In this document: piece by piece, positions 1-64,000 of the stretch | How positions within the stretch are numbered: position 1 is the stretch's first letter | Layout of the letters: each line of letters starts with the position of its first letter | The notes under the pieces: model-generated | What the model was told of the DNA's origin: nothing | What the model saw: only the letters and a program-made list of their open reading frames with translations | Databases searched by the model: none | Origin: Candidatus Parcubacteria bacterium | GTDB lineage: Bacteria > Patescibacteriota > Minisyncoccia > SURF-38 | Length of the DNA: 64,000 nucleotides | NCBI GenBank assembly: GCA_003599335.1 | Contig: QZJN01000014.1 | Span: forward strand, 1,432-65,431 | Reading direction: 5' to 3' | Program-made: the position numbers and the translations under genes

Positions 1-351
1 ATCGGTCTGAATATGAATCGTAAGATTCCTCCCAAAATATCATTCGCGATAGTCAGAGCTAATGCTGCTATTCCAAGATCCAACAAGGTTCCCTCAAACA
101 TGAAGCCGGGAATAAAACTATTTGCTATATAAATACCGCCGGCATTAAGCAGAATACGTAAAATGAACTTCAAAATAAACATCGCTTTTTTGCTTAATGA
201 AATTTGAGTATATCAGTTCTTTTTGTTTTGGTCAACCTTGGAATTTCGTCTGCGTTTAAGATTTTGCAGGAGAAAAACGCTTCTCCCGGAAATTTTAGGA
301 CGGAGACGTTTTTTGTTTTCCCTTTGCTTCAGACTTTTTGTGATTTTTTCC

Positions 352-1665
352 TCAAGATCGTTTTGTTCCATTTTTAAGTAAAGCCTTTGATCTAAGAGAT
401 TTATGATAGGTTATCGAAAAACGGTGCACTTCATCTTTTATTTTTACTATAAAATTTTGGACTCTTTCTGGCAAATCGTTTAAGGGGATAGGTTTTGCTT
501 TGTGGCTTAAGAAAACGTTTTTTAATCCTTTGGCAAAAGCAATTATCGGTACCGATATTTTTCTGTTGCTTAAAACGGCCCTAGCCGCATTAAGCTGGGC
601 CATGCCCCCATCAACAAACAATAAATCTGGCAGCTGCCATTCTTGATGAGAAAGTCTACGCTCAAGCATTTCTTTCATCATGGCAACATCGTTTTGTCCG
701 TTTATAGTCCTAATTTTAAATTTTCTGTATTGGTTTTTATCTGTATCTGCGTCTTTAAAAACAACCATTGTTCCAACTGCGAGGGTTCCGGAAATATTTG
801 AGATATCATAAGCCTCAATTCGTTCTGGCTCTTTTGAAAGGCCGAGGGTTTTTTTGGCTTGTTCAAGCGTTACGGCTCTTTCAATAAATTCATTTTTAAA
901 ATTCACATGTTTGTGTTCAAGGATATTGTCGAGGCTGCGGGTTATTTTACGAATCTCAATTGCTCTTTCAAAATCCTCCTCTTTTGCGGCTTTTAACATT
1001 TGTTTTTTTAAATCGCGCATTAAACTTTTTTTGTTTCCAGACAAAACCGATTTTAGATAAAAGATCGATTCAAGATAACGCTTTCTAGAGCTGGAGTTAT
1101 TTAAGTATTTGTATCTGCCGGCCAAAACCCTTGGCTTCAGGCAGCAAACTCCGAAACACAATTTAAGATGATAATTAAAACAAAGCTTGTCGTGTTTGGA
1201 TTTGCAAGTGCAAAAGGCGAGGGTCTTGCGGAGATTTCTTAAAATTATTTTTAAGGCACTGCCTTCGGTGAACGGGCCTATAAACGATGCTTTATCGTGG
1301 AATTTTTTCAATTTAAGCTGATGCGTCAGAAAAACTCTCGGGTACTTTTCTTTTGTAAAACCGACGAAAAAATAATTCTTATCGTCTCTGAACAAAACAT
1401 TATATTTTGGCTGAAAGCTTTTTATAAGTTTTGCTTCTAAAATCAAGGCTTCCGGCTCGGAGTCTGTCTTATGAAAGCTAAGCTTTGTAGCTTCTTTTAT
1501 TAGCTCTTTTATCTTCGCTGGCACACTCTTGGAAAAATAACTCGAAACCCTATTTTTTATATTATTTGCTTTCCCGACATAAAGAGTTTTGGCGCCATGT
1601 TTAAAAATATATACACCGGTCGTTGTCGGGAGTTTTGAAACTTTAGCTTTTTTTGCTGTTAACAT
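352..1665 (-). CDS. uvrC: Excinuclease ABC subunit C (UvrC), short form
   Basis: N-terminal GIY-YIG motif (GVYIFKH...LYVGKANNIKNRVSSYF) and UvrC-like central region. At 437 aa it is shorter than the usual ~600 aa and appears to lack the C-terminal HhH region. Confidence 0.75.
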   Translation of the reverse strand: MLTAKKAKVSKLPTTTGVYIFKHGAKTLYVGKANNIKNRVSSYFSKSVPAKIKELIKEATKLSFHKTDSEPEALILEAKLIKSFQPKYNVLFRDDKNYFFVGFTKEKYPRVFLTHQLKLKKFHDKASFIGPFTEGSALKIILRNLRKTLAFCTCKSKHDKLCFNYHLKLCFGVCCLKPRVLAGRYKYLNNSSSRKRYLESIFYLKSVLSGNKKSLMRDLKKQMLKAAKEEDFERAIEIRKITRSLDNILEHKHVNFKNEFIERAVTLEQAKKTLGLSKEPERIEAYDISNISGTLAVGTMVVFKDADTDKNQYRKFKIRTINGQNDVAMMKEMLERRLSHQEWQLPDLLFVDGGMAQLNAARAVLSNRKISVPIIAFAKGLKNVFLSHKAKPIPLNDLPERVQNFIVKIKDEVHRFSITYHKSLRSKALLKNGTKRS

Positions 1666-1779
1666 AACGTTTAATGGCTTCCTTAGCCTTTAGATTGGCA
1701 GGATCATTATATGATTTTGTTTGAAGAAATGGCAAAGCCTTGAAGTTTGGTTGTTTTAGGCATATACTATGTGGAATTT

Positions 1780-4623
1780 ATGTCGGCTCAAAATCAAGGC
1801 AAAAAAAATAAAAGCGAGGAAATGATAGTTGTTAGGGGGGCCCGCGTTCATAACCTTAAGAATGTAAATGTAACCATACCCCGAAATAAGTTGGTGGTTA
1901 TAACTGGCATTTCAGGTTCGGGGAAATCATCACTGGCTTTTGATACGATTTATGCAGAAGGGCAGCGTCGCTATGTGGAGTCTTTATCGGCTTACGCAAG
2001 GCAGTTTCTGGGGGTTATGGATAAGCCCGACGTTGATAGTATCGAAGGTTTGAGCCCGGCGATTGCCATTGATCAAAAATCCGTTTCGAGAAATCCTCGT
2101 TCAACTGTAGGAACCATAACCGAAATTTACGATTATTTAAGGCTTTTATTCGCGCGTATAGGCAAGCCGCATTGTCCGCAATGTTCCCGGTCGGTAGTTT
2201 CTCAAAATGTTACCCAAATTACCGATAGGATTTTGGATCTGCCAAAAAATTCAAGCATCGTGGTTCTTGGCCCAATTATTAAAGGAGTAAAAGGAATTCA
2301 CAAAAGCGTTTTGGAAACCATAAGTCGGGCCGGCTATATCCGTGTCAGGGTTGATGGCGAGATTTATACAATTGAAGAAGCCTTAAAGTTGGAACTTGGC
2401 AGATACAAGATTCATTATATTGAAGCCGTTGTCGATAGATTTGCTTTAAATCAAGAAATTGATAGAGCTCGCATTGCAGAGTCTGTTGAAACTGCAATTA
2501 AACTTGGAGAGGGGACAATGATTGTTCAACTCGGCTCCCCCGAAAAAGAAAAGAAAGATCTTTTGTTTTCGGAAAAGCTTACTTGTTTGAATTGTGGTAT
2601 CTCAATTTCCGAGATTGAACCAAGAACTTTTTCTTTCAATTCTCCTCACGGCGCCTGTTCTTCCTGTACCGGTCTTGGAAAAAAACTTGAAGTTGATCCG
2701 GGCCTTATTATTCCAAACCCAAAATTAACAATAGGCGAGGGAGCGATTCGTCCCTGGGCGGCAGCCTCTCATCGTGTGGGGCGGCAAGGTTGGTTCTGGT
2801 GGAAACTTGAAGAGCTTTCTTCCCACTATGGTTTTTCGGTTGATGTTTCTTGGAATTCGTTGCCGGCCAAAATCCAAAAAGTTATTTTATATGGAGCCGA
2901 TGATGAGAGTGTTGATTTTGAGGGTGTTATACCGAATCTTGAGCGGCGCTGGAAAGAAACAGATTCTGAATGGACTCGTTCTGAAATAGAAAAATATATG
3001 AATATAAAGGTATGTCCGGTTTGTAATGGTTCTCGCTTGAAACCGGAAGCTCTGGGCGTAAAGGTTTTGAACAAAAACATAGCTCAAGTTACGGCCGAAA
3101 CTATTACTAAAAATCAGGAATTTTTCAAAGAGTTGCTTGATAAAGGGATTTTAAAGGCTTCAGAGTCCAAAATAGCGTCGCCAATAATCAAGGAAATTAT
3201 TTCCAGGCTTAGTTTTTTGGTTGACGTTGGGCTGGAATATCTCACTTTAGATAGGGAATCCGAGACTTTAGCCGGGGGAGAAGCGCAGCGCATAAGGCTT
3301 GCAACTCAAATCGGGTCTCAATTGGTCGGGGTTACATATATATTGGATGAACCTTCTATAGGTCTTCATTCCAGAGATAATGGCCGTCTTTTGCAATCTT
3401 TAAAACAGCTTAAAGATTTGGGCAATACTGTCATAGTTGTTGAACACGACGAGCAAACAATGATGGAGTCTGATTGGTTGATTGATGTTGGCCCTCAAGC
3501 TGGAAGGCATGGAGGAGAGATTGTGGCAGAAGGAACTCCGCAGGAAGTTTTGAAAGGAAAAAGTTTAACGGCACTTTACCTTTCTGGAAAAGCAAAGATT
3601 GAAGTTCCCAAAACAACTCGTAAGGGGAATGGAAATTTTCTTATTATTAAGGGAGCTTCAGAGCACAATCTTAAAAATATTGACGTTAAAATTCCTCTTG
3701 GTTGTTTTGTTTGTCTTTCAGGAGTTTCTGGTTCTGGTAAAAGCACTTTAATGGACGATATTTTAGTAAAAGCGCTTTACAAATATTTTTATAATTCTAA
3801 ACAAGAACCAGGCGCTCACAAAATTATTTCCGGCAAGGAATTTATTGATAAAGTTGTTTATGTTGATCAATCTCCAATAGGGCGTACTCCTCGTTCTAAT
3901 CCGGCGACTTACACGGGTGTGTTTGGTTTTGTAAGAAGTCTTTTTGCTTCAACGCAGGAGGCAAAAGTTCGTGGCTATGGCCCCGGAAGGTTTTCTTTCA
4001 ATGTTAAAGGGGGAAGATGCGAAGCTTGTGAGGGGCAAGGTCTTAAAAAAATAGAAATGCATTTTCTTCCGGATGTTTATGTTGAATGTGAAGAATGCCA
4101 CGGCACCCGTTTTAACCGCGAGGCTTTGGAAATAAAATATCAAGGTAAAAGCATTGCCGATGTTTTAAGTATGAGCATCGAGGAAGCTTTGAAATTTTTT
4201 AAAGACGTTCCGGCAATAAAGCAAAAATTGGCGACACTAAACGAAGTCGGGCTTTCGTATATGCAACTTGGTCAGCCGGCACCGACATTATCAGGAGGCG
4301 AGGCCCAGAGAGTTAAGCTCGCAACGGAACTTTCTCGGCGCGGCACAGGGCAGACTTTATATATTTTAGATGAACCGACAACCGGTTTGCATTTCGACGA
4401 TGTTAAAAAGCTGCTCTCGGTTCTGCAGAAGCTGGTTGATAAAGGTAATACAATTTTAGTTATTGAACACAACCTAGATGTTTTGAAATCAGCCGATTGG
4501 GTTATTGATTTGGGGCCAGAAGGAGGAGAGGGTGGCGGTCAGATTATCGCTGAAGGCACCCCAAGAGAGATCGCCAAGGTTAAAAAATCATATACCGGTC
4601 AATTTTTAGCCAAACTTTTTTAG
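1780..4623 (+). CDS. uvrA: Excinuclease ABC subunit A (UvrA)
   Basis: Two ABC ATPase modules ([14 protein letters not shown]; [10 protein letters not shown]), zinc-finger Cys clusters and LSGGEAQR signatures. The ORF track starts at TTG 1747; the ATG at 1780 (MSAQNQ) is more plausible. Ends with TAG. Confidence 0.9.
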
Positions 4624-4784
4624 GAAAATTAAGGAAGCAATTTTATGCGATGCTTAAAGGCTCTGACGGTGACGTCAGAGCCTTTAAGTGTGGACAAGTT
4701 AGATATTCACAGAGAAATAAAATCTAAAAAATTTTACTATATAAATAGAACCCTTCGGGTTCAATTCAAGTAGGAGGTGCCAAA

Positions 4785-5261
4785 TTGGCATCCGTAGCCC
4801 AGGCTGTTCTACCACCGGTTTTTCCACTTGCAAGGCAAAGGGTTGAGGCTTTCGCCTCCCATAGGGGGTGTTGCCGTCAACGTCCAGAAGTTCTCCCAAT
4901 GACTGAAGCCGCCATGCTGGTGGAAGAGGGAATTTGCCTGGCGCTCGATCAACTGCTTGAGCTGGGCCTTATTCTTCCTTTCAAACATCTTGATCCTGAT
5001 CATCCGTATAAGGATTTTGATGTTCCCCTGGCATGTTGTCCGTTTGTGATGCGAATCAACGGCACGAGTTCCACTCAGGCCGCGACGCGCCATATTCGGC
5101 ACCATCCGGGCCGGTATCTGCGTCAGGTTGTCATCAACCCCGCAAATGAGGAGATGATTTTTCTCCTCAAATCACGCCCCCGCAGGGCCTTGCAGGATTC
5201 TTTCCGTCTCCTGTACAGAGCAATCCGGAGGCACCGCATCAACAGCCACGGCAGTCCATGA
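4785..5261 (+). CDS. Hypothetical GC-rich ORF (158 aa, Arg/His-rich), possibly foreign origin
   Basis: Strong SD AGGAGGTG (4773-4780) sits 5 nt before a TTG start. The ORF spans the whole GC-rich block and its stop lies inside a terminator hairpin (5249-5285). I found no recognisable domain. A structured RNA is an alternative reading. Confidence 0.3.
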   Translation: MASVAQAVLPPVFPLARQRVEAFASHRGCCRQRPEVLPMTEAAMLVEEGICLALDQLLELGLILPFKHLDPDHPYKDFDVPLACCPFVMRINGTSSTQAATRHIRHHPGRYLRQVVINPANEEMIFLLKSRPRRALQDSFRLLYRAIRRHRINSHGSP

Positions 5262-5285
5262 AAGTTCGGACTGCCGTGAATTTTT
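5249..5285 (+). terminator. Rho-independent terminator hairpin (GCAGTCC..GGACTGC + TTTTT)
   Basis: 9-bp GC stem followed by a T-run immediately after the 4785-5261 ORF. Confidence 0.5.
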
Positions 5286-5401
5286 ACAAAAAACAAAGAT
5301 TAAATAATATTTTAATAATTACGTCAATAGAAAAATTTAGCTTGTTTTCTTATTTTTATATTATCTAAGCTCTAAATTCCCCAAGTTATCCCCAAAACCC
5401 T

Positions 5402-5430
5402 TTGACATAGTTTTTTAATTTGCTAAATTA
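5402..5430 (+). promoter_or_regulatory. Sigma70-like promoter (TTGACA-17-TAAATT); partial duplicate of the groES promoter
   Basis: TTGACA at 5402-5407 with a -10-like TAAATT about 17 nt downstream. About 80% identical over ~35 nt to the groES promoter region at 6013-6047. Confidence 0.45.
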
Positions 5431-5439
5431 GCTTCACGT

Positions 5440-6000
5440 TCTCTGGATCGTTAAACACGTACTTGGATGGCCCTTAAACAAGGTCACCCACCTCGATAAA
5501 TGTCCAAACCATCCCTTAAACAAGGATATAAGGGCAATCTAACGGCTCAATAACGGTATAAGACCTACTGACACTCCCAAGTCCTCAAAAGGGACTGAAG
5601 GAATCGGCGGGAATAAAACCGCAGTTGACTCGTTAGAGTCGCAACAATAATCGGGGTAGCGCTCCGGGTAGACACCGTCTTACCAACGGCGTTGACTCGA
5701 AGCAAGGTAAAAAAGGAAGGATGCGAGGGGCAACTCTTGCATATGGGTACGTTTTGACCCGTGCGACGTCAAGCGAGACGTCACAATGATTGGAAGCTAA
5801 TAACTTCCAATGGTAAAACTGCCGCAAGGTAGTAACAATACCCGTAGGCCTTAAAACCTACGCATAAGCCAGCTGGCAACCCGCAAGGTTAGGGGAAACC
5901 CAACCAGCTTCGGCGAAGGGCCTTACCTTCCGACAACCATCCAGAGAACTCGTTCTCATCCCGGGGCGGCCGTCAACTGACGATCGCCCCTTTCTTTTTT
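5440..6000 (+). ncRNA. Candidate large structured ncRNA (~560 nt), family unknown
   Basis: This stretch is ~52% GC in a ~40% GC genome and has no + strand ORF of 60 aa or more. A promoter lies upstream and an intrinsic terminator downstream (GGGGCG..CGCCCC + TTTCTTTTTT, 5964-6000). It contains several tetraloop hairpins (GGTTaGGG-GAAA-CCCaACC, TTGGAAG/CTTCCAA, CGTAGG/CCTACG) and a twice-repeated CCCTTAAACAAGG motif. Confidence 0.35.
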
Positions 6001-6048
6001 CTAAACACAGAGCCCTTGACATGGGTTTTTTATTTTTGCTAATTTGTA

Positions 6049-6075
6049 TTAGCAATCATAATTAAAGAGTGCTAA
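6049..6075 (+). promoter_or_regulatory. CIRCE (HrcA operator) inverted repeat TTAGCAATC-N9-GAGTGCTAA upstream of groES
   Basis: Matches the CIRCE consensus TTAGCACTC-N9-GAGTGCTAA with one mismatch. It lies between the TTGACA box (6016-6021) and the groES ATG at 6080. Confidence 0.8.
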
Positions 6076-6079
6076 AAAT

Positions 6080-6388
6080 ATGAAATTTAATCCAATCAAC
6101 GACCATATAGTTATAGAGCCAATCAAAGAAGAACAAAAAACAAAAACAGGCATTGTTTTGCCGGATACAGCCGAAAAAGAAAAGCCAGAGCAGGGGCGTG
6201 TTGTGGCTGTTGGTCCGGGCAAGCTAACGGATTCCGGCAATAGATTGCCGATGAGTCTTAAGGTCGGAGATATTGTTTTATTTACCAAATACGGACCAAA
6301 CGAAATAAAAGTTAAAGATGCATCTGGTAAAGAGGTTGAATATTTAATCGCCAAAGAAGACGATATCCTCGCCGTTATTGAAAAATAA
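6080..6388 (+). CDS. groES: Co-chaperonin GroES
   Basis: 102 aa, typical GroES sequence (IVLPDTAEKEKPEQGRVVAVGPG...), immediately upstream of groEL. Confidence 0.92.
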   Translation: MKFNPINDHIVIEPIKEEQKTKTGIVLPDTAEKEKPEQGRVVAVGPGKLTDSGNRLPMSLKVGDIVLFTKYGPNEIKVKDASGKEVEYLIAKEDDILAVIEK

Positions 6389-6428
6389 AAACACTAAATC
6401 CTAATAACTAATTTCTAAATACTAAACC

Positions 6429-8054
6429 ATGGCAGCAAAACAAATACTTTTTAACGAAAATGCCCGCGCGGCTTTAAAAAAGGGAATTGATAAACTGGCC
6501 GAATCGGTAAGAATGACTCTTGGTCCCCGCGGCAGGGCGGCGGTTATTGAACGAGGTTTCGGTGCTCCCCAGGTTACTTTTGACGGGGTTACCGTTGCCA
6601 AAGAAATTGAACTTGAAGATAAATACGAAAATCTTGGAGCTGAATTTTTAAAACAAGCGGCAGATAAAACAAACGATTCCGTTGGTGATGGCACAAGCAC
6701 CTCGGTTGTTTTGGCTCATGCAATGATAGAAGAAGGCGAAAAAGCGGTTCGCGAAAAAGGTTTCAACGTAATTCATCTTTCGGAAGAATTGCAAAAAGCC
6801 GCCGAACACATTGTTAAACAGCTTGAAAAACAAAAAGAAGCCATTAACGACAATAAAAAAATAGAAGAAGTTGCAACATTGTCGGCCAAGGATGCAAATA
6901 TAGGCAAGCTTATTGCCGAGGTCTTTGGCAAGGTTGGCAGAGATGGAGTCGTTACTGTTGAAGATTCAAATACAATAGGAAGTTCTCACGAGATAGTTGA
7001 AGGTTTGCAGTTTGATAGAGGCTTTGTTTCTCAATATATGGTTACCAACACAGAAAGAATGGAAGCGGTTTTGGAAGATCCATATATTTTGGTAACAGAT
7101 GAAAAAATATCGGCGGTAAACGATATACTTCATCTTTTGGAAAAAATAGTTCAATCGGGCAAAAAAGAGTTGGTAATAGTTGCCGAAGAAGTTGAAGGCG
7201 AAGCCCTCGCGACTTTGATACTCAACAAATTAAGAGGGATATTTAATGTCTTGGCCGTTAAAGCTCCCGGCTTTGGCGATAGACGCAAAGAAATGCTTGA
7301 AGATATTGCGACCGTCACCGGTGCCCAGTTTGTATCAAAAGATTTGGGCAAAAAGCTCGATAGCGTTGGTTTGTCGGATCTTGGCCATGCCCATCGTGTC
7401 GTTGCTGACAAGGATAATACAACCATTGTCGGCGGTAAGGGGGATAAAAAAGCAATTGATACCCGCGTTGCCCAGATAAAAGCCCAGCTCAAAAAGACAG
7501 AATCTGAATTTGATAAAGAAAAGCTTCAGGAAAGGCTTGGTAAATTATCCGGTGGGGTTGCGGTTATTAAAGTCGGAGCGCCAACGGAATCTGCCCAAAA
7601 AGAGTTAAAACAACGCGTTGAAGATGCGGTTGCCGCAACAAGAGCCGCAATGGAAGAAGGAATTGTGCCTGGAGGCGGGATTGCCCTATTTAACGCAGCT
7701 TTAGAAGGGGCGGCCGCAAGCAAATCAGATGCGGCAACGTCCATTTTGTTGCGCACGATGGAGGCTCCTTTGCGAGCTATTATAACCAATAGCGGCGAAA
7801 ATTCCGATCAGATAATTGAACAATTAAAAAAAGAAAAAGGCGGCAATATTTGGCTTGGTTTTAACTCAATAACCAACAAACTTGGCAATCTTAAAGACGC
7901 CGGCATTATAGATCCTCTCAAGGTTACCAAAACAGCTTTTACAAACGCGGTTTCTGTTGCGAGCACATATCTTACGATCGGCGCGGCTGTTGCCGAGTTG
8001 CCAAAGAAAGAAGAAAAAGAAAATTCTGGGCATTCGCATATGCCAGAGTACTAA
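6429..8054 (+). CDS. groEL: Chaperonin GroEL
   Basis: 541 aa; MAAKQILFNENARAALKKGIDKLA..., AVKAPGFGDRRK and the full-length GroEL pattern. Confidence 0.95.
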   Translation: MAAKQILFNENARAALKKGIDKLAESVRMTLGPRGRAAVIERGFGAPQVTFDGVTVAKEIELEDKYENLGAEFLKQAADKTNDSVGDGTSTSVVLAHAMIEEGEKAVREKGFNVIHLSEELQKAAEHIVKQLEKQKEAINDNKKIEEVATLSAKDANIGKLIAEVFGKVGRDGVVTVEDSNTIGSSHEIVEGLQFDRGFVSQYMVTNTERMEAVLEDPYILVTDEKISAVNDILHLLEKIVQSGKKELVIVAEEVEGEALATLILNKLRGIFNVLAVKAPGFGDRRKEMLEDIATVTGAQFVSKDLGKKLDSVGLSDLGHAHRVVADKDNTTIVGGKGDKKAIDTRVAQIKAQLKKTESEFDKEKLQERLGKLSGGVAVIKVGAPTESAQKELKQRVEDAVAATRAAMEEGIVPGGGIALFNAALEGAAASKSDAATSILLRTMEAPLRAIITNSGENSDQIIEQLKKEKGGNIWLGFNSITNKLGNLKDAGIIDPLKVTKTAFTNAVSVASTYLTIGAAVAELPKKEEKENSGHSHMPEY

Positions 8055-8141
8055 TTAAAAATCTGTAAATATAACTGAACAATAAATCAACAATATGTCC
8101 CCCGAAATTTTCGAGGGACATATTCGTTTTGGCTTTGCAAA

Positions 8142-8333
8142 ATGTTATTTTTAGAAGTAATGATTGAAATCTTGGAACAAAACCAAAACGAATATTATCG
8201 TTGCCCGGAATGCATGCACGTTTATGAATTGAAAGAAATGGCCAGGGGTTGTGAAAAATGGTGCCGTAATCATAAGGGTTGTAATCTGGAAATCATTTCC
8301 GAATCAGTAGAGCTTGGTCAAATAAAGATTTAA
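8142..8333 (+). CDS. Small zinc-ribbon-like protein (CxxC...CxxxC)
   Basis: 63 aa ORF with CPEC and CEKWC Cys pairs; no other similarity recognised. Confidence 0.4.
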   Translation: MLFLEVMIEILEQNQNEYYRCPECMHVYELKEMARGCEKWCRNHKGCNLEIISESVELGQIKI

Positions 8334-8386
8334 CTTGACTCATTATCTAAACGGAGCTAAAACTCAAATTGAAAGGGAGGTGCTCT

Positions 8387-8683
8387 TTGTTTTCATTGGA
8401 GTCTTTAGAAGACGCATTGGCGAAGCGATTCGCCGCCGACACCGAAGAAAAGAACGCGAGGGCAATCTTTGAACTTGGCAGAGTCTGGCTTGAAGCATCG
8501 CATGAAGATGTTGTTGCTTTGGCAGATATGATGATAAGGGTTGGCGAAGATGAGGATTTTGTAGAAGCCTATCCTTTTTTATCATATATTGTTTTCTCGC
8601 TGCCAAGTTTTCCAAACAGAAAAGACGTTATAACTTTTCTGTGGAACCTACGTCAGAGATTTGCCCGTTTCGCCATCAATTAG
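8387..8683 (+). CDS. Hypothetical small acidic protein
   Basis: ORF preceded by the RBS AAAGGGAGG (8372-8380). The in-frame TTG at 8387 is more likely than the track start at 8369. Confidence 0.45.
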   Translation: MFSLESLEDALAKRFAADTEEKNARAIFELGRVWLEASHEDVVALADMMIRVGEDEDFVEAYPFLSYIVFSLPSFPNRKDVITFLWNLRQRFARFAIN

Positions 8684-8779
8684 CCCGTCTGTTTTTGTAA
8701 AAACCGGCGGGCTAAACTTTTTATTGACACTAAATTAATATTCATATATAAAGCTTTGTAGCTCCAACGGAGGGATCAA

Positions 8780-9049
8780 ATGCCTGAAGACAACGAGTTG
8801 TTGTTGGTGAATCTCGAAGAAGCTTTGGGCAAAAACGGAACATGCCCGGATTTTTTCAAGATGGCAACGGATGAAGACATTGAGTATTTTGTCTGTTCCA
8901 TCTTGGGCCTTCAAGAAATCGGAGACTTGGAAGAAGAATGCCCTCGGATCTCTGATTTTTTGGAAGATAACCTCGATGGTCCGATCAACGAAAAAAATCT
9001 CCGTGGTTTCTTTTTCACAATTCGCTCAAAAGCCAACGGGGTCAATTGA
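8780..9049 (+). CDS. Hypothetical small acidic protein
   Basis: RBS GGAGGG lies 6 nt upstream of the ATG, and there is a TTGACA-17-TATAAA promoter at 8723-8751. The N-terminus shows weak similarity to the previous ORF (LEEAL.K). Confidence 0.5.
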   Translation: MPEDNELLLVNLEEALGKNGTCPDFFKMATDEDIEYFVCSILGLQEIGDLEEECPRISDFLEDNLDGPINEKNLRGFFFTIRSKANGVN

Positions 9050-9051
9050 GA

Positions 9052-9092
9052 GAGCCTGCCTTTGTAATCTTCGTGGCAGGCTTTATCTTTTG
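9052..9092 (+). terminator. Intrinsic terminator (AGCCTGCC..GGCAGGCT + TTATCTTTT)
   Basis: 8-bp GC-rich stem followed by a T-rich tail directly after the 8780-9049 ORF. Confidence 0.55.
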
Positions 9093-9147
9093 AAAATTTT
9101 TTCAAATTGCGATATACTTAAACAGCTTAATTATTGATTAAATAAAC

Positions 9148-9714
9148 ATGTTTTTAACAACACCAATCGGGATTTTAATAATAGTTATAGCTGTTATTTT
9201 AATCTGGTTTATAGGAACTTATAACTCTTTGATTCGTCGTCGCAACAGAGTTGAAGAATCTTGGTCCGATATAGAAGTTCAGCTTAAACGCCGATATGAT
9301 TTAATTCCCAATCTTTTGGAAACCGTTAAGGGTTATGCCAAACATGAAAAACAGGTCTTTGAAAACGTTACTTCGGCTCGTGCCGCGGCCATGGGCGCAA
9401 AAACAATAGGGGAGCATAGCAAAACAGAAAATATGCTTTCTTCTGCTTTAAAAACTCTATTTGCCGTTTCTGAAAATTATCCTCAACTTAGAGCTTCCGA
9501 GAATTTCAAAAGTCTTCAGGATGAATTAACCGATACCGAAAATAAAATCCAGGCCGCCAGAAGATTTTTTAATTCCACCGTTCTTTCTCTTAACACTTCA
9601 ATTCAGACATTCCCAACCAATATTATCGCCGGAATGTTTGGTTTTAAGACTGAGGAATTTTTTGACATCGATGAAAAAGGCCCGGAAGGCCAGCCGGTGA
9701 ATGTAAAGTTCTAA
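9148..9714 (+). CDS. lemA: LemA family protein
   Basis: N-terminal TM segment and the LemA pattern ([43 protein letters not shown]). Confidence 0.85.
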
Positions 9715-9720
9715 AAACTT

Positions 9721-10626
9721 TTGATGGCTAACTTATACGAATATAAGGATTCCAATATCCGTAAGACTTGGTTGCTTTTTACTTTTTTTCTGATTTTTAT
9801 TATTGCTCTTGGTTTTATTATAAGTCGGGCAATGGGCACAAACGCTGTTTTGATAGTCGCTGTTGTTTTTAGTTCTTCTATGAGTATTATCTCTTATTGG
9901 TATTCGGATAAAATAGTTTTAAGGCTTGCCGGCGCGAGAGAAATTAAAAAACAAGATGCCCCCGAGCTTTATAGGATTATTGAAAATTTAAGCATCACGG
10001 CAGGCTTACCAACTCCGAAAGTTTTTATCATTCAGGATGCTGCACCAAATGCATTTGCGACCGGTAGAGACGCGGAGCATGCCGTTGTTGCCGTTACGAC
10101 AGGCTTACTCGATGTTTTGGAAAAGCCTGAATTAGAAGGAGTTATTGGCCACGAACTTTCCCATATAGGAAATCGTGATATGTTAATTTCAACCGTGGTG
10201 GTTGTTTTGGTTGGTTTTGTCGCTTTATTATCTGATTTTTTCTTAAGATCTTTGTGGTTTCGCGGTTTTGGAGGACGGAGCGACCGCTCGCAAGTTGGTG
10301 GAATTTTTTTGCTTATTGGAATTATTTTAGCGATTTTGTCTCCATTAATAGCAACTCTGATTCAGCTTGCCATATCACGCCGGAGAGAATTTTTGGCAGA
10401 CACATCGAGCGCTTTATTGACTAGATACCCGGAGGGTTTAATATCTGCTTTACGCAAGATTGATAGAAGTCCTCATCAGCTACGAAGAGCCTCAAGTGCA
10501 ACGGCTCATATGTATATAGCCAATCCGTTTAAAGGAGGAGATGCGCTGCACGGTCTTCATAAATTGTTTCTGACGCATCCGCCGGTTGAAGAACGGGTCA
10601 AATCATTGCAGGGATTAAAAATTTAA
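9721..10626 (+). CDS. htpX: Zinc metalloprotease HtpX (M48)
   Basis: HELSHIGNRD (HExxH) motif and multi-TM M48 architecture. The conserved LemA-HtpX gene pair is present. Confidence 0.85.
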   Translation: MMANLYEYKDSNIRKTWLLFTFFLIFIIALGFIISRAMGTNAVLIVAVVFSSSMSIISYWYSDKIVLRLAGAREIKKQDAPELYRIIENLSITAGLPTPKVFIIQDAAPNAFATGRDAEHAVVAVTTGLLDVLEKPELEGVIGHELSHIGNRDMLISTVVVVLVGFVALLSDFFLRSLWFRGFGGRSDRSQVGGIFLLIGIILAILSPLIATLIQLAISRRREFLADTSSALLTRYPEGLISALRKIDRSPHQLRRASSATAHMYIANPFKGGDALHGLHKLFLTHPPVEERVKSLQGLKI

Positions 10627-10627
10627 A

Positions 10628-10717
10628 GGAAGGGTCGCATAGTGGTCTAGTGCGCTCGCTTGGAAAGCGAGTAAGGGGTTACTCCCTTCGCGAGTTCGAA
10701 TCTCGCCCCTTCCGCCA
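10628..10717 (+). tRNA. tRNA-Ser (anticodon GGA) with long variable arm and encoded CCA
   Basis: Acceptor stem GGAAGGG/CCCTTCC, anticodon stem-loop CTCGC-TTGGAAA-GCGAG, long variable arm, T-arm GAGTTCGAATCTC, and a 3' GCCA. Confidence 0.85.
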
Positions 10718-10725
10718 AAAAAGAT

Positions 10726-11124
10726 ATGATCAAGTATTTTATCTCTTATATAGGGGCGCTTGTCTCTCTTTTTGTTCTCGATGGCCTTTGGCTGAAAGTT
10801 ATTGCTAAGGATTTTTATCAAAAAAATCTTGGGTTTCTTTTTTCTTCTCAGATAAATTGGCTGCCAATTCTTATTTTCTATCCGCTTTATGCTCTTGGTA
10901 TTTTCTTTTTTGTCTTAAAGCCTTCTTTTGAGGGAGTTTCTTTATGGCAGGTTTTTATGAGGGGAGCTTTTTTTGGTCTTATCGCTTACGCGGCATACGA
11001 TCTGACAAATCATGCAACTATTAAAGACTGGCCGGCCCTGGTTACATTTGTTGATATGGGTTGGGGTGCTTTAATCACCGCTATTGCAAGCGTGGTCGCA
11101 ATTTTATTGGCGGGGTTGCTTTAG
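10726..11124 (+). CDS. Hypothetical membrane protein (4 TM; DUF2177-like)
   Basis: Hydrophobic 132-aa ORF directly after the tRNA. Confidence 0.55.
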   Translation: MIKYFISYIGALVSLFVLDGLWLKVIAKDFYQKNLGFLFSSQINWLPILIFYPLYALGIFFFVLKPSFEGVSLWQVFMRGAFFGLIAYAAYDLTNHATIKDWPALVTFVDMGWGALITAIASVVAILLAGLL

Positions 11125-11414
11125 TGGGCAGTTTCACACGATTCAATTTATGGGAGGGGATATACTGGATATTTTTGGCCGCTTTGGCCATCTTTCTTTT
11201 TCATTGGAGCAAGGTTCCTGAAAAATATAAGAGAATTTTATTGGCGGCCTCAATCACACTTTTTCTTTTTGGCATTTCCGATTTTGTGGAAATAAAAACA
11301 ATGGGCTTTTGGGAGTCTGGTCTGTGGTGGCTTTTGGCTTGGAAAGCGGTTTGTCTCGTTGCTTTATTTGTCATAACCATTTGGTTTTTCAAGGCGTGGC
11401 TAAAGCGGCCATAA
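11124..11414 (+). CDS. Small membrane protein
   Basis: Hydrophobic ORF. A GTG start overlaps the upstream stop by 1 nt (taGTG), which fits better than the track start at 11061 that runs through the upstream gene. Confidence 0.45.
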   Translation: MGSFTRFNLWEGIYWIFLAALAIFLFHWSKVPEKYKRILLAASITLFLFGISDFVEIKTMGFWESGLWWLLAWKAVCLVALFVITIWFFKAWLKRP

Positions 11415-11476
11415 ATTTAGTTAGTTAAAATCTATTTATAAGTCAATGCATTAAAGTTGTCAGCGGTAGCCCGTCA

Positions 11477-11512
11477 GCCATTGCCGGTTAATATCTATTA
11501 ACCGGCAATGGC
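11477..11512. repeat. Perfect 36-bp palindrome GCCATTGCCGGTTAATA-TC-TATTAACCGGCAATGGC, followed by TTTTAT
   Basis: Read directly from the sequence. It sits 55 nt upstream of the HTH gene and can also act as a terminator for the upstream operon. Confidence 0.8.
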
Positions 11513-11566
11513 TTTTATGGTAGATTAAAGATACTTTAAGAAGTTAAAAGGTATTAGATTTGTTTT

Positions 11567-11773
11567 ATGAAAAAGCGGTTTATATCTTCTATGGAGTTGG
11601 CAAAGCTTATTGGCATAAGCCATGTCGCGGCATATAAGAAAATTTTGCGAGGCGAAATTAAGGCAGAAAAAGTTGGAAGAAATTTTATAATACCCGTTCG
11701 TGAGTTGCCCTTTAAAGTTTCGGTTAGACGAAACAACAAAATCCAATGGCGCATACTCCAACATCCGCAGTAA
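11567..11773 (+). CDS. Excisionase-family/MerR-like helix-turn-helix DNA-binding protein
   Basis: 68 aa; MELAKLIGISHVAAYKKILRGEIKAEKVGRNFIIPVREL matches the excisionase-family HTH pattern. Confidence 0.6.
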   Translation: MKKRFISSMELAKLIGISHVAAYKKILRGEIKAEKVGRNFIIPVRELPFKVSVRRNNKIQWRILQHPQ

Positions 11774-11827
11774 AGTTACGCCTTATTTAAACCTTTTAGG
11801 TCTTTACTTGATTTGATCCCTATTCCT

Positions 11828-11861
11828 AAATCGCCGGTTAATAACTGTTAACCGGCGATTT
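11828..11861. repeat. Palindrome AAATCGCCGGTTAA-taactg-TTAACCGGCGATTT sharing the GCCGGTTAATA core with 11477-11512
   Basis: Read directly from the sequence, 55 nt downstream of the HTH gene. Confidence 0.75.
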
Positions 11862-11924
11862 AGCTGTCTGCTATTGCTTGCTATATTTATATTTTGCATT
11901 GAAAGTTAGTTTAGTCGTTGACTT

Positions 11925-13274
11925 TTGAGGAAACGCCAATATATACTGCCTTCAAAACACATGCCCGCAAATTGGAAAATATTTGCCGGAGGGGCTATGG
12001 TGATAACTCTATTTTTAATTTTTTCTCACGGCGTTTCCGCTCAAACGCTTGGTTGGGTAAAGGAAAGCACTAACGCAGCTCCCTTTGCCGAATTTCTTCA
12101 CGAGATGGTCTACGATGCTGCCCGTCAAGAGGTTATCTTATTTGGAGGCGTATATAACCCATCTTTTAATTTGTTTCCGTTGCTGGACCATACGGTAGCT
12201 TGGAACGGCACAACCTGGGTTTCAAAAACTCCTTCGGTGAGTCCTCCTCCTCGAATAGAGCACGGGATGGCCTACGATGGCGCCCGTCAAGAAGTTATTT
12301 TATTTGGAGGGGGCACTGCTCCAGGCTTGTTTATAAACCGCACCCCACTCAACGACACTTGGATTTGGGATGGGGCAACATGGCAACAAAAATTCCCAAG
12401 TAATAGCCCTACTCCTCGGAGTAATTTTGGCATGGCTTACGATGCAGAGCGCAATGAAACGATTTTGTTTGGAGGACAAGATCCTGCTCCAACTCTAACA
12501 TGCTGTCTCCAAGATGACACTTGGGCCTGGAACGGAACAGATTGGTTCCAAAAGTCTCCAACCTTAAGTCCGTCCAGGCGTTCTCATCACCAGATGGTCT
12601 ACGACTCTGCCAGAAAACAAATTATTCTGTTTGGCGGCATCGATGCCAGTGGCCAACTTCTCAATGATATTTGGGTTTGGGATGGTACAAATTGGGAATT
12701 GAAATCTTCAACCACAAGCCCTTCGTTAAGGACTAATTTTGCAATGACGTTTGATGAGTCCTTGCAGAAAGTCGTTTTGTACGGTGGGCAAGGAACGGCA
12801 GGAAGTTTAGATGATACATGGGTATGGGACGGTAATGATTGGGCTCAACTTTCTGTCTCAAGCAAGCCGCCACCGCAACGGCTCCACGATATGGTTTATG
12901 ATGCTTCACGCAAGGAAATAGTTATGTACGGAGGAGATGGCGCTCTTCGCGAAACTTGGACACTGCCGACCGGTTCTCAAAAACGCCCGGTCATCCTAAT
13001 CCCGGGGATATTAGGAAGTTGGGAGAAAGACGGCGAACTGGCGCTTGATCCAATTTTGCACACCTACGACAATTTATGGGAGGCTCTAAAGTTAGCCGGT
13101 TATGAAGAAGATAAAGACTTATTTGCTTTTCCTTATAATTGGAGATCTTCGAATAACCTTACAAGTTTATCTCTTAAACAAAAGATTGAGGACGTAAAGA
13201 ATATCTGCCAATGTCTAAAAGTGGACATTGTTGGGCATAGTATGGGCGGATTGCTTGCGCGATCATATATTTAG
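11925..13274 (+). CDS. Kelch-repeat beta-propeller protein fused to the N-terminal half of an alpha/beta-hydrolase (lipase) domain; ends at an in-frame TAG
   Basis: Signal/TM N-terminus, then six repeats of the pattern AYD..R.E.ILFGG...NDTW.WDG..W (Kelch). The lipase core GHSMGGLLARSYI follows and is cut immediately by TAG at 13272-13274. Confidence 0.6.
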   Translation: MRKRQYILPSKHMPANWKIFAGGAMVITLFLIFSHGVSAQTLGWVKESTNAAPFAEFLHEMVYDAARQEVILFGGVYNPSFNLFPLLDHTVAWNGTTWVSKTPSVSPPPRIEHGMAYDGARQEVILFGGGTAPGLFINRTPLNDTWIWDGATWQQKFPSNSPTPRSNFGMAYDAERNETILFGGQDPAPTLTCCLQDDTWAWNGTDWFQKSPTLSPSRRSHHQMVYDSARKQIILFGGIDASGQLLNDIWVWDGTNWELKSSTTSPSLRTNFAMTFDESLQKVVLYGGQGTAGSLDDTWVWDGNDWAQLSVSSKPPPQRLHDMVYDASRKEIVMYGGDGALRETWTLPTGSQKRPVILIPGILGSWEKDGELALDPILHTYDNLWEALKLAGYEEDKDLFAFPYNWRSSNNLTSLSLKQKIEDVKNICQCLKVDIVGHSMGGLLARSYI

Positions 13275-13319
13275 GGCGGAGATTATCAAAGTGACGTTGA
13301 AAAGTTAATTTTTCTTGGG

Positions 13320-14576
13320 GTGCCACACCTTGGTTCGCCAAGAGCTTATTTAGCATGGGAAGCTGGAGAGTTTGGAACCGGTCCATTTAATTTTATTAGG
13401 GAAAATCTACTAACCCTAGAAGCTATAAGTGGTGGTTATGGAAGCCTTTTTAATTATGTTAAAAATTTGCCAATTTTATCAATTCAAGAACTCTTGCCAA
13501 TTTATGACTACCTGCGCGAAGATAGTACTCTTCAACTAAGGCAATATCCAAATAATTATCCACGCAATATCTTCCTTGAAATCTTAAACGAGCAATTATT
13601 AGTTGATAGGCTGGATGGTCTAGATGTAACAAATATTATCGCCGATGCTGGGCAACAAAGCACCATTAAGTCATTTAGGATAGTAAATCAACAATTTTTG
13701 GACGGTAAATGGGAGCATGGTTATCCAGAAAATTATGGCGTGCCATTTACAGATCAAGGTTTAGAGGTTGGCCCAGGAGATAATACGGTTCCAGAAGATA
13801 GTAACTCAAACTTTTCTAATGCAGAAGAAATTATTATACAAAGTGACCACGACGGTATAGTTACCGATGCCCAGAAAGCTATTATTAAGGAACTGACTGG
13901 TGTCGAGCCAACGCAGGAAGTGCGACTCAATTTCTTTCAAAAGTATCTTATGATACGAATTTTTTCACCGGCTGATTTTGTGGTTATAGCCCCAGACGGT
14001 AAAAGGCTTGGTAAGGATTTTGCATCAGGTCAAGTTTTAGAAGAGATATCGAGTGCTTTTTACAGCGGATTTAATACAAACGTTGAGTTTGCGGTTATTC
14101 CAGATCCTATTGATGGGCAATATCAGATTGAGTTGCAGGGAACCGGAGATGGCTCTTATAGATTAGTTACAAGTTATATTGATGAGCAAACTGATATTGA
14201 TAATGAATTTTACGGCGCCATCAGCACAATTCAGGAACTTGAATTTATTTTTGATTATAATTCCCAAAATCAAAATCCCGTAAGCGAGTTAGAAATCATT
14301 TACTCGTTGAATGATTTTAGAGATGATATTGAAAAAGCATATCAGTTGGGATGGATAAGTAAAGAAAGCGTAAGGGGTCAGTTCATTCATCAGGCAGATA
14401 GTTTAGATAAGAAATTGGGAATTATAATTGAGCCTCATGCTCGTGCAAACGTTATTGGTAACTCACTTAATGTCATTAAAAACATCGCTAATGCACATCT
14501 TAAGAGCAGTTCAATAAATCAGCTAGCTTATGATATGATAATAAGTAGCATTGATTACTTACTAAATAATTTATGA
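13320..14576 (+). CDS. Continuation of the lipase domain (IFLGVPHLGSP...) plus a C-terminal domain; same frame as 11925-13274
   Basis: The frame is continuous with the upstream ORF (13275 onward reads GGDYQSDVEKLIFLGVPHLGSP). There is no SD before GTG 13320, so this is probably not an independent gene. Confidence 0.45.
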   Translation: MPHLGSPRAYLAWEAGEFGTGPFNFIRENLLTLEAISGGYGSLFNYVKNLPILSIQELLPIYDYLREDSTLQLRQYPNNYPRNIFLEILNEQLLVDRLDGLDVTNIIADAGQQSTIKSFRIVNQQFLDGKWEHGYPENYGVPFTDQGLEVGPGDNTVPEDSNSNFSNAEEIIIQSDHDGIVTDAQKAIIKELTGVEPTQEVRLNFFQKYLMIRIFSPADFVVIAPDGKRLGKDFASGQVLEEISSAFYSGFNTNVEFAVIPDPIDGQYQIELQGTGDGSYRLVTSYIDEQTDIDNEFYGAISTIQELEFIFDYNSQNQNPVSELEIIYSLNDFRDDIEKAYQLGWISKESVRGQFIHQADSLDKKLGIIIEPHARANVIGNSLNVIKNIANAHLKSSSINQLAYDMIISSIDYLLNNL

Positions 14577-14950
14577 ATTATCTCAAAAACAAATGGATAA
14601 TTTTAACCTTGAGCATTGTTTTATCTTTTATCGCCGCTAAATTTATTGGGCAGATATATTTCAAAACTTTTAATTCAATAACAGGAGGGCTAGGACCTCA
14701 ACCTTCTTGTCCTGAATGTATAACCGGCTTTCTGTTAAGTTATCTTTTTTTTGTTAGTCTGCTTTTAAACTTACTTCTTTTCGGACAAATAAAAAAATTT
14801 TGGATTATTTCGCTACTCCCGATTCTTATAATCTTACTTAATCCACCCTACGAAGAATTGATAGCCGGGATAATCTTAGTAGTTGTGGGTTTTCTATTAG
14901 CGCAGTTGATTTTGTGGGTTAGGCGAATAGTAAAAGGATATAATCACTAA
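14573..14950 (+). CDS. Hypothetical membrane protein (CPEC motif)
   Basis: Hydrophobic 125-aa ORF with an ATGA overlap onto the upstream ORF. Confidence 0.5.
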   Translation: MNYLKNKWIILTLSIVLSFIAAKFIGQIYFKTFNSITGGLGPQPSCPECITGFLLSYLFFVSLLLNLLLFGQIKKFWIISLLPILIILLNPPYEELIAGIILVVVGFLLAQLILWVRRIVKGYNH

Positions 14951-14959
14951 ATTTTAAAT

Positions 14960-16075
14960 ATGAAATATTTTGTTTTAATTATTATTGTTGGGTTTTTTGC
15001 CCCCACGGCAATGGCTCAGGTGAATTATTATTCAACAGATGCGGTGCTTAAAGTTGAAGCCGTGCCTGTTGAATCGGAAACGGTTTCTTACGACAAGATA
15101 AGCGCTGTTGTAGGTAAAGCCTTTGTGCTTGATGGCACGAAAAGCGTTGATGAAGGCGCCGTTAGGAGTTTCCAATGGAGGCAAGTGAGCGGACCTTTTA
15201 AATTTACAACCCAAGATGGCGCAATTGTGTCTTTTACGCCAAATATTGCCGGGACATATGTTTTTGAGTTGGTTGTCACGGATAATACGGGATTAAGCTC
15301 AATTGCGAGAAAAACAACGGTCGTTGTTGCAAGCCCGGAAAGCATATTCCAGCCAAACGAAACAAATATGGATTTTCTCAAAGCTCCAGCCAAACTTATT
15401 GAGGGCGATCCTGACAGGCCTATTATTCAGGGAGCTGTGCCGAATCAAACAAAAGAATCTGGCGAAAAAGGAGGAACAGAAGATATTAATATCGGAGTTG
15501 GCGAATTGCAGGAAGGAGAGGATTTGGATCTTGAATTGAAAAATCCCGTGAGCATAAAAGCCGTTGAGGTGCGCGGATGGGATCCGCAACAAAAACAAGA
15601 TTTTTTGGGGACTGTTAAGGAATTTGCCGAAGTTAAATCCGAGCAAGACCTTGAAAATTTTGCCAAAGGAGCGCTGATTGAAGATGAAAATTTGGATAAT
15701 ATCGCAATAGGAGAAGAGGGTGTGCAGATTGCCTATAAAATGCCAGCCAAGTTTTTGGGAGTTTTTAACGTTTCTATAAAACTTGACGGTGAAGTTGATG
15801 ATGAAGGCCAAGTGAAAATAAAATATCCCTGGTATGGGTTTTTATTCCGCAAGCAAGTGAAGGCTTCCGATGTTCAGGCAGAGGCTGAAAAAGCTGTTTC
15901 TGGTATTAAACAAACAATACAAACCCAAGTGAAATTAGCCGACAGCGAGGGCGACCTTGCAAGCCTTGAGCTTCAGGCAAAAATTCAGCAGCTTGCCCAA
16001 ACTTTTCAAACATTGAGCAACATAATGAAAACAAAACACGACACGGCGATGAATGCAATTAGAAATATCCGTTAA
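14960..16075 (+). CDS. Secreted protein with a PKD/Ig-like domain, an acidic region and a coiled-coil C-terminus
   Basis: Signal peptide (AMAQV). PKD-like motif WRQVSGPFKF...GTYVFELVVTDNTG, followed by an E/D-rich and then a Q-rich coiled-coil tail. Confidence 0.55.
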   Translation: MKYFVLIIIVGFFAPTAMAQVNYYSTDAVLKVEAVPVESETVSYDKISAVVGKAFVLDGTKSVDEGAVRSFQWRQVSGPFKFTTQDGAIVSFTPNIAGTYVFELVVTDNTGLSSIARKTTVVVASPESIFQPNETNMDFLKAPAKLIEGDPDRPIIQGAVPNQTKESGEKGGTEDINIGVGELQEGEDLDLELKNPVSIKAVEVRGWDPQQKQDFLGTVKEFAEVKSEQDLENFAKGALIEDENLDNIAIGEEGVQIAYKMPAKFLGVFNVSIKLDGEVDDEGQVKIKYPWYGFLFRKQVKASDVQAEAEKAVSGIKQTIQTQVKLADSEGDLASLELQAKIQQLAQTFQTLSNIMKTKHDTAMNAIRNIR

Positions 16076-16084
16076 AACCAAAAA

Positions 16085-16120
16085 CAACATTCCAACATTC
16101 TGCAGAATGTTGGAATGTTG
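16085..16120. repeat. Perfect 36-bp palindrome CAACATTCCAACATTCTGCAGAATGTTGGAATGTTG (PstI-site centre)
   Basis: Read directly from the sequence. It lies between the PKD gene stop and the arsR start. Confidence 0.8.
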
Positions 16121-16144
16121 TGGGGAGTGTGATATACAGGAGGT

Positions 16145-16411
16145 ATGAAAACGGCTAAACAGTTGGAGAGATATTGTAAAGGCGCGGCAAACCACCGGCG
16201 CATCGCGATCTTATCTGTTGTTGAAAAAGAGAGCGGGATTACGCTTGAGGAAATTGCGGAGCGGCTGAGCGCCAACCTTAAAACTATCTCTCAGCATACC
16301 CGATCGTTGGTTCAGGCGGGGCTTTTGAGTAAAAAGTATCAAGGGCGCGCAGTGACTCATCAACTCTCGCCCTACGGAAGGGCTTTTGTCAGATTTCTAA
16401 AATCATTCTAA
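16145..16411 (+). CDS. ArsR/SmtB-family transcriptional regulator
   Basis: 88 aa; ANHRRIAILSVV...ITLEEIAERLSANLKTISQHTRSLVQAGLL is a typical ArsR winged-HTH. Confidence 0.7.
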   Translation: MKTAKQLERYCKGAANHRRIAILSVVEKESGITLEEIAERLSANLKTISQHTRSLVQAGLLSKKYQGRAVTHQLSPYGRAFVRFLKSF

Positions 16412-16434
16412 CATTCTGCAGAATGTTAGAATGA
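16403..16434. repeat. Perfect 32-bp palindrome TCATTCTAACATTCTGCAGAATGTTAGAATGA, overlapping the arsR stop
   Basis: Shares the 18-bp core AACATTCTGCAGAATGTT with 16085-16120. Confidence 0.8.
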
Positions 16435-16540
16435 TGTGGGGGTGGGGTGTGTGGGAGTTGGGGTGTGTGAGGGGATGGGCGCGAAGGTGTGTGGAGGTGT
16501 GAGAGAGTGGGTTGGTGGTGAAGGTTTGATTTTGATTGTG
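16435..16540 (+). repeat. GT-only low-complexity tract with many GGG/GGGG runs (G-quadruplex-prone)
   Basis: About 100 nt composed almost exclusively of G and T, of the form (GGGTGTGTG)n. Confidence 0.7.
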
Positions 16541-16615
16541 CAAAAGGCGTACAATACGGACATTGAAATACTTATTTAAATACGTATTTAACAAATGATT
16601 TATTACTTATAATGT

Positions 16616-16789
16616 ATGCGAAGAAAATTGAAGGAGAAAAATATACGAAAACTCGCCCGGATGGGCAACCGGAGTCTAGGATTAACCTTGCCGGTGGAGA
16701 TGGTTAATAAGCTAGGTTGGCGTGAAAAGCAGAAGGTGCTTTTGAGAATGAAAGGTAAACAGATAATCGTTAAAGATTGGAAGGGATAA
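16616..16789 (+). CDS. AbrB/SpoVT (MazE-like) swapped-hairpin DNA-binding protein, 57 aa
   Basis: Below the ORF-track cutoff. RKLARMGNRSLGLTLPVEMVNKLGWREKQKVLL fits the SpoVT/AbrB domain. The stop lies 3 nt before the next ORF, and a TATAAT box ends 2 nt before the ATG, so the transcript may be leaderless. Confidence 0.5.
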   Translation: MRRKLKEKNIRKLARMGNRSLGLTLPVEMVNKLGWREKQKVLLRMKGKQIIVKDWKG

Positions 16790-16792
16790 CTC

Positions 16793-17485
16793 ATGATTAC
16801 AAAAATCAAAAAATCTAATGACGCGACAGCTTATCTAAAAACTTCTGTTAATAAAATATTAAATTATTTACGGAAGATAGTTAGTAATAAAAAATTTAAT
16901 TATAGAACTTTCGGCACTAGTATAGAAGAACATCTTACCGATATTTTGGTTAAGTTATTTACGGAGGGTGGTTTTATAGAAAATAATAAAGATTACGTTG
17001 TTGCGCTCAATAAAAATTATTTCCCAGATTTTGAATTAAAAACCACGCCTCCACTTGCTATTGAGTTTAAATCTGGTAATAAGAGTCAGTATAGAAAGGA
17101 GAAGTGGGTTGTTGTTAAAAACAGCGAGAACGATATGGGAACATTAAATGAATGGCCACAAAAAATTAAGAAATTTGGCGGGGATAACATTTATTATATT
17201 TTCGTTATTTATAATTTTAATGATCAAACTGAAGAGGTTTTAAATGTTGAAATAGCTCCATTCTACCAATTTATAGGATTGAATAAGGGAAAGGTGCTTA
17301 AATATAGAGAGAAAGATGGCAACTTGAGGCCAAAAGATTTTGAATCTAATTCTCCTATAAAGACCTTAAAACAATTTGAAGATTTATTGAATAAAACTGT
17401 AATTTATAGATCTAAACGAGTAATCAAAAAACACCGTTCGATTATTAAAAAAGTTGCTCAAACTTCTAAAAAAGAGTTGGGCTAA
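16793..17485 (+). CDS. Putative PD-(D/E)xK nuclease (candidate Type II restriction endonuclease)
   Basis: 230 aa. Motif E(EEHLTD)...FPD-x12-EFK fits a PD-(D/E)xK catalytic core. The gene is convergent with, and overlaps by 20 nt, the DNA methyltransferase gene. Confidence 0.45.
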   Translation: MITKIKKSNDATAYLKTSVNKILNYLRKIVSNKKFNYRTFGTSIEEHLTDILVKLFTEGGFIENNKDYVVALNKNYFPDFELKTTPPLAIEFKSGNKSQYRKEKWVVVKNSENDMGTLNEWPQKIKKFGGDNIYYIFVIYNFNDQTEEVLNVEIAPFYQFIGLNKGKVLKYREKDGNLRPKDFESNSPIKTLKQFEDLLNKTVIYRSKRVIKKHRSIIKKVAQTSKKELG

Positions 17486-19028
17486 CTAATTTTTTATTTT
17501 GTTTTTTATTGTAGTTGAATTTAGGGTTGTCTATAGGATAAATGCCCTCATCTTCGGATATAGTTAAGTTCCTTAAATACTTTGAGGCAGTTTCGGGAGT
17601 ATTGCCGTTATATTTATAACCATTACTTGAACGATAATTTACTTTATCAAGTTTATTTGCGACGATTTTTTTATATTTTGGATCTATATCAATACCAATA
17701 TAATTTCGTCCGAGGCGTTTTGCGGCAAGCGCAGTTGTCCCTGCTCCAATGAATGGATCTAACACTACATCCCTTTCATCTGTAGTCATGAGTATCAATC
17801 GTTCCAATAAAGGTTCTGGGAGTTGGCATGGATGAGCGTCTCTCCGAGCGTTATGCCGAATGCGGTGTATATCTGCCCACACATCGCTTAAAAGTGTTCC
17901 ATGAGGGTGTATTTGGTTTTTCTTCCCCCCATAATCTTTAATCATTTCTCCGCAGATCCTGCATTTTTTGTGAGGTGATCTTAATTCATGAAATTTAAAT
18001 CCTTTCTGAGTTTTTGTATAAAATAAGATGCCATAATGTGCGGGTAATAGCGTTTTTCCAAGAGGCGTGCTCATTGAATCCCAAGCAATCCAGTGTTTAA
18101 ACACAGCAATTTTGTTAAGATGGTTAGCATAGTAGGTCAACCATTTTGGTATATTATGAATAAAGATTGAGCCTGTTGGTTTAGTTATTCTAACCATTTC
18201 GGTTAGCCACAACTCACACCATTTTATATAATCATCAGTTGTTTTTTTGTCTTTATAATTTCCATACTTTTTATTTAAGTTGAATGGCGGGTCTGCAAAT
18301 GTCATATCCACCGAGTTATCAGGGATCTTTTTCATTTCACTAATAGAATCTCCGCACAGGATTTCGTTCAGAGGAAGTTTTTTGTATTGTTTAATATCGT
18401 GTTTAATTTCTGGCAAAATGATAGGAGTTGTAAATTCATCTCGGATAACATCAATGACTATCCCTTGGATAGAAATATCCTTATCTTTTTTTATGATGAT
18501 TGGCTCCATGCTTTTGTTTGCCGGTTGTAATCTGATATGGCCGCGCTCTTTATAGAATTTCTTTAGGGTTGCTTCCTGATTGTCTATGAGGGCGACAACT
18601 TTTTGGCCGTTTTCGGCTGTGGCTTGATGTTTTACTAAAATAATATCTCCATCATTAATATTTTCATCAACCATGCTATTGCCAATCACTTTTAAAGCGT
18701 AAATCTCTCCGGAAGAGGGGAGTTTGTTTTTTGGCACGGCAATAGTTTCTTTTTCTTGAACCGCCTCTATGGGTTCGCCAGCCGCGATAGTGCCAAGGAG
18801 TGGAATTTTAACCATCGACTCCGTTTCAGTAATATCTATTGCCCTGTGTTGATTCCAGCCTCGTTTTAAATATCCCTTTGCTTGTAGCTTTGATATATGT
18901 TCATGAATATTTGAGGGGGAGGATAAACCGAAGTGGTCGGCTATCTCTTCAAGAGAGGGAGCGTACTGGTGCTTTTTTATGTATTTTTGGACGTAGTCCA
19001 AAACTTGTTTCTGACGTTTGGTAAGCAT
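17466..19028 (-). CDS. LexA-like repressor (HTH + S24 autopeptidase) fused to a beta-class DNA methyltransferase (N6A/N4C)
   Basis: The N-terminus MLTKRQKQVLDYV...LEEIADHFGLSSPSNIHEHISKLQAKGYL matches the LexA DNA-binding domain. The AAGEP Ala-Gly cleavage site, GNSM Ser and ATLKKF Lys define an intact S24 domain. After a linker come the MTase motifs IV (DMTFADPPFN) and I (VVLDPFIGAGTTALAA) in beta-class order. The track start at 19049 is GTG; ATG 19028 matches the LexA N-terminus. Confidence 0.65.
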   Translation of the reverse strand: MLTKRQKQVLDYVQKYIKKHQYAPSLEEIADHFGLSSPSNIHEHISKLQAKGYLKRGWNQHRAIDITETESMVKIPLLGTIAAGEPIEAVQEKETIAVPKNKLPSSGEIYALKVIGNSMVDENINDGDIILVKHQATAENGQKVVALIDNQEATLKKFYKERGHIRLQPANKSMEPIIIKKDKDISIQGIVIDVIRDEFTTPIILPEIKHDIKQYKKLPLNEILCGDSISEMKKIPDNSVDMTFADPPFNLNKKYGNYKDKKTTDDYIKWCELWLTEMVRITKPTGSIFIHNIPKWLTYYANHLNKIAVFKHWIAWDSMSTPLGKTLLPAHYGILFYTKTQKGFKFHELRSPHKKCRICGEMIKDYGGKKNQIHPHGTLLSDVWADIHRIRHNARRDAHPCQLPEPLLERLILMTTDERDVVLDPFIGAGTTALAAKRLGRNYIGIDIDPKYKKIVANKLDKVNYRSSNGYKYNGNTPETASKYLRNLTISEDEGIYPIDNPKFNYNKKQNKKLVSPTLF

Positions 19029-19037
19029 GCTTTTATT

Positions 19038-19071
19038 ATAACTTAACACCCGAAAGAAAACCGAAAGTTAT
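19038..19071. promoter_or_regulatory. Candidate operator: inverted repeat ATAACTT-N20-AAGTTAT enclosing direct repeats CCGAAAG x2, overlapping the -10 of the lexA-MTase gene
   Basis: Read from the sequence immediately upstream of ATG 19028 on the minus strand. A TATAAT box (reverse complement) lies ~6 nt before the ATG. Confidence 0.35.
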
Positions 19072-19121
19072 CCACACAAGAAATCATTGTTTGGCGTGCT
19101 GAAAAGTAGTATAATATAGGT

Positions 19122-19208
19122 AATTAAATAATGGTTAAAAGGGGCGCTCGCCCCGACTGAGGACCTACGAAGTAGATTTAAAGCCGGGGCAACCCCGGCT
19201 TGTTTATT
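19122..19208 (+). ncRNA. Candidate small RNA or terminated leader (~87 nt)
   Basis: Promoter TTGTTT(19087)-17-TATAAT(19110), then hairpin GGGGCGCTCGCCCC and a terminator AGCCGGGG-CAA-CCCCGGCT + TGTTTATT (19182-19208). No ORF is present. Confidence 0.35.
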
Positions 19209-19283
19209 ACACGGTAAACCCTAGGTAATTAAAAGTGTTAGGCAGTTTATTTATAAGGCGAGATTGGTTTTAAAATAATCATC

Positions 19284-20621
19284 GTGGCCACACAAAATCC
19301 ATTCGAAATATTAAGGGAGCTAAGGGGTATAGAATGGCCAACCAAGACTGGCTGGGTTATTTATTCTTTTGCAATTTTTCTTTTATCCTGGTTGATCATT
19401 ATGCTTCTTAAGCAAATCGGTATTGCATTGGGACCGTTGTTGGTGGGATGGATTTTGGGTGGCTTGCAGGTTGCCCATTTTATCGCGTGGGTTATGAAGA
19501 GAAATTTTTTTTATGATCCAGATGTTTTAACAATTGCTTTTGCGGTCGCCACAGAAGAAGCTTCACGCAGCTATTATAAAGAAATAAAGAAAAAGTTTCG
19601 AGAACAAATTACTGCTCATAAGCTGCAAGATGATATAAAAGTAAAAGAATTGCCAACCGATGTTAACTTTACTGATGCAAAATCAGCCGAGGCCTTTATT
19701 TTAAAAAGAGGAATAAGGCTTCTGGTGTGGGGTAATACAACAGAAGGAAATGTTGTAAATATTCCATTTTCTCAATTTAATATTCAAATATCCTATCAAT
19801 ACAGAGCTCTTAGTAAAGTAAGACAGGAAGAGTTTAAAAAAGACATTAGAACTGCAATCCAACGAAGAATGTGGGGAGTTCGTCAGTCAGAATCCTTTTT
19901 ACATCTCGCCGTTGTTTCTGGAAATATCCTGGAAATTAGTTTATATACACTTGGGGCATGCCTTGCGACAATACCGCGAGTAGATTATTTGTTAAGGTCT
20001 ATAGATATATTTGAAAACCTCCAGAATTTGCTTAAAGAGCGTAAACAAGATCTAAATTTTCCCAACCTCCAAGCTGTTAAACAAAAAACACGTTCTTTAC
20101 TTCGTGACGCCTATACCTTTTTAGTATCTTACTACATGGACTCTAAAGATTTAGATGGGGCAACTAGATATGCTGGTAAGGCGATAGAAATTGACGAGAA
20201 TAATTTTATTGCTCATCAAAACATGGCCAGACTCCAATGGGTTAAAGGCAATAAGGATCAGGCAAGCTTTCATACAAAAAGAGCATGGCATATTAGGCCT
20301 GGACATCCACTCCCAAGATTTAACAAGGCTTTTTTTCTTATTATTAATAGAAATTATGAACAGGCTTTAAAGCAGTACAAAAAAATTCGATATGTAGGAG
20401 ATACTAGTATAGTCGATGTTATAGAGTTTTTAGAAAGCGAATTTGATAAAGCTAAAGATAATTTGGGTCTTTTATTTATACCTGGATGGTTAAATATCCA
20501 GTATGCTGATCAAGTTAGGGGAGTTGCGCAACTCGAAAAGTTTCTAAAACTAGCAAACAATGATTCTATATATTCAGTGCTTATAGCAGAAGCCAGTAAG
20601 ATTCTTTCTTCTAGAAACTAG
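19284..20621 (+). CDS. Hypothetical membrane-anchored protein with a TPR-like C-terminal region
   Basis: 445 aa with a GTG start. Two N-terminal TM helices; no recognised catalytic motif. Confidence 0.5.
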   Translation: MATQNPFEILRELRGIEWPTKTGWVIYSFAIFLLSWLIIMLLKQIGIALGPLLVGWILGGLQVAHFIAWVMKRNFFYDPDVLTIAFAVATEEASRSYYKEIKKKFREQITAHKLQDDIKVKELPTDVNFTDAKSAEAFILKRGIRLLVWGNTTEGNVVNIPFSQFNIQISYQYRALSKVRQEEFKKDIRTAIQRRMWGVRQSESFLHLAVVSGNILEISLYTLGACLATIPRVDYLLRSIDIFENLQNLLKERKQDLNFPNLQAVKQKTRSLLRDAYTFLVSYYMDSKDLDGATRYAGKAIEIDENNFIAHQNMARLQWVKGNKDQASFHTKRAWHIRPGHPLPRFNKAFFLIINRNYEQALKQYKKIRYVGDTSIVDVIEFLESEFDKAKDNLGLLFIPGWLNIQYADQVRGVAQLEKFLKLANNDSIYSVLIAEASKILSSRN

Positions 20622-20634
20622 AATTTTCTAATCG

Positions 20635-20661
20635 GCTCGCACGAAGTGCGAGCTGTTTTAG
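20635..20661 (+). terminator. Intrinsic terminator GCTCGCAC-GAA-GTGCGAGC + TGTTTTA
   Basis: Perfect 8-bp stem followed by a T-run after the 19284-20621 ORF. Confidence 0.65.
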
Positions 20662-20783
20662 TTTGATACTTATTTAAATACGGGTTTCCCGCAACCTTTC
20701 AATGAGATTAGGATAGCCGTTTATTTGTTTTACAGCGCTTGAGGTTTCATAACGGTTCGACAAGCTCACCATAAAATGGTTTA

Positions 20784-22007
20784 ATGCCTTATTGTTTTAT
20801 GACTCCACACGCTCAACAGGCGGGATTTTCAGGGCTTGGCATTGCGCCGGCATTTTTGGATATACTTGTAAAATTGAATTTTAAAGAACCAACGCCCATT
20901 CAGCGCCAAGCTATACCGGTTGCCCTTGAAGGGAAAGACGTTGTCGGTATTGCGCAAACGGGAACGGGCAAAACTCTTGCTTTTGGCATTCCGATGATTC
21001 AGCGGCTGCATCAGATAAAAGGCAGGGGGCTTGTTATTTTGCCCACGCGCGAGCTTGCGATGCAGGTTGACGAATCGTTGCAAAAAATCGGCAAAAGTTT
21101 GGGCCTTCGCACCGCCGTTGTTATTGGGGGAGCGTCTATGCATTTACAAATCCAATCGTTAAAGCGAAATCCGCATATTATTATTGCAACGCCAGGCAGA
21201 TTGAACGATCATTTGGAGCAAAAAACGGTTGTGCTTCACGATGTCCGTGTCGTGGTGCTTGATGAGGCAGACAGAATGCTTGATATGGGATTTGCTCCGC
21301 AAATCAAACGGATTTTGCATACCGTGCCCAGGGAACGGCAAACCATGCTTTTTTCAGCAACAATGCCGCCTGAAATTATGAAATTGGCAACCGCGCATAT
21401 GAAATTGCCCATTCGAATTGAAGTTGCCCCGCAAGGCACAATGGCGGATAAAGTAACGCAGGAAATTTTTGTTATTGCGAAGGATTCAAAAAACCGCTTG
21501 GTGGAAAAATTGTTATCCCAATATCCAGGCACGACGCTTATATTTACCCGCACGAAATACGGGGCGCGAAAGCTTATGAAAGCAATTCATTATATGGGGC
21601 ATTCTGCCGCAGAGCTTCATTCCAACAGATCGTTATTTCAACGAAAGGAAGCGCTTGAGGGATTTAAATCGGGTAAATACCGCGTGTTGGTGGCAACCGA
21701 TATTGCAGCTAGAGGCATTGATGTTTCGGGCATTGAGCTTGTGATTAATTACGATTTGCCGACAAATTCCCAAGATTATGTGCATCGCATTGGGCGAACA
21801 GCCAGGGCCGGCGCAGGAGGGCACGCGATTTCTTTTGCAACGCCCGATCAGCGAAGAGAGTTGGAAGATATTGAACGGATGATAAAACAGCGTATTAGCA
21901 TTTCAAAGCTTCCCGAATTGCCGCCAGATCGAATGCCCCGATATCAATCGCGCCCACACGGAGTTCAACAGGCGCGTCCAGCACGCAGATTTCACAGATG
22001 GAGATAG
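20784..22007 (+). CDS. DEAD-box ATP-dependent RNA helicase
   Basis: Q-motif (TPIQRQAIP), AQTGTGKT, DEAD (VVLDEADRMLDMGF), SAT and HRIGRTAR motifs. The start could instead be the ATG at 20799. Confidence 0.88.
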   Translation: MPYCFMTPHAQQAGFSGLGIAPAFLDILVKLNFKEPTPIQRQAIPVALEGKDVVGIAQTGTGKTLAFGIPMIQRLHQIKGRGLVILPTRELAMQVDESLQKIGKSLGLRTAVVIGGASMHLQIQSLKRNPHIIIATPGRLNDHLEQKTVVLHDVRVVVLDEADRMLDMGFAPQIKRILHTVPRERQTMLFSATMPPEIMKLATAHMKLPIRIEVAPQGTMADKVTQEIFVIAKDSKNRLVEKLLSQYPGTTLIFTRTKYGARKLMKAIHYMGHSAAELHSNRSLFQRKEALEGFKSGKYRVLVATDIAARGIDVSGIELVINYDLPTNSQDYVHRIGRTARAGAGGHAISFATPDQRRELEDIERMIKQRISISKLPELPPDRMPRYQSRPHGVQQARPARRFHRWR

Positions 22008-22062
22008 GGAGTGGCGAGTAGCACAGCTTATAGTATTTGGTAATTTTATTTTTGAATAAAAA

Positions 22063-22093
22063 ACCGGGGTGTGAGTTTGGGTTGCACACCCCG
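22063..22093 (-). terminator. Terminator hairpin CCGGGGTGTG..CACACCCCGG (T-run on the minus strand)
   Basis: 10-bp stem between convergent genes. On the minus strand the T-rich tail follows. Confidence 0.5.
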
Positions 22094-22140
22094 GGGGCGT
22101 CGCTGCGGTTGGGGGCCGCTAGTTGACGGGGGGGAACTGA

Positions 22141-22893
22141 TTAGATTTTCCACCACGGTTGGGAGATACAGATAAAGAATACCGCGAGGGAAAGGAGGAG
22201 GAAATAGACAGCAGTCCAGAACCAGCGTTGTTTGGTTGTCATGGCGAGGCGATGCTTACTCCCGAGGTGCTCGTCTTCATGGGCGTTTTTGCGAAGCCCA
22301 TAAACAACAAGCAATCCGGGTACTGCGAAGGTTTGCGCGCTGGCAAAGACCGCAATGCCAAAGATTGCAACGGCTACAACGGTGAGCGCGTGAGCAACCG
22401 GCATATCTTGATGTTCCGGGATGCTGTCGAAGAGCGCTTTGGCAAACAGATGCCCGTCGGTTTCCCACAGGGGGAGCAGACAAAAAAGCATCAGCGCGCC
22501 GTTGAAGTTGACGATCTTGGAAAGCTCCTCATTCGTTAACAGCCCGGATTGATTAAGAATGGTGCTTGCGCAGACGATTAGGGCGTTGCCGATGAGGCCG
22601 ACGAGAGCAATTCCCGAATAACGACTCCAGTGCACTTGATAGATTTTTTGGATTTCCGTTTTGAACGGCACCGTTATGCCTCCAAGTGGATGAACTAGGG
22701 CATAACTTTTCATGCCGACGGATTCAAAAGCGAGAAGGTGAAATAGCTCATGAATACCGATGGCAAGGGTGATGGTTGTGGCCATGAACCCGGGGTTGTC
22801 GCTTTTAAGCAAAGATCCCAGGAACCAAAAAAGATGCCAAGTTACAAGACCGCTTCCTCCAAGGAGGAATAGGCCGAGAGCAGTCTTTTTCAT
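22141..22893 (-). CDS. Putative membrane zinc metalloprotease (HExxH in TM helix; M50/S2P-like)
   Basis: Polytopic membrane protein with HELFH in a hydrophobic segment. The family assignment is tentative. Confidence 0.4.
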   Translation of the reverse strand: MKKTALGLFLLGGSGLVTWHLFWFLGSLLKSDNPGFMATTITLAIGIHELFHLLAFESVGMKSYALVHPLGGITVPFKTEIQKIYQVHWSRYSGIALVGLIGNALIVCASTILNQSGLLTNEELSKIVNFNGALMLFCLLPLWETDGHLFAKALFDSIPEHQDMPVAHALTVVAVAIFGIAVFASAQTFAVPGLLVVYGLRKNAHEDEHLGSKHRLAMTTKQRWFWTAVYFLLLSLAVFFICISQPWWKI

Positions 22894-23032
22894 TAGCTTT
22901 CCTCCTTGTTGGTGTAGAGTGCACGGAAGCTTTTAACTCCCGATGACAATATTATAGCATTTTAATTTTACTTGTCAAGTTTAGATAATTGTTTTCGATT
23001 GATTTTTAAGATAAAATTTTAAAGCAAAGCAA

Positions 23033-23539
23033 ATGGAATATATTGATATTATTAATGAAAAAGATGAAGTTGTTGGCAGGGCGAGTAAAGACGAAATTTA
23101 TGAAAAATTACTGCCTCATAGGATTGTTCATATATTGATATTCAACAAAAAAGGAGAATTGGCTTTGCAGTTGCGGAGCGCCAAAAAATCTTTTTGCCCG
23201 TTGCATTGGAGCACGGCTGTTGGCGGACATGTGCAGGCCGGGGAGGCATATGAACAAGGGGCGCAGAGGGAATGCAGGGAAGAAATTGGAGTTTCTGTGC
23301 CGATGAAATTTTTTGCGAAAGACTGGTATTTTGACGAAGTTCGCGAGCTTAAAAAATTACTTTGCACTTTTACTGCTATTTTTGACGGAGAGATAAAAAT
23401 TGAACCTGAAGAAGTTGAGAGGATTGATTATTTTCCTTTGGCAAGGGTTTATGAGATGATGGAAAAAGGAGAGAAATTTCACCCCGAACTTTTATTTTTA
23501 TTGAACAAACACTCAAAACAATTAACCAAATTAATATGA
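23033..23539 (+). CDS. NUDIX hydrolase
   Basis: Nudix box GGHVQAGEAYEQGAQRECREEIGV. Confidence 0.8.
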   Translation: MEYIDIINEKDEVVGRASKDEIYEKLLPHRIVHILIFNKKGELALQLRSAKKSFCPLHWSTAVGGHVQAGEAYEQGAQRECREEIGVSVPMKFFAKDWYFDEVRELKKLLCTFTAIFDGEIKIEPEEVERIDYFPLARVYEMMEKGEKFHPELLFLLNKHSKQLTKLI

Positions 23540-23937
23540 AAGGATACAAAGGATATATTGCCAATATTGAGGAGGAAACAAAAAAGAACAAATATTTTCG
23601 CCAAGTGCTTTATACCGGGCCAAACAGCCAGTTGGTTTTGATGAGCTTAAGACCCGGAGAGGAGATTGGCGAGGAGGTGCACGAGCTTGATCAGTTTATC
23701 AGGGTTGAGCAGGGAGAGGGCAAGGTTGTTTTAAACGGAGCCGAAAATGAATTCAAAGAGGACTTTGCTGTTGTTATACCCCAAGGCACGAGGCACAATG
23801 TTATAAATATAGGCTCGGTTGATATGAAGCTTTATACGATTTATTCGCCGCCGGAACACATGGACGGCACGATTCATAAGGCAAAAGCCGATGCTTTAAA
23901 AAGTGAGGAGCATTTTGACGGGAAAACGACTGAATAA
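23536..23937 (+). CDS. Cupin-domain protein
   Basis: 133 aa with a small-barrel cupin pattern (PGEEIGEEVHELDQFIRVEQGEGKVVLNG...VIPQGTRHNVINIG). ATGA overlap with the NUDIX gene. Confidence 0.6.
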   Translation: MKGYKGYIANIEEETKKNKYFRQVLYTGPNSQLVLMSLRPGEEIGEEVHELDQFIRVEQGEGKVVLNGAENEFKEDFAVVIPQGTRHNVINIGSVDMKLYTIYSPPEHMDGTIHKAKADALKSEEHFDGKTTE

Positions 23938-24014
23938 TAGAGATAAAATTGAATAAGTCTTTCTAAAGGGCTAAACTATAAGAAACCTTTAATCATTAAT
24001 TTTTTTAATAATTT

Positions 24015-24434
24015 ATGGTTCCTATTAATTTTTGGGCGGTTTTAGGAGCGGCAATTGCTTCCATGGTTGTCGGGATGCTTTGGTATGGACCTTTGTTTGG
24101 AAAGCAGTGGATGGCGATGATGGGAATAACTAAAGAAAGCATGCAGACAATGAAGATGACTCCCAAATCGGCGATGACCGGAGGGTTTGTTGCCTCTTTG
24201 GTTATGAGCTATGTTTTGGCCCACTCGTTGGTTTTTGCCGAGGCTTATCTTGGAACAAGCGGAGTTTCGGCCGGGCTTTCGACGGGATTTTGGAATTGGC
24301 TTGGATTTGTTGCGCCCGTTACTTTAGGAGTTGTGCTTTGGGAGGGGAAGCCCTGGAAGCTTTGGTTTTTGAACGGGAGTTATTATCTTGTTTCGCTTTT
24401 GGTGATGGGAGTTATTTTGGCTGTCTGGAAATAA
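24015..24434 (+). CDS. Hypothetical membrane protein (DUF1761-like)
   Basis: 4-TM hydrophobic ORF of 139 aa. Confidence 0.5.
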   Translation: MVPINFWAVLGAAIASMVVGMLWYGPLFGKQWMAMMGITKESMQTMKMTPKSAMTGGFVASLVMSYVLAHSLVFAEAYLGTSGVSAGLSTGFWNWLGFVAPVTLGVVLWEGKPWKLWFLNGSYYLVSLLVMGVILAVWK

Positions 24435-24451
24435 ATTTTTTTATAAGTTAG

Positions 24452-25468
24452 ATGCTGATTTTTTTCTTAGCCGCTTTTTTGGCCGGACTTTACAGCGTTG
24501 TTAAGGGCGCCTCTATTGTTGTTGGTAATTCGGCGGCACTGGCTCGGCATTTTGGAGTTTCCAATTTGATTATCGGACTTTCGGTTGTTGCTTTTGGCAC
24601 AAGCATTCCGGAGCTAACGATAAATATTTTCTCAAGGGTTGATATTTCTTCGATTGGCATTGGCAATGCCATCGGCGCTTCTATCGCCAATATGGCATTT
24701 ATAATCGGTCTTGCTTCGATAATGGCGCCCGTGCATGTTAATGTTCACGCCATTCGTAAACAACTACCCCTGGTCGTTGTTGGAATATCGCTTTTGATTT
24801 TGGTTGTTGGGGATGTTTTTGGAGGCTCGGGAGAGATAACTTTTATTTCAAGAAATGAAGGAATTATATTGCTGATATTTTTTGGATTTTTCATATACAA
24901 TCTTTTTTATCAGGCGATTAAAGAACATAAGGTTTTTGAGGATCACAAGGAAACGGCCATAAGAGAAACGGCTCAAACAATTGTTAAAAGAGTTGCTTCT
25001 CACGATGAATCGGAAAAGAAACAGATTTTTCATTACGTTGGTTTTCTTGTTTTGGGGCTTGCAATGATGATTGTCGGGGCTTATTTCGTTGTTGAAGGGG
25101 GAAAAATAATTGCTCTTACCATGGGGCTTTCCGAGACTTTTATAGGGCTTTTATTTGTTTCTTTAGCAACGACGACTCCCGAGCTTGCTACGGCATTGGC
25201 GGCGGTTAAGCAGGGGCAGCCGGACATTGCAGTTGGCAATGCTATTGGCAGCAGCCTATTTAATTTATTGGCAATTGTCGGTATTGCTGCTATTATTACG
25301 CCGGTTGGATTTGAGGCTCGTCTTATTTTTGACATGCTGGTTTTGCTTGGTTTTGTACTTCATTTTTTTACGGTTGCCGAAACCGGCAGAAAAATAACAA
25401 GAAAGGAGGGCATAACCCTCGTTTTCTTTTACATACTTTACGCGGTGATAATATCCGTGAGGGGATAA
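24452..25468 (+). CDS. Na+/Ca2+ exchanger (CaCA) family membrane protein
   Basis: Two alpha-repeats (GNAIGASIANMAFIIGL; GNAIGSSLFNLLAIVGI) separated by a hydrophilic loop. Confidence 0.7.
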   Translation: MLIFFLAAFLAGLYSVVKGASIVVGNSAALARHFGVSNLIIGLSVVAFGTSIPELTINIFSRVDISSIGIGNAIGASIANMAFIIGLASIMAPVHVNVHAIRKQLPLVVVGISLLILVVGDVFGGSGEITFISRNEGIILLIFFGFFIYNLFYQAIKEHKVFEDHKETAIRETAQTIVKRVASHDESEKKQIFHYVGFLVLGLAMMIVGAYFVVEGGKIIALTMGLSETFIGLLFVSLATTTPELATALAAVKQGQPDIAVGNAIGSSLFNLLAIVGIAAIITPVGFEARLIFDMLVLLGFVLHFFTVAETGRKITRKEGITLVFFYILYAVIISVRG

Positions 25469-25489
25469 AAATTATTTAGAAATTTTATT

Positions 25490-27256
25490 GTGTCTGATCA
25501 GGTACAAGATATTAAAAACAGGCTTGATATTGTCGAAATTATAAAGGGATATCTGCGTCTCGAAAAATCAGGCATTAATTTTAAGGGGCTTTGTCCTTTT
25601 CATAACGAAAAGACTCCTTCATTTTTCGTTTCTCCTTCAAGGCAGATGTGGCATTGTTTTGGTTGTTCCAGGGGAGGAGACATGTTTGCTTTTATTCAGG
25701 AAATTGAGCACGTTGAATTTGCCGATGCTTTAAAGATGCTTGCCGATAAGGCCGGTGTCGAACTGAAGCATGAAGACAAGAAATTAAAAAGCCAACGTCA
25801 GAAGCTTTATGATGCCCTGGAATTAAGTGCGAAGTTTTTTGAGAGGCAGCTTGAAGGTAATAAATCGGTTCTCGAGTATCTTAAAAATAGAGGCCTGAAA
25901 GAAGAAACTTTATCTGAATTTCGGGTCGGTTTTTCGCCTTCGCAATGGGATAGTCTTTTTAAATTTCTGAGAACAAAAGGATTTTCCGACAGAGAAATTG
26001 CTCAAGCCGGCCTGACTGTAAGTAATGCAAATGATTCAACTAGATATTACGATAGGTTTCGCGGAAGAATAATGTTTCCGATTTTCGATATTTCCGGCAG
26101 AGTTATCGGTTTTGGCGGGAGAGTTTTTGAACAAGGAAATCCGGGAAAAGAACAGGGGCCAAAATACGTTAATACGCCGGCAACGCTGGTATATGACAAA
26201 GGGAGGATGCTTTATGGCTTGGATAAAACAAAGATGGAAATAAGAGAGAAAAACGCGGCTGTTTTAGTTGAGGGTTATATGGATTTACTGATGTCTTGGC
26301 AAAGCGGAGTTAAAAACGTTGTCGCTTCTTCGGGAACTGCTTTAACACCAATGCAACTTGATATCTTAAAGAGATTTTCAAACGTTATAAACATTGCTTT
26401 TGATGCCGATGCGGCGGGTCAGAGCGCAACCAAGCGTAGCATTGATCTGGCTATGTTGAAGGGTTTTGAAGTAAAAGTTATAGAGGTTGGCGAGGGGGTT
26501 AAGGATCCTGCGGAGTTGGCGCAAAAATCTCAAGAAGCCTGGCAAAAGGCTGTTTTGAAAGCCAGACCAATTATGGAATTTTATTTTGAGGCCACCTTGA
26601 AGAAATCTAACCCGAATGTAGTTGAGAATAAAAAAATTATAGCAGGGGAACTTTTACCGGAGATAAACAAACTTCAAAATTCTATTGAAAAAGCTCATTG
26701 GATTGCCGAATTGGCCTCGCATCTTAAAATAAAAGAATCTGTTCTGGAAGAAGAAATGAAAAGATCTCCCATTGAGACAATCAGCGAGGAAGCTGCGCAG
26801 GCTTTTGGCGAGCCGCTTAAAAGAACAAGGGGAGAGCTTCTCTTGGAAAGGCTTTTGTATCTTTTGGCTTCAAATCCACAGGCCAAAGAGTCCGTTGATT
26901 CAATTGAACTTGGGGGGCTTGCCAAAACAGAGCTTGGGGGTTTATTTTCAAAGATCAGAGAAAACAACGACTTTTCGGAAGATGATAAAGCAAGGCTTGA
27001 TTATATAGTTTTTAAAAATGAGGTTTTTGATAAGCCGCAGGAGCCCGAAAGAGAGATTAAATTTTGTCTTGATGGTCTTAACACCATTGTTTTAAAGGAA
27101 GAACTTAACAGGCTTGGTTGGGAGATTAAAGAGGCGGAAAAAAAACAAGAAGTAAAAGAGGTTGCCAGACTGGTGGGGGAATTTAAACAAAAATCAAAAA
27201 AATTGGGAGAAATTTATGGCTCAAACCAAATTAAAGGCCAAGAAAAAACAAGCTAA
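25490..27256 (+). CDS. dnaG: DNA primase DnaG
   Basis: CHC2 zinc finger ([11 protein letters not shown]...[10 protein letters not shown]), TOPRIM region (EGYMDLL), and a GTG start. Confidence 0.88.
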
Positions 27257-28484
27257 AAAAGTTTCGGCAAAAAAGCACGGCAAGAAGGCCTCTTCAAAGA
27301 GGCTTAGTTTAGCTGAACGAATAAGGGCTTATCGCAAAGGGAGAAAAGCGCCAAAGACCAAGGTTATAAAAACAAAGCCCAAAAAAGAAGAAAAACTCTC
27401 TCCCAAGGAACTTCGCAAAAACTTTGAAAAGGGAATGAAGGAGCTTTTGGAGAGAGGTCGCCAGAGGGGATTTGTTACCGATGTTGAGATACTTAAATTT
27501 TTGCCAAATGTTGAGCAAGATATAACTTTTCTTGAAGAATTTTATTCAAGGCTTGAAGAGGCAAACATAAAAGTTGTCCAGTCCAAAGGGCTTATTCAGG
27601 AAACGGAAAAGCAAGAGGCTCAAAGGGCCAGGGTTTTGGAGGATTCGGAAAGTATGGTGCCCGATTCCGTGCAGATGTATTTGCGTGAAATTGGAAAAGT
27701 TGCGCTGCTTAAAGCTCAAGAAGAAAAAGACTTGGCTAAAAGAATTGCCCAGGGAGATGAAGAAGCAAGACAAAAACTAACCCAGGCCAATTTGAGGCTT
27801 GTTGTTTCTATTGCCAAGCAATACGTTGGGAGGAGCCCTCATTTGAGCCTTTTGGATTTGATTCAAGAGGGAAATATCGGTTTGTTTAAAGCGGTTGAAA
27901 AATTTGATTACAAAAAGGGATTTAAGTTTTCAACTTATGCCACTTGGTGGATACGCCAAGCCATCACCCGCGCTTTGGCCGACCAAGCGCGCACCATACG
28001 CATTCCGGTGCATATGGTTGAAACCATAAGCAAATATTCCCAAGCCAAAAGAAAATTAGCACAAGATCTGGGCCGGGAACCATTGCCGGAAGAGATTGCT
28101 TCGGAAATGGGAGTTGAGGTTGAAAAGATACGACATATTCAAAAGATTTCTCAAGAGACGGTTTCTTTGGAAGCGCCGGTTGGCGAGGGAGATGAAGATT
28201 CTACCCTGGGAGAATTTGTTGAAGACGAAAAAGAACTTTTGCCATCTCAAATTGCAGCCAGAAGATTATTGGCCGATCAGATTAAGGGAGTGTTGATTGA
28301 TTTAACGCCAAGAGAACAAAAGATATTAAGAATGAGATTTGGATTGGATGATGGCATTACTCATACACTTGAGGAAGTCGGTAAGGAATTTGGCGTTACC
28401 CGTGAGAGAATCCGTCAGATTGAAGCCAAGGCGCTTGAAAAAATACGTCAGCACAGGCATTTGAGAAAATTGGAAGGATATTAG
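27216..28484 (+). CDS. rpoD: RNA polymerase sigma factor RpoD (sigma-70)
   Basis: Region 2 ([37 protein letters not shown]) and region 4 HTH. RBS GGGAGA precedes ATG 27216, which overlaps the dnaG 3' end (the track start at 27162 is in-frame upstream). Confidence 0.88.
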
Positions 28485-28516
28485 GCCAGTATTTATTATT
28501 TTGTATTTACTATATA

Positions 28517-28553
28517 AAACTCCCCAGTTATTGCATAATAACTGGGGAGTTTA
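28517..28553. terminator. Bidirectional terminator palindrome AAAACTCCCCAGTTATTGCATAATAACTGGGGAGTTT
   Basis: 15-bp stem with A/T runs on both sides, between convergent rpoD and the dehydrogenase gene. Confidence 0.65.
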
Positions 28554-28582
28554 GGATTTTAATTACGTAATAAGGTGTGTAA

Positions 28583-29800
28583 TTATTTCGGTAAAACAAT
28601 ATATATCATTCCGCCTTTGTCATCGGAGACGAATAGTCTATCTTTACTATCAAACTTCAAATCAACCGGGCGGCTTATGGCGCGACCATCTTGAAGCCAT
28701 CCGGAAATAAAATCAATTGGAGTTTCGTTTTTTGGTCGATTATTTTCAATTTCGTATCGTACAACTTTATAGCCAACAGGCGCAGAGCTGTTCCAGGAAC
28801 CATGCCAAGCGACAAGCAAATCGCCGGCCAAATCGGTTGGCCAGCTTTGCGGCACGAATGTTAAGCCAAGAGGAGCAATGTGGGCAGGCATATCAACCAA
28901 GCTTGGCTTCTCGAAAGGCTCCATGCACGGGTTTCGGATATAAGTATTTTTATCAAATTGCGTGTCGTAAACATTTTTGCCATAGCAAATCGGCCAGCCG
29001 TAATTTCCGCCATCTTGAATTATATTTATTTCATCTGGCGGCAAGTTGTCTCCGAGCCAATCGCGGCCCATATCGGTTGCCCAGAATTCTTTACTTGTTG
29101 GATGCCAGACAAAAAAGACCGAATTGCGCAGACCCTTGGCATAAATTCTAGCACCTGAACCATCGGGGTTGGCCTGCATAATAGTTGCCCTTCGTTCATC
29201 GCGTTCAATACAAACATTACAGGTTGATCCTATGGAGATATAAAGTTTGTTGTCAGGCCCAAAACCGACCGTGCGCGTGAAATGGCCCCCGCCCGAGGGC
29301 AGGCTTAATATCTTTTGGTAATTTGAGAGTTTTAGATTGTCGGCGTCATATTCATAGCGGCCTAGTTCTCCGGTTCTTGCTATATATAAATACCAAGGGC
29401 ATTCTTGGCAACCAGGTTCCTGCCAAAAGGCAAGGCCATGAGGCTGGAGCATATTGGCCGCAAGGAGCACAGTCTCATCCGCCCGATTGTCATTATTTTT
29501 ATCTGGCAAGGCAACGACGGCGCCTTTGCCAGTTAGGCTTACGACGAGGGTCCCTTTTGGATCAAGGGCTATTACCCTTGGGCCATCAAGTCCTTGGGCA
29601 AAAAGACCAATTTTTAGGTTTGGATCCAAAGATAAAGGAAAATTTGGCAGTAAAAGGTTTTCGGAGATCTGAAAAGCCTTATCTGTTTGTGGCGGAGGAA
29701 ATATAATTGGTTTCAAGCCTTGCAAAACCTTTTCAGCCAAAAACCAACCGCCTAAAAGTAAAATTGCTATTGCTATTACCCAAATAAAACCCTTGTTCAT
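28583..29800 (-). CDS. PQQ-dependent sugar (glucose/sorbosone) dehydrogenase-like beta-propeller protein
   Basis: Signal anchor plus SGDH family motifs (HGLAF, GPDNKLYISIG, DGGNYGWP). Confidence 0.7.
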   Translation of the reverse strand: MNKGFIWVIAIAILLLGGWFLAEKVLQGLKPIIFPPPQTDKAFQISENLLLPNFPLSLDPNLKIGLFAQGLDGPRVIALDPKGTLVVSLTGKGAVVALPDKNNDNRADETVLLAANMLQPHGLAFWQEPGCQECPWYLYIARTGELGRYEYDADNLKLSNYQKILSLPSGGGHFTRTVGFGPDNKLYISIGSTCNVCIERDERRATIMQANPDGSGARIYAKGLRNSVFFVWHPTSKEFWATDMGRDWLGDNLPPDEINIIQDGGNYGWPICYGKNVYDTQFDKNTYIRNPCMEPFEKPSLVDMPAHIAPLGLTFVPQSWPTDLAGDLLVAWHGSWNSSAPVGYKVVRYEIENNRPKNETPIDFISGWLQDGRAISRPVDLKFDSKDRLFVSDDKGGMIYIVLPK

Positions 29801-30216
29801 TTTACGAACAAAAATATGCTTGTAAATAAGATAAGATAATTAATAACGGCGGAAAAAATACACCAAGAACAGAAGTTTTTAAGGACGCTGAACTGAATTA
29901 CCAGAAGATAACTTGAGGCTATGGCTGCTATTATTGCTATGAAAAGGACGGCCTCTGGGATTTTTGGGAAGTCTGACCCGGAAAGTTGCCAGGCGCTCAG
30001 GCTTATTAAAGCCAGATAAAATAATGTTCCGACAATTTCATTTTTTACTCCAAGGGTTTTACCCCACTGAGAGCCAACGACAGCTTCGCAATCTTGACCA
30101 AAAAGGCATGTCATCGGCCTTTGGTTTTTTATTTTTTGACGATATTGCCAATAAAGATAAGAAGCGTTAACGGCGCCTACTATGCTTAAAATCAAGATTG
30201 AAATATAATAAGTCAT
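29797..30216 (-). CDS. Vitamin K epoxide reductase (VKOR) family membrane protein
   Basis: 4-TM protein with a loop Cys pair (CLFGQDC) and a CxxC (CSWC) in the last TM. Confidence 0.6.
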   Translation of the reverse strand: MTYYISILILSIVGAVNASYLYWQYRQKIKNQRPMTCLFGQDCEAVVGSQWGKTLGVKNEIVGTLFYLALISLSAWQLSGSDFPKIPEAVLFIAIIAAIASSYLLVIQFSVLKNFCSWCIFSAVINYLILFTSIFLFVK

Positions 30217-30246
30217 ACGACCTTAGTGTAAGTTTTATTTCTTGAT

Positions 30247-30765
30247 ATGGCAAATATAAAAATTTGTTTTAAGAGGAGAGCTTTTTCGGGATTTACCATT
30301 ATTGAATTGATTGTAGTTATAGCGATTCTCGGCATTTTGGCCGCTATTATTATTCCAAGGTTAAGAGAAGCTCGGCTTGAAGCCCAGAAAGCCCAAGCAA
30401 TTTTAATGCTTAGTCAGATTCAACGAGCCATAGGATTTCTTGAAACAGATTCCGATCAATGGCCCGGGCATGTGGCGCCGGGAACAATTCAAAGCGGAGC
30501 AAGCGGTAATGAAATGTGGAATTTGAATGGGGATGAAGCGGGGCTGGTTTTGAGCGATGGGGCTTTTCCAAATTGGAAAGGACCCTATATTTCAAGCATA
30601 CCAAGAGACCCGTGGGGAAATCATTATTTTTTTGATACTGACTATGACATTGATCCTGGAGCGGGCCAGACTTGGGCTTCGGTTGTTGGTTCGTTTGGGC
30701 CAAATGGACAAGGACAAAACGTTTACGATAGCGATAATATAATTGTTGTATTTGCAGTAGAATAA
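30247..30765 (+). CDS. Type IV pilin-like / pseudopilin protein
   Basis: Prepilin N-terminal motif GFTIIELIVVIAILGILAAI. Confidence 0.7.
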   Translation: MANIKICFKRRAFSGFTIIELIVVIAILGILAAIIIPRLREARLEAQKAQAILMLSQIQRAIGFLETDSDQWPGHVAPGTIQSGASGNEMWNLNGDEAGLVLSDGAFPNWKGPYISSIPRDPWGNHYFFDTDYDIDPGAGQTWASVVGSFGPNGQGQNVYDSDNIIVVFAVE

Positions 30766-30769
30766 CGAA

Positions 30770-30797
30770 AACACCCGCCTGCAAGGCGGGTGTTTTT
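30770..30797. terminator. Bidirectional terminator ACACCCGCC-TGCAA-GGCGGGTGT + TTTT
   Basis: 9-bp stem with a T-run. Confidence 0.65.
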
Positions 30798-30799
30798 GC

Positions 30800-31084
30800 T
30801 TAAGAAACATCTCGATGGGTTTCGTACATAAATGAGGCGTCTGGGTTGTGAGTTTTCAAAAGCTCTATTATTTTGCGAAAGATTTCGTTTGAATTGACCT
30901 CGTCCCTGTTTGAAATCCAGGAATTAATTTCCCACATTATTTTCTCGGCTATTTTTTCGGATTGTTCTTTGTTAAGGTGAGCGTTTAAACAGGCCGAATA
31001 GACAGAAGCATAGACTTTCTTTTCATCAAAAGGTTCCTTGTGGCCCTGACGTTTTACTATATGAGCAACTTCCATATCAGCCAA
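30800..31084 (-). CDS. Stand-alone ATP-cone domain protein
   Basis: 94 aa; VKRQGHKEPFDEKKVYASVYSAC...IAEKI resembles the ATP-cone (NrdR/RNR N-terminal) pattern. Confidence 0.5.
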   Translation of the reverse strand: MADMEVAHIVKRQGHKEPFDEKKVYASVYSACLNAHLNKEQSEKIAEKIMWEINSWISNRDEVNSNEIFRKIIELLKTHNPDASFMYETHRDVS

Positions 31085-31787
31085 AATTAATGGTGCCGTT
31101 GGCTATTAGTATTAAAAGCCAGGCCAGAGCAATAAGCAAGAGGCCGGTTGCTAGCCTCATTGTTCCTCTATTTGCTTGTTTCCACATCTTTATATCTTGC
31201 AGTTTTTTACCAGCAGCGACCATAAAGAGAATTATTATCAATGGCGATACAAATATAATGTTATAAAATACAAGCAGCATGAAGGCCGTAAAATCGAAGT
31301 ATTGGGAAAGGACAGTGATTATTGCAAGATAAGGAGCGCCGGTGCAGGGGAGTTCAACAGCCGAAACAAAAGCCCCCAAAAACGCAACTCCCCAAACGGT
31401 TGTTTTTGAAGCAAAGCCATGAAGCATTTTGGCAAATACGGGCGGGATCATTAAAGAAAAACCTTCCCCATACCAAAAGTAATCTTTTATTTCGATTAGG
31501 CCGGCGATAACTATCAAGACAGCGACTCCAATTGAAAGATATTCGGTTACCGCAAGGGGAATTTGAGAAAGGAAGTAAACAAGTCCAAGCCCGGCCGCAA
31601 GATAAACGGCAAGGATCGAGAGTATATAAACAGTCCCCAAAAACAGCATTCTTCGAATTGATTGCCCGCCAGCCAAAACAACCGAAAGCATCAAAATCAA
31701 AACGCCGATCGCGCATGGATTGATTGAGTCAATCGCCGCCGTTAAAAAAACTGTCAGTATTGTCGGTAATGAGGATTCAATTCCCAT
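31077..31787 (-). CDS. ccdA: CcdA/DsbD-family thiol:disulfide electron transporter (paralog 1)
   Basis: DSINPCA and ELPCTGAPY motifs in a 6-TM protein. Confidence 0.75.
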   Translation of the reverse strand: MGIESSLPTILTVFLTAAIDSINPCAIGVLILMLSVVLAGGQSIRRMLFLGTVYILSILAVYLAAGLGLVYFLSQIPLAVTEYLSIGVAVLIVIAGLIEIKDYFWYGEGFSLMIPPVFAKMLHGFASKTTVWGVAFLGAFVSAVELPCTGAPYLAIITVLSQYFDFTAFMLLVFYNIIFVSPLIIILFMVAAGKKLQDIKMWKQANRGTMRLATGLLLIALAWLLILIANGTINFG

Positions 31788-31789
31788 GG

Positions 31790-32635
31790 TTATTGATCCA
31801 TTTTTAGATCGCCTTTATCTAACTCAAGTTTATAGAAATTACAGATTTTATCTGTTTTATCTTTCTGTTTTGTATCAAATTCAAAAATTATACAATCTCC
31901 AGGAGGAATTCGGGCATACGGAGACAAGACGTATTCAGAAAAATTATCAATTTTTTTCTGAGTAACTAGGCCATCTCTTATTTGATAAACAAAAACATTC
32001 AAATTTGCAGGTTCGTTATTTGGGCACAAGTCTCCATTTCTTAAAATTTTCATCCCATCGTTTGTGGGTAAGAAGATTTCAACGAGATTCAATTTGCCTC
32101 CAATAACTTCAAAGAATTCGGCCAAATTTACATTGTGGGGTTCGAGGACAACTCCTTCAACATGAATTCTATTGTCGTTGTGTTCGTGTAAGACAGGCGT
32201 GCCGATGCGATTGGATAAACCCCGCGGATCTATAAGATTTATTTCTTCGTCGCAGGAAAAAATACGAAAATCGGCATGCCAATGAACAGGCCCCTTGCTT
32301 GATGATTTTGAGTTTAGATAAACAGTTGAGCCGGCCAGATAAAGCGTTGCAATTGAAGCCGAGAGAGCTATAAAAATAAAAGCGGTTTTCTTAAAGCCCT
32401 CGTTTTGGGATTTGTTTAGAAGGGCAATAATAACAAAAAAGGCGATTATAAGACTTGCATATAGAATTATTTTCCAAGAATTATCGGTGATTATTTCATC
32501 AAGGCGAGGACCATCTTCATGAGCAAGGGAAACAAAGGGCATTATCAAAACCAAAACAGCTATCCATGCGGACAGTGTTTTGGGCAATATTTTTTTTGTT
32601 GCAGGAATAGGTTTCTTAAACAAGATTTTTAGCAA
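31790..32635 (-). CDS. Hypothetical exported protein
   Basis: Signal-peptide-like N-terminus (AWIAVLVLIMPFVSLAHE) with a TTG start; no domain recognised. Confidence 0.45.
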   Translation of the reverse strand: MLKILFKKPIPATKKILPKTLSAWIAVLVLIMPFVSLAHEDGPRLDEIITDNSWKIILYASLIIAFFVIIALLNKSQNEGFKKTAFIFIALSASIATLYLAGSTVYLNSKSSSKGPVHWHADFRIFSCDEEINLIDPRGLSNRIGTPVLHEHNDNRIHVEGVVLEPHNVNLAEFFEVIGGKLNLVEIFLPTNDGMKILRNGDLCPNNEPANLNVFVYQIRDGLVTQKKIDNFSEYVLSPYARIPPGDCIIFEFDTKQKDKTDKICNFYKLELDKGDLKMDQ

Positions 32636-32808
32636 AATTCGCAGACGTTGTCTTTCTTTTGCTTGTGTTCTCCTTTAGACGGATCACCGCAGCATTTTTC
32701 GCAGCAAAAAGTACTTCCCTCAAGCATAAAATGTCCTTCTGATTTCTTTTTGTTTTTTCCGCACTTTGCGCAAGTATAAGTTTCTTGTCCCTGTGTTTTT
32801 TGTTCCAT
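32629..32808 (-). CDS. Small Cys-rich protein (59 aa; CxxC...CCxxCC...CxxC), putative metal-binding
   Basis: Below the ORF-track cutoff. It reads MEQKTQGQETYTCAKCGKNKKKSEGHFMLEGSTFCCEKCCGDPSKGEHKQKKDNVCEFC and sits directly downstream of the P-type ATPase on the same strand. Confidence 0.4.
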   Translation of the reverse strand: MEQKTQGQETYTCAKCGKNKKKSEGHFMLEGSTFCCEKCCGDPSKGEHKQKKDNVCEFC

Positions 32809-32874
32809 TATTTTTTAGCTAATTATTAATTCAATATTGATTATAGCAATTACCATGGCTGTTGGGCAAACAAT

Positions 32875-35481
32875 TTATGTGGAGTTTTTTCTGAATCGCC
32901 ATTTAATTATTTCAATTATAATAACCTTTAAAAGGCTCAAACCTATCACCGCGAGCAGGCTCATTAGGGGTAGGGGGGCTGTTTTAAGGAGTGTATTTAA
33001 GGCCGGATGGTATATTGCTCCAAATACCATGAGTAAACCAAAGGCGACTGCGGCCAAAACGAAAGGGTTGTTGAATAATTTTGTTTTAGTGATTGGCTGG
33101 CGTAGGGATTTTATTGAAAATATGTAAAAGAGGATATTGATGCTCAAAACGGCAAAGATAAAGGTTTGCACATTGATCGTTGGTATATTTGTGAAAAAAT
33201 GTAGATACATGAATACTCCTCCTAAAATTAAGTCGGATATGATTCCGGCTATAAAAATCATCAACCAACCCTCTTTGTCTATAATCGGTTCGGAACGTTT
33301 TATTGGTTGTCGTTTCATTATGTCCGATTCTCCTTTTTCAAAGGCCAAAGAAAGGCTTGGTAGGGCGTCTTGGACAAGATTGGCCCATAATATTTGGGTT
33401 GCTGTAATTGGTAGGGGAGTTTTAAAGATGAGGGCAAGAAAAGAAAGAATCAGTTCCGTGAAAGAGGTTATCAATAAAAGTATTGTCACTTTTCTGATAT
33501 TATCAAAGGCTATTCTTCCGTGTTCTATGGCTGAAATTATAGTCGAAAAACTGTTGTCTAAAAGCACCAAGTCGGCGGCTTCTTTTGTTACATCTGTTGC
33601 CGATCCTACGGCGACTCCGATATCTGCCGCCCTTAAAGCCGGAGCGTCATTAATGCCATCGCCGGTCATGGCTACAGAGGCACCGTTTGCCTGCCAGGCC
33701 TGAATAATTCTCATTTTATGTTTGGGATTTACTCTTGCGAATATCTCTATACCTTTGATTTTTTGTTTTAAGTCTTCATCGGATAAGGCATCCAAGTCTT
33801 TTGCTTCCATAATAGATTCTGGGTTTCCGTTCAGGCCGAGCTCTTTACCGATTGCCTCGGCTGTTAAACGATGATCTCCGGTAACCATAACAACTCCAAG
33901 GCCGGCTTCTTTTGTTATTTTTATTGTTTCTTTAACATCTTCGCGTATTGGATCTCGGATTGCGGCAAGGCCTATAAAGGTTAAGTCTTTTATATAATCG
34001 TAAGGCTGCTCTTGGGATTCTAATATTTTTGGATCAGCCTGAATTTTTGCATGGGCGCATCCAATGACCCGATATCCGCTTTTTGCTAAAGATTCATAAA
34101 GATTTTCAAGTTCTGTTTTTTTATCCTCGGTTAAATTTAATACCCCGTTTTGATGCCAAGCACTTGAAGACAGGCCGAGCAAAATTTCCGGAGCCCCGCT
34201 TACAAAAACTTCGGTCGATTTTTTATCCTCACCCAAATTGAAAGAAGCCAGGTATTTTTTGGTCGGATCAAAAGGCAAAAAATTTATTCTTGGAGATTTT
34301 TCAAGCAATTCTTCAAGGCTACCTCCTTTGTTTACAAAAAATTCCATTTTTGCTTTATCGGTCGCATCGCCTTTTATTTGCCATTCATTATCGTGGCGTT
34401 CGGCGACGGCTTCGTTGGCCAGGGCGAGGATTTTCATGGCAAGTTCATCGGCATCATCGGTAAAGAGTTTTTCAAGCTTCATAATGCCTTCCGTAAGAGT
34501 GCCTGTTTTATCGGAACAAATTACGGTTGCCGAGCCGAGGGTTTCGGCCGCTAAAATATGTTTTACAAGACCCTTCTTTTTAAGGATGTGTTGCGAAGAG
34601 ACCGCCAAAACAACCGATAATGCGGCCGGCAGGCCCTCGGGGATGGCTGCAACAGCTACGGCAACGGCCAAGGTGAACATTTCGACAATATCTCTTGATT
34701 CAAGCAACCCGGAAACAAAAATCAAAAAAGCGGCTATACCAACAAAGGCCGTTAGGACCTTGCCGAGTCCAGCTATGCGTTGCTGGAGCGGGGTGATAAC
34801 CTCTTCGGCTTTTTGGGTTAGGTTTGCGATTTGACCAACCTCGGTTTTTGCTCCGGTTGATGTAACAATAACAATGGTTTCGCCCTCCTCAACGGTTGTT
34901 CCCATGAAGACCATATTGTTCTGATCGGCCAAAGGAGTTTCTTTTTCCGTGACGCCAACGATTTTTTTTACTGGAGTTGATTCTCCGGTGAGTATGGCCT
35001 CATTCATCCTTAAATGGCGCGTTTGGAATATTCTTCCATCGGCCGGAGCCTTCATTCCCGGTTTCAGGATGATTATATCTCCGGGCACAACCTCTTCAGC
35101 ATCAACCTCAAATGTTTTTTTATCTCTTATTATTCTGGCTTGAACTTTTACAATTTGACGCAGTTTTTCAAAAATATTTCCCGAACGATATTCCTGATAA
35201 AAACCGACCAAAGTGTTTACTATAACTGCCGCCAAAATAACACTTGTATCCGTGTATTCTTTGAGCCAAGCCGTCATACCGGCCGCCGCAAGCAATATTA
35301 TTACGAGCGGACTGTTAAATTGTTTCAAGAATAAAAGCCACCAAGGAATTTTTTTGCCCTGGGGCAGGGCATTCCGTCCGTATTTTAGAAGCCTTTCTTT
35401 TGCTTCTTTTTGAGTCAGACCGGTTTTGGGGTCTGTGTTGAGCTGTTTGATTGTTTCCTCAAGAGTAATATCGTGCCACAT
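32875..35481 (-). CDS. P-type cation-transporting ATPase, type II (Ca2+/Mg2+-like)
   Basis: DKTGTLT phosphorylation site, PEGLP motif (IPEGLPAALS), hinge GDGINDAPAL, and a cation-ATPase N-terminal domain. No CPx heavy-metal motif. Confidence 0.85.
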   Translation of the reverse strand: MWHDITLEETIKQLNTDPKTGLTQKEAKERLLKYGRNALPQGKKIPWWLLFLKQFNSPLVIILLAAAGMTAWLKEYTDTSVILAAVIVNTLVGFYQEYRSGNIFEKLRQIVKVQARIIRDKKTFEVDAEEVVPGDIIILKPGMKAPADGRIFQTRHLRMNEAILTGESTPVKKIVGVTEKETPLADQNNMVFMGTTVEEGETIVIVTSTGAKTEVGQIANLTQKAEEVITPLQQRIAGLGKVLTAFVGIAAFLIFVSGLLESRDIVEMFTLAVAVAVAAIPEGLPAALSVVLAVSSQHILKKKGLVKHILAAETLGSATVICSDKTGTLTEGIMKLEKLFTDDADELAMKILALANEAVAERHDNEWQIKGDATDKAKMEFFVNKGGSLEELLEKSPRINFLPFDPTKKYLASFNLGEDKKSTEVFVSGAPEILLGLSSSAWHQNGVLNLTEDKKTELENLYESLAKSGYRVIGCAHAKIQADPKILESQEQPYDYIKDLTFIGLAAIRDPIREDVKETIKITKEAGLGVVMVTGDHRLTAEAIGKELGLNGNPESIMEAKDLDALSDEDLKQKIKGIEIFARVNPKHKMRIIQAWQANGASVAMTGDGINDAPALRAADIGVAVGSATDVTKEAADLVLLDNSFSTIISAIEHGRIAFDNIRKVTILLLITSFTELILSFLALIFKTPLPITATQILWANLVQDALPSLSLAFEKGESDIMKRQPIKRSEPIIDKEGWLMIFIAGIISDLILGGVFMYLHFFTNIPTINVQTFIFAVLSINILFYIFSIKSLRQPITKTKLFNNPFVLAAVAFGLLMVFGAIYHPALNTLLKTAPLPLMSLLAVIGLSLLKVIIIEIIKWRFRKNST

Positions 35482-35632
35482 TCTGATTAGGAGTTAGGGT
35501 TTAGGAGATAGTATAAATTCACTTGAACTAATTATATCATAAAAACGCTTTTAATTCGGTTTGTTTTTCTATTGACAAAAGACTATTTCTATGATAGCTT
35601 AATAGCAGCACGCTCTGAGAAAGGAGACGCTT

Positions 35633-35929
35633 GTGATTGAGCAAAGTCTCGTGAACACCGTGGCGGACAAGGCCGAAGAATTTATCGGTCAAGGTATGAA
35701 AGAATCTGTGGCAATCTACAGGGCCATGGGTTATCGTTTCAACGATCAGCGCCGTCGTAAGCTGCTTTTCTGGAAAGTGAGCAGTGAACTTCGGCGACGC
35801 AAGCAAGAACGAGAAGGCAAGCGGCCAACAAAGCCCCTGGCCAAGTCTGAAAAGCGTCGTCTGGCACGGCTTGCCGCAGAGGCAGCTTCGGTCCAGGCTC
35901 TCCATCCACCGCCCGAATCTTCTTTGTAG
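35633..35929 (+). CDS. Hypothetical basic protein, GC-rich (possibly horizontally acquired)
   Basis: RBS AAGGAGA lies 5 nt before a GTG start. The local GC is ~55-60% against a ~40% background. Confidence 0.4.
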   Translation: MIEQSLVNTVADKAEEFIGQGMKESVAIYRAMGYRFNDQRRRKLLFWKVSSELRRRKQEREGKRPTKPLAKSEKRRLARLAAEAASVQALHPPPESSL

Positions 35930-35995
35930 TTTCAAGGAGATTCGGGCGGCTTGTTTTTGATCTTAAGATATTAGAGAAAATCAGAAGGAGGAAAG

Positions 35996-36244
35996 ATGTT
36001 TGAAAAGCCAATTTCGGCTCGTATCAAAAACCCACAGGATTTTCCCTGCGCCGAAATTGAGGTGTGGGGAGAGATCTTATATCCGGAAGGGACAAAGTTT
36101 TTCGTTTGCGTTTTTCCGGTTGGTGTATTCTACGGAACGCCAAATTACGCCGGGCGTTTCGTAGACGGTCCTTGCAAGGAGAGATATTTCATTTGTTTGC
36201 CGGCGGAGGCCGTTGAGTTTGTTGTCGGAGTTCCAGCTTCTTAG
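35996..36244 (+). CDS. Hypothetical protein, GC-rich
   Basis: RBS AGGAGG precedes the ATG; 82 aa with 4 Cys. Confidence 0.4.
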   Translation: MFEKPISARIKNPQDFPCAEIEVWGEILYPEGTKFFVCVFPVGVFYGTPNYAGRFVDGPCKERYFICLPAEAVEFVVGVPAS

Positions 36245-36285
36245 CCCGGTTTGGGTAGTTGTTTATACCAGACCGGGCTCGTTTT

Positions 36286-36738
36286 TTATCCAAGCCACTT
36301 CGGAAAATTATTAAATTTTTGAGACAATTTTCCGTCCAGGCCCCAAATTCTACCGGCTTGCAGCGAGGCAAGAAGTGTCAGGACAAGAGAGTAAATAATA
36401 TGCTCATCCACCAAGTAAGAGTGCGTTCCAACTTTTGGGAATTCCAGAATCGGAATATAGTAAAGTAACATTAGGATTATTCCCAAAACCGAACTTAATC
36501 TTACAAAGATGCCAAATATCAAGGAAGTGCCAAGCAGCGTCAACCCCCACTCGTTGACAAAATTTATAAACGGCAAGACATCCGGGCTTGCCAGCCATTG
36601 ATATAAGCCAGGAAGTGTTTTTGCGCTGTTTAGATAACCGACCGCGCTCCAGGCTGGATTTATTACTTTTGTAATCCCGGCATAGAAAAACAACCAGCCC
36701 AAGGCGACCCTTAATAAGACCAGGAATTTTTGAGACAT
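36286..36738 (-). CDS. DoxX-family membrane protein
   Basis: 4-TM DoxX pattern (LLRVALGWLFFYAGITK). Confidence 0.65.
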   Translation of the reverse strand: MSQKFLVLLRVALGWLFFYAGITKVINPAWSAVGYLNSAKTLPGLYQWLASPDVLPFINFVNEWGLTLLGTSLIFGIFVRLSSVLGIILMLLYYIPILEFPKVGTHSYLVDEHIIYSLVLTLLASLQAGRIWGLDGKLSQKFNNFPKWLG

Positions 36739-36754
36739 TTTTAGAAGTTAATAA

Positions 36755-37474
36755 TTAGAATATCGGATTTAAGGAATAAATCATGTATAGTCCCAGGGCT
36801 ATCAGAAATATTCCAACACCTAAGCGCATAATACCCCTGTGTTCCTTGCGCCAAGTTTCAAGTCTATCTGAGGATGTTCCGAAATAAGCAATTCCGATTA
36901 TGATAAATAAAGGCAAAACAAAAACAAAATTATAAAGCAGCAAAAGCGGTACGGCTGAAGTATAGGCTCCTTTGGACAAAAGACCAAGAATTGCAAGATA
37001 AGGCGCTCCGGTGCAGGGGAGTTCGACAAGCACAACAAGGATGCCCAGTAGGGCGGTGGTTAGAATAAGCAACGCCGGATGACGTTTCTCCATTGCCTCT
37101 ATTTTGCTCGTGTAATATTTTATTCTCTCGGCTCCCCCGGGTATCATTTGCAAGGAAAAACCCTTTCCGTACCAGAAATAGTCTTTTATTTCGAAAAAGC
37201 CAGCCGCGATTGCAATGAGCGCCGCAATCCAGTAAAAAGTCGAGGCTATACCTACGTCAACCGTTATCTTCAGTATTCCAAAGCCGATGAGAAGATAGGT
37301 TATATAGACAACCAACGAGTATAGGAGGCCTCCAAGGACCATTCTCTTTCCGCTTTTGAATACGCGGGTCATGAATGCGATTAAGAATATCAAAACCCCG
37401 AAGACGCAGGGGTTGATACTATCGATGAGGGCTGCCGTTATGACCAGTCCTATTGTTAAACCTTCGGGAAACAT
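36755..37474 (-). CDS. ccdA: CcdA/DsbD-family protein (paralog 2)
   Basis: DSINPCVFGVL and ELPCTGAPYLAILGLL motifs. Confidence 0.75.
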   Translation of the reverse strand: MFPEGLTIGLVITAALIDSINPCVFGVLIFLIAFMTRVFKSGKRMVLGGLLYSLVVYITYLLIGFGILKITVDVGIASTFYWIAALIAIAAGFFEIKDYFWYGKGFSLQMIPGGAERIKYYTSKIEAMEKRHPALLILTTALLGILVVLVELPCTGAPYLAILGLLSKGAYTSAVPLLLLYNFVFVLPLFIIIGIAYFGTSSDRLETWRKEHRGIMRLGVGIFLIALGLYMIYSLNPIF

Positions 37475-38283
37475 TATAGTGGACAGTTAGCGAAATCCGC
37501 TAAGTTATTTAATTGTTGCAATCCTTCCAACCTTTTGGTTTCTTCTCCTTCCGGTTCCAAAATGAAAGTCGGCGTTTTGTTAACATTTTTATCCAGACAT
37601 AACTGAGGATTTCCGCCAGGACCTTCCGGGTGGCATTCCACAGAATTTAACTGCAAATATGCCGGCCCAAGGAGTTTTTCCTGACGTTTGCAATTGCTGC
37701 ATTTTACGGATTTGTAATAGACGACTCCTTTTTGGTTTAAGCACTGGACAAATTCGGAGTAGTCGGCTTTTGTCGATGTACCGGTTTGAGCAAAGTAGGT
37801 TATCGCCGATAAAAGCAAGCCTCCTATTATAAGAGGTGCTATTAATCTTGCGGTCGGGCGTTCGGGCATTGATACCCCGGTAATTATGAGTATTCCTATC
37901 ATCAAGATTTTGGAAGATTCGCAAAGGATGCAAAAAGCCTTTATGACAAATAACTCCAACGAGGAAAGATAAAGAGACGGAATCAGAACCAACAGGGTGA
38001 CGACAAACATTTTTTGAAATACAGCCTCGCTTTTGTCTTTGAGAACCCAAAATAAGATTAGGAAAAAATACCCAAGGCCGAGTAAAGATACGGGAATCCC
38101 GAAAATCTCCGAATAAATACTTGTTGTTACGACATCGCAAGAAACGGTTTCGGATATATCGCAAAAAGACCGAGTCTCTGCAAAATGAATGTATGTGAGG
38201 TATGCCATAATAGCGATACCCCCCAATGCAAGAACGGAAATTATTATGCGCCGGACCGATAATCCCAATATATTTTTATCCAT
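37474..38283 (-). CDS. VKOR fused to a thioredoxin-like domain (DsbB-analog disulfide oxidoreductase)
   Basis: VKOR loop Cys pair (FCDISETVSCD) and CILC. The C-terminal Trx-like domain has CSNC. Confidence 0.65.
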   Translation of the reverse strand: MDKNILGLSVRRIIISVLALGGIAIMAYLTYIHFAETRSFCDISETVSCDVVTTSIYSEIFGIPVSLLGLGYFFLILFWVLKDKSEAVFQKMFVVTLLVLIPSLYLSSLELFVIKAFCILCESSKILMIGILIITGVSMPERPTARLIAPLIIGGLLLSAITYFAQTGTSTKADYSEFVQCLNQKGVVYYKSVKCSNCKRQEKLLGPAYLQLNSVECHPEGPGGNPQLCLDKNVNKTPTFILEPEGEETKRLEGLQQLNNLADFANCPL

Positions 38284-38292
38284 TTATTATTT

Positions 38293-38709
38293 TTATTTCC
38301 AGAGTTCTTTAAACGATTTTGGCCAACCGATATAAAGCAGGATTGCTAATGGCGCGCCCCAATTTGCCCATCTTTCTATAAAATCCCAGATGGGTTCACC
38401 GGCGATGGGTCTTAATAAAGCCGTCCAGAATCCCCAGAAAGTCATCCATAAAAGTGCAACGCGGACCGGCTTTATCAGAATCAATACAGCAAGGGCAATA
38501 TCCATAATGCCAATAAGTGGCATGATGGTCATTGCCGTGTCTGGGGAGAGGTTGACAGCTTCAAAGTATTTTATCCAGCTTTGTTTTTGCTGTAATGCAA
38601 AAATGCCATGGCCAAAAAATTCTCCGGCTACCGCAATTCTTAAGACCCACAACATCAATCTTCCTTTTGCATTTTGATCGGATTGATAAGAGATATTTTG
38701 AGTTTCCAT
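38293..38709 (-). CDS. DoxX-like membrane protein
   Basis: Hydrophobic 138-aa DoxX-type 4-TM protein. Confidence 0.5.
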   Translation of the reverse strand: METQNISYQSDQNAKGRLMLWVLRIAVAGEFFGHGIFALQQKQSWIKYFEAVNLSPDTAMTIMPLIGIMDIALAVLILIKPVRVALLWMTFWGFWTALLRPIAGEPIWDFIERWANWGAPLAILLYIGWPKSFKELWK

Positions 38710-38752
38710 ACGTTCTAATTATAACAATAATTATAGATTACGACCTTGTGTA

Positions 38753-39952
38753 TTAATTTTGATAAATACGAATTAATTCACCAAATTTTAAGAGCCTTTC
38801 TCTGACCGGCGCCCCAATTTTAACTCCATCGGCACCGCAGGCTTTTGCCAGTTGTATTATAAAAACATCGTCTGTTTCTCCGGAACGATGTGAAATTATA
38901 ACTTTTAAATTATTTGATCGGGCGGCTTTAATTGCCAGTATTGTTTCGGTTATTGTTCCAATCTGATTCGGTTTTATAATTACCCCATTAATAAGGCCCT
39001 TCTCGGCCGACTCGCGGATTGTTTTTGGGTTTGTTGTTGTTAGATCGTCTCCAATAATTAAAGCATCCGGCATTCTCAGACGCAGTTTCCTGAAAGCTTC
39101 AAAATCGGTTTCAGCAAACGGATCTTCCAACGAGAAGAGGAGATTAATTTTAGAAAAGTATTCCTGGTATATCTTTACCAAATCTTCGGCGGATAATTTT
39201 TTACCTCCGAGTTTATAGTAATTTTGTTGGTAGAAATTGTTTGCGGCAACATCAAGTCCAAGTTTCATTTTATCCTCAAATCCCAATGCCACAATGAGAT
39301 GTTCCAGTATTTTGAGAGGCTGAAAATCGTCATTAAAATTTGTAGAAAAACCACCCTCGTCACCAAGCGGCAATTCATCAAGTTGACCGGACTTTTTCAG
39401 TTCATTGCCCAGGGCGTTATAAATAGTTTTTAGATTTTCAATACTTTCTTTAAGATTTGTGTTTGTCTCGGTGACCACTAAATATTCTTGGATAGAAAGG
39501 TTATTTTTTGCATGAGCACCCCCGTTTATTAAATTTGAAAAAATCAGGGGAGAATTTTCTTTATTATTTTCTTTAAAAAACTCATCTCTCAAAAACTGCC
39601 ATAATTCTTGTTTGTATTCCGCCGCCATGGCTCTGGCTCCGGCAATTGATATGCCAAGAATAAAGTTGCCCCCCAACTTTTCTTTTTTAGGAGTATTATC
39701 TGTTTTTAGAAGGAAAGCGTCGAGTTCTTCCGTAGAATTAAAATTTTTGCCGATTAACTCTTGCTTAACATTTTCTAGTGATTTTTTTACTCGATCCGGA
39801 GAAAAAACAGAAGCCTCGTTTGCACCCCGGCTTTTTCCGGAAGGTATTTGGGCGCAAAAATTTTTATCGTCATCACTTAAAAGGCAAACTTCGATAGTTG
39901 GCTCCGATCTTGAATCGAGTATTTCTTTTACAAATATGTTCTTAAACCTCAT
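38753..39952 (-). CDS. eno: Enolase (phosphopyruvate hydratase)
   Basis: EILDSRSEPTIEV at the N-terminus and SHRSGETDD near the C-terminus are enolase signatures. Confidence 0.85.
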   Translation of the reverse strand: MRFKNIFVKEILDSRSEPTIEVCLLSDDDKNFCAQIPSGKSRGANEASVFSPDRVKKSLENVKQELIGKNFNSTEELDAFLLKTDNTPKKEKLGGNFILGISIAGARAMAAEYKQELWQFLRDEFFKENNKENSPLIFSNLINGGAHAKNNLSIQEYLVVTETNTNLKESIENLKTIYNALGNELKKSGQLDELPLGDEGGFSTNFNDDFQPLKILEHLIVALGFEDKMKLGLDVAANNFYQQNYYKLGGKKLSAEDLVKIYQEYFSKINLLFSLEDPFAETDFEAFRKLRLRMPDALIIGDDLTTTNPKTIRESAEKGLINGVIIKPNQIGTITETILAIKAARSNNLKVIISHRSGETDDVFIIQLAKACGADGVKIGAPVRERLLKFGELIRIYQN

Positions 39953-39959
39953 GATTTTT

Positions 39960-41363
39960 TCAGCCCAATTTGTCGACTATTAGATAGATTGCGAAAAATA
40001 TATAAAAAACAGAAGTGAACGCCATTAATAAATTCATAATCCACCCCGGTCTCAATTGCGGCGGCAGGCGTCGATTGTTTATATATATGATCATTGGGGT
40101 ATAGATGGCCATGGTTATGCCTCCAAGAGCCGCGCTGATAGTAAGCAAAGTCAGGGGTTGCTTGAAGGGGATTAGGGTCGCGCTAATAATAACAAGCCCG
40201 ACGATAAGGGCGTAATAAAGCTGGCTTAAAGAGAAGCGTTTTGTCCAAGAGAGGTATTTTTGGAAAGGACCGACGTGAGAATTAACAAAAATAATATCGC
40301 TGACAATGCGAGTAAAAGCATCAATCACCGTCCACATTACGGAAAAAAGCATTAAGAAGGCCATGATGAGAAAAAGGTTAAAACCGAATTCTCCCCATTT
40401 GTCGCCGAAAATATATGCCTGAACAACGGCGACATTTAATCCTTCTGGGACCAAACCACGGGGGACAAGCACCGCGTGGGCATTGATGCTTAGGAGGAGA
40501 AGGGTAACAAATCCCAAAAACCAAAATATTAACCCCTGGTCGATTTTCATAAAGAGCATCCATCTTTTCCACCTTGAGAGATTTGTTTGGGTTGGTTCAA
40601 AGGTGTAGCCGGTTGAAGCGACGGCCTCCGGCCTTGCCGTAATGGGGTTTATGATGCGCCCAATATATTTACCCATGCCGGCCTGTTTATCTCGATACCA
40701 TAAAGATACACAGGTATTAAGAAGGCCTCCGGCCCCGGCAAAAACAATTGCTCCAAGTAAAACATCAATATCGATTCCCTCCGGTAGCCAGCCAAAATTC
40801 AAAACGCCTTTTAAAGCCGTAAAGATTTGCTGAGGAGATAAAGTCAGAAAACTTATTATAACAAGAAGAACGAAAAATGAAGGAACTGTTATTTTTAAAG
40901 ATTTTTCAAGAACAACGTAGGCAACCTTACCGCTGAAGGTTAGAACCAACACAAGACCCAGGCTTGCCCAAGCCCAGGCGAGATAGCTTCCGAAGCCAAA
41001 AAGTTCTTTTAAGGTTGTTCCCATAGCTGCTGCCCAACCCGGCCAAATGTAGAGTATTACCGCCGAAAGAAGCCACAATGGAGCAAACCATTTAAAGACT
41101 CTTGCCGAGGAAGTAAAAAAACTTTCTCCAGTGGCTAGTTCGTGTCTGGCTACTTCGTGATTGATGAACCATTGCAGGGTTATTCCCAAGAAGGCCGCCC
41201 ACAGAAGCCCGAGGCCATATTTGGTAATGAGGTGCGGCCACATAATTAACTCTCCGGTTCCGATTGCTAGTCCCATTACTACTATTCCGACACCGATTGC
41301 ATTTTTCCAGGAAGGTGCTTCGGGTAATTCCCTTATTTCAAGTGGTGGATATTGATCAGTCAT
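39960..41363 (-). CDS. Polytopic membrane protein, putative transporter (family uncertain)
   Basis: More than 10 predicted TM helices. Only weak resemblance to Nramp-type metal transporters. Confidence 0.35.
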   Translation of the reverse strand: MTDQYPPLEIRELPEAPSWKNAIGVGIVVMGLAIGTGELIMWPHLITKYGLGLLWAAFLGITLQWFINHEVARHELATGESFFTSSARVFKWFAPLWLLSAVILYIWPGWAAAMGTTLKELFGFGSYLAWAWASLGLVLVLTFSGKVAYVVLEKSLKITVPSFFVLLVIISFLTLSPQQIFTALKGVLNFGWLPEGIDIDVLLGAIVFAGAGGLLNTCVSLWYRDKQAGMGKYIGRIINPITARPEAVASTGYTFEPTQTNLSRWKRWMLFMKIDQGLIFWFLGFVTLLLLSINAHAVLVPRGLVPEGLNVAVVQAYIFGDKWGEFGFNLFLIMAFLMLFSVMWTVIDAFTRIVSDIIFVNSHVGPFQKYLSWTKRFSLSQLYYALIVGLVIISATLIPFKQPLTLLTISAALGGITMAIYTPMIIYINNRRLPPQLRPGWIMNLLMAFTSVFYIFFAIYLIVDKLG

Positions 41364-42405
41364 TGTTAGCTATATTTGATGGTTTCTTGTCGATAAAAGC
41401 TGTTATATTTTTTATTGTTGTGTCTAAAATTCTCTCGAGCGCTTCTTTAGTATTAAAAGCGTTGTGGGGAGTAATTAAGACATTTGGCATTTTCATTAGA
41501 ACGTGATTTTCAAGCACGGCTTTCAGTTTTCGATGATGCTGGTGTTTATCTTTTAAAAACGTCATTTCGTCTTTTGTTTCTCCTTCTTCTTCCAAAACAT
41601 CAAGCCCGGCTCCAGCCAAAACCTTTGTTTCAAGGGCTTCTATAAGCGCATCGGTTTCAACAATTCCACCCCTCGCTGTGTTAATTAGGTAGGCGCCGCG
41701 CTTTATTAATTTCATATTTTTTTTATTCAACAAGTGACGAGTTTTTTCGTTGTAGGGCGTATGGATAGAAATGATATCTGAATTTTTGAGCAATTCTTCA
41801 AGATTGAGATATTTAAAACCCATTGATTTTGCAGTTTCTGCGTTTGGAAATAAATCAAATGCCAGAATATTCATTGAAAATCCATGGGCAATTTTTATCA
41901 TTTCTTTGCCGATTCTTCCTGTCCCAATAATGCCGATAGCTTTGTCTTTTAAGTCCATCCCCCGCAGATCATTCAAAGCGAATGAATTAAATTCTTTGAC
42001 CCGATCAATTGCCTCGTAAAGTTTTCTGGTCAAATTAAGGATTAGACCAAACGTGAATTCGGCAACTGTGTTATCGCCATATCCCGGAACATATCCGACA
42101 AGAATATTTCTTTTCTTACACTCAATAAGATCTATATGATCAAAGCCGGTGGATCGTGTTGTGACAAACTTTAAGTTTGGCAAGAATTCAATAACCCCCT
42201 TGTTTACTTGGGAATTTACGAAAATGCATATAATCTCAAAATCATTTCTTTTGGGGAGATTTGTTGCGAGAAGTTTTTCCTTGCTTAAAAAAAGATCATG
42301 CCCTGGGAAGGCTTTTTTGATTAATTCTTCTTCCCAACCCTCTAACTCGAAAAAGGCAATTTTCATGTTAGTTTTTATTTTTTTCTTGTTTGGATACAGC
42401 GACAA
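41356..42405 (-). CDS. D-isomer-specific 2-hydroxyacid dehydrogenase (NAD-binding)
   Basis: GIIGTGRIGKEMIKIAHGF Rossmann motif plus the catalytic region typical of D-lactate/phosphoglycerate dehydrogenases. Confidence 0.75.
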   Translation of the reverse strand: MSLYPNKKKIKTNMKIAFFELEGWEEELIKKAFPGHDLFLSKEKLLATNLPKRNDFEIICIFVNSQVNKGVIEFLPNLKFVTTRSTGFDHIDLIECKKRNILVGYVPGYGDNTVAEFTFGLILNLTRKLYEAIDRVKEFNSFALNDLRGMDLKDKAIGIIGTGRIGKEMIKIAHGFSMNILAFDLFPNAETAKSMGFKYLNLEELLKNSDIISIHTPYNEKTRHLLNKKNMKLIKRGAYLINTARGGIVETDALIEALETKVLAGAGLDVLEEEGETKDEMTFLKDKHQHHRKLKAVLENHVLMKMPNVLITPHNAFNTKEALERILDTTIKNITAFIDKKPSNIANND

Positions 42406-44773
42406 TTGTTTTTACTATACTATCGGGGTTTAGAGAAATACTCTGAATTTTATTTTTGACTAAAAATTTTGCAAATTCTGGATAATCCGACGGCGCCTGG
42501 CCGCAAATACCGATATATTTTTTCTTTTGTTTAGATTTCTCTATTATTTTGGCAATCAATTTTTTAACCGAATCATCATTTTCATTGGCGATGTGAGTTA
42601 CGATGCCAGAATCTCTATCAAGTCCCAAGGTTAATTGGGTTAAGTCGTTTGAGCCGATGGACATACCGTCAAATATTTTTAAGAACTCATCAGCCAAGAT
42701 AATATTTGAGGGTATTTCACACATTACGTAAACCTTGAGAGTTTTATCTTTTTTTCTATCAAGGCCATGCTTTTTCATTATTTCAAGAACCATTTTTCCT
42801 TCCCCCGGTGTTCTGCAGAAGGGAATCATGGGCACTATGTTCTTTAGTCCCATTTTATTCCTCGCCTTTTTAAGGGCTAAACATTCAAGACCAAAAGCTT
42901 CTTTAAATTTGGGGTCATAATATCTGGAAGCTCCTCGCCAACCGAGCATGGGATTTTCTTCGTTTGGCTCATACAATTCTCCGCCAATAAGTTTGCGGTA
43001 TTCGTTGGTTTTAAAGTCTGAAAAGCGAATAATAACTTCATTTGGCCAAAATGCCGCTCCAATTTTTGCTATTCCCTCGGCGAGTTCATCAATATAATAA
43101 CTGGTTTTGTTTTTATATCCGGTAGTCAGTTCGTCGATCTGTTTTTTAAGACCGCTAGATTTTATTTTTTTGTAGTTAATAAGAGCATTGGGATGGATTT
43201 TTATGTGGGATGCGATTATAAATTCTACTCTCCCAAGTCCGACTCCACTTGTCGGCAAAAAGTGATTTTTGAAGGCTTCGTCAGGAGAGCCGATGTTTAC
43301 CATTATTTTTGTTTTTGTTTTCGGTATTTTGTCGAGGCGATGTTCGATGATTTGAAATGGTAATTTGCCTTTGTAAACGAAACCGGTTTCTCCGGATGAG
43401 CAGTCTATGGTTATTTGTTCCCCGTTTTTGAGCTTTCTTGTCGCATTTGATGTTCCGACAATGCAGGGGATGCCAAGCTCTCTGGAGACGATCGCCGCGT
43501 GGCTTGTGCGACCGCCCTTATCCGTGACAATGGCCGAGGCTATTTTCATAATCGGTTCCCAATCGGGGTCTGTTATTTCGGTAACCAAAACCTCATTCTT
43601 TTTGAACAGACTTAGCGCTTTTGAATTTTTTATTATTTTGGCTTTGCCGGCTGAAATTTTGGTGCCGACAGCGGCGCCGGAGCATAAGTCAACCCCTTTT
43701 CTTTTGAGGCGATATTCTCGGTAGATGTTTTTATCGGCAAGCGAATGGACGGTTTCTGGTCTAGCTTGAACTATAAATAATTTTTTAGAGCGTCCGTCTT
43801 TTGCCCATTCGATATCCATCGGCTGGTAATGGCCGGTTTTTTTAGAGAAATAATCTTCAATTTTAATACACCAGGAAGCAAGTTTTAAAATTTCATCCTC
43901 GGAAAGGCAGAGGGATGTTTTTTCGGAGACCGATGCGGAAACTTTTTTTGTTCCGTGCTTACCGTATATAAGTTTAGTTGCCTTTGAGCCCAAGTCTTTT
44001 GCTATAATTGATTTAAAACCATGCTTAAGAGTTGGTTTAAAGACGATAAATTCATCAGGAGTAACTTTACCCTGAACTATCATTTCGCCAAGACCCCATG
44101 AGCCGTTGATTATAACAACATTGTCAAAGCCGGTCTCGGTGTCCAGTGTAAAGGCGACGCCGCTTGAGCCAAGATCGGAACGAACCATTTTTTGAATTGC
44201 TACGGATAGAGAAATATCAAAGTGAGAAAAACCCTTATCAACCCGATAGGAAATTGCTCTGTCGGTAAATAAGGAAGCGAAACATTTTTTGACTGAAATT
44301 AAAACTTCATTTATGCCGACAACATTAAGGTATGTCTCTTGTTGTCCTGCAAATGAAGCTCCCGGCAGATCTTCGGCCGTTGCCGAAGAGCGGACGGCAA
44401 CATCTGGTTTATTAAAATAAATTTTACCGAGCCTTTCGTAAGCTTCGGTTATAGCCTTTATCAGTTCTGGCGGGAGGGGAGATTGTAATATAAGTTGTCT
44501 CACGGCTTTACCCTTCATTTGTAAAGCTTTTATATTTTTGGTGTTCAATCCGGAAAGCAGCGTTCTTATTTTTGTATCAAGTTCAGATTTTTTTAGGAAA
44601 TAACGATATGCCCCGGCCGTTATTGCAAAGCCGTTGGGCACCGAAATTCCAAGCGGCGTGAGATTCGAGTGCATTTCGCCAAGTGAAGCATTTTTACCGC
44701 CGACCAAAGACACGTCGTTTATATTTATTTCTTTGAACCAGAGTATGAAAGCGTCTTTTTTGGAAATTTTCAT
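42368..44773 (-). CDS. ppsA: Phosphoenolpyruvate synthase (pyruvate, water dikinase)
   Basis: N-terminal VSLVGGKNASLGEM, a central phospho-His domain and a C-terminal PEP-utilising TIM barrel; 801 aa. Confidence 0.82.
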   Translation of the reverse strand: MKISKKDAFILWFKEININDVSLVGGKNASLGEMHSNLTPLGISVPNGFAITAGAYRYFLKKSELDTKIRTLLSGLNTKNIKALQMKGKAVRQLILQSPLPPELIKAITEAYERLGKIYFNKPDVAVRSSATAEDLPGASFAGQQETYLNVVGINEVLISVKKCFASLFTDRAISYRVDKGFSHFDISLSVAIQKMVRSDLGSSGVAFTLDTETGFDNVVIINGSWGLGEMIVQGKVTPDEFIVFKPTLKHGFKSIIAKDLGSKATKLIYGKHGTKKVSASVSEKTSLCLSEDEILKLASWCIKIEDYFSKKTGHYQPMDIEWAKDGRSKKLFIVQARPETVHSLADKNIYREYRLKRKGVDLCSGAAVGTKISAGKAKIIKNSKALSLFKKNEVLVTEITDPDWEPIMKIASAIVTDKGGRTSHAAIVSRELGIPCIVGTSNATRKLKNGEQITIDCSSGETGFVYKGKLPFQIIEHRLDKIPKTKTKIMVNIGSPDEAFKNHFLPTSGVGLGRVEFIIASHIKIHPNALINYKKIKSSGLKKQIDELTTGYKNKTSYYIDELAEGIAKIGAAFWPNEVIIRFSDFKTNEYRKLIGGELYEPNEENPMLGWRGASRYYDPKFKEAFGLECLALKKARNKMGLKNIVPMIPFCRTPGEGKMVLEIMKKHGLDRKKDKTLKVYVMCEIPSNIILADEFLKIFDGMSIGSNDLTQLTLGLDRDSGIVTHIANENDDSVKKLIAKIIEKSKQKKKYIGICGQAPSDYPEFAKFLVKNKIQSISLNPDSIVKTIVAVSKQEKNKN

Positions 44774-44789
44774 TTTCTTTTTTTAATAG

Positions 44790-46073
44790 TTATTCTTTTA
44801 GGGCCACAATAAGGTCTGAAACATTAGAACCAGTATCGTCCGTAGAAACGTAATCTTTTGTTTTTTCGAAAAAACCATAGGAATCGTTATTTTCCAAATA
44901 TGCCTTTATATCAAGATTCATCGCGAGAGCTTTTTTCTTTGTTTCCATATCACATATTGCGCCCGCAAAATCGGTATTATCCTTTCCATCGGAAGCAAAT
45001 GGCAACAACGCGAGACCTTCTTTGATTTTCTGAAGGGCAGAAAGGCCAAGTTCAAGGCTTCTTCCTCCTTTACCTGGTTTTTTTATGGTTACCGTTGTTT
45101 CTCCCCCGTATAAAAGGGCGGTCTTTGATTGTTTCGATTCAAGTTGTTCAATAATAGAAATTCCGACGTCCTTGGCCTCACCGCTTAAACAACTCGTGCA
45201 GATTATTGGCTTGAAGTTTAGTTTTTCTGCCTCTTTTGCCATTGCGTCAAGGGCTATTTTATTTGAAGCGGTCAGGATATTCTTTACTTTTGTAAAATAT
45301 TTTTCTTCTTTTGGAGTTTCGAATAATTGAATTTCCGCAAGAGAGCATTTATTTTTGATTTCGTAATCCTTTATTATTTTTTCTGCCTGGTTTACGGTTG
45401 TCGTGTCTTTTATTGTTGGCCCCGAGGCTACGAATTCAAGATTGTCGCCCGGCACATCGGAAAAAATCAAAGAGATTACATTTGCCGGGTAAGCATATTT
45501 TGCCAAATATCCTCCTCTGGCAAGAGAAATGTGTTTGCGTATTAAATTTATTTTTTGGATATCGGCGCCCGAATCAAAGAGGCAGCGCAGGATATTTGCT
45601 TCATCATAGCAGGTCATATCTTTTGGCTGACACAGGAGCGTTGAGCCTCCTCCGGAGATCATAAAAATTACTAAATCATTTTCATTCAAACCGTTAAGGA
45701 GGTTTATGATCTCTTTAGTGGCGTCAATATTGCGTTGGGTGGGGAAGGGGTGATCTCCGGTGATTACCCGGATTTTTTTAAGAGAGCCGGAGTTAGTATC
45801 AACGACAATCCCGTCATGGATCTTTTCGCCGAGTATCTTTTCGAGCGCCGCGGCGGCTTCTAAAGAACATTTACCAATGCCTACGATAAGGATGCGTTCA
45901 AGGTCGGCTAATCGATATTGATCTGATCTTATATATAGAATATTTTTTTCCAAGCGAATTAGTTGGTTTATAATTTTTTCTGTGTCAACGGATTGAAGCC
46001 CAGCCTCGGCTATTTTTAGGGCCGCAGCTCTAAGGGGTGTCTTAGAGAGTTCTTTATAATTTTTGATCTTCAT
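44790..46073 (-). CDS. Glycerate kinase (MOFRL family)
   Basis: MOFRL patterns (DLVIFMISGGGSTLL; C-terminal DGKDNTDFAGAI). Confidence 0.7.
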   Translation of the reverse strand: MKIKNYKELSKTPLRAAALKIAEAGLQSVDTEKIINQLIRLEKNILYIRSDQYRLADLERILIVGIGKCSLEAAAALEKILGEKIHDGIVVDTNSGSLKKIRVITGDHPFPTQRNIDATKEIINLLNGLNENDLVIFMISGGGSTLLCQPKDMTCYDEANILRCLFDSGADIQKINLIRKHISLARGGYLAKYAYPANVISLIFSDVPGDNLEFVASGPTIKDTTTVNQAEKIIKDYEIKNKCSLAEIQLFETPKEEKYFTKVKNILTASNKIALDAMAKEAEKLNFKPIICTSCLSGEAKDVGISIIEQLESKQSKTALLYGGETTVTIKKPGKGGRSLELGLSALQKIKEGLALLPFASDGKDNTDFAGAICDMETKKKALAMNLDIKAYLENNDSYGFFEKTKDYVSTDDTGSNVSDLIVALKE

Positions 46074-46096
46074 TTATCTGTGGCTTTATTTTTTTA

Positions 46097-46276
46097 TTAA
46101 TCATCAAGAGATGTATCTGGTGCATATTTTTCCGGTTCTTTGTCGAAGTGAGTTTTGCAACCTCTGGAACAAAAGTAATATTTTTCGCCGTTGTATTCGC
46201 TTGTTTCTTCGGTGTTTTCAAAGGGTATTTCCATCCCGCAGACGACATCAAATATTTTTGTCGTTTTTTGGTCCAT
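46097..46276 (-). CDS. YHS/TRASH-domain small metal-binding protein (59 aa)
   Basis: Below the track cutoff. It reads MDQKTTKIFDVVCGMEIPFENTEETSEYNGEKYYFCSRGCKTHFDKEPEKY, which is a YHS signature (CGM...YYFCS..C). Confidence 0.55.
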   Translation of the reverse strand: MDQKTTKIFDVVCGMEIPFENTEETSEYNGEKYYFCSRGCKTHFDKEPEKYAPDTSLDD

Positions 46277-46302
46277 AAATTAAGTATAACTTATTTTAAA
46301 AT

Positions 46303-46662
46303 TTAAGGCTGCGAAAGTTCACAGCCGCTTTCTTGTGATAATTTTTTAAGCCCCTGTTCTCCTACAAGCTTGCGCCCGTCTTGTAAGATCCATGTTGGAT
46401 AGCCCTCAATTCCTTTTTGAATGCAAAGTTGAGGTTGTGCCGGGCATTCGACATAAGGGACAAATTTGAACGAGTTGCCAAAGAGTCTTTTTTCATTTTG
46501 ACAATGAGGGCACCATTTAGCCCCATACATAGTTACATTTTTTTCTTTCAGACATTGGGCAAAACCATCGAGGGTGCCTTTAACAGGAGGAGTTTTAAAC
46601 AAAAAATATAACCCAATTATCGCAATAATAACTAATCCAGCAATTAGGTAATCTCTTTTCAT
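46303..46662 (-). CDS. Membrane-anchored thioredoxin-fold protein (WCPHC)
   Basis: N-terminal TM anchor and a CxxC in a Trx-like context. Confidence 0.65.
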   Translation of the reverse strand: MKRDYLIAGLVIIAIIGLYFLFKTPPVKGTLDGFAQCLKEKNVTMYGAKWCPHCQNEKRLFGNSFKFVPYVECPAQPQLCIQKGIEGYPTWILQDGRKLVGEQGLKKLSQESGCELSQP

Positions 46663-46663
46663 A

Positions 46664-47143
46664 TTAACAACAGTTTTTTAATTTCTTTTTTAGCTCTTCG
46701 ATTCTCTGTAAATCTTTAGAGGCATTCAGTTCTTTATTAATCAACGTTGTCGGCCTTATGAAAATCAGGTATAGAGCAACAGCAAGAAGAGCAATTTCCA
46801 ATATTAAAGCTTTCCAGCCCATATTTAGTAATAGGATATAAGTCAGAATGATTCCTGGAAGAATAAATAATATTTTCCATAAGAGAGGGTTTGAGTTTGC
46901 CCAATGCCAAGATTTCTCGCTCTGATAGGCTATGCCAACGACAGTCCCTCCCATAAGAAGAGCTGTCAATAAAGAGAATTCATTTTTACCGACGATTCCA
47001 AGCAACGATCCTGCCGTGAGCAAAACCCATGTTCCACTTACGCCAGCGCATACCGGACATATTTTGAAAGCCGTAGCTTTATTGGTAAGCCAAACAATAA
47101 AGGTGATTATAAGGATTGATAGGGTTGTTAGAATAACGTTCAT
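46664..47143 (-). CDS. Hypothetical membrane protein with CPVC motif
   Basis: Hydrophobic 159-aa ORF with a CxxC near the first TM. Confidence 0.45.
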   Translation of the reverse strand: MNVILTTLSILIITFIVWLTNKATAFKICPVCAGVSGTWVLLTAGSLLGIVGKNEFSLLTALLMGGTVVGIAYQSEKSWHWANSNPLLWKILFILPGIILTYILLLNMGWKALILEIALLAVALYLIFIRPTTLINKELNASKDLQRIEELKKKLKNCC

Positions 47144-47149
47144 ATTTAG

Positions 47150-47929
47150 TCAGAGGATAAAAATCATTATTCCCAATATAATCATCGCTAATCCGCTGCC
47201 CAATCTCATAAATTTGCGTTCCGAGTCGCGCCAGGCCTGGATTTTTTCAACCAAATTTTTGTTGCTTGCTATCAGTAAAATGACAACAAGAGGCAAGACA
47301 AAAATAAGGTTATAAAGAATCAGATAAACAAGACCTTTTATATAAGTTGCCGAATCGTGGAGAAGCCCAAGTACCAAAAGATAAGGTCCACCGGTGCAGG
47401 GGAATTCGCAAAGTCCCACAAAACCCCCAAGTAAAAAGGCTGTCGGGATTGAACCGCTTTCGACCAAGAGAGCGATTTTACTGTGCGCCGATTGGGGAAT
47501 TTTCAGTTTTATTGGAAACTTCGGGAAAAATTCGTTTATCACATTTATGGCGCCAAGAATAACCAGGAGTACCGCTGCTGTTTTTGCCATAAAATTCGGG
47601 GTATTGAAGAAGTGCAAAGCCTGTAAAATTCCGAGCCCTATAAGAATGTAAACAACAAATAACCCAAATATATAAGCACTTCCAATCAGAAGAATTTTAG
47701 AGCGATATTTTCCCAAACTGAAAAGGAAAGCTATTGTTAAAATCAAAACCGAAAAAGCGCAAGGATTAATGCTGTCTATCAGGGCCGCAACAACAACCAG
47801 CGGTAAAAGCCAAGCTCCCTGATTGCTTATATTCCATAAAGTTTGCGTGCCAATGTTACCTCCCCTGAAAAATATCACAATGCCAAAGAGGCTGATTGCA
47901 ACAATTGATAGAAGAATGAGTTTTTTCAT
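47150..47929 (-). CDS. ccdA: CcdA/DsbD-family protein (paralog 3)
   Basis: DSINPCAFSVL and EFPCTGGPYLLVLGLL motifs. Confidence 0.75.
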   Translation of the reverse strand: MKKLILLSIVAISLFGIVIFFRGGNIGTQTLWNISNQGAWLLPLVVVAALIDSINPCAFSVLILTIAFLFSLGKYRSKILLIGSAYIFGLFVVYILIGLGILQALHFFNTPNFMAKTAAVLLVILGAINVINEFFPKFPIKLKIPQSAHSKIALLVESGSIPTAFLLGGFVGLCEFPCTGGPYLLVLGLLHDSATYIKGLVYLILYNLIFVLPLVVILLIASNKNLVEKIQAWRDSERKFMRLGSGLAMIILGIMIFIL

Positions 47930-47934
47930 AATTT

Positions 47935-48426
47935 TTAGGGGGTTACGGTCGCCGTAAAATTTAGGGTTAGGGGTTTGCCGGAATTATTTTCTATATAGAC
48001 GGTTCTTTCGACTTTGCCTATGCCAGCCGGGCCATGAGCCGCCGGATCAAAAACAACTTCAACTTCAGCCATCATTCCTGGGGAGAGTTCTTCGTTAATG
48101 CTTGGTATAAGGCCGTGTCCTGGCATTCCAAATGGGCCAAGTTTTTTTGAATCATTCAGCAACGTTGCGGTGGTGCACATGCAGGACGTATATATTTTTT
48201 TGATGGTCAGGGGTTCAGTTCCGGAATTTGTTATTTTATAACGATGAGAAACATTTCCTTTTGCCATTGATATTTTTCCGAAATCAAACATCGCCTCATT
48301 ATTTATTAGCGCAGAAACTTGATTTATTGACGAGTCTTCATTATTTTTGCCGCCAGCTATCACAAAAATAATAATAAACGCAAGAAATATTCCCAAGATT
48401 GTAAATAAAATTGTTTTTGTTTCCAT
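47935..48426 (-). CDS. DUF1573-domain protein
   Basis: Pattern FDFGKI..G...H.Y.ITNSG.EPL.I....TSCMCT. Confidence 0.55.
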   Translation of the reverse strand: METKTILFTILGIFLAFIIIFVIAGGKNNEDSSINQVSALINNEAMFDFGKISMAKGNVSHRYKITNSGTEPLTIKKIYTSCMCTTATLLNDSKKLGPFGMPGHGLIPSINEELSPGMMAEVEVVFDPAAHGPAGIGKVERTVYIENNSGKPLTLNFTATVTP

Positions 48427-48498
48427 ATAATTTAGAGAAATTAAAAAACCGCCCCTTGATAAAGATTTCCGGCAAACCCTAAGGTTTGTCTAGGAAAT

Positions 48499-48918
48499 CT
48501 AAACTATTTGGACGGCTGGATCTCTTTTTTCAAGAAGTGAAAGCCAACGAGAGAAGGTTTCTTTTATAAGCCCTTTTTCTCTTTGGATTTCATTTTTTGA
48601 TTCGATCTTAGAAACAATACTAAAAATAGCGTCTATCTCCCTCTGTAATAGGGCAAAGGCAATCACGGTCAAAAAGCCCATCAGTAAGGTCAAAAAATTG
48701 GCAGAGGTTAAAAGCTGGGAAAAGCCCTTAAAGACTCCCGCGTGAAAAGTGGCAAAAGCGAGGGGATTAACTTCTTTCTCGCATCTTGCTTTTCCGCTCA
48801 TAGCGGCAAAACAATCAGAGTGATCATCGATGCCAACATGAATCATACCCAGAAAGCCAAAGAGGCTTAAAAGGCCAAAGCTTGCGCAAACTATTAAAGC
48901 GATAATTTTTTTCTTCAT
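48499..48918 (-). CDS. Hypothetical membrane protein
   Basis: 139-aa ORF with signal and TM segments. Confidence 0.4.
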   Translation of the reverse strand: MKKKIIALIVCASFGLLSLFGFLGMIHVGIDDHSDCFAAMSGKARCEKEVNPLAFATFHAGVFKGFSQLLTSANFLTLLMGFLTVIAFALLQREIDAIFSIVSKIESKNEIQREKGLIKETFSRWLSLLEKRDPAVQIV

Positions 48919-48940
48919 CCTAATTTTAAAGATAGCACAT

Positions 48941-50182
48941 CTATTCGTATCGTAAAGCCTCTATTGGACTTTTCAGAGAAGCTTTACGCGCCGGGTAAAG
49001 CCCGAAAACAAGCCCTATTACTGCCGCAACCACAAGACCAACAATCGCCGCAGAAATTGGGAAAGAAAATAACCAGGCAAGACCGGCAAATTGTGTAAGA
49101 GCAATAGATGTGAGAAAGGCGAGGGCGCCACCGACAATAATTCCGATAATGCCCCCGATGCCCGTGAGGATAACAGCTTCAAGTAAAAATTGTATAAGAA
49201 TATCTTTATTTGTCGCACCAAGAGCCTTGCGCAAACCTATTTCTCTTGTTCTTTCTGTTACGGAAACAAGCATTATATTCATTATCCCAACACCGCCGAC
49301 CAAAAGAGATATTGCAGCCACCGACGCCAAAAACAAAGTGAGAACATTGGTTACCGTTTCAACAGTTTCCAGTGCGTCGGTTTGAGTTTCAATAAAAAAA
49401 TCGTCTTTACTCGGGTCGGTAATATTATGCGAATTTCTTAAGGTTATTTTGATATCTTCGACTGTTTGTGGCACATTTTCTTCGCTGTTAGCCTCTACCA
49501 CTATCCTGTGAAAATATTTAATTCCGAAAATAAATTGTTGTGCCGTGGTATAGGGCATCATTGCCGCTTCATCAAAATTAAAGAAAGCAAATTGACCTTT
49601 TGGAGGTAGAACTCCTATAACCCTAAGGTTTCTGCCTTTTACTCTTATTTTTTCATTTATTGCATCGTTTCTGCCAAAAAGTTCATCCTTGACTTTTGAT
49701 CCCAGAACAACAACGTCGGCATAGCTTTTTGTTTCATCTTCGGTAAAAGATCTGCCAAATTCTGGGTTTAAATCATAAATTTTAGTGAAAAGCTCGGTTA
49801 CGCCAAAGATTGTAGGACGATAGGTTTCGCTGCCGTAAGCAGCAGATTCGCTGCCAAAAACGATCGGCATTATTTTTGCAAGATGGGGAACGTTACTTTT
49901 TTTCTTTAGTTCCTCAAGATCTTTTTCTTTCAGAGAATCGGTGAATGTTGAAAGAATATCTGTCGGTCCTTGGGGCTGACGGCCGGGGATTATCGCGATT
50001 GTTTTCGTCCCAATACTTTGGATTTCTCCCAATATAAGATTTTGAGCTCCTCTGCCTAAAGAGACAACCAAAATTATCGCGGCGATGCCGATGACTATCC
50101 CCAGAATAGTAAGCGCAGATCTTGTTTTGTGAGTTCCAAGACCACTTAAGGCGGTTTTAAAATTATAATTAAGCGATACCAT
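48941..50182 (-). CDS. ABC transporter permease, MacB/FtsX family
   Basis: N-terminal TM, a large periplasmic domain and a C-terminal FtsX-like 3-TM bundle. Confidence 0.8.
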   Translation of the reverse strand: MVSLNYNFKTALSGLGTHKTRSALTILGIVIGIAAIILVVSLGRGAQNLILGEIQSIGTKTIAIIPGRQPQGPTDILSTFTDSLKEKDLEELKKKSNVPHLAKIMPIVFGSESAAYGSETYRPTIFGVTELFTKIYDLNPEFGRSFTEDETKSYADVVVLGSKVKDELFGRNDAINEKIRVKGRNLRVIGVLPPKGQFAFFNFDEAAMMPYTTAQQFIFGIKYFHRIVVEANSEENVPQTVEDIKITLRNSHNITDPSKDDFFIETQTDALETVETVTNVLTLFLASVAAISLLVGGVGIMNIMLVSVTERTREIGLRKALGATNKDILIQFLLEAVILTGIGGIIGIIVGGALAFLTSIALTQFAGLAWLFSFPISAAIVGLVVAAVIGLVFGLYPARKASLKSPIEALRYE

Positions 50183-50901
50183 TATTTAACAAAATTATCT
50201 TTTGCCGAGTGCCTCTTTGGCACATCGATTATTTTTGAAATTTTTCCGTCCAAAAGCTGTATTATTTTTTCGGCATGTTCGGCTGTGTATGTCTCGTGGG
50301 TGATTAAAATTATTGTATGGCCACCCCTAATATTTAACTCTTGAAGTATTTCCATGATCGCTTTGCCGGATTTTGAATCAAGGTTTCCAGTAGGTTCATC
50401 GGCAAAAATGACCTGCGGATTGTTTATGAGGGCTCTGGCAATGGCGACTCTTTGTTTTTCTCCTCCGGAAAGTTGTGAAGAAAGATGATTGATTCTATGG
50501 GAAAGGCCAACGGCATCGATTGCGGAAATGGCTTTTTGTTTCCAAGTTTTTCCCGGAAATTTAGAATATAATAATGGCAGCATTACATTATCCAAGACCG
50601 TAGTCTTAGGTAAAAGATTGAACGATTGAAAAACAAAGCCAATTTTTTCGTTTCTGACAACGGCTATTTCTTCTTCGGAATAATCATTGGAGTTTTTCCC
50701 GTTAAATTTGTATTCGCCACCCGTGGGCTTATCAAGAAAGCCAAGTATGTGAAGCAGGGTTGATTTTCCAGATCCCGAAGGACCCATGATTGCCACAAAA
50801 TTACCCTTGTCTATTGAGAAAGAAACCCCATCTAAAGCTGGGGTTGCAACATCGTCGTTGTAATAAGTTTTTTGCAGGTTTTTAACCTCTATAAGCCCCA
50901 T
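50182..50901 (-). CDS. ABC transporter ATP-binding protein (MacB/LolD-like)
   Basis: Walker A GPSGSGKST, signature LSGGEKQR, Walker B IFADEPTGNLD. Confidence 0.88.
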   Translation of the reverse strand: MGLIEVKNLQKTYYNDDVATPALDGVSFSIDKGNFVAIMGPSGSGKSTLLHILGFLDKPTGGEYKFNGKNSNDYSEEEIAVVRNEKIGFVFQSFNLLPKTTVLDNVMLPLLYSKFPGKTWKQKAISAIDAVGLSHRINHLSSQLSGGEKQRVAIARALINNPQVIFADEPTGNLDSKSGKAIMEILQELNIRGGHTIILITHETYTAEHAEKIIQLLDGKISKIIDVPKRHSAKDNFVK

Positions 50902-50905
50902 AAAT

Positions 50906-52360
50906 TTACGGAGTTAAAAGTCGGTCGCCTTCGTTAACCCCGCTTAAAATTTCAATATTACCATCGGAACCTCTTAACCCGGTTTCAACCATAACTTCAG
51001 AAACTGATCCGTCTTGACCGATTATTTTTGCAACCCTATTGCCGTTTTTGGTGATTATAAGGCGTTGCGGCGCCAAGAGGACACCATCTTTTTTCTGGGT
51101 GAGGATATCAATGTTGGCCGTCATGCCGGATTTTATTCTTTCATTTTCAGAGACAAAATTTAAAGTTGTCTTATAAGTGGCAACCCCCTCAATAATCGTT
51201 TCCGCCGGTTCTATAAAGGAAACAACAGCTTCAAAAACAACTTCGTTTCCGAAGGCATCAAGCGTTACCAGGGCGGTGTCTCCAATTTTTACTTTTGCTA
51301 TGTCAACTTCGGTGATATTTGATTCAATTTCAAACCCGGTTTTCGATATGACAGTTGCAACTTTTTGATTGACCGAAACTGTTTCGCCAATTTTTATGTC
51401 AACGGTTGTTACCAATCCATTAATTGGGGAACGGAGAACAACATTTGTCAGCTGGGTTTTTACAAGGTTGATGTCGGCTTCGATTTGTCTTATCTGGGCC
51501 TGCTGGGAATTTATTTTTGCATCCTGGAGATTTATCAATCGAAGTTGGGAATCAAGTTTTTCGTTAACGCTATTTAGATTTGTTCTTGCCGTTGAAACGC
51601 TGGTTTGATAGCTGTTTTTAGTTGTGCCCGATAAATCGGCTGCATAATTTATGGCATCAAAGACATTTTGAAGAAAGGACTGAATTTTGGAAACGTTATT
51701 CAAAGAATCGCCGATTAGAGTTAGGATTTGGGCTTCTGGCGAAGTGGGGGACAGAGAATAAACATTTATCCGCCAGACCGGCAAAAGCTCTGCCATTTCC
51801 AGTCTGCCGGCAACGGCATCTATCCTTGCCTGGGTGTTTAGGGTGGTAAATGTAAGCTGGGGAGAGGTATTATCGTTTGTAAAAACATCGTCTGTTTTTT
51901 GCTTAACAGCCTCATCGGCTCTTATGTAAACTTCTTCAATTGTCGATACCGCAGAGCGATAAGCATTAGTTTTTTCAAGTTTTAACTCTTCAAGTTTTGC
52001 TTTGGTGACTTCAAGAGCGGCTTCCTTTTGATTGAGTTGGGCTCTTAATTCTTTATCGTCCAAAGTTATCAGTATTTGACCCGGGGAAACGTTATCTCCA
52101 ACTTTGGCAAGAACTTGAGATACTTTTCCGCTTTCTTTGAAAGACAACTCAATATTATCGGCGGCCTTAGTTTTTCCGGTTACACTTACTTCTTGAACAA
52201 TGGTGCCCTTTTTAACCAGAAAAGCTTCTTCGCCATTTTCCGATCTGCCGAAAAAATAAAAAGCCGATATGCTTATCACGATCACGACAATTATAATCCA
52301 AAGGGTTTTTCTTTTCAGGTTAATAAATCCATTTTTCATATCGCTTAGCAAGTCTAACAT
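50906..52360 (-). CDS. Periplasmic adaptor / membrane fusion protein (HlyD/MacA-like)
   Basis: N-terminal TM, a long coiled-coil and a beta-barrel C-terminus. First gene of the ABC efflux operon. Confidence 0.75.
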   Translation of the reverse strand: MLDLLSDMKNGFINLKRKTLWIIIVVIVISISAFYFFGRSENGEEAFLVKKGTIVQEVSVTGKTKAADNIELSFKESGKVSQVLAKVGDNVSPGQILITLDDKELRAQLNQKEAALEVTKAKLEELKLEKTNAYRSAVSTIEEVYIRADEAVKQKTDDVFTNDNTSPQLTFTTLNTQARIDAVAGRLEMAELLPVWRINVYSLSPTSPEAQILTLIGDSLNNVSKIQSFLQNVFDAINYAADLSGTTKNSYQTSVSTARTNLNSVNEKLDSQLRLINLQDAKINSQQAQIRQIEADINLVKTQLTNVVLRSPINGLVTTVDIKIGETVSVNQKVATVISKTGFEIESNITEVDIAKVKIGDTALVTLDAFGNEVVFEAVVSFIEPAETIIEGVATYKTTLNFVSENERIKSGMTANIDILTQKKDGVLLAPQRLIITKNGNRVAKIIGQDGSVSEVMVETGLRGSDGNIEILSGVNEGDRLLTP

Positions 52361-52384
52361 TTTTTCGGAATATTTGGTAGGGAA

Positions 52385-52417
52385 ACAACAAAACCCCTTT
52401 AAGGGGTTTTGTTGTTT
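52385..52417. terminator. Bidirectional terminator palindrome AACAACAAAACCCCTTTAAGGGGTTTTGTTGTT
   Basis: Perfect palindrome with A/T runs on both sides. Confidence 0.65.
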
Positions 52418-52426
52418 TGGTTGATT

Positions 52427-52819
52427 TTATTTTTTAACCAGGCCAGAAAGCGAATAACGCCCGGGACCAATCAGGGCCACGGCCAAAGCCGTAAGCAAAA
52501 GAGTTAATGCGAATTCGTATCCGCCGATGCCGGTGAAGCCGTTCTTGAAATGAACCAAATATATTGCAAAAAACATATCAATTGCAATCAGAACGCCGGC
52601 AATATCCGTGAGTATGCCAAGAAGCATTGCGAGGCCACCAACAAATTCAACCGCAGTAACGACATATGCCCAAAATGAGGCAAGGCCCAAGGTTGCAAAA
52701 AAAGCGACGGTGCCTTCAATGTTTTGTATTTTCTGCCAACCGTGAACAATGAAAACGGCAGCAAGAGCAATTCTTATGAATAAAATTCCAAGGTTGGGAT
52801 TTTTTAATTTATTAAGCAT
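52427..52819 (-). CDS. DoxX-family membrane protein (third copy)
   Basis: LGILFIRIALAAVFIVHGWQK is a DoxX motif. Confidence 0.65.
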   Translation of the reverse strand: MLNKLKNPNLGILFIRIALAAVFIVHGWQKIQNIEGTVAFFATLGLASFWAYVVTAVEFVGGLAMLLGILTDIAGVLIAIDMFFAIYLVHFKNGFTGIGGYEFALTLLLTALAVALIGPGRYSLSGLVKK

Positions 52820-52888
52820 ATCTTAAAAGTTAAGGTTTTAGAATTATAGATTAATTTTAAATATTTTCCCCGGCTTTAGCAAATATCT

Positions 52889-53821
52889 TTATAAAACGAT
52901 TATTTGAGAAACCGCCAAATAATGATTTATAAGAAGAGCCGAAGCAATAATTATAAGCATGATTACGCCGTTGGTTATTAAGCGGGGATATTGTATTTCT
53001 ATTTTGATAAATATTTTAAGTGCCAATGCCAGAAATATAATTGTGGCGAGTGTCAGGAACGCAAGGTTGGTGGTTGCTCTTGGGGAGGTTGCCGCTTTTT
53101 CAACCACGGCGAGGGTTATTTCTGGTAAGTTTTTTTGTTCTAAACTCTGGGCAGCCACGATTGGTTCCTGTGGTTCTTCGGTTAAGACAAATGTTTCTGA
53201 TTCATTGATGGCGGGCTCTTTTTCCTGGGCAAAAGCCTGAGGTAAAGAAGCTAAGAGGCTTGATGGTCTTCCCAAAAACTGAACTACAAAAATTGTTTCC
53301 CTGCCATTATAGTTTCCTTTTGCTGTCGCGATTCCTATTTCGGTAAAGCCATTATTTAAAATGTTGGCTCTGTGTGAGGGTGAATCTATCCATGCCTTTG
53401 TAACATCGGCAGAGTCGATAAAATTAACGGCGAGATTTTCTCCGGCAGCTCCAAAGCGATAACCGACAACTTCAAGCCAGTGCCAAGGAGTTAATCCGTC
53501 TGGTGTGTTGTGAGAGAAATACCCTCTTGAAGCCATATCTTCGGCTTTCAGTTTGGCAGCCTGTTCAAGTAGGGGATTTGTTTTTAAAGAAGATAAGTTT
53601 GCTGTTTCCCTGGTCTCATTTGTTTGTCGGACTAAGGCGTCTGGTAAAATTGCTGAAAGAAAATTAGTCCCTGGAAATATATAAAGAGTTGTGTATAAAA
53701 ATAGAATTTCAATTAACAATGTAAAACTTAAGACGGCGATAGTGGCCTCATAACGAAGTATGTGAGGCTGGTGGTCATTTTCTTTGTGTGGAATAAAATA
53801 TTTTTTAAGCCACTTTCTCAT
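52889..53821 (-). CDS. CAP/SCP (PR-1-like) domain protein, membrane-anchored
   Basis: GYFSHNTPDG...GENLA...AW..SPSHRANIL is the CAP-domain signature. Confidence 0.65.
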   Translation of the reverse strand: MRKWLKKYFIPHKENDHQPHILRYEATIAVLSFTLLIEILFLYTTLYIFPGTNFLSAILPDALVRQTNETRETANLSSLKTNPLLEQAAKLKAEDMASRGYFSHNTPDGLTPWHWLEVVGYRFGAAGENLAVNFIDSADVTKAWIDSPSHRANILNNGFTEIGIATAKGNYNGRETIFVVQFLGRPSSLLASLPQAFAQEKEPAINESETFVLTEEPQEPIVAAQSLEQKNLPEITLAVVEKAATSPRATTNLAFLTLATIIFLALALKIFIKIEIQYPRLITNGVIMLIIIASALLINHYLAVSQIIVL

Positions 53822-53850
53822 AGATTTAATTATAACATAAATTTAAGAAA

Positions 53851-53880
53851 AAAACAACCCCGATTAATCGGGGTTGTTTT
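53851..53880. terminator. Bidirectional terminator AAAACAACCCCGATTAATCGGGGTTGTTTT
   Basis: Perfect palindrome. Confidence 0.65.
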
Positions 53881-53891
53881 CGAAGGCCATT

Positions 53892-56207
53892 TTAGGGCAA
53901 TTGCGGGAAAGGGAGATTTAGTTGAGGGCAAAGCAAAGAGTTGATTTTCCAAGTTGTTGTTTTATAAACATAGCCTGTTGGAGTCTGTGCGCTGGCTAAG
54001 CCGTAAGGAACCCATGGAGCTAAAACATCTTGCCAGTGTTTTAGTTGGAATTTTTTAATAGCCTCAAAGGTTAATTGTCCGAAGATTCCGGTTATTGGAA
54101 GATTTGTTTCTCCATTTTCATTTAAAAATTGCTGGAGTTTTATAATTTCTTCCTGATTGTTATTTTTTCCCAAGCCGATATAACTTAATAAGTAAATTCC
54201 ACAGGACACCGTTTCTCCCAAAACCTGTCCTTGTTGATTTTGATTTTCACCAGAGCCCCCACCAGAATTTTGGGAAAGGAGGATTCCACCGCCACCGCTT
54301 GAAATTATTGTCAGAGTCGGGCCGCCACCATTGCCATTGTCGTTTCCGTTTCCGCCATTATTATCGGTGTTGTTTTGTTCATTATTTTCGTTGTTCTTTT
54401 CATTTTCGTTATTGTTACTTTCTTCATTGTTGTTTCCGTTTCCATTTTCTTCTTCATCTTCGGTGTCTCCATTTTCGTCATTATCTTCATTTTCTTCTTC
54501 GTTGTCGTTATTATCGTTCTCCTCTTCCTCATTGTTCTCTTCATCGTCATTTTCATTATCGTTATTACCTCCGTTTTCTTCTTGCTCGTCATTTTCGTCC
54601 CCATTCTGATCGTCGTTGTTATCTTCGTTTTCATCATTGTCTTCATTTTCATCTCCCTCATCTTCATTATTTTCCTCTTCTTCGTGATTGTCGTTTTCGT
54701 CTTGATGCTCGTCTTCTTCGGGTTCTTCATTTATGCAATTGAGACCCTTCAATGCGTCTAAATCATAACCGTCTGCGGTTGGTTCAAATTGACTTGGATG
54801 GCTTGCATCCGTAAGCCTGAAAAATCTTGCCCACGGTAACGAACCAAGATCTATGGAGCCATCTTTTGTTATTGTTCCGAGTGAATGCCAGCTTGCATTA
54901 TCCTTGCTAGCTTCTATAGAAATATGTTCGTCCGGATACGATGTTCCTCCGGTTACTTCAAAAACATGTATATCATCGCCGCCTTGGTTCAAAACAAATT
55001 TATTGAAAGCCAGCGTGAGATCCCCCCCAAAGCCCAGACTAAAGAAAGTTCCGTTCTGAACTGGATTATCAAAAGGCGCTCCAGAGCTCTCGGGCGCTCC
55101 CAAGGCATCGTGAGGATCAGAGCGATCGGGTAAGACCGAAGAACCGTCTTTTCTCAAACCCTGATTGTTATTAAGCCAATCAGCCGCAAAACAAGCTTCG
55201 GGTTGGGGTTCCGGTTCCGGTTCATGCTCTATATCGTCATTTTTAAGCACACAAAGTTTATGATCCCCGGATTCAAGTGTTACTTGTCCGTGGTCGTTGC
55301 AGTCTTCAAAAAATCCTAAAAATTCGTAACCTTCAAGCTGATTTTCCGAAACGGTATAAGTTCCTGGTTCAAGAGTATAAGTTTCAGGGTGTTCTACGGG
55401 TTCGCTATTTAGAAAAATTTCAAAATCCTGGGTTTGAGCATGACCTCCGTCGTCGTTAATTACGATTTTTACTATTCTAAGTTTTGCTGGCTCCTGCTCT
55501 TCTTCGTGGTCTCCGTTTTCTTCATCATCGTTGTTTTCCTCTTCATTATTATCTTCTTCGTTACTTTCTTCATTTTCGTTGTTTATCGGATCGCCGGTTA
55601 TAAGAATATCATCAAGTTCGAATTGGTCAGCGGCAGAAGCGTTGAGTATTGCGTTAAAAGAAAATTGTACGCTTGGTTGGTTATCATAAGCGGATGATAA
55701 GTTAAAAGTTGCCAGAGTCCATCCATTCGTAAACGTATTTGTGTGGTCGGCGAGGTCTATTAGGTTTGGTCCTAAATCCCAAGCTTTTACTAAAACATGA
55801 TCTTCGCTTTCAAGCTTTTGGTTTTGATCAATCTTGTACCAGTAACTAATTGTTATATTTTCGTATCCTGTTGTTGAAAAAACCTTAATTAGTTGGCCAA
55901 AACCGGGGATCAGAGATGCCGGTCCGTTGACTCTGGCTTTTTTTAAACCCGAATGAGTGTCGCCTCCGCTGACTAACCATTTTGTTCCGGCGCTGTCCCA
56001 ATTACTAAAGTTTCCGGATTCAAATCCGTCCAAAAATATCGTTATGCTTGAAAAAACAGGCAATGGGCTTAATACCCAACCAATTAAAGAAATTATTGCC
56101 AAAATGGATCCTCCTTTTTGAAGCACTTTATTTATAAATCGTTTCTGCATATATCTTTTGATTTTAGTATTACTCCATTGATACAACTTTTTATCAAGGT
56201 TTGTCAA
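53892..56207 (-). CDS. Large secreted protein with hyper-acidic E/D/N low-complexity blocks and a C-terminal peptidoglycan-binding (PGBD-like) domain
   Basis: 771 aa. Signal anchor, a globular N-terminal domain, two long E/D/N-only stretches, a Gly/Asn-rich region, and a C-terminus LQQFLNENGETNLPITGIFGQLTFEAIKKFQ (PG-binding-like). Confidence 0.55.
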   Translation of the reverse strand: MTNLDKKLYQWSNTKIKRYMQKRFINKVLQKGGSILAIISLIGWVLSPLPVFSSITIFLDGFESGNFSNWDSAGTKWLVSGGDTHSGLKKARVNGPASLIPGFGQLIKVFSTTGYENITISYWYKIDQNQKLESEDHVLVKAWDLGPNLIDLADHTNTFTNGWTLATFNLSSAYDNQPSVQFSFNAILNASAADQFELDDILITGDPINNENEESNEEDNNEEENNDDEENGDHEEEQEPAKLRIVKIVINDDGGHAQTQDFEIFLNSEPVEHPETYTLEPGTYTVSENQLEGYEFLGFFEDCNDHGQVTLESGDHKLCVLKNDDIEHEPEPEPQPEACFAADWLNNNQGLRKDGSSVLPDRSDPHDALGAPESSGAPFDNPVQNGTFFSLGFGGDLTLAFNKFVLNQGGDDIHVFEVTGGTSYPDEHISIEASKDNASWHSLGTITKDGSIDLGSLPWARFFRLTDASHPSQFEPTADGYDLDALKGLNCINEEPEEDEHQDENDNHEEEENNEDEGDENEDNDENEDNNDDQNGDENDEQEENGGNNDNENDDEENNEEEENDNNDNEEENEDNDENGDTEDEEENGNGNNNEESNNNENEKNNENNEQNNTDNNGGNGNDNGNGGGPTLTIISSGGGGILLSQNSGGGSGENQNQQGQVLGETVSCGIYLLSYIGLGKNNNQEEIIKLQQFLNENGETNLPITGIFGQLTFEAIKKFQLKHWQDVLAPWVPYGLASAQTPTGYVYKTTTWKINSLLCPQLNLPFPQLP

Positions 56208-56256
56208 GTTAGATTACGGCTACCGGGTTTCATATAAAAAATCAAGCAATAAAGGC

Positions 56257-57252
56257 TTAAAAAAGAAGAGCGGCTGCGACAGAAAAGTAAATCAATAAAC
56301 TTAAAATATCCTGCAGTATCGTCGCAAAGGGGCCGGAGCCCAAAGCCGGATCTTTACCGGCGCGATTAAAAAGCCAGGGAATAAATATTGCCAAAACAAC
56401 GGCCAGTATTACATTTATAAACATTGCCAAGGCGACTATAAGGGCAACAGAGGCAGTTTTGAAAACCAATATGGTGTATAAGGCGATAAGGATGCTTACC
56501 ACAAAGCCGATTATCATGCTTATTCCGATTTCGCGGGCCAGGTATTTTTTTGTATTTATTTTTTCCAAAGCAACAGCCCTGATATAAATAGTTTGTGTCT
56601 GGGCGCCAACAGCCGCACTCATATAAACTATAACCGGTATAAAAAAGGCGAGAGTTAATTCTTGCTGAAGAGTTGTTTCAAAAAGTTGAGCTATTGAGGT
56701 TGCAAGCATTCCTCCAATCAGGCCGATAACAAGCCAGGGTAGGCGGAGTTTTATGAGCGTTCCGATTTTTGCTTTAAAGATATCAATAAAAGATTCGCTG
56801 ATGTGTATGCCCCCAAAGTGCAGCAAATCTTCAATATGTTCTTCGTGTAATATTGCCAGAATATCTTTTGGAGTAAGCGCACCGACAAAGATTCCGTTTT
56901 TATCAACCACAGGCAAACTCATCACATTATTGGCAATGGCAATTTTTATAGCGTTTTCCTGATGCGTGTGAGGATGAACAAAGGGAAAATTTTTATTCAT
57001 TACATCTCCGATTTTGGTTGTTGTTGCGTCGTGAATTTCAAGAAGGTTTGACAGGCTTACAACTCCGGCCAATTTTCGTTCTTTTGTTAGGACATAAACA
57101 AAACTCATATCTTCAAAGATCTTGGCTTTTGAACGGAGCAATGCCCGCGCATCTTCCACGGTTGTTGTTGTCTCAACAACAGGAACAGCACCAACTAGGT
57201 GTTTTGATACGGCTTTATGTTGTGGTTCCTGAATTTTTTCTTGCTCTGGCAT
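56257..57252 (-). CDS. mgtE: Magnesium transporter MgtE (CBS pair + MgtE TM domain)
   Basis: Tandem CBS region followed by a 5-TM MgtE domain. Confidence 0.75.
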   Translation of the reverse strand: MPEQEKIQEPQHKAVSKHLVGAVPVVETTTTVEDARALLRSKAKIFEDMSFVYVLTKERKLAGVVSLSNLLEIHDATTTKIGDVMNKNFPFVHPHTHQENAIKIAIANNVMSLPVVDKNGIFVGALTPKDILAILHEEHIEDLLHFGGIHISESFIDIFKAKIGTLIKLRLPWLVIGLIGGMLATSIAQLFETTLQQELTLAFFIPVIVYMSAAVGAQTQTIYIRAVALEKINTKKYLAREIGISMIIGFVVSILIALYTILVFKTASVALIVALAMFINVILAVVLAIFIPWLFNRAGKDPALGSGPFATILQDILSLLIYFSVAAALLF

Positions 57253-57295
57253 AACACTCCAATCTTATCAATTTGGCGACTAATTACATATGTGC

Positions 57296-57332
57296 AAAAA
57301 CCAAAACCCGCATATTATGCGGGTTTTGGTTT
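57296..57332. terminator. Bidirectional terminator CCAAAACCCGCATATTATGCGGGTTTTGG
   Basis: Perfect palindrome between mgtE and the metalloprotease gene. Confidence 0.65.
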
Positions 57333-57351
57333 GTGTTTATAAGTACTACTT

Positions 57352-58170
57352 TTAGTATAAAGCGTTCATGCCGGCGATATCTCCACCTTCAGGAGTTCGT
57401 TTATTTGTTTCTCCGAAATCGGCATAGCCAAACATTGTTTCATTGGAGCAGCTTGAAGTGTAAAGGTCTGCCAATCCAACAGAATGTCCAAGTTCATGAG
57501 TTGCGATATTTTCAAAATCCATCTTGTTAGATTCTCCGGAAGAAGACCATTCATAAGCGGTGTTATAAATTTGATCCCATTCAAGCAATTCCCTTGTTTG
57601 GATGGGGCCGCTGAAAAATCCCCAAATGTAAGTAACCGCAATGGCATTGCCTTCGGAAAGTTCGGCAAAATAAACTTCGTTTACATCGTTCATGGTTGCA
57701 AAGCCTAAAGATAAATCAGCGGATGTTAAGGCCCCGTTGCCTAAAATATCTATAGAAAAATTATTTCCAACATTTCCATCAGCCGCATCTTCCCATTTTT
57801 CAATATCAAAACTTAGATTATTTAAGATAAAGCTTGAAGATAAACCGCTTGGATTTGAGGCGTTTACAACCCAATCTTCTGTTGTTTTCCATTTCGCTCC
57901 CTTAGATAAAAAGCCATAGCAGTTTGTGCCAGATGGTTTGTTTGGCTTTACTCCTCCTCTTGCGGGATTTTTCTTATAATGCACAATTGCGTATCCTTGA
58001 GCTTTTTTCCCCGCACGCGCATCTTGAGCTTCGCCTATATAAAATATATTATCGGCAACCAGTTTTGCTCCGGCAGGAACAACAGGAAGTTGTTGGGGCT
58101 TTGCTCCAACAGGCGCGGCTAAAAATACAAGACCAATTATTATTGATGCGAATAAAGTTTTATTTAACAT
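57352..58170 (-). CDS. Secreted zinc metalloprotease, metzincin/matrixin-like
   Basis: Signal peptide and HELGHSVGLADLY (HExxHxxGxxH). Confidence 0.7.
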   Translation of the reverse strand: MLNKTLFASIIIGLVFLAAPVGAKPQQLPVVPAGAKLVADNIFYIGEAQDARAGKKAQGYAIVHYKKNPARGGVKPNKPSGTNCYGFLSKGAKWKTTEDWVVNASNPSGLSSSFILNNLSFDIEKWEDAADGNVGNNFSIDILGNGALTSADLSLGFATMNDVNEVYFAELSEGNAIAVTYIWGFFSGPIQTRELLEWDQIYNTAYEWSSSGESNKMDFENIATHELGHSVGLADLYTSSCSNETMFGYADFGETNKRTPEGGDIAGMNALY

Positions 58171-58233
58171 AATTTTATAAATTTACTTTTTTATAACAAT
58201 ACCACATCATATTAAGCTTTGGCAAGACAGAGA

Positions 58234-58443
58234 TTAAAGGGCTTTTTTCTTATTAAACCAAGCTTTAATTTTATCTTTAAAAATAGTTTCCAAACCTAAA
58301 AGTTCAAGACCGATAATAATAAGCCAGCCAAAAGGGGTCAGGGGGGTTAGTATCGAAACAACGCCAAGTACAATAAGGATTGTTCCTCCAATGGCCCGTA
58401 ATCTTCTTGCTGTTTTTGTTTCTATTTTTTTGTCTAAGTCCAT
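58234..58443 (-). CDS. Small membrane protein (2 TM)
   Basis: 69-aa hydrophobic ORF. Confidence 0.4.
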   Translation of the reverse strand: MDLDKKIETKTARRLRAIGGTILIVLGVVSILTPLTPFGWLIIIGLELLGLETIFKDKIKAWFNKKKAL

Positions 58444-58459
58444 TTCAAGCGTTGTCCTT

Positions 58460-59404
58460 TTATTTTTTAAAACAAAAACCGCTTATATCGCAAGTAAAAT
58501 TTTCAGCCGGAGATGCATAAAGTATTAAAGTCCCCATCGCGTCTAAGATCGGATACATGGTTGGATTTTCATACACCGTTTCTGTAGTAATGGCGTCATT
58601 GTTTGTGATAACTAATTTGGGTTCTGACCAAACACCAATTTTTATAAGATTTTCAAGTGAGTCATATTCAGGGACAAAATCTTTTGTCGGTAAATCATTA
58701 ATAAGGGCTTTTAGGCCAAGGCCATATTTGTGAAGGTGGGCTCCGCCAATTATAAGCTCAACAGGCTCTTTTGGCTTAAAAGAAATACCGCTTTTTTTAG
58801 TGAATTCGGTTTGTTTCGGCGGTACGGTAAATTGCCAGTTTCCATTGCAGCCAGCGGCATTTATTACAATCGGCTCTAATTCTTTAAGACTTGAATCTAC
58901 TGATTTATATTTCAAATTAATACCGGCGATAACATCAGCGTAATCAATTTTACCGGGGTTGTGAAACATTATTTGTAATATCAGGTTGTCCGATTTATTA
59001 AGTTTCAGGCCGTATTCTTTAGGGAAGGAAAGGGCTGTAAGCTCGCCGCCAAAAGCAAAAAAAGTCTTCGGCAGCTTTGGGCAGATAAAATCCTTATCGT
59101 TGGCATCGATCAAAATTCCGTGATGGATTATTTCTGATGGCGCTCCGTTTATTATCGGTTCAAAGCCGGTAATAAAAATATCTTCTTTTATTTCAATTGG
59201 GGTATTTATAAAAATCGCATGCTCAACAGGATCGGCGCCACCGGGATGTTCATGGCTTAATATGGCCGTAGGGGTAATCGCAAAAGAAAGAGTTTCGTCT
59301 TTTTGGCTTGTTTTTTCAGGGTCCAATCCGTAGATTAAAAAATAAGTTAAAAGAGTTAGAAAGATTATTACTAATGAAATTACAATTGCCAATCTTGTCT
59401 TCAT
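58460..59404 (-). CDS. Hypothetical exported protein
   Basis: N-terminal TM/signal; no recognised motif. Confidence 0.45.
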   Translation of the reverse strand: MKTRLAIVISLVIIFLTLLTYFLIYGLDPEKTSQKDETLSFAITPTAILSHEHPGGADPVEHAIFINTPIEIKEDIFITGFEPIINGAPSEIIHHGILIDANDKDFICPKLPKTFFAFGGELTALSFPKEYGLKLNKSDNLILQIMFHNPGKIDYADVIAGINLKYKSVDSSLKELEPIVINAAGCNGNWQFTVPPKQTEFTKKSGISFKPKEPVELIIGGAHLHKYGLGLKALINDLPTKDFVPEYDSLENLIKIGVWSEPKLVITNNDAITTETVYENPTMYPILDAMGTLILYASPAENFTCDISGFCFKK

Positions 59405-59440
59405 GGGATAATACTATTTGTTTAACAAACTTTGGTTTAA

Positions 59441-59472
59441 AAAACCACCCCGTTTTGGGCGGGGTGGTTTTG
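59441..59472. terminator. Terminator hairpin CCACCCCG-TTTTGGG-CGGGGTGG with flanking A/T runs
   Basis: GC-rich stem between convergent minus-strand genes. Confidence 0.6.
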
Positions 59473-59485
59473 AAGATGTATCTAA

Positions 59486-59695
59486 TTACATCGTCGCTCC
59501 TTTATTGCATTCTTTGCAAAGTTTCTTGTGCATCGCCAATTCATACACAGCCGAGAGACCAACCAGAACATATATCACGCGGGAAACCATCGAGCCCATA
59601 CCGCCAAACCAGGCGCTGATATCCCAACCGAAAAGCCCGACCAAAAGCCAGTTTAAACCTCCAATCACCAAAAGTAAAAATGTAACTTTATGCAT
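59486..59695 (-). CDS. DUF378-like small membrane protein
   Basis: 69 aa with two TM helices. Confidence 0.45.
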   Translation of the reverse strand: MHKVTFLLLVIGGLNWLLVGLFGWDISAWFGGMGSMVSRVIYVLVGLSAVYELAMHKKLCKECNKGATM

Positions 59696-59779
59696 ATGAG
59701 TCCCTATTAAATAACGAGACCTTTATTCCTATTATATGCCGCCCCCAAAAATTGGAAATGAGGTTATCAACAAATCTAT

Positions 59780-60520
59780 CTAAAAATCAAGTAATTTTGT
59801 AGCAAACATCAGCAAAACCCCAAAAAGAAAAACTCCAAAAGATTTAATTGATTTTTTTAAATCTTCCTCTTTTCTGATTTCTGGTATTAGATCGGAGGTT
59901 GAAATGTATATAAAACTCCCGGCCGCAAAAGCCAAAAGATACGGCAACGCGCTTTCAAGTTCCGTTGCCAAAAAATATCCGGCCACGCCTCCCAAGATTG
60001 CCGTTAGGGCAACCATAAAATTTGCCCATAAAGCTTTGTATTTACTAAAACCGGAATACAAAAGTACTCCATAATCGCTTATCTCTTGTGGTATTTCATG
60101 AAGCGCGACAGCAAGACTCGTGGCTAAGCCCAGTTTTATGTCAACCAAAAAAGCCGCCGCGATAATAACTCCATCTATAAAATTATGTATTGCGTCTCCG
60201 GCAAGATTGAGATATCCAAAAGCATGAATGTCACAATGTCCTTTATGGCAATGATGCCAATGCAAAACTTTTTCTATAAAAAAGAAAAGGATAAATGATA
60301 AAAGGGTTATCGTAAAAACGGCAGAACCGCTAAGGCCTTCAAGGGCTTCCGGCATCAGATGCAAAAATGCTCCTCCGAGCAATGCTCCCGCCGAAAGAGC
60401 GACTAAAAAAATAAGTATTTTTGACAGCCGTTCTTCCTGTAGCCTTAGGGTAAAGATTCCGATAAGAGAACCAAGGCTAACAATAAAAGTGGCCAGTAAA
60501 ATTATAAATAAAATTCCCAT
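59780..60520 (-). CDS. ZIP-family metal (Zn/Fe) permease
   Basis: His-rich loop HHCHKGHCDIH and the ZIP signature LAVALHEIPQE. Confidence 0.75.
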   Translation of the reverse strand: MGILFIILLATFIVSLGSLIGIFTLRLQEERLSKILIFLVALSAGALLGGAFLHLMPEALEGLSGSAVFTITLLSFILFFFIEKVLHWHHCHKGHCDIHAFGYLNLAGDAIHNFIDGVIIAAAFLVDIKLGLATSLAVALHEIPQEISDYGVLLYSGFSKYKALWANFMVALTAILGGVAGYFLATELESALPYLLAFAAGSFIYISTSDLIPEIRKEEDLKKSIKSFGVFLFGVLLMFATKLLDF

Positions 60521-60969
60521 CAGATTAATTTTAATTATTTATAAGGCTTTTGTCTATATAAATGCTAAAGCCGTAGGCGATGTTTTGCCCACGGCTTCAT
60601 TTTGGTTCAGGAAACACGAACAAGGTTTTTCCGGTTCGTGCGAAGCGAATGGCGGTTTTTGTGCCGGCCATAAGCGATACGTCTGGAGCAATTTTTGAGG
60701 GATAAACCCTGGGGTAGTAGAATCGTGCATAGCCCCATTGGGCTGATTCGGTCAACCTGACAGACAATTTCGGCGTTATGGTTTGTAACGGCGCGGCGGA
60801 GAGCCGTTTTGGAGGCCGAACTTGGTTTGATTATTACAAAGCAGCCCTTCCTGATTTGGCGCGGCATGTTGCCCCTCCTTTTGGGGTTCTTTTGGTATTT
60901 TATACAAAAAATGGCAAAAAAGAAAAGATCAATGTATCCGGGGATTTTATAAGACTCTATAATATAGAT

Positions 60970-61905
60970 ATGAATAAATTAATCGTAATTTTGGCTGTTT
61001 GTGCAAGCCTGCTGGGGGCGGCTTTATGGAGGGTTTCTCATAAGAAAGAGAGTTCTGTTTCACGGCCAAAAATTCAAGAAATTCAGGAAGAAAAAATCCT
61101 AAGCGAGCCAGAAATAAGTTTCAGCTCTTTATCTTTGGAACAGGCAGATACTCTTGTTATTAAAGTTTTTTCTTCCGAAAAACCATCGACTATTTTTAAT
61201 GACAAAAGAATTGATTTTTTTGAAACAGCTTCAAATAGTTGGGTTGGTATTTTTGGCATAGACGCAAAAGCAAAGGCGAGAATAGAGAATATAATTATAA
61301 GCTTTGAAGGCGATAAAGATGTTCAAAATGAATTTGTAATTATAAAAAAAGACTGGCCAAGGACACAATTGTATATAAATCCCGAGCTTACTAAGCAAGG
61401 TTATACGCCTCAATCCATAAGCCAAAATTTATTTCAAAACGAAGATGCAATTATTGGAATTGCCGTTTCAGATTACAAAGATTTCCCATATTTTTCAGGA
61501 AGCTTTGAGGACCCGCTGGATAAACGGGTAATTGTTGGGGCTTTTGGTAATGTAAGGGTGAGTCAGGGTGTGGCCTTGCAGCATCTTGGTGTTGATCTTG
61601 AAGGTAAAATGGGGGACAGGGTGTATGCCATAAACGATGGGGTTATAACTTTAAGCAGATCGGACCTACCAAATTATGGGACAACGGTTGTGATAAATCA
61701 CGGACTTGGAATTTTTTCTTTATATTTGCACTTAAGTGAGATAAAAGTCGCCCTGGGTCAGAAAGTAAAAAGAGGGGATGTTATAGGTCTTGTTGGTAGT
61801 ACGGGATATTCACTTGAGCCGCATTTGCATTTATCTTTGAGGGTTCGCGGTGCAAGCGTAGACCCTCTCAAGTTCATAGAAACCGTCAATCAAATTTATA
61901 AATAA
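60970..61905 (+). CDS. M23 (LytM-type) peptidase with signal peptide
   Basis: HxxxD and HLH motifs (GVDLEG...GSTGYSLEPHLHLSL). The ATG at 60970 with an N-terminal signal is preferred over the track start at 60778. Confidence 0.75.
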   Translation: MNKLIVILAVCASLLGAALWRVSHKKESSVSRPKIQEIQEEKILSEPEISFSSLSLEQADTLVIKVFSSEKPSTIFNDKRIDFFETASNSWVGIFGIDAKAKARIENIIISFEGDKDVQNEFVIIKKDWPRTQLYINPELTKQGYTPQSISQNLFQNEDAIIGIAVSDYKDFPYFSGSFEDPLDKRVIVGAFGNVRVSQGVALQHLGVDLEGKMGDRVYAINDGVITLSRSDLPNYGTTVVINHGLGIFSLYLHLSEIKVALGQKVKRGDVIGLVGSTGYSLEPHLHLSLRVRGASVDPLKFIETVNQIYK

Positions 61906-61979
61906 TTAAAAAAAGGCCAGGCGCGGGGTCCGTCTAGCCTTTCTGGTTACGAGGGTGAACTTTGGGATTGGCCGTTGAG

Positions 61980-62219
61980 CTACTCCAGGATTTCCAGGCT
62001 GAAGCGTTTTTTGATCTTCATGCCTGCCGCGCCAAGGATGGTGCGGATGGCTTTGGCGGTCCGGCCCTGGCGGCCGATAACCTTGCCAAGATCATCCGGA
62101 TGGGTGCGCAGCTCAAGAACCGTTGTTTGATCGCCCTCCACGGCTTTCACCTGAACATCTTCGGGTTTGTCCACGAGGGCTTTGGCAATCGCTTCAACGA
62201 GCTCTTTCATAAAGAGCAC
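61980..62219 (-). CDS. KH-domain RNA-binding protein (UPF0109/YlqC-like)
   Basis: 79 aa with a GxxG-type KH motif ([14 protein letters not shown]); GC-rich. Confidence 0.65.
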
Positions 62220-62283
62220 CTCCTCAATATCTATATAAAATATATAACTTATTTTGTCAAATATATTGTTGTCTTATAAAAAA

Positions 62284-62312
62284 CAAAAAATCCCCCAATT
62301 GGGGGATTTTTT
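62284..62312. terminator. Bidirectional terminator AAAAAATCCCCCAATTGGGGGATTTTTT
   Basis: Perfect palindrome with A/T runs. Confidence 0.7.
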
Positions 62313-62324
62313 GTTGGAATGATT

Positions 62325-62645
62325 TTAGTAGCGATTTCTGCCGCCGCCAAAACTTCTCCTTGGACCGCGATTAAACGAATCGTTACGAGGCCTAGATTCC
62401 AGAGGGCGAGCTTCATTGACGGTAATTTTTCTACCATCAAGCTCTTTGCCATTGAACATTTCAATAGCTTTTGCGGCCTCTTCATCAGAGGGCATCTCAA
62501 CAAAACCAAAACCTTTAGAGCGGCCGGTCATTTTATCCATTATAATCGTTACCGATTCAATGGCTCCGGCTTCTGCAAACATTTCTTTCAATGTGCTCTC
62601 GTTGGTGTCGTAAGACAGTCCGCCGACATATAACTTTTTTGCCAT
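62325..62645 (-). CDS. RRM-type glycine/arginine-rich RNA-binding protein
   Basis: RNP-2 LYVGGL and RNP-1 KGFGFVEM, with an RG-rich tail. The start is taken at MAKKLYV. Confidence 0.8.
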   Translation of the reverse strand: MAKKLYVGGLSYDTNESTLKEMFAEAGAIESVTIIMDKMTGRSKGFGFVEMPSDEEAAKAIEMFNGKELDGRKITVNEARPLESRPRNDSFNRGPRRSFGGGRNRY

Positions 62646-62891
62646 ATATTTTTTTAAATTAATTAACGTAAGCCGACCAATATTTAACATCCTTTTGGCT
62701 TACGTAAAGTAAGACGAGGGGATATAAAACTTACCTTACTATAGTATCATTTTTTAATTAAAAGTCAAGCCTGGGGGCTATGATTTCTTTTTTCGTAGCG
62801 GTTGGAGTTCTGGAGGGGTAGATTTAAGGCTTTAACATTGACAAAATCGTAATTTTATGTATAACTAATATCGCACCAAAGGAGGTGCACC

Positions 62892-63467
62892 ATGTCAGAA
62901 AGTCCGAAAGTCAAAGCTGTAGCTGTGGCAGTTGTAGTGATGTTGGCGGCGTGTGCTAGCGCGTCGTCAGCTTTCGCCCAAGACCGGCAGCTCTTCGAGC
63001 TCCGGCCGATTGAGAGGAAGTGGGAAGAGCCAAGGGAGGAAAAAGACCGCAAGGTCGATTTCCTTTTCAAGGCGTCCCGCGTCTATCTCGCGGCTGGAAC
63101 CGGACTGGATGCTGTAACTACAGTCCGGGTGCTGAATCACCCTTCTATGGCGTACAGGGCCGATGGTTCCGCTCTGGGACGTTCATATGGTGTGGAGACC
63201 GGCTGGGCGCGCGCTCTTGGTAAGAGAAACACGGGTGCCGTTGTTGCGGCAAACGTTGGTCTCAACCTTGGCGTTGATCTGCTTAGTCGGAAACTGTACC
63301 GAAAGGGAGGGCGTTGGCGATACTTGGCGATTGGGCTGAATTTGTGGAAAGCCACAGACAGCCTGAAGGCCGGTATTCACAACATCAACTACCACTCCAA
63401 CGGCTTTGACCGGAGGATGAGGGAGGCGACTGGCTACCAGGGGACTATTGTCTGGTCCTCTAAGTAG
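62892..63467 (+). CDS. Hypothetical secreted protein, GC-rich (~58% GC)
   Basis: Strong RBS AAAGGAGGTG and a signal peptide (AVAVVVMLAACASASSAFAQ); no domain recognised. Confidence 0.5.
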   Translation: MSESPKVKAVAVAVVVMLAACASASSAFAQDRQLFELRPIERKWEEPREEKDRKVDFLFKASRVYLAAGTGLDAVTTVRVLNHPSMAYRADGSALGRSYGVETGWARALGKRNTGAVVAANVGLNLGVDLLSRKLYRKGGRWRYLAIGLNLWKATDSLKAGIHNINYHSNGFDRRMREATGYQGTIVWSSK

Positions 63468-63567
63468 TCTGGAGCTGGCCGGCGGCCGCATGCATTTCGC
63501 GGCCACCGGCCACTCCCCAAAAATAAAGTATTTTCGTTCTTTTTCTGGTTTTATCCACATACTCTCT

Positions 63568-63745
63568 TGACATTTGATTCAGGCTTTGATAGGTTGAAAG
63601 TGGAACCAATTTCCGGGGTTCTCACAGCAAAGCAGCTCTGACATGGGGCAAACTTTGGTGCCTGTGGGCACCCCAACACCAGCGGGGTCAGCGTGTACGC
63701 CTAGCAGCGTTCGCCCTGACCCCTTTTTCTTTTCTAAAATTACAT
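63568..63745 (+). ncRNA. Candidate small RNA
   Basis: A TTGACA box, then hairpin GGTGCC-TGTG-GGCACC and a terminal stem GGGGTCAG..CTGACCCC + TTTTTCTTTT. No ORF; the gene downstream is on the other strand. Confidence 0.25.
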
Positions 63746-63843
63746 CAAAAAAGCGAGGTCATAAGCCTCGTTATTTTCTTTTATAAAAACAGAAAAGCCC
63801 CGCACAGATGAAAAGCTTATGAGCTTTTCTGCGTGGGGGCAGA

Positions 63844-64000
63844 TCATTGATTCGTTTCAAACCATTCCCGGAAGCTGGTGAATGCCTCCGATGATTTTGG
63901 GCCGAGTTTCTGTTCATCCGGGAGACGCTTTGCTTCCTCGGTTGTAATGCCAAGTTCCTCGGCGATTGCCAGGCCGACCCCTTTGGCCTTTTCGGAAAAC
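63844..64000 (-). CDS. 3' end of a gene running off the window (product unknown)
   Basis: Open frame reading ...AKGVGLAIAEELGITTEEAKRLPDEQKLGPKSSEAFTSFREWFETNQ* with a terminator hairpin (CGAGGC..GCCTCG + TTTTTT) just downstream on the minus strand. Confidence 0.35.
   Translation of the reverse strand, partial: FSEKAKGVGLAIAEELGITTEEAKRLPDEQKLGPKSSEAFTSFREWFETNQ

What the first reader, a model, noticed from the sequence alone, without database searches (positions are those of the whole stretch)
11925..14576. 883-codon Kelch-propeller/lipase fusion gene interrupted by a single in-frame TAG
ORFs 11925-13274 and 13320-14576 are in the same frame with only one stop (TAG 13272-13274) between them. 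The stop falls inside an alpha/beta-hydrolase core: ...GHSMGGLLARSYI*GGDYQSDVEKLIFLGVPHLGSP, where GHSMGG is the nucleophile elbow and LGxPHxGS is the typical downstream lipase motif. No SD precedes the second part. This is either a recent nonsense pseudogene, a sequencing error, or programmed readthrough. TAG is a genuine stop elsewhere (for example uvrA), so code reassignment is unlikely. The intact protein would be a secreted six-blade Kelch propeller fused to a lipase and a C-terminal domain, an unusual surface enzyme.
Basis: seen in the sequence. Interest (0 to 1): 0.55.

Follow-up and report, generated by a model that had tools for sequence, protein, structure and literature searches.

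The report
Lipase gene broken by one stop codon
A gene for a secreted Kelch-propeller lipase in an uncultured Parcubacteria (CPR) genome is cut in two by a single TAG where all relatives have Glu or Gln, which is most likely an ordinary, very recent nonsense mutation and less likely an assembly error.

Summary
Window 11925/11961-14576 (+) is one reading frame with a single internal stop, TAG 13272-13274. GenBank annotates the two halves as separate hypothetical proteins (C4553_03545 and C4553_03550, Candidatus Parcubacteria MAG).

The joined protein has these parts:
- a signal peptide
- six Kelch repeats
- an LCAT/PGAP1/Lipase_2-type alpha/beta hydrolase
- a beta-sandwich
- a helical bundle

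It belongs to a large Patescibacteria family (more than 500 hits). All 119 homologous proteins examined, and every related DNA locus that reaches the site, are open there, with Glu or Gln (GAA/GAG/CAA/CAG). TAG is therefore one base change from the ancestral codon.

The stop separates the nucleophile Ser427 from Asp607 and His630, each invariant in 119/119 homologs, so neither fragment can be an enzyme.

Evidence against recoding:
- TAG terminates 10 other ORFs in the window.
- The window holds no suppressor tRNA.
- No RNA structure surrounds the stop.
- No relative shares the stop.

The downstream half shows no decay: 51 of 52 highly conserved positions are kept.

Best reading: a very recent nonsense allele or pseudogene (about 0.65). 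Consensus error is the main rival (about 0.17). No close relative or reads were available to separate the two. This is an ordinary finding.

Side observation: a small four-TM gene follows the lipase gene in all 9 loci checked.

The parts
11918..11947 (+). Promoter-like site (TTGACT-18-TATACT) just upstream of ATG 11961. It overlaps the TTG at 11925, which argues that ATG 11961 is the real start.
   Evidence: Consensus scan, 10 of 12 matches. This is a consensus match only, not evidence of function.
11961..13271 (+). Upstream fragment (GenBank C4553_03545, RJQ13430.1, 437 aa). It holds a signal-peptide-like N-terminus (about 11961-12041), six Kelch repeats (about 12093-12959) and the first ~100 residues of the lipase-type alpha/beta hydrolase (12972-13271), including the nucleophile elbow GHSMGG.
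   Evidence: Pfam Kelch families at E 4.5e-33 and weaker, LCAT/Lipase_2/PGAP1 N-terminal halves. Six YD..R.E.ILFGG repeats. Exact match to RJQ13430.1. Colinear 43% identity to intact P0030. The signal peptide is inferred from the sequence (K-rich n-region, hydrophobic core, VSA|QT); no predictor was run.
13239..13241 (+). Codon for Ser427, the catalytic nucleophile (GHSMGG).
   Evidence: Ser in 119/119 homologs. Coordinates checked.
13272..13274 (+). In-frame TAG (codon 438), followed by G.
   Evidence: The homologous column is Glu 68, Gln 49, Ser 1, Asn 1 of 119 proteins. Codons in every related DNA locus that reaches the site are GAA, GAG, CAA or CAG.
13275..14576 (+). In-frame continuation. 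It holds the rest of the alpha/beta hydrolase (to about 13940) with catalytic Asp607 (13779-13781) and His630 (13848-13850), a beta-sandwich (about 13929-14306), a helical bundle (about 14307-14573) and the TGA stop at 14574-14576.
   Evidence: 47% colinear identity to P0030. Asp and His invariant in 119/119. AF2 secondary structure and confidence. Foldseek hits to lipases. 51 of 52 positions conserved at 90% or more are retained.
13320..14576 (+). ORF as annotated in GenBank (C4553_03550, RJQ13431.1, 418 aa, GTG start). This is an annotation artefact of the split. The 15 codons between the TAG and this GTG are conserved family sequence.
   Evidence: P0001 is 100% identical. Residues GGDYQSDVEKLIFLG align with homologs.
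14573..14950 (+). Conserved partner gene: a 125-aa protein with four predicted TM segments. Its ATG overlaps the lipase TGA (ATGA).
   Evidence: Translation. An equivalent 118-135-aa multi-TM gene lies 3-13 nt after the lipase gene in all 9 loci examined. Those proteins are 24-45% identical to the window protein.

Best explanation
This is one gene, inactivated by a single-base nonsense substitution (GAG or CAG to TAG) at codon 438. The allele is real in the sampled Parcubacteria population and very young.

The intact ancestor encoded a Sec-exported protein with:
- a six-bladed Kelch propeller, probably a binding module
- a Ser-Asp-His lipase/acyltransferase-type alpha/beta hydrolase related to LCAT, LPLA2, PGAP1 and Bacillus LipA
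- a beta-sandwich
- a C-terminal helical bundle

It was co-expressed with a small four-TM membrane protein.

With the TAG, ribosomes terminate after the helix that follows the nucleophile elbow. The exported product carries the propeller and about 100 residues of hydrolase with Ser427 but lacks Asp607 and His630. Any product started at GTG 13320 lacks both the signal peptide and the nucleophile. No active enzyme is made.

Shown here: the stop, its position in the fold, the split triad, intact relatives, and normal use of TAG as a terminator. Inferred: that the base call is correct, export, and enzymatic function. By analogy with secreted phospholipases proposed for CPR bacteria, the function may be harvesting host or environmental lipids.
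For: - Single stop in an otherwise open 871/883-codon frame.
- 119 homologous proteins have Glu, Gln, Ser or Asn at that column, and every related DNA locus that reaches the site is open there with GAA/GAG/CAA/CAG. TAG is therefore one substitution away.
- Ser427 lies upstream and Asp607/His630 downstream, each invariant in 119/119.
- The AF2 model (pLDDT 83, pTM 0.80) places the stop between the post-nucleophile helix (residues 91-99 of the model) and the next core strand (109-115).
- Foldseek hits are lipases. Pfam LCAT/PGAP1/Lipase_2 hits span the stop once it is replaced.
- TAG ends 10 other ORFs, including uvrA in the same TAG-G context, with only 2-57 codons to the next stop.
- The window holds no suppressor tRNA.
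- No other disrupted gene was found in the window, so the assembly looks clean.
- Base rate: pseudogenes are about 5-10% of genes in Parcubacteria MAGs (PMC11188291). One in about 60 genes is unremarkable.
- No bacterial UAG reassignment is known (PMC8629427).
Against: - The downstream 433 codons show no sign of relaxed constraint. 51 of 52 positions conserved at 90% or more are kept, which is better than the median homolog, and there is no second lesion. This fits a very recent mutation, but it fits a base-call or consensus error or tolerated readthrough equally well.
- Only one assembly carries this locus.
- No relative above 61% identity exists in any collection searched. The TAG therefore has no independent confirmation, and dN/dS cannot be computed.
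Confidence: 0.65

Rival explanations
1. Sequencing, assembly or consensus artefact. The organism's gene is intact (GAG or CAG). The TAG in the MAG contig would be a wrong base call, or a minority strain variant that the assembler picked up.
For: - Exactly one base separates TAG from the family's Glu/Gln codons.
- The downstream half is perfectly preserved.
- The locus exists in a single metagenome-derived assembly, with no independent copy.
Against: - No other broken gene lies in the 64 kb, so the contig is not error-prone.
- Substitution errors in short-read consensus are rare, and only a few percent of random substitutions create stops (general knowledge, not measured here).
- Real pseudogenes are common in Parcubacteria MAGs (PMC11188291).
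Confidence: 0.17
2. Tolerated or programmed readthrough. The TAG would be decoded at some frequency as Gln or Glu, by a suppressor tRNA encoded elsewhere in the genome or supplied by a TAG-recoded phage, or by near-cognate misreading. This would give low or conditional amounts of full-length lipase.
For: - Homologs have Gln or Glu at this column, and Gln is what known TAG suppression inserts (my own knowledge).
- The downstream part is undecayed.
- The partner gene is translationally coupled to the end of the long frame.
Against: - The stop is not conserved in any of the 119 proteins or in any related DNA locus that reaches the site.
- The surrounding RNA is not structured (z = -0.02), and there is no Rfam match.
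- The window holds no suppressor tRNA.
- TAG terminates 10 other ORFs, including uvrA in the identical TAG-G context.
- All known bacterial stop reassignments involve UGA (PMC8629427).
Confidence: 0.07
3. A functional split gene. The two fragments would be made separately (the second from GTG 13320, possibly by termination-reinitiation 45 nt downstream) and either reassemble or have acquired separate roles, for example a stand-alone secreted Kelch binding protein.
For: - GenBank annotates two proteins.
- A GTG lies 45 nt after the stop.
- SD motifs are not needed in this genome.
Against: - The break is inside the hydrolase core and separates Ser from Asp and His.
- Only the first fragment has a signal peptide, so the two would end up in different compartments (sequence).
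- No relative is split.
- The 15 codons between TAG and GTG are conserved family sequence that would be lost.
Confidence: 0.04

Closest known systems
Patescibacteria/CPR family of multidomain LCAT/PGAP1-like alpha/beta hydrolases (uncharacterised; for example P0030, 913 aa, Kelch + lipase; P0024 and P0055 from 'Candidatus Buchananbacteria'; P0082 from Magasanikbacteria)
   Same: - 40-61% identity over the lipase, beta-sandwich and helical region.
- Same invariant Ser, Asp and His.
- Same downstream four-TM partner gene.
- P0030 also shares the signal peptide and the Kelch propeller.
   Different: The window copy is the only one with an internal stop. The N-terminal module differs among members: Kelch here and in P0030, elsewhere CarboxypepD_reg, beta-helix, Ig-like, LamG or PD40-type Pfam hits.
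LCAT / lysosomal phospholipase A2 (Pfam PF02450; PDB 4xx1, 4x90)
   Same: Pfam LCAT hit of 56.4 bits against a cut-off of 21 on the repaired protein. Profile and Foldseek hits to LCAT and LPLA2. Ser-Asp-His alpha/beta hydrolase acting on lipids.
   Different: Similarity is confined to the region around the nucleophile (profile positions 291-390). TM-scores are low (0.32-0.34 on the query). There is no evidence for the cap and membrane-binding domains of LCAT/LPLA2. Acyltransferase activity is untested.
Bacillus subtilis lipase A / Lipase_2 (PF01674; PDB 1i6w) and other bacterial lipases with accessory domains (A. fulgidus lipase 2zyr, B. licheniformis BlEst2 6wpx, Legionella PlaB 6zti)
   Same: - A-H-S-M-G-G-type elbow.
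- The 23-residue Asp-to-His spacing matches LipA Asp133/His156 (my own knowledge of LipA).
- These are the best Foldseek hits (E 1e-8 to 1e-5).
- The A. fulgidus lipase, BlEst2 and PlaB chains aligned with the model over about 480-560 columns, i.e. beyond the hydrolase core. From my own knowledge, A. fulgidus lipase and PlaB carry a C-terminal accessory domain.
   Different: Only 10-25% identity and modest TM-scores. The Kelch propeller, the helical bundle and the four-TM partner are absent from those enzymes.
T6SS lipase effector Tle4 (PDB 4r1d, Tle4-Tli4 complex)
   Same: Best sequence-profile hit among solved structures (E 9e-8, motifs PVIxIPGIxG and HSMGGLVARA). A lipase encoded next to a small partner gene.
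   Different: The match covers only two short motifs. No T6SS context was seen in the window. The partner here is a four-TM membrane protein, not a Tli-type immunity protein. Filing it as a toxin/immunity pair is unsupported.
Ordinary bacterial nonsense pseudogenes (as counted by Pseudofinder in Parcubacteria MAGs, PMC11188291)
   Same: A single premature stop relative to full-length homologs in a genome group where 5-10% of genes are called pseudogenes.
   Different: It shows no secondary decay at all, so it is at the very youngest end of the class, or it is not real.

Membership tests
Lipase-type alpha/beta hydrolase (Pfam LCAT PF02450 / PGAP1 PF07819 / Lipase_2 PF01674) | Profile match above the curated cut-off | tested here: met
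   On the repaired protein: LCAT 56.4 bits (cut-off 21), PGAP1 39.3 (24.3), Lipase_2 34.2 (20.3). The N fragment alone also passes. The C fragment alone has no hit.
Lipase-type alpha/beta hydrolase (Pfam LCAT PF02450 / PGAP1 PF07819 / Lipase_2 PF01674) | G-x-S-x-G nucleophile elbow plus a conserved acid and His completing a triad | tested here: met
   GHSMGG with Ser427. Asp607 (GDNTV) and His630 (SDHDG) are each invariant in 119/119 homologs. Assigning Asp and His as catalytic rests on invariance and on spacing like LipA, not on a structural superposition.
Lipase-type alpha/beta hydrolase (Pfam LCAT PF02450 / PGAP1 PF07819 / Lipase_2 PF01674) | Alpha/beta-hydrolase fold | tested here: met
   AF2 model with pLDDT 83 and pTM 0.80. 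Foldseek probability 1.00 to many solved lipases, with modest TM-scores. Model residues 229-275, which include the Asp loop, have low confidence.
Lipase-type alpha/beta hydrolase (Pfam LCAT PF02450 / PGAP1 PF07819 / Lipase_2 PF01674) | Esterase, lipase or acyltransferase activity | not testable with these tools
   Needs expression of a repaired (TAG to GAG) construct or of an intact homolog, followed by a lipid substrate assay.
Kelch beta-propeller | Six or so tandem Kelch repeats matching Kelch profiles | tested here: met
   PF24681 at E 4.5e-33, Kelch_4 at 1.1e-25, Kelch_3 at 1.3e-17. Six YD..R.E.ILFGG motifs spaced about 50 residues apart.
Nonsense pseudogene | Premature stop relative to full-length homologs, inside an essential domain | tested here: met
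Nonsense pseudogene | The stop codon is a genuine terminator in this organism (no recoding) | tested here: met
   Within the window, 10 other ORFs end in TAG with short extensions and no suppressor tRNA is present. The rest of the genome was not available.
Nonsense pseudogene | The base call is supported by reads or by independent assemblies | not testable with these tools
   Only one contig carries the locus. An exact DNA pattern found nothing in the metagenome contigs.
Nonsense pseudogene | Signs of relaxed selection downstream of the lesion | tested here: not met
   51 of 52 highly conserved positions are retained and there is no further stop or frameshift. This is expected only if the lesion is very recent, and it is why the artefact and readthrough rivals stay open.
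Programmed stop-codon readthrough / recoding (suppressor tRNA, pyrrolysine) | The stop is conserved at the same site in relatives | tested here: not met
   None of 119 proteins and no related DNA locus that reaches the site has a stop there.
Programmed stop-codon readthrough / recoding (suppressor tRNA, pyrrolysine) | Stimulatory RNA element or dedicated tRNA nearby | tested here: not met
   Fold z-score -0.02. No Rfam family. The only tRNA in the window is tRNA-Ser(GGA). A genome-wide tRNA set was not available.

The most novel reading that the evidence does not exclude
The TAG is real and is read through conditionally. In this reading a suppressor tRNA(CUA), encoded elsewhere in the genome or delivered by a TAG-recoded phage, inserts Gln at a position where half the family has Gln. 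Production of the secreted lipase, and through ATGA coupling its four-TM partner, would then be switched on only in that state. This would be a first example of UAG suppression gating a host gene in a CPR bacterium.
Probability: 0.04. Interest if true: 0.75.

Novelty: new member of a known kind. Interest (0 to 1): 0.17.

Why it matters
The TAG itself matters little. It is a routine annotation correction: two GenBank 'hypothetical proteins' (RJQ13430.1 and RJQ13431.1) are halves of one disrupted gene. It is also one more example of gene loss, or of a consensus error, in a CPR MAG.

The family has more potential value than the lesion. The secreted lipase, beta-sandwich and helical-bundle core, with swappable N-terminal binding modules and an invariably adjacent four-TM partner, is very widespread in Patescibacteria. 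These organisms cannot make their own membrane lipids, and their membranes are reported to be rich in lysolipids (PMC7242380). The family is therefore a reasonable, untested candidate for lipid acquisition from hosts or necromass. Losing one copy in this genome would then be a small data point on how dispensable or redundant that function is.

Tried and rejected
- **Code reassignment of TAG.** Rejected. TAG ends 10 other ORFs with short extensions, and no bacterial UAG reassignment is known.
- **Pyrrolysine or suppressor tRNA in the window.** None found.
- **Readthrough-stimulating RNA.** No excess structure and no Rfam family.
- **An error-prone contig.** I looked for other same-frame splits and for frameshift-like overlapping ORFs. 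The only candidate pair (25490-27256 and 27162-28484) is the normal dnaG and rpoD.
- **Independent copies of the same population.** These could have confirmed or refuted the TAG. Exact-product look-ups of both fragments found nothing. The cluster look-up shows one contig only. An exact DNA pattern with NNN at the stop found nothing in JGI metagenome contigs. Scans of GTDB genomes and metagenomes gave no relative above 61% identity. dN/dS and allele comparison were therefore impossible.
- **'No SD before ORF2' as evidence.** Rejected. SD-like motifs precede only 6 of 45 genes.
- **Toxin-immunity (Tle/Tli-like) reading of the lipase and small partner.** Considered because Tle4 is the best profile hit among solved structures. 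The match is only two short motifs and no T6SS context was seen, so it was not adopted.
- **AFDB50 fold search.** The library was unavailable.
- **NCBIfam.** It gave nothing above cut-off.
Full report
**1. Observation**

Translating window 11925-14576 (+) gives 449 codons, a single stop, 433 codons and a terminal stop. The ORF table lists 11925-13274 and 13320-14576 in the same frame. The DNA reads ...CGA TCA TAT ATT TAG GGC GGA GAT... with TAG at 13272-13274.

A six-frame scan for long open segments separated by one stop finds this as the only TAG case that joins two homologous halves. The terminal stop is TGA 14574-14576, overlapping the ATG of the next gene. The likely start is ATG 11961, which lies just after a promoter-like TTGACT-18-TATACT. 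This is the start used in the public record, and it gives an 871-aa joined protein.

The 433-codon open extension cannot be chance: the other ten TAG-terminated ORFs in the window reach the next in-frame stop after 2-57 codons.

**2. Source and public annotation**

The two halves are exact matches to RJQ13430.1 (C4553_03545, 437 aa) and RJQ13431.1 (C4553_03550, 418 aa, GTG start). Both are annotated 'hypothetical protein' in a Candidatus Parcubacteria bacterium MAG, on a 66,033-bp contig. Each sits in a cluster seen on one contig only among about 15 billion proteins.

The window is ordinary chromosome. It carries uvrC, uvrA, groEL, LemA, an M48 peptidase, tRNA-Ser, dnaG, rpoD and a DEAD-box helicase.

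**3. What the gene encodes**

- **N fragment.** It has a signal-peptide-like N-terminus (read from the sequence), six Kelch repeats (Pfam E down to 4.5e-33; six YD..R.E.ILFGG motifs) and the first ~100 residues of an LCAT/PGAP1/Lipase_2-type alpha/beta hydrolase ending just after GHSMGG.
- **C fragment.** On its own it has no Pfam hit. When the stop is replaced by Glu, the LCAT, PGAP1 and Lipase_2 matches extend across the junction and gain score.
- **Structure model.** An AlphaFold2 model of the lipase-to-C-terminus region was built on 27 sequences (pLDDT 83, pTM 0.80). It shows an alpha/beta-hydrolase core, a beta-sandwich and a C-terminal helical bundle.
- **Position of the stop.** It falls immediately after the helix that follows the nucleophile strand and before the next core strand.
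- **Structural neighbours.** Foldseek against the PDB returns lipases: BlEst2, Legionella PlaB, A. fulgidus lipase, LPLA2, LCAT, Tle4 and Bacillus LipA. A sequence profile search of solved structures gives Tle4 (4r1d), LipA-type lipases and LCAT, but only around the nucleophile region.
- **Catalytic triad.** Ser427, Asp607 and His630 are invariant in 119/119 homologs. Ser lies upstream of the TAG, and Asp and His lie downstream. Neither fragment can be an active enzyme. Only the first has an export signal.

**4. Relatives**

A search of 5.8 billion proteins gave 524 hits, and the top 120 all have E < 1e-118. Nearly all named ones are from Patescibacteria (Parcubacteria, Buchananbacteria, Magasanikbacteria, Kerfeldbacteria, Falkowbacteria). 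They are typically 700-930 aa and cover the query across the stop.

At the stop column the 119 homologs have Glu (68), Gln (49), Ser (1) or Asn (1). In every related DNA locus from Logan, GTDB genomes and JGI metagenomes that reaches the site, the frame is open there, with GAA, GAG, CAA or CAG. TAG is thus one substitution from GAG or CAG.

P0030 (913 aa) has the same signal peptide, Kelch propeller, lipase and C-terminal architecture. It is colinear with both halves at similar identity (43% and 47%).

No relative closer than 61% identity exists in any collection, and no second copy of this population was found. The TAG could therefore not be cross-checked, and dN/dS could not be computed.

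**5. Is TAG read as stop here?**

Among 60 long non-overlapping ORFs, 38 end in TAA, 11 in TGA and 11 in TAG, counting the lipase TAG. uvrA ends in TAG-G, the same context. Other results:

- The only tRNA in the window is tRNA-Ser(GGA).
- The RNA around the stop folds no better than shuffles (z = -0.02).
- No Rfam family matches.
- According to the Codetta survey, all known bacterial stop reassignments involve UGA (PMC8629427).

Nothing positive supports recoding or programmed readthrough.

**6. Age of the lesion**

The downstream half retains 51 of 52 positions that are at least 90% conserved in the family. The median homolog misses 2. There is no second stop or frameshift. The lesion is either very recent, not real, or tolerated.

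**7. Weighing the explanations**

No other gene in the 64 kb is disrupted, so the contig is not visibly error-prone. Pseudogenes make up about 5-10% of genes in Parcubacteria MAGs (PMC11188291), so one in about 60 genes is expected.

Substitution errors in short-read consensus that also create a stop should be much rarer. This is general knowledge and was not measured here.

| Explanation | Weight |
|---|---|
| Genuine, very recent nonsense allele (fixed or segregating) | about 0.65 |
| Consensus or base-call artefact | about 0.17 |
| Tolerated or conditional readthrough | about 0.07 |
| Functional split | about 0.04 |
| Unassigned | remainder |

**8. How the intact system probably works (inference)**

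The family keeps a constant core of lipase, beta-sandwich and helical bundle. It varies the N-terminal module: Kelch here, and in other members Pfam hits to carboxypeptidase-regulatory-like, beta-helix, Ig-like, LamG and PD40-type domains. N-terminal extensions range from 15 to 378 residues.

In all 9 loci examined, a 118-135-aa protein with three or four predicted TM segments starts 3-13 nt after the lipase gene, or overlaps it as ATGA in the window. These small proteins are 24-45% identical to the window protein.

The likely picture is an exported lipid-active hydrolase, targeted by its N-terminal module and working with, or anchored by, the small membrane partner.

CPR bacteria lack lipid biosynthesis, have lysolipid-rich membranes and are thought to take lipids from other cells. 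Phospholipase A action has been proposed as one route (PMC7242380). A secreted phospholipase has been suggested for this role in Vampirococcus (PMC8080830). That makes lipid harvesting the most plausible role, but no activity has been shown.

**9. Verdict**

The finding is real but ordinary. It is a single-nucleotide nonsense disruption, or less likely an assembly error, of one member of a common, uncharacterised Patescibacteria lipase family. GenBank currently annotates it as two hypothetical proteins. The 'unusual surface enzyme' remark is overstated, because the architecture is a normal variant of a modular family.

Noticed in passing
window 14573-14950 (+); L001 10747-11151, L003 4926-5288, L004 3257-3622, L005 7597-7953, L007 7829-8194, L008 8003-8410, L009 4123-4497, L010 7747-8112: A small (118-135 aa) protein with three or four predicted TM segments is encoded immediately after the lipase gene in all 9 loci examined (gap 3-13 nt, or an ATGA overlap in the window). 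The proteins are 24-45% identical to the window protein, and several share a CPEC..GF motif. This is a conserved two-gene cassette of unknown role (anchor, acceptor or immunity?).
   Followed up: partly
homologs P0002-P0120: The family keeps a constant core of lipase, beta-sandwich and helical bundle. It swaps the N-terminal module (Kelch, CarboxypepD_reg, right-handed beta-helix, Ig-like, LamG, PD40-type Pfam hits), and N-terminal extensions range from 15 to 378 aa. This modularity resembles targeting domains.
   Followed up: partly
window 17466-19049 (-): A 527-aa ORF fuses a LexA DNA-binding domain and the S24 autopeptidase to an N6/N4 DNA methyltransferase domain (Pfam E 2.9e-19, 5.6e-31, 3.6e-51). 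A LexA-methylase fusion is an unusual architecture.
   Followed up: no
window 11476-11513 and 11832-11862: Two long, similar hairpins share the core CCGGTTAATA[T/A]CT[A/G]TTAACCGG. They flank a 68-aa ORF (11567-11773, +) with a weak excisionase-type HTH_17 hit just upstream of the lipase gene. This may be a small repeated element or paired terminators.
   Followed up: no
whole window (45 likely gene starts): Only 6 of 45 likely genes have an SD-like motif within 20 nt upstream, and leaders are A/T-rich. Presence or absence of an SD is not a usable criterion for start sites in this genome.
   Followed up: yes
window 14960-16075 (+) and 16084-16121: A 371-aa protein with a signal-peptide-like N-terminus and a PKD domain (PF22352, E 3.2e-11) follows the four-TM gene. 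It ends at a 17-bp-stem hairpin that scores as a terminator on the minus strand. It may belong to the same surface-protein operon.
   Followed up: no
L012 4257-4424 (contig CAIQIV010000598.1) and L006/L007/L010: A few family members sit on MAG contigs labelled Chloroflexi or 'uncultured Gammaproteobacteria'. Given the otherwise Patescibacteria-only distribution, these may be mis-binned or mislabelled contigs rather than transfers.
   Followed up: no

Follow-up and report, generated by a model that had tools for sequence, protein, structure and literature searches.

A gene for an 88-aa ArsR/SmtB-like winged-helix protein lies between two perfect palindromes with a common core in a 64-kb stretch of Candidatus Parcubacteria DNA (the window, meaning the whole 64,000 nucleotides analyzed). 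Does this arrangement represent a repressor with its operators, a gene framed by unusual terminators, or a repeat family with a dedicated partner gene? We addressed this question by comparing the locus with its relatives in other genomes, by analyzing the predicted fold of the protein, and by surveying copies of the palindrome away from the gene.

The palindrome-bracketed regulator gene

The positions of all features are given in Table 1. The first-pass annotation had described a pair of perfect palindromes at 16085–16120 (36 bp) and 16403–16434 (32 bp). The pair and its perfection stand, but each palindrome extends one base further on each side. The description of a shared core centered on CTGCAG, and of a second palindrome overlapping the stop codon of the regulator gene, was confirmed by the sequence and by an inverted-repeat scan. 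The sequence common to both is the 18-mer AACATTCTGCAGAATGTT, at 16094–16111 and 16410–16427. The left arm of the downstream palindrome encodes the last residues of the regulator, K-S-F, followed by the TAA stop (16409–16411). On the other side, the preceding gene, which encodes a 371-aa PKD-domain protein, has its stop codon 9 nt before the start of the upstream palindrome. Within the window, AACATTCTGCAGAATGTT has two matches even with up to three mismatches allowed (0.02 expected by chance), and a relaxed scan with the 34-mer found no further copies in the 64 kb. The hexamer CTGCAG is not over-represented in the window, with 5 occurrences found versus 7.65 expected.

Table 1. Features of the palindrome-bracketed locus, in window coordinates
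Feature	Position	Strand	Remarks
Upstream palindrome	16084–16121	.	38 bp, perfect; inverted-repeat scan and reading
34-bp family unit, AACATTCC-AACATTCTGCAGAATGTT-GGAATGTT	16086–16119		Inside the upstream palindrome
TTGGAA, −35-like hexamer	16110–16115	+	Right arm of the upstream palindrome
Extended −10, TG-A-TATACA	16130–16138	+	TG at 16130–16131, TATACA at 16133–16138
88-aa ArsR/SmtB-like winged-helix protein gene (P0001)	16145–16411	+	Annotated ArsR family, Candidatus Parcubacteria
Downstream palindrome, ATCATTCT-AACATTCTGCAGAATGTT-AGAATGAT	16402–16435	.	34 bp, perfect; inverted-repeat scan
TGTTAGAAT	16424–16432	+	In the downstream palindrome (right arm); − strand mirror copy at 16405–16413
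G/T-rich, C-depleted tract	16436–16535	+	G57 T28 A13 C2; 85% G+T

The protein is a small winged-helix domain with nothing else attached. Pfam assigns HTH_24 (score 32.6, cut-off 21.9) and HTH_5 (23.0, cut-off 22), along with MarR and HTH_20, and the NCBIfam HTH_metalloreg model of ArsR/SmtB proteins gives 42.3, which is below its cut-off of 55. An AlphaFold model, whose input alignment was drawn from database proteins only, has a pLDDT of 87 and the α1-α2-α3-αR-β1-β2-α5 topology of ArsR/SmtB proteins, with helices at residues 4–11, 14–27, 34–41 and 45–57, a β hairpin at 61–74 and a final helix at 76–87. The best relatives in the PDB are the ArsR-family protein 3f6v, HlyU, SmtB, CadC and CzrA, and HlyU is among the top matches by both sequence and structure. 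The archaeal centromere binder AspA appears as a lower-ranked structural match. Homologs form about 900 clusters at 70–80% identity and are nearly always 88 residues long; the named clusters are ArsR, MarR or winged-helix proteins of Parcubacteria, Sungbacteria, Giovannonibacteria and Patescibacteria. The family alignment contains no conserved Cys, such as the α3 metal motif would require, and no cluster resembling the α5 His/Asp/Glu metal site is apparent by eye among its conserved columns. We found no metal- or thiol-sensing residues in this alignment and, by Pfam and predicted structure, no catalytic domain in the protein beyond the winged helix-turn-helix.

We collected 80 metagenome loci by protein similarity alone and scored 79 homologous genes for flanking palindromes. 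An upstream copy is present at 77 of the 79, with its center 30–94 nt before the ATG and mostly at 42–48 nt, and a downstream copy at 76 of the 79, with its center about 8 nt after the stop codon in nearly all cases. The TAA stop sits at a fixed position in the left arm of the downstream copy at nearly all loci. The two copies of one genome share variant features. The suspicion that palindrome, gene and palindrome form a block is thus borne out, and the block is a near-universal module. Centers of the two copies are 307–325 bp apart, a range that does not hold a strict helical phase between them.

Hosts range from 28 to 58% GC, and the GC and GC3 of the regulator gene track the host (r = 0.82 and 0.80, respectively), while the palindrome sequence is constant over the same range. 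This combination argues for long residence and for a site under purifying selection. On the same grounds, we rejected the idea that the cassette spread horizontally in recent times, as the gene has a GC content adapted to each host. No palindrome copies or protein homologs were found in 2.9 million viral contigs or in plasmids, and we therefore also rejected a phage or plasmid origin. The synteny around the regulator gene is not conserved. We considered a replication terminus of the RTP/Tus-Ter type and rejected it, as the sites are perfectly symmetric, the flanking genes are mostly co-directional, and GC skew does not turn at 16 kb.

A repeat family inserted into coding sequence

The palindrome belongs to a family that extends well beyond this locus. 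Exact matches to AACATTCTGCAGAATGTT occur in at least 120 8-kb stretches of a collection of species-representative genomes. The full 34-bp unit, (A/T)ACATTC(C/T)-AACATTCTGCAGAATGTT-(G/A)GAATGT(T/A), is present in 127 of the 137 matches listed, and the other 10 correspond to the chance expectation. The unit consists of four 8-bp ACATTC-type motifs, two direct and two inverted, and members of the family are 34–42 bp long. Hosts among the matches listed are overwhelmingly Patescibacteria (Saccharibacteria and many lineages of Paceibacterota), and Kiritimatiellia, Verrucomicrobiota and Lentisphaerae are also represented. Copy number is low, with at least 2–5 exact copies per metagenome-assembled genome. 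Among the matches listed, there are usually one or two site-bearing 8-kb stretches per contig of 90–600 kb, several metagenome-assembled genomes have two to four site-bearing contigs each, and about a third of the sites carry A-run/T-run extensions. We found no description of the motif, or of Patescibacteria in connection with ArsR proteins and palindromes, in searchable full text.

CTGCAG is the center of both window palindromes, but the central four bases in variant copies are TGCA, TATA, TTAA, TCAA or TTGA, and what stays constant is ACATTC-N4-GAATGT together with the outer units. Because the center varies between genomes, the PstI site is incidental. A link to restriction-modification through this site was rejected for that reason and because CTGCAG is neither depleted nor enriched in the window. 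The center co-varies with the recognition helix of the protein. Recognition helices reading SQHT(R/K)SLV go with TGCA in all but about 4 of about 130 sites, and those reading HTRRLV (8 proteins, 16 sites) go with TTGA, TCAA, TTAA or TATA, with TGCA at 0 of 16. The HTRRLV proteins form one or two clades, so this co-variation is suggestive and not conclusive.

The symmetry of the sites extends to positions whose bases vary freely. Across 155 sites, the bases at position 10 from the center are complementary in 142 (82 expected from shuffles) and those at position 18 in 83 (47.5 expected); positions 9, 15–17 and 19 are also above expectation, and there is no signal past about position 20. The central pair is self-complementary in 150 of the 155. 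A symmetric protein dimer alone does not explain why arm symmetry is kept at such positions. An RNA-level cause has weak support, since T-tracts show no enrichment toward gene 3′ ends (42% versus 31%, p = 0.32) and G:T versus A:C mismatches show no strand bias that would mark selection on RNA. The remaining explanations act on the DNA, either pairing in a cruciform or replication hairpin or templated correction of quasi-palindromes, a process known from Escherichia coli genetics.

Where do the dispersed copies lie? Among the matches listed, intergenic copies fall between tandem genes in 51 cases, convergent genes in 25 and divergent genes in 10, and the regulator gene itself takes part in half of the divergent cases. 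In many convergent pairs, the gap between the genes is little longer than the palindrome. Genes ending at sites are housekeeping genes, including those for GatB, HisRS, TrmD, DnaJ and RNase Y. Genes starting beside sites have no common function; a conserved regulon was rejected because the neighboring genes are heterogeneous. Additional copies cluster around the regulator gene, falling from 1.56 per 10 kb within 1 kb to 0.11 at 4–6 kb.

A subset of copies lies inside genes, and these were inserted into coding sequence. Eight of 10 site-containing open reading frames that we scanned encode genuine proteins in which the site falls within a domain or between domains, namely class II fructose-bisphosphate aldolase (FBA), phosphoglycerate kinase (PGK), TsaD, an FAD oxidase, a GT4 glycosyltransferase, an amidohydrolase, a Mur ligase and a staphylococcal-type nuclease. 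Alignments to solved structures place extra residues precisely at the palindrome. The clearest case is PGK of a Brennerbacteria genome (locus L021), which has a clean 15-aa (45-nt) insertion, RPQHSNILQNVGMLW, compared to its six closest homologs at 70–75% identity. The reading frame is the same in 13 of 14 intragenic copies, which yields the peptide xHSNILQNVGMx. The CC/GG form of the palindrome is free of stop codons in all frames, and we calculated a probability of ~2e-5 for 13 of 14 copies sharing one frame.

These in-gene insertions, together with the distribution of the intergenic copies, which resembles that of known repeat families (see below), indicate that copies of the palindrome were inserted into new places. 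Direct repeats of 2–4 nt at the element ends, as expected of a target-site duplication, are not enriched. A GTAG-type tag is also absent, with GT[AG]G following only 18 of 310 arms, and we found no transposase, recombinase or integrase recurring near the regulator gene. Mobility is therefore seen in its products only and not in its mechanism. The first-pass annotation had considered that the core might be a generic REP-like intergenic repeat unrelated to the gene. Half of this proved right, in that the repeat is widespread elsewhere even though the window holds no more copies, but the repeat is tied to the regulator gene.

Candidate operator and predicted leaderless promoter

The upstream palindrome overlaps what appears to be the promoter of the regulator gene. 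In the window, a −10 element sits 17 nt past the TTGGAA hexamer and 6 nt ahead of the ATG. Of 71 distinct loci, 52 have a TAnnnT element that ends 4–10 nt before the start codon, compared to 22% in shuffles, and 38 have a TGn extension, compared to 1.5% in shuffles. From the −10 to the start codon there are 6–9 nt, most commonly 6, and the spacer from TTGGAA to the −10 is 17 nt at 30 loci and 18 nt at 5. In most of the 71 loci, the candidate binding site and the promoter of the regulator gene thus overlap with a conserved spacing.

Standard σ70 geometry places the transcript start downstream of the −10. With a 6-nt gap, transcription would start at or next to the A of the ATG, and a leaderless mRNA is therefore predicted. 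It is possible that translation in the window is instead led by a Shine-Dalgarno sequence on a longer transcript, as the 6 nt before the ATG read GGAGGT. A protein bound to the palindrome would cover approximately −19 to −52, which makes autorepression the natural reading; the regulator probably represses its own leaderless transcript through the upstream palindrome. An operator role had been suggested for the palindromes from the outset, and for the upstream copy this suggestion is supported by the overlap with the −35 in a promoter conserved across about 70 unrelated loci, as well as by the co-variation of recognition helix and center.

The downstream copy may also carry a promoter element. 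TGTTAGAAT in its right arm fits the extended −10 pattern TGnTAnnnT, the same pattern is found at the same position in 58 of 88 downstream copies, and TGCTAGAAT is the predicted −10 of the gene's own promoter at locus L145. TGTTAGAAT could thus be an outward-facing promoter element. The next gene begins within 25 nt of the downstream copy at a dozen or more loci, so transcription must either cross the copy or start in it. A few neighboring genes, for example at loci L154 and L190, have duplicates of the whole operator-promoter cassette. Elsewhere, the promoter architecture is found in 4 of 163 other arms and in 3 of 57 arms that face a gene 5′ end, and A-type arms (TAGAAT) show no significant preference for facing gene starts (odds ratio 1.6, p = 0.22).

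The tract that follows the downstream palindrome was initially called GT-only. Its G+T richness is indeed extreme and it is almost free of C, but it is not strictly GT-only (Table 1). It includes a G-quadruplex-type pattern and a loose 16-nt tandem repeat. GTGGGG directly follows both window palindromes and opens the tract. Read outward from a copy, the flanking strand is rich in G and poor in C throughout the family, with a GC skew of +0.37 in the first 20 nt that decays over approximately 80 nt. In the 80 nt downstream of the cassette the skew is +0.27, versus −0.14 upstream (p = 1e-10). The window tract is an extreme case of this general flank. The promoter spacer in relatives is GYGGGRAKTRTG-like, and the tract looks like a slippage-expanded, degenerate copy of it.

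Known systems and competing explanations

We compared the family to other systems of short palindromes and their partner genes. The closest match in layout is the REP/REPIN repeats with their RAYT genes. Both are short palindromic repeats, REP/REPIN elements being 20–40 bp long (PMC3116915, PMC3337134, PMC3733652, bioRxiv 10.1101/2021.07.10.451892), and both have a single-copy partner gene that is flanked by two repeat copies and inherited vertically, with the repeat persisting alongside it. REPs are found chiefly downstream of genes, in the gaps of unidirectional and convergent ORF pairs, and in some cases within genes, and the dispersed copies described here have the same distribution (PMC3733652). 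However, RAYTs are Y1 (HUH) tyrosine transposases, and the partner here is an 88-aa ArsR-like putative DNA binder. The palindromes are perfect and AT-rich and have no GTAG/CGTC tag, there are few of them (2 in the 64-kb window) compared to tens to hundreds of REPs per genome, and their sequence is kept identical across phyla, whereas REPs are species specific. The layout and distribution are thus those of REP/RAYT systems, but with no transposase, no tag and a low copy number the family falls outside them. We regard it as a REP/RAYT-like pairing in which the partner would be a regulator without a catalytic domain.

The intragenic copies recall the Rickettsia palindromic elements (RPEs), which are inserted in frame into unrelated metabolic genes and add a conserved peptide (PMC10969869), as xHSNILQNVGMx is added to unrelated proteins here. 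RPEs are ~150 bp long, are confined to Rickettsia and do not flank a dedicated gene (PMC10969869), whereas the inserts described here measure 34–45 nt. The family also differs from MITEs in having no target-site duplication.

The third comparison is with autoregulated ArsR/SmtB repressors such as SmtB, CzrA, CadC and HlyU. The predicted fold is the same, an inverted repeat overlaps the gene's own promoter, and the half-sites are one helical turn apart. Binding of two dimers to one operator is known in the ArsR/SmtB family. Unlike these repressors, the protein has no sensing residues, its mRNA is predicted to be leaderless, and it has a second site on its stop codon; furthermore, its candidate operator does not vary between phyla and also exists as an inserted repeat.

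Our preferred explanation, to which we assign a probability of roughly 60%, is a family of short palindromic repeats of 34–42 bp with a regulator gene held between two resident copies, whose product is the presumed binder and autorepressor, and with other copies inserted elsewhere. It builds on the observed anatomy, near-universal bracketing, promoter geometry, co-variation of recognition helix and center, insertions and constancy of the site across host GC. The small ArsR/SmtB-like protein would bind the repeat, probably as two dimers. Binding at the upstream copy would shut off the leaderless transcript in classic autorepression. The downstream copy, locked on the stop codon, would provide a second bound site that closes the unit and may act as a roadblock or a loop partner, with an outward promoter in some genomes. 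Further copies were inserted just behind genes, into the gaps of convergent pairs and, in frame, into housekeeping genes.

A more ambitious version, which we consider less likely than not, treats the two as a long-lived replicator and its host partner, with a minimal palindrome whose sole dedicated partner is the vertically inherited, non-catalytic protein and which propagates through that protein recruiting host replication or repair to a hairpin or cruciform. The perfect palindromes of 34–38 bp have the potential for cruciform extrusion, with calculated DNA hairpin energies of −17.6 and −13.1 kcal/mol for the two window copies. If true, this would be a transposition-like mechanism that operates without a transposase in Patescibacteria and Verrucomicrobia-type (PVC) bacteria.

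It is rather unlikely, in our view, that the roles are reversed, such that a selfish palindrome is copied by an unrelated enzyme and the ArsR-like protein is a host factor that neutralizes the copies. Instead of aiding propagation, such a protein would silence outward promoter-like boxes or prevent damage from cruciforms and hairpins. This would fit a protein that lacks a catalytic domain, and the arms do hold outward −35-like and extended −10-like boxes. A precedent from the same fold family is HlyU of Vibrio parahaemolyticus, an ArsR-like winged-helix protein that attenuates a DNA cruciform at a palindromic locus (PMC10325908), but that system is a single regulatory locus that activates a virulence gene, with no repeat family and no bracketing of its own gene (PMC10325908). 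A PIF1-like helicase that recurs beside the cassette at ~10 of ~110 loci also speaks for this reading. However, no candidate mobilizing enzyme was seen near the regulator gene, a dedicated and highly conserved guardian seems costly at such low copy number, and this reading does not account for why the downstream copy sits so strictly on the stop codon.

The palindromes could instead act in transcripts, as bidirectional terminators or 3′-end stabilizers that the protein gene merely uses, although we consider this very unlikely. The two window copies would form strong RNA hairpins (−26.9 and −23.5 kcal/mol, z ~ −6), sites hug gene 3′ ends and convergent gaps, and the A-run/T-run extensions on about a third of sites are compatible with termination; on the − strand, the first window copy is followed by TTTTTGGTTTT. 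On the other hand, the stem has GC at only 6 of its 17 pairs, and neither the T-tracts facing gene 3′ ends nor the mismatches on the two strands behave as a terminator or RNA stem would predict. The canonical terminators elsewhere in the window look unlike the palindromes, in keeping with the early remark that such palindromes are atypical terminators. The two central nucleotides, which cannot pair in a hairpin, are self-complementary at nearly all sites, and the short distance from the downstream copy to the next gene at a dozen or more loci also fits poorly. Rfam has no matching family, returning only sub-threshold matches to generic hairpins. Structure alone also leaves unexplained the identity of the sequence across phyla and its co-variation with the protein.

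We find it equally hard to favor the palindromes as crossover points for excision, insertion and shuffling of genes, in the manner of attC, Xer pdif or PeSL sites. The regulator gene has no conserved neighbors, and it is adjoined by site-gene-site arrays in which the genes enclosed by two copies are often of an accessory type (PIF1, Fic/DOC, RhuM, WYL, REase-like and staphylococcal-type SNase). PeSL cassettes of T4-type phages, units of a promoter and a stem-loop, similarly flank non-essential genes, mark variable regions and shuffle genes (PMC2839356), and the present family shares their layout of short repeated units flanking genes. However, PeSLs are phage-borne and lack a dedicated binding protein (PMC2839356), and no copy of our palindrome was found in viral contigs. 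No integrase (intI) or Xer-type gene is linked, and the perfect palindromes lack the extrahelical bases of attC. Near-identical pairs of loci show no inversion and no presence/absence difference, and cassette exchange does not account for single copies inside genes.

Least probable is a plain local regulon, in which the palindrome is the operator of an ArsR-like repressor, other copies are further operators and nothing is mobile: the promoter overlap at the upstream copy, the duplicated cassettes, as at L154 and L190, and the concentration of extra copies near the gene speak for it, but it is already largely refuted by the in-frame copies inside PGK, FBA and TsaD and by the 25 sites (among the matches listed) that fill convergent gaps with no room for a promoter, and the promoter architecture is rare at other copies, whose neighbors are functionally unrelated.

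What would these repeats mean for their hosts? Regulation and genome dynamics are almost unexplored in Patescibacteria, as most of these bacteria cannot be grown alone. The locus provides a candidate pair of an 88-aa protein and its 34-bp DNA site, which is constant in hosts of 28–58% GC, and with it a promoter predicted to be leaderless and autoregulatory. The insertions show that these reduced genomes acquire palindromes in the manner of REPs and RPEs, even in frame within glycolytic enzymes. The motif is a compact metagenome marker for these lineages and accounts for spurious or extended ORF calls and for odd inserts of 10–15 aa in their proteins. Should the repeat depend on the protein for its maintenance or spread, partnerships between repeats and proteins would extend beyond the tyrosine transposases.

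Gene neighborhoods of the regulator cassette

Near the regulator cassette (the ArsR/SmtB-like gene bracketed by two copies of the 34-42 bp family palindrome), about 10 of the roughly 110 loci carry a PIF1/RecD-like helicase gene, no more than a few genes away. By a rough estimate, this proximity is about eightfold above chance expectation, and the helicase gene is itself located between two palindrome copies at three of the loci. The regulator gene and a palindrome copy were also observed on a contig that binning assigned to a Pacearchaeota (DPANN) archaeon (locus L084, JAWAZI010000013.1), where a 1211-aa ORF directly adjoins the regulator gene. This occurrence could reflect mis-binning or cross-domain transfer.

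Palindromes within repeats and enzymes

Of 14 intragenic palindromes, 13 are read in one shared frame, encoding the peptide xHSNILQNVGMx within housekeeping enzymes that include PGK, class II FBA, and TsaD. Separately, the family palindrome forms the center of a ~150 bp fold-back repeat present on at least four contigs of MAG CAZVCF01, the one genome in which this arrangement was noted.

Features of the window and of loci from other genomes (L-numbers)
Feature	Location	Strand
Lipase-like long ORF (~880 aa, GHSMGG motif)	window 11925-14576	+
AT-rich tandem repeat, ATTTAAATACGT x2.5, directly 5' of the AbrB-like gene	window 16562-16601	
AbrB/MazE-like 57-aa gene, then 230-aa ORF	window 16616-17485	+
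LexA-methyltransferase fusion (527 aa)	window 17466-19049	-
Loci with PIF1/RecD-like helicase near cassette	L003, L006, L033, L091, L095, L116, L118, L139, L150, L190	
Fold-back repeat sites, MAG CAZVCF01	L041:6872, L063:2088, L072:2003, L121:3678	
ORFs with palindrome-encoded peptide	L021:2559-3674	-
	L071:3163-4038	+
	11 other loci	

Other genes of the window

One in-frame TAG (13272-13274) breaks the lipase-like ORF, and beyond it the frame runs on cleanly. The ORF could be a nonsense pseudogene, or the TAG could be either an error in the sequence or a stop codon that is read through. The tandem repeat shares bases with an imperfect palindrome and may serve as the operator of the AbrB-like gene itself.

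The fusion protein contains a complete LexA, with both the DNA-binding domain and the S24 self-cleaving peptidase, joined to an N6/N4 DNA methyltransferase. Its annotation differs between databases: NCBI gives only the 347-aa methylase portion (QZJN01000014.1), whereas JGI gives a 520-aa fusion. Protein clusters with the same fusion number more than 100 in Patescibacteria, with identities of 65-80%. The 3' end of this gene overlaps that of the convergent 230-aa ORF by 20 nt. Searches of Pfam, NCBIfam, and PADLOC returned no match for the 230-aa product, which could be the restriction-enzyme partner of the adjoining methylase.

Follow-up and report, generated by a model that had tools for sequence, protein, structure and literature searches.

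An AbrB-type protein as a likely controller of an EcoRV-like restriction endonuclease in a Patescibacteria restriction-modification cassette

The locus described here is a Type II restriction-modification (R-M) cassette, one of a family found widely across the Patescibacteria. It was studied in a window of 64,000 nt, that is, the whole stretch of DNA analysed, which covers positions 1,432 to 65,431 of contig QZJN01000014.1 (assembly GCA_003599335.1) from an uncultured Candidatus Parcubacteria bacterium. On the + strand, a 57-aa ORF (16616-16789; abrB57) ends in a TAA stop codon at 16787-16789 and is separated by 3 nt (ctc) from a 230-aa ORF (16793-17485; R). The 3' end of R (17466-17485) is shared with a convergent ORF on the - strand (17466-19028; M), which encodes a LexA wHTH, an S24 peptidase and a beta-class N6_N4 methyltransferase (MTase) with a DPPF motif in a single polypeptide. 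Beyond M, the window contains a TPR gene and its terminator, up to approximately 20664. Both the 3-nt junction and the 20-nt convergent overlap had been noted in an earlier, sequence-only reading of this DNA, and both were recovered here.

The R protein has 269 homologs, but its clade is currently labelled 'hypothetical protein' and has no Pfam family. Sequence and profile searches of R against PDB, Pfam, NCBIfam, PADLOC and plasmids returned no match, so that only fold comparison and hhalign were informative. The AF2 model of R (pLDDT 92.7) has the expected helix-strand-strand-strand core (alpha-beta-beta-beta), with the catalytic motif placed on helix 40-58 and strands 80-82 and 88-96. Compared with PDB structures by Foldseek, the model matched SwaI (2.4e-6), NlaIV (1.5e-5), EcoRV (2.2e-5) and HincII (4e-5) with a TM of about 0.5-0.6 and a probability of 1.00; these four, all blunt-cutting Type II REases, account for all 50 matches listed of 52 (E <= 1e-3). 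The catalytic candidates are E45, D79, E91 and K93, and hhalign pairs the motifs of R with E45, D74, D90 and K92 of EcoRV. In 44 homologs the motif residues E45, F77-P78-D79 and E91-F92-K93 are invariant or nearly so (E45, P78, D79 and K93 invariant, E91 nearly invariant). R is also convergent with an N6_N4 MTase gene, the LexA-MTase, in nearly all of the approximately 125 related loci, counting those with enough flanking sequence. The PD-(D/E)xK core claimed in the sequence-only reading is supported by the invariant motif, the model, Foldseek, hhalign and the MTase pairing, and the comparison with restriction-endonuclease folds that it called for gave an EcoRV-like nuclease fold; the spacer between D and E, which it gave as 12 residues, is in fact 11 residues long. 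As modelled, R is an EcoRV-like PD-(D/E)xK Type II restriction endonuclease and is predicted to cleave DNA. It resembles the EcoRV/SwaI/NlaIV/HincII branch in fold, in aligned catalytic residues and in size (about 230-245 aa), but differs in that its sequence is not significantly similar to that of any PDB chain or to a Pfam family and in that it carries a motif of its own, YREKDGNLRP, which is invariant in the R family. As to specificity, GATATC is under-represented across the related loci (O/E 0.68, z -4.5), which is only a hint. TACGTA, which forms the core of the operator described below, was considered as the recognition site and ruled out, as it is not avoided (O/E 1.18).

The M ORF would encode 527 aa if open to the GTG at 19049 (17466-19049) and 520 aa from the ATG at 19028; conservation of the promoter places the start at ATG 19028, and the 520-aa form is that of the public record. 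Pfam recognises LexA_DNA_bind, Peptidase_S24 and N6_N4_Mtase domains. The N-terminal half of M matches PF01726 and PF00717 as well as TIGR00498 lexA (203 bits, cut-off 111), and the features of LexA can be read in it, namely the Ala-Gly cleavage site (IAAGEP) and the S24 Ser/Lys dyad, with its serine in GNSM and its lysine in TLKKF. M is therefore a beta-class MTase fused to a complete LexA repressor, and its methylation is probably of the N6-adenine type. Since the fused module is complete, it is predicted that this LexA part could be inactivated by RecA-stimulated self-cleavage. The partner MTase of R thus differs from M.EcoRV, which is a Dam-like alpha-class enzyme. No description of a natural LexA-MTase fusion was found in the literature.

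Upstream of M on the - strand lies a conserved promoter (19035-19076) that contains TGTGGATAA (DnaA-box consensus), direct repeats of CTTTCGGTTTT and CTTTCGG, and a TATAAT 6 nt before the ATG. Of 37 unique regions upstream of LexA-MTase genes, 33 contain an exact TTATCCACA, and the promoter repeats covary between loci. An N-terminal DNA-binding fusion and conserved repeats over its own promoter are shared by M with M.SsoII, M.EcoRII, M.MspI and M.Ecl18kI, from which it differs in being fused to an entire LexA, with wHTH, Ala-Gly site and S24 Ser/Lys. The principle of MTase autoregulation through an N-terminal HTH domain has been described (PMC3874152). The LexA-type repeats CTTTCGGTTTTCTTTCGG were looked for ahead of abrB and R as well but occur at the M promoter alone, which gives no indication of direct repression of R by LexA-M. 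Further upstream (19114-19131, - strand), a weakly matching copy of the junction of the AbrB operator, TTATTTAATTACCTATAT, overlaps a second promoter-like site; taken alone this copy is at chance level, as was, by shuffling (5/20), a match of 16 nt in the window between the regions upstream of abrB and M.

AbrB57 is an AbrB/MazE/SpoVT swapped-hairpin DNA-binding protein that has no C-terminal extension. Residues 16-53 match Pfam PF04014 (MazE_antitoxin) at 28.7 bits (gathering cut-off 24.7, E 1.3e-6), the AF2 model (pLDDT 77) has the topology beta-beta-alpha-beta-beta, and its best structural matches in PDB by Foldseek are AbrB-N, MazE, VapB and SpoVT. The swapped-hairpin fold proposed for this ORF is upheld by these matches, and the protein is accordingly not an HTH protein of the Xre type. 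It had been described as unannotated, which is wrong for the public record, where NCBI names it 'AbrB/MazE/SpoVT family DNA-binding domain-containing protein'. With approximately 2,538 homologous proteins, abrB57 must be a real gene. Within the CPR the family makes up a subfamily of its own, strongly conserved and bearing the signature NIRKL...S..(T)LP.E....L.W...QK......G....I.DW. Its fold and the presumed autoregulatory repeats upstream are those of AbrB, MazE, VapB and SpoVT, and its size is that of the domain-only archaeal AbrB-like proteins Sso7c4 and C68 (C56/C68 of pSSV plasmids); unlike AbrB, MazE, VapB and SpoVT, it has neither a toxin partner nor a C-terminal domain and belongs to its own subfamily.

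Most members of the AbrB57 family, at 50-73% identity, stand alone in unrelated and varied contexts, and the nearest homologs (70-73% identity) stand alone beside unrelated housekeeping-type genes outside R-M systems. Downstream genes varied between the homologs examined and no conserved partner was found among them. Because the family is large, mostly stand-alone and closest to proteins encoded beside unrelated genes, it is not specific to R-M systems. Of nine contexts reached through AbrB similarity, a single one (L121/L122) has a restriction gene downstream, so that these nine contexts give no family-wide link to R-M; in L121, a 66%-identical homolog precedes an MmeI-like restriction gene with an MmeI_N domain.

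A sigma-70-like promoter candidate for the abrB-R operon, TTGATT-18-TACAAT, is located at 16526-16555 (+ strand; 9/12 in a consensus scan, a pattern match only). Between this site and the start codon lie tandem 12-bp palindromic units, AAATACTTATTT and AAATACGTATTT (16566-16589, + strand), and degenerate units extend the array at a 12-nt period as far as 16613. This array of two AAATACNTATTT units is the probable operator of AbrB57, which would give the protein a repeated operator upstream of its own gene as in C-protein systems. A search for the exact 24-mer pattern AAATACNTATTTAAATACNTATTT gave a single hit in the window; in a set of 133 loci it was present only immediately before the 66%-identical homolog of L121; tandem AAATACNTATTT units are common to the window gene and the L121 and L122 homologs, and related arrays with an 11-12-nt period precede the ATG in every family member examined, stand-alone genes included. 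An exact operator 12-mer at 60409 falls within the coding sequence of a ZIP transporter and was taken as chance.

A TATAAT hexamer is present 2 nt 5' of the AbrB57 ATG (16608-16613, + strand), where it overlaps a degenerate operator unit. The sequence-only reading was correct that a -10-like hexamer abuts the ATG, but the leaderless transcript that it suggested is not supported: canonical spacing from the -10 box to the transcript start is about 7 nt, so a gap of only 2 nt is incompatible with a transcript starting at ATG 16616, and the site at 16526-16555 is better placed. The canonical leaderless geometry is instead found at the M gene. For R, a Shine-Dalgarno-like GGAAGGGA (16779-16786, + strand) lies inside the last abrB codons, 6 nt before ATG 16793, and no promoter-like site was found on the + strand from 16616 to 16793. 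With the 3-nt gap, the ribosome-binding site inside abrB and no intervening promoter-like site, abrB57 occupies a position upstream of R from which, as in C-protein operons, the two genes would be co-transcribed.

Convergent C-R and M units are known, for example, from Esp1396I, and Xre-type C proteins are also found in the PvuII, AhdI and EcoRV systems. To our knowledge, every R-M controller protein characterised is an HTH protein of the Xre type, and no AbrB-type C protein was found in the literature. C proteins are helix-turn-helix activator/repressors (PMC3874152). Among the related cassettes, approximately 25 of the roughly 125 loci have a 73-aa Xre-type (HTH_3) C protein gene directly upstream of R, the gene either overlapping R or stopping 2 nt short of it, with textbook, covarying C-box inverted repeats 20-50 nt upstream. 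That abrB57 sits in the classical slot of a C protein, as was first suggested from the sequence, is thus borne out by its sister cassettes. An AbrB-type gene fills this slot in the window and in two further loci, L123 (intact, 63 aa, 24-nt gap) and L107 (4-nt gap, no canonical start codon). An in-frame stop in the AbrB gene of L061 proved to be a contig-end error, as the longer contig L123 has the intact ORF. Two of the three other AbrB57-like genes in approximately 480 kb of related DNA are directly upstream of the nuclease gene. The slot may also hold an ArsR-like gene or nothing, and many cassettes have no regulator upstream of R at all. Alignment of the ArsR-to-R intergenic DNA of the window, L015 and L018 revealed no convincing homology, and a C-box copy near the M promoter, such as Esp1396I has, was not found in the Xre-C cassettes. 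In distant family members a C-R unit is convergent with a lexA-M operon, in which lexA is a separate gene upstream of M; the two-regulator R-M system that had been proposed therefore exists at the level of the family.

We propose that AbrB57 is an autoregulating controller of R in this cassette, a scheme that we hold to be somewhat better than evenly supported as a whole. R would have no promoter of its own and would be co-transcribed with, and translationally coupled to, abrB57. AbrB57 would bind the tandem AAATACNTATTT array between the predicted promoter and its own start codon. If R is co-transcribed and AbrB57 binds its own upstream array, the output of R would be set by an AbrB57-autoregulated promoter; as the predicted operator lies downstream of the -10 element, AbrB57 most likely exerts negative feedback and would cap the expression of R. 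It would in this way fill the position, and probably the job, of the 73-aa Xre-type C protein of the sister cassettes. M appears to be controlled separately, with its own LexA domain probably acting at the conserved repeat-containing promoter; damage done by R to the host chromosome would plausibly lead to more M, through self-cleavage of the LexA part stimulated by RecA. The arrangement is like that of Esp1396I-type C systems in having a small co-oriented DNA-binding gene before R, repeated operators upstream and a convergent M, and differs from them in its regulator, an AbrB swapped hairpin instead of an HTH protein. It further differs from C-protein systems in that the operator is a tandem 12-bp array common to stand-alone relatives of a family that is not R-M-specific, and in that activation-based delay is not evident at the AbrB57 locus. 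A purely negative autoregulator would not yield a C-protein-like delay of R, which counts against the scheme.

It may be argued that the adjacency is incidental, AbrB57 being a transcription factor or nucleoid-type protein that is widely conserved and resident in Patescibacteria and regulates its own promoter, behind whose gene a regulator-less R-M cassette landed or recombined, R then being expressed by read-through with no evolved control. The stand-alone habit of most of the family and the presence of the operator array at stand-alone genes would both be expected if this were so, and there is a sharp break in GC3 at the abrB-R junction: GC3 is 0.47-0.50 in AbrB genes and 0.19-0.35 in the R genes next to them, while Xre-C genes stay within about 0.1 of their R, which suggests that the AbrB-R pairing is recent and could be incidental. 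The AbrB-linked nucleases are, moreover, polyphyletic, in that the pairings arose independently in three nuclease lineages whose nearest relatives carry no regulator or an Xre C, and many cassettes function without an upstream regulator. Yet to find the same arrangement in three independent lineages, two of them at 3-4 nt, would be rare by random insertion, and an enzyme of the MmeI type likewise has an AbrB57 homolog encoded before it. The operator block that precedes abrB in L123, 24 nt of TACGTAA repeats, recurs before M in inverted orientation with 1 mismatch. In the window itself, the operator 24-mer has another strong copy, TGATACTTATTTAAATACGGGTTT (20664-20687, + strand), just past the terminator of the TPR gene, with 4 mismatches to the copy at 16566-16589, a match seen in only 0.5% of simulated 64-kb sequences; the two copies flank the low-GC R-M-TPR segment. 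On balance we consider incidental adjacency unlikely, although not strongly so.

These same repeats (16566-16589 and 20664-20687) might be att-like recombination scars, and not or not only operators, bounding a 4.1-kb mobile islet of abrB, R, M and TPR. A 17-nt perfect direct repeat, ATACTTATTTAAATACG, at 16568 and 20666 coincides with the two limits of the low-GC segment, the abrB-R-M unit of L123 is flanked on both sides by repeat blocks, and in L045 the same hairpin is repeated at both cassette ends. Against this, the segment contains no integrase or transposase, related arrays also precede family members that stand alone and show no sign of an islet, abrB is unlike R, M and TPR in composition, and the blocks of L123 are inverted and not direct, so that we regard scars as improbable. 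Finally, it is most improbable that AbrB57 is a MazE/VapB-like proteic antitoxin that directly inhibits the nuclease, abrB-R being a TA pair layered on R-M: the Pfam family is that of the MazE antitoxin, JGI labels homologs 'antitoxin component of MazEF' and the tight abrB-R coupling is like that of TA operons, but the 57 aa comprise the DNA-binding domain only and not the C-terminal toxin-binding tail of AbrB-fold antitoxins, the family has no conserved toxin gene downstream, and most nuclease homologs have no AbrB57 and rely on the MTase.

Control of R by AbrB57 is thus the reading that we retain, and AbrB57 is likely, though unproven, to be a new kind of restriction-enzyme controller. A role as the dedicated controller of R is plausible, at about even chances or slightly above, and not firmer than that because most of the family stands alone and the pairings of AbrB with R are of polyphyletic origin and show a discontinuity in composition. 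A wider proposal, which we put forward only tentatively and think doubtful, is that AbrB57-type proteins form an unrecognised non-HTH class of R-M controllers that has repeatedly displaced Xre-type C proteins before EcoRV-like and MmeI-like genes in Patescibacteria, acting through tandem 12-bp operators, possibly at both cassette ends, alongside an SOS-responsive LexA-fused methyltransferase. Since AbrB57 proteins that are nearly identical already exist in the host phylum, the regulator of the recipient might keep a newly arrived cassette silent until methylation is complete.

Homologous cassettes with an Xre C, an AbrB-fold, an ArsR-like or an empty slot constitute a ready comparative system, which could reveal the degree of control that a restriction gene requires and the way in which regulators are exchanged in horizontal transfer. 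The family also adds a clade of EcoRV-like endonucleases that had been without annotation, and its LexA-methyltransferase fusion points to a safety loop by which R-M systems would sense damage, in a setting, the poorly studied Patescibacteria, where gene regulation is almost unexplored.

The 230-aa ORF R (16793-17485, + strand) had no sequence match in Pfam, NCBIfam, PADLOC or PDB, and its 269 homologs come nearly all from Patescibacteria metagenomes. Across 44 diverse homologs residues E45, P78, D79 and K93 are invariant, as is a YREKDGNLRP block, and E91 is nearly so. The sequence-only reading had proposed a PD-(D/E)xK core with 12 residues between D and E; the motif and fold are upheld, but the spacer measures 11. 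Structure prediction, which it had named as a check, gave a confident AF2 model (pLDDT 92.7, pTM 0.86) that falls among restriction-endonuclease folds, its top Foldseek matches in the PDB being only the blunt-cutting Type II enzymes SwaI, NlaIV, EcoRV and HincII (E 2e-6 to 1e-4, TM at most 0.60). Aligned by hhalign with the EcoRV sequence, SIEEH pairs with IFELF, NYFPDFEL with NHYPDFTL and LAIEFK with IAIDIK, placing E45, D79, E91 and K93 of R opposite E45, D74, D90 and K92. R is thus, on its motif and modelled fold, a restriction endonuclease, and it belongs to a clade of EcoRV-like enzymes that is new and carries no annotation. In about 546 kb, made up of 83 non-redundant related loci and the window, no 6-bp palindrome is as strongly under-represented as the EcoRV site GATATC (135 observed vs 199 expected, z -4.5), which comes third when the window is taken by itself; this is a hint that the system may recognize GATATC.

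Around 125 related loci were gathered from genome and metagenome collections. Among loci with sufficient flanking sequence and a nuclease identity of ~55% or more, a LexA-MTase fusion gene (M) almost always converges on R, and the MTase parts of these fusions are 75-89% identical; in more divergent cassettes the MTase domains are separate. In one such locus (L117, 3741-7090), an Xre-type controller (C) gene and R converge on a 582-aa MTase, with a separate 219-aa lexA directly upstream of M. Judged by these unfused arrangements, the family began as a two-regulator system in which C-R converged on lexA-M, and the fusion is a derived state that came from the lexA-M operon.

The C slot, directly upstream of R, is variably occupied. 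A 73-aa HTH_3 protein is found there in ~25 loci, overlapping the R start (ATGA) or ending 2 nt before it, and textbook C-boxes such as ATCCCATTTTGGGATTATACCACAATAGGATAT, which covary with the protein, lie upstream of its gene. Many loci have an empty slot, four have an ArsR-like gene in it or upstream of R (L015, L018, L065 and L066), and five have a PDDEXK_5 gene (L083 and L127-L130). The latter, a 196-aa PDDEXK_5-domain gene (2406-2996 in L127), ends 4 nt before R and belongs to another nuclease-family branch. The C-R-M cassette of L045 has the same hairpin, AAACCAAAACACCCTCCGAAATTCGnGGGGTGTTTT, at both ends, ~90-115 nt ahead of the C gene and of the M gene, which suggests cassette-end terminators or a putative insertion signature. 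An AbrB-type gene holds the slot in the window (3-nt gap), in L061, the same sequence as L123 (intact 63-aa ORF, 24-nt gap), and in L107 (4-nt gap, no canonical start codon). In all three the AbrB-type gene keeps about the same GC3 whatever that of R, so that composition steps sharply across the 3-24-nt abrB/R junction. Since their nucleases share only 55-68% identity and the nearer relatives of each lack a regulator or carry an Xre C, the AbrB-R pairing arose at least three times.

The layout is as first described: a 57-aa ORF, AbrB57 (16616-16789, + strand), a 3-nt gap, R, and a 20-nt convergent overlap with M. The AbrB/MazE DNA-binding fold also stands, with a PF04014 match above the Pfam gathering score and an AF2 model (pLDDT 77) of beta-beta-alpha-beta-beta topology, whose top PDB matches are AbrB-N, MazE, VapB and SpoVT. 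The ORF had been called unannotated, which was mistaken, as NCBI labels it an AbrB/MazE/SpoVT family protein of a Candidatus Parcubacteria MAG. A profile search returned 2,538 relatives of ~57-60 aa and 50-73% identity from many CPR lineages. The closest placeable ones are stand-alone genes beside unrelated neighbours (LMWPc phosphatase, DUF3175, NUDIX, ZIP genes, Mur ligase and ADP-ribosyl toxin). In L121 (202-882) and L122 (140-580), a 66%-identical, 65-aa homolog is followed after 94 nt by a gene with the MmeI N-terminal (endonuclease) domain (E 5.5e-31); both contigs stop within that gene.

In every AbrB57-family member examined, the ~50 nt preceding the ATG contain an array of repeats with 11-12-nt period. 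The window, L121 and L122 have AAATACNTATTT units, which abut the ATG in the last two, and L123 has three copies of TACGTA; the units are of TACTGAATTAA type in L133-L142 and of TAAGTAG type in L120 and L131. In its exact tandem form, the window's pattern is present at a single site in the window and, among 133 loci, only upstream of the L121 homolog. The best promoter candidate, TTGATT-18-TACAAT (16526-16555), would place the predicted array near the beginning of the transcript, a position typical of repressor sites, where bound AbrB57 would cap abrB-R transcription. From the abrB start to the R start there is no sigma-70-like site, and an SD-like GGAAGGGA for R sits within the last abrB codons; the abrB transcript is therefore the most likely source of R. 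In L123 the operator block recurs ~170-190 nt upstream of M, with one mismatch and in equivalent orientation, which would permit co-regulation of abrB-R and M, as Esp1396I co-regulates both units. The M-proximal copy in the window is weak; a second, at 20664-20687, is strong (P ~0.005).

Leaderless genes have a spacing of ~7 nt to the start. A leaderless abrB57 transcript, as earlier suggested, does not fit, as TATAAT (16608-16613) ends only 2 nt before the ATG and overlaps a degenerate operator unit; a start further downstream is unlikely given the conserved N-terminal NIRKL strand. Further upstream, an 88-aa ArsR/SmtB-type wHTH gene (16145-16411) is flanked by two perfect palindromes of 34-38 bp that are nearly identical and have the core AACATTCTGCAGAATGTT (16084-16121 and 16402-16435); they may act as operators or terminators, or form a small mobile module. 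The only G-quadruplex-type motif (at least four G3+ runs) of the 64-kb window (16438-16463, + strand) is in the GT-rich spacer between this gene and the abrB promoter, and a similar G-rich spacer follows the ArsR-like gene of L015.

We consider it somewhat more probable than otherwise that AbrB57 is a dedicated controller of R. The R-M cassettes may instead have merely come to sit behind a resident regulator, a rather unlikely reading that is allowed by polyphyletic nucleases, a mostly stand-alone family and a gap in GC3, which is 0.47-0.50 in the AbrB-type genes of each of the three lineages but 0.19-0.35 in the R next to them; in Xre-C genes, by contrast, GC3 follows that of R within ~0.1. 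Such incidental adjacency is at odds with the recurring 3-4-nt spacing, the duplicated block in L123, the homolog preceding an MmeI-domain gene, and the placement of operator copies on either side of the window's low-GC R-M-TPR segment. An att-like role for the array repeats is improbable. A 17-nt perfect direct repeat, ATACTTATTTAAATACG (16568-16584 and 20666-20682), exactly brackets this segment, which holds abrB, R, M and a 445-aa TM+TPR protein (19284-20621) and has a GC content of 0.29-0.39 vs 0.42-0.54 outside (profile 16600-20700); the two copies could be operators or att-like scars. Having upstream repeats, as do all members examined, but neither a C-terminal tail nor a conserved partner downstream, AbrB57 would behave as an autoregulated DNA-binding protein and not a classical antitoxin, and that it is a protein antitoxin is very doubtful indeed.

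M (17466-19049, - strand) encodes LexA_DNA_bind, Peptidase_S24 and N6_N4_Mtase domains. It probably starts at ATG 19028, giving the 520-aa form on record, and promoter conservation agrees; GTG 19049, which opens the longer ORF, falls within the conserved promoter. Here TATAAT ends 6 nt before the ATG (19026-19040, - strand), the canonical leaderless-mRNA geometry that abrB57, with its 2 nt, lacks. Among 37 unique regions upstream of LexA-MTase genes, 33 contain an exact DnaA-box consensus, TTATCCACA, in one orientation or the other; the 64-kb window has it at two sites only. In these promoters (19035-19076 in the window, - strand) it adjoins direct repeats of ~11-nt period, for example CTTTCGGTTTTCTTTCGG or GTTCGGTAAATGTTCGGTATAAT, which overlap the -35 and spacer and covary between loci; L008, L017, L073, L078 and ~30 others share the arrangement. 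The LexA part retains an AAG cleavage site and Ser/Lys dyad, and a plausible loop may be envisaged in which damage by R would activate RecA*, leading to LexA-M self-cleavage and derepression of M.

The C proteins of R-M systems have been described as HTH activator/repressors, and some MTases autoregulate via N-terminal HTH domains (PMC3874152). AbrB57 instead has an AbrB fold, and the searchable literature yielded neither a controller with that fold nor a naturally occurring fusion of LexA to an MTase. As an R-M system the locus is ordinary; the novelty lies in its regulatory architecture, a variant on known R-M control.

Follow-up and report, generated by a model that had tools for sequence, protein, structure and literature searches.

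How does a type II restriction-modification (R-M) system cope with DNA damage? R-M systems need modification to stay ahead of restriction, and we know of no established way in which type II systems deal with DNA damage and repair synthesis. The question is raised by a locus of a Candidatus Parcubacteria bacterium (contig QZJN01000014.1) for which a preliminary description, made from the letters alone, had proposed an in-frame fusion of LexA to a DNA methyltransferase (MTase) beside a convergent nuclease gene. We analyzed this locus within a window of 64 kb, meaning the whole stretch of DNA under study, to which all coordinates refer. An Rfam scan of the window gave one tRNA and no other match.

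The longest open reading frame of the fusion, given in the list of reading frames as 17466..19049 on the minus strand, opens with GTG and encodes 527 aa. The claim of an uninterrupted frame of 527 codons held for the frame but not for the start: translation almost certainly begins at ATG 19028, because the GTG falls within the promoter/operator and all orthologues open with MLTK or MITK. The predicted gene (17466..19028, minus strand; stop codon 17466-17468) has 520 codons and encodes a protein of 520 aa. A stop or frameshift between the two halves, which had been named as the finding that would refute the fusion, is absent: the frame stays open across the junction in the window sequence, and more than 110 clusters of independent assemblies (homologue clusters drawn from NCBI, JGI, ENA and Logan assemblies) share this in-frame architecture at 65-80% identity. 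About 70 full-length loci of unrelated assemblies also show the in-frame junction, and the MTases joined there are of many kinds. Although the GenBank annotation of the contig contains a 347-aa MTase only (P0080), this recurrence rules out a frameshift or misassembly and leaves practically no chance that a sequencing or annotation error joined neighboring lexA and MTase genes. As an observation in its own right, mis-annotation in GenBank affects this copy at least.

The N-terminal part of the protein is a complete LexA, as had been proposed. It comprises a winged-HTH DNA-binding domain (18834..19028, minus strand; aa 1-65, with the recognition helix S-N-I-H-E-H) matched by Pfam LexA_DNA_bind (PF01726; aa 2-63, 5.8e-19), and a catalytic/dimerisation domain of the S24 peptidase type (18453..18803, minus strand; aa 76-192) matched by Peptidase_S24 (PF00717; aa 76-192, 5.6e-31). 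With the NCBIfam lexA equivalog model TIGR00498 the protein scored 202.5 bits, above the cut-off of 110.95. Alignment to the E. coli and Thermotoga LexA structures matched AAGEP to the Ala-Gly site, GNSM to the Ser nucleophile and TLKK to the Lys base, so that the catalytic set said to be present is intact: Ala83-Gly84 (codons at 18777..18782, minus strand), Ser118 and Lys156 correspond to A84-G85, S119 and K156 of E. coli LexA. This set is widely retained among 85 related fusions (AG in 82, GxSM in 83 and T-L-K in 84), and a recA gene is present in related genomes. What is not met is the LexA criterion of a stand-alone protein of about 200 aa, since the product has 520 aa and ends in an MTase.

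The two halves are separated by a variable linker (18372..18437, minus strand; aa ~198-219) of the expected length of about 20 aa, which occupies poorly conserved alignment columns and is modeled by AF2 with pLDDT below 50 across aa 198-215. Cassettes whose MTases differ are homologous at the DNA level only up to about +590. The MTase domain (17619..18371, minus strand; aa 220-470) was matched by Pfam N6_N4_Mtase (PF01555; aa 240-456, 3.8e-51), so that the profile searches called for earlier succeeded for both halves. Its motif IV (DPPF, aa 246-249) lies ahead of motif I (FIGAGTT, aa 426-432), which is the beta-class order, and the closest solved structures in the PDB are the beta-class enzymes M.MboIIA, CcrM and M.RsrI; motif order, profile and structural relatives all agree with the beta-class N6/N4 assignment of the preliminary description. 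Homologues of this domain that stand alone, at 60-68% identity, occur across many phyla. The protein ends in a conserved tail, YRSSNGYKYN...SKYLRNLTISEDEGIYPIDNP (17469..17618, minus strand), made up of invariant and near-invariant alignment columns. In the full-length AF2 model the MTase half reached a pLDDT of only 53.6, and the model is therefore uninformative on contacts between the domains. An underpowered analysis of palindrome avoidance over the 64 kb yielded no recognition site for the MTase.

The convergent gene (16793..17485, plus strand), which overlaps the 3' end of the fusion by 20 bp, encodes a 230-aa protein with an invariant PD...ExK motif (D79, E91, K93). It was modeled as an EcoRV-like type II restriction endonuclease (REase), and thus meets the expectations of both fold and catalytic motif for the PD-(D/E)xK nuclease suspected there. 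All 10 genome loci of this fusion family contain the partner in convergent orientation. An orphan CcrM-like MTase without a nuclease was considered and excluded, given this family-specific partner. The partner's fold and the fact that it always accompanies the fusion bear out the suggestion of an R-M module, and on these grounds the locus is a type II R-M cassette of Parcubacteria (Patescibacteria), in which the nuclease and MTase activities and a shared recognition sequence are inferred. Three nucleotides 5' of the REase gene lies a gene for a 57-aa AbrB/MazE-like DNA-binding protein (16616..16789, plus strand; PF04014, 1.3e-06). It occupies the place of the small HTH_3 controller (C) gene, which is absent from that position in the window, and is a candidate controller in place of a C protein; no homologue of it was found in the other fusion loci searched.

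The fusion had been presented as an isolated case, a view that did not survive comparison, as it belongs to a large family of LexA-MTase R-M cassettes. In Patescibacteria, near-orthologous LexA heads (56-72% identical) are joined in frame to at least 17 MTase families spanning the beta, gamma and C5 classes. The partner genes 3' of the fusions match the MTase families one-to-one, and 6 of 10 scanned partner representatives match named Pfam families of restriction enzymes or nucleases (TaqI, BglII, MamI, BsaWI, MutH-like and HNH). Directly 5' of the REase gene, 21 related loci encode an HTH_3 C protein, and the resulting C-R operon is convergent with the MTase gene. No full-length fusion was found in GenBank phages, and two contigs bearing one were found in IMG/VR. 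Recurrence of the same head on so many MTase families of three structural classes argues for strong selection for the physical link and against chance fusion.

If the head acts as a repressor, as the preliminary description assumed, a binding site would be expected, and we identified a putative one that had gone unseen. A direct repeat, TTTCGG-N5-TTTCGG (19047..19069, minus strand), lies over the core promoter of the fusion; it can be written as TTTC-N7-TTTC, has an 11-bp period and overlaps the -35/-10 region. The -10 hexamer TATAAT (19035..19040, minus strand), read from the sequence, lies 6 nt 5' of the ATG, a layout repeated in related loci, and the mRNA is likely to be leaderless. The position weight matrix (PWM) of the operator scored 22.5 at the fusion promoter and gave no other match of 14 or more in the 64 kb. 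Of 86 related promoters about 84 carry the operator, which is essentially confined to them: at a score of 15 or more, the 656 kb of fusion loci gave 85 matches, 1.08 Mb from other phyla gave 3 and the recA loci gave none. The PWM detected no operator 5' of the REase or C genes in the window or the fusion loci, and no further one anywhere in the window or in the 656 kb of flanks. Half-sites ending in A go with F, Y or H in the recognition helix and those ending in G with E or Q, without exception in 35 and 23 unique combinations, respectively. This count was not corrected for shared ancestry, and both traits could simply mark clades. Because the repeat overlaps the core promoter, is specific to the promoters of these fusions and co-varies with the recognition helix, autoregulation of the fusion gene by its LexA head is well supported by the comparative test, with binding to the operator strongly inferred; the repeat is the first direct evidence of own-gene regulation.

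The left edge of the conserved block is marked by TGTGGATAAC (19067..19076, minus strand), which fits the DnaA-box consensus TTATCCACA at every position; homology between cassettes starts at this point. Within the 656 kb, 49 of its 54 copies lie no more than 260 bp 5' of a lexA-MTase start. This concentration, with a single exact copy in the 64 kb, led us to reject it as a general promoter element, and it was also rejected as a paired terminal recombination site, since a second copy near the far end was seen in three loci only.

Fusions of an MTase to a repressor are an established mode of R-M control, in which R-M expression follows the amount of MTase protein (PMC12707154). The present protein meets their criterion of an N-terminal DNA-binding domain with a putative site in its own promoter, as do M.SsoII, M.Ecl18kI, M.EcoRII and M.MspI, which likewise carry such a domain and bind their own promoters. 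The SsoII-type proteins, however, have short HTH heads on C5 MTases and usually divergent M and R promoters, none of which applies here: the window holds a full LexA with an S24 autopeptidase, a beta-class MTase and convergent genes, and the wider family places its heads on beta, gamma and C5 enzymes alike. With LexA itself (TIGR00498) the fusion shares the winged HTH, the Ala-Gly site, the Ser-Lys dyad and a predicted auto-operator, and its direct repeat resembles the LexA boxes of Alphaproteobacteria, which are direct repeats of the form GTTC-N7-GTTC (PMC8565304). Unlike LexA, it bears a 320-aa C-terminal DNA MTase, has no detected regulon beyond its own gene and sits inside an exchangeable R-M cassette. 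The C-R layout of the 21 related loci is shared with the C-protein systems (PvuII, BamHI, Esp1396I, EcoRV), from which the fusion cassettes differ in that the MTase gene has a separate regulator, the LexA head.

Our best reading, to which we assign a probability of roughly 0.55, is that the fusion is an MTase that represses its own gene until RecA-stimulated self-cleavage lifts the block; operator binding, cleavage and MTase activity are all inferred. The S24 domain would hold two LexA heads together, and the pair would bind the 11-bp-spaced repeat over its own promoter and so limit synthesis of the MTase, by the same logic as in the SsoII, Ecl18kI and EcoRII fusions. Since the head is predicted to be a cleavage-competent LexA, RecA on single-stranded DNA, activated by DNA damage, phage attack or self-restriction, should provoke self-cleavage at Ala83-Gly84, which would free the S24-MTase fragment from the operator and de-repress the promoter. 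Repression would thereby become reversible by DNA damage, in contrast to the SsoII type. The net result would likely be a burst of modification capacity while repair synthesis yields unmethylated DNA, comparable, for type II systems, to SOS-induced restriction alleviation, and stronger transcription of the MTase gene into the convergent, overlapping REase gene may dampen the REase as well. Comparative sequence evidence establishes the architecture, the R-M partnership and the co-variation of operator and DNA-binding domain, and makes operator binding a strong inference; RecA-dependent cleavage and its physiological direction remain inferences only.

A reading compatible with this mechanism, and one we hold only tentatively, is that the fusion is the sole LexA of the cell and runs a general SOS regulon, with the MTase as a passenger on the master regulator. 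Consistent with this, it scores as a LexA equivalog, its relatives at about 50% identity or more in a representative search are mostly fusions of 380-890 aa, and stand-alone LexAs of 200 aa appeared in that search only at 49% identity or less, in clusters of which the 3 with a source name or a long contig, among 10 sampled, point to other phyla (Gemmatimonadales, Deltaproteobacteria and a 4.2-Mb contig). The window, as far as its 64 kb extend, has no second lexA, and one recA promoter (L082) has a weak, 13-bit operator-like site beside its -35. Three other Parcubacteria recA promoters nevertheless lack the site, and the absence of a second operator extends over about 720 kb of window and flanks, which are not whole genomes; a regulon or a divergent second lexA cannot be excluded from partial genomes. 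It is possible, though doubtful, that these ideas hold jointly: the R-M fusion would be the only LexA, RecA activation would release and over-produce the MTase, and lexA and C would form a docking frame. A modification enzyme would then physically contain the SOS master switch, restriction alleviation would be built into type II systems, and MTase-REase cores of any class could recombine into a fixed frame bounded by the lexA head (left) and the C gene (right).

The same architecture would equally serve the opposite outcome, in which cleavage exposes degrons, the S24-MTase fragment is destroyed, modification collapses and a stable REase persists, so that damaged or phage-infected cells kill themselves and RecA activation becomes the trigger for abortive infection or post-segregational killing. 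In E. coli, ClpXP and Lon degrade both LexA cleavage fragments, which counts in its favor, as does the report that R-M systems act as addiction modules that induce SOS (PMC3874152). We regard this outcome as unlikely, because cleavage would also de-repress the promoter, so that full-length protein is remade, because host death at each SOS episode would be costly for small genomes with limited repair, and because the sequence gives no sign of fragment instability. The data nonetheless leave both a protective and a suicidal outcome possible; there is no evidence that the S24-MTase fragment persists once it has been cut off, and its degradation would reverse the protective effect.

It is similarly improbable that the head is merely a dimeric DNA-binding repressor as in SsoII, with S24 as the dimerisation module, self-cleavage unused in vivo and no link to damage. 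Rare fusion variants (P0113-P0115) lack any S24 domain and yet retain their REase partner and the operator layout, with a third half-site TTTAGG; cleavage must therefore be dispensable in some lineages. Non-cleaving LexA-like proteins have also been reported in some bacteria (PMC4759255). However, more than 96% of 85 diverse fusions retain Ala-Gly, Ser and Lys, a degree of conservation that is difficult to account for unless cleavage is under selection.

Self-cleavage of a self-repressing MTase, our preferred reading, has counterparts in other immune systems. CapH/CapP, CapW/BrxR and CapK/CapS are likewise reported to de-repress an immune system upon a DNA-damage signal, in CapH/CapP by proteolysis of the repressor; these regulators are separate genes acting over whole operons, whereas here the sensor-repressor lies within the protective enzyme and would act via RecA/LexA. 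Alleviation of type I restriction has the same proposed purpose, the avoidance of self-restriction when repair makes unmodified sites, but there ClpXP degrades the HsdR nuclease, whereas here transcription of the gene for the modification enzyme would rise. A 2017 study by Sanchez-Osuna et al. is said to have had the SOS network of Patescibacteria as its subject. We found no description of a LexA-MTase fusion in the searchable literature, although that study (Environ Microbiol 19:3465) might mention one; LexA does not figure in a 2025 review of R-M biology.

An MTase carrying the cell's DNA-damage sensor would directly answer how type II R-M systems cope with damage, and would extend the recent theme of bacterial immunity wired to DNA-damage signals. 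It bears on the organization of SOS in the Candidate Phyla Radiation, in which such fusions make up most of the closest LexA relatives, and the conserved head and operator provide a marker for new R-M systems and restriction specificities in uncultured bacteria. Given LexA heads on at least 17 MTase families of related bacteria, protection of host DNA is probably tied to a DNA-damage signal in these organisms, with RecA-dependent cleavage as the inferred step.

In this locus, a LexA that looks competent for cleavage is covalently N-terminal to a DNA methyltransferase (MTase). The preliminary description had proposed a minus-strand ORF of 527 codons; counted from a GTG, the frame is open over this length (17466..19049), but translation likely starts at the ATG at 19028, giving a 520-aa product, because the GTG falls within the promoter repeat, a TATAAT box stops 6 nt short of the ATG, and the N-termini of all orthologues read MLTK or MITK. 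Profile searches matched both halves, with LexA_DNA_bind at residues 2-63, Peptidase_S24 at 76-192 and N6_N4_Mtase at 240-456 (Pfam). The N-terminal 197 aa are a LexA equivalog (NCBIfam, 202 bits vs. a cut-off of 111), and AAGEP, GNSM and TLKK align with the Ala-Gly site, Ser119 and Lys156 of E. coli LexA in comparison with solved LexA structures, so the claim of a complete LexA is borne out. The suggested beta class also held: DPPF precedes FIGAGTT, and the closest solved MTases are M.MboIIA, CcrM and M.RsrI. Behind the MTase core lies a strongly conserved C-terminal tail without any domain match (17469-17618, minus strand; YRSSNGYKYN...SKYLRNLTISEDEGIYPIDNP). The GenBank protein P0080 (17466-18509) is just a 347-aa MTase begun at an internal Met within the S24 domain, and the LexA head is therefore absent from public annotation; the JGI call for the same gene has the full 520 aa. 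An assembly artefact, and with it a frameshift or missed stop at the junction, is ruled out by more than 110 clusters from independent assemblies with the same in-frame, full-length architecture at 65-80% identity.

The restriction partner is present beside the fusion. A 230-aa neighbour (16793-17485), convergent with the fusion and overlapping it by 20 bp, had no Pfam match and has 269 homologues; its PD...ExK motif is invariant, which supports the PD-(D/E)xK nuclease suspected earlier. The locus is a restriction-modification (R-M) system. On its own, lacking both the LexA head and this nuclease, its MTase domain is also found at 60-68% identity in Chloroflexi, Poribacteria, Ignavibacteria and even archaea, a distribution typical of R-M methylases that spread horizontally. 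In base composition, the cassette is richer in AT than its flanks (GC 0.29-0.37 vs. 0.42-0.47).

A metagenome scan seeded with the LexA part only returned 80 loci with heads 56-72% identical to that of the window, about 70 of them complete in-frame fusions; a stand-alone LexA was encoded in only three. The C-terminal halves formed at least 17 families with less than 45% identity between them and with DPPY, SPPY, DPPF, DPDY, DPPW, DIPY or DPAY as motif IV. The picture was the same when 1.8 billion representatives were searched without a profile: relatives with roughly 50% identity or above were mostly 380-890 aa long with LexA N-terminal. LexAs of 200 aa surfaced only at 49% identity or below, and the few such clusters with a named source or a long contig indicate other phyla. 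The domains found in the longest fusions are of the gamma class (N6_Mtase/Eco57I/TaqI_C), C5 DNA_methylase, or N6_N4 in permuted form. The downstream gene family is specific to each MTase family, and the gene is usually convergent and overlaps the MTase 3' end. Six of ten partner representatives matched established families of restriction enzymes or nucleases, namely RE_TaqI, Endonuclease_7/HNH, MutH-like, BglII, MamI and BsaWI; among the remaining four, one matched DUF6996/DUF6997 only, two had no match and one was the controller (C) protein itself.

Upstream regions of the fusions have two common elements, TGTGGATAAC(T) and a direct repeat of 11-bp period. The former, a perfect DnaA-box consensus, has 54 copies in 656 kb of Patescibacteria loci, 49 of them in the 260 bp preceding a lexA-MTase start; in the window it lies just upstream of the -35 region (19067-19076, minus strand), an equivalent place to that in about 49 related loci. 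DnaA input at these promoters is possible. The repeat, (T/G/C)TTC-N7-(T/G/C)TTC, sits in the -35/-10 spacer, or just past the -10 box in either orientation. At 15 bits or more, the weight matrix for this putative operator, derived from these same sites, had 85 matches in the 656 kb, or roughly one for each locus, 3 in 1.08 Mb of other phyla and none in recA loci; the single match in the 64-kb window is at 19047-19069. This promoter-specific element co-evolves with the DNA-binding domain: half-sites TTTCTA/TTTCGA pair with the recognition helix S-T-A-H-F/Y/H-H, and TTTCGG and variants with S-T-I/V-H-E/Q-H, with no exception in 35 vs. 23 unique combinations (uncorrected for shared ancestry). Variants of the window's MTase family that lack S24 (P0113-P0115, 392-399 aa; L168, 3510-4709; L170, 2185-3363) keep the LexA DNA-binding domain, a convergent partner gene and the promoter layout, with the TGTGGATAACT motif (one mismatch in L170) and a TTTAGG-N5-TTTAGG repeat; their recognition helix differs, and TTTAGG is a third half-site type. 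Direct-repeat LexA boxes occur in Alphaproteobacteria (GTTC-N7-GTTC; PMC8565304). Taken together, the promoter-specific repeat, its co-variation with the helix, the layout of the S24-less variants and the alphaproteobacterial boxes are strong comparative evidence, drawn from sequences alone, of autorepression by the LexA head at its own promoter.

The -10 TATAAT and its spacer to the ATG occupy 19029-19040 (minus strand). With this spacing and no Shine-Dalgarno ahead of the ATG, a layout seen in about 15 related loci, the predicted mRNA is probably leaderless. Two GC-rich hairpins with T-runs (19181-19201 and ~19128-19150) lie in the divergent intergenic region upstream of the promoter; no annotated gene ends there and Rfam gave no match. 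Terminators with an insulating role, or a small RNA missing from the annotation, are possible readings of them. Two IMG/VR contigs classed as viral (L172 and L173) encode fusions (483 and 497 aa), and in these the operator is directly downstream of the -10 box; GenBank phage records held no full-length LexA-MTase fusion.

Among heads at 80-93% DNA identity, homology between loci begins sharply at -51 to -55, at TGTGGATAAC, and breaks off near +590, where the S24 domain ends, in all cases of differing MTase families. On the far side, the C gene is common to a locus of the window's MTase family (L009) and to two of another family (L094/L096). MTase-REase cores thus appear to have been swapped between two conserved regulatory ends; movement of whole cassettes is not settled. 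A TPR gene upstream of lexA is shared by the window and L001 and matched by a short terminal fragment in L111, an ArsR-like gene beyond the nuclease is shared with L109, and other upstream neighbours are mostly unrelated (43 singletons). In 21 loci from six MTase families, a homologous HTH_3 protein of 73-87 aa is encoded immediately upstream of the nuclease, and the two genes are a classical C-R operon. At this position the window has a 57-aa AbrB/MazE-like gene (16616-16789, plus strand), 3 nt upstream of the nuclease gene; searches of the other loci gave no homologue of its protein, and the controller may have been replaced here by a non-homologous gene. Two perfect palindromes of 38-43 nt, 88% alike and centred on CTGCAG (16083-16125 and 16399-16441), flank an 88-aa ArsR/MarR-like wHTH gene (16145-16411), and a G/T-rich tract (16436-16530) follows the second, upstream of the AbrB-like/REase operon.

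Whether the fusion is also a general SOS repressor remains open: the recA promoter of one locus (L082) has an operator-like site of 13 bits, whereas three other recA promoters have no operator site. A Yanofskybacteria recA locus (L165, 12109-13053 and 5870-6000) carries a DGR-like element with bAvd and a reverse transcriptase, and its recA leader has three half-site-like TTTCTAA copies at 8-9 bp spacing, an arrangement at odds with the operator model.

Of the systems known, the MTase-repressor fusions SsoII, Ecl18kI and EcoRII come closest (PMC12707154); unlike theirs, the present head is an entire LexA, autopeptidase included, and is found again and again on every major MTase class. The DNA-damage-responsive regulators of defence operons CapH/CapP, CapW and CapK/CapS have a similar outcome, but they are separate proteins whereas the LexA head is part of the MTase. 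A 2025 review of R-M biology does not mention LexA. We found no description of the fusion in the literature searched in full text, which did not cover Sanchez-Osuna et al. 2017, reportedly on the SOS network of Patescibacteria; that the fusion was already noted there is unlikely, but a real possibility.

In the mechanism we propose, the dimeric LexA head would repress the M promoter, and RecA-stimulated cleavage at A83-G84 would free the promoter from repression, with an S24-MTase fragment left over. Of 85 fusions, over 96% conserve the Ala-Gly, Ser and Lys residues, which argues that self-cleavage, itself inferred, is in use. Loss of the MTase and death of the cell remain a possible outcome. 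The opposite, a protective outcome of the damage signal, is nevertheless favoured, since cleavage would be coupled to de-repression and type I systems need restriction alleviation after DNA damage: the cell would gain extra modification during repair, and interference with transcription of the convergent nuclease gene may be a further effect.
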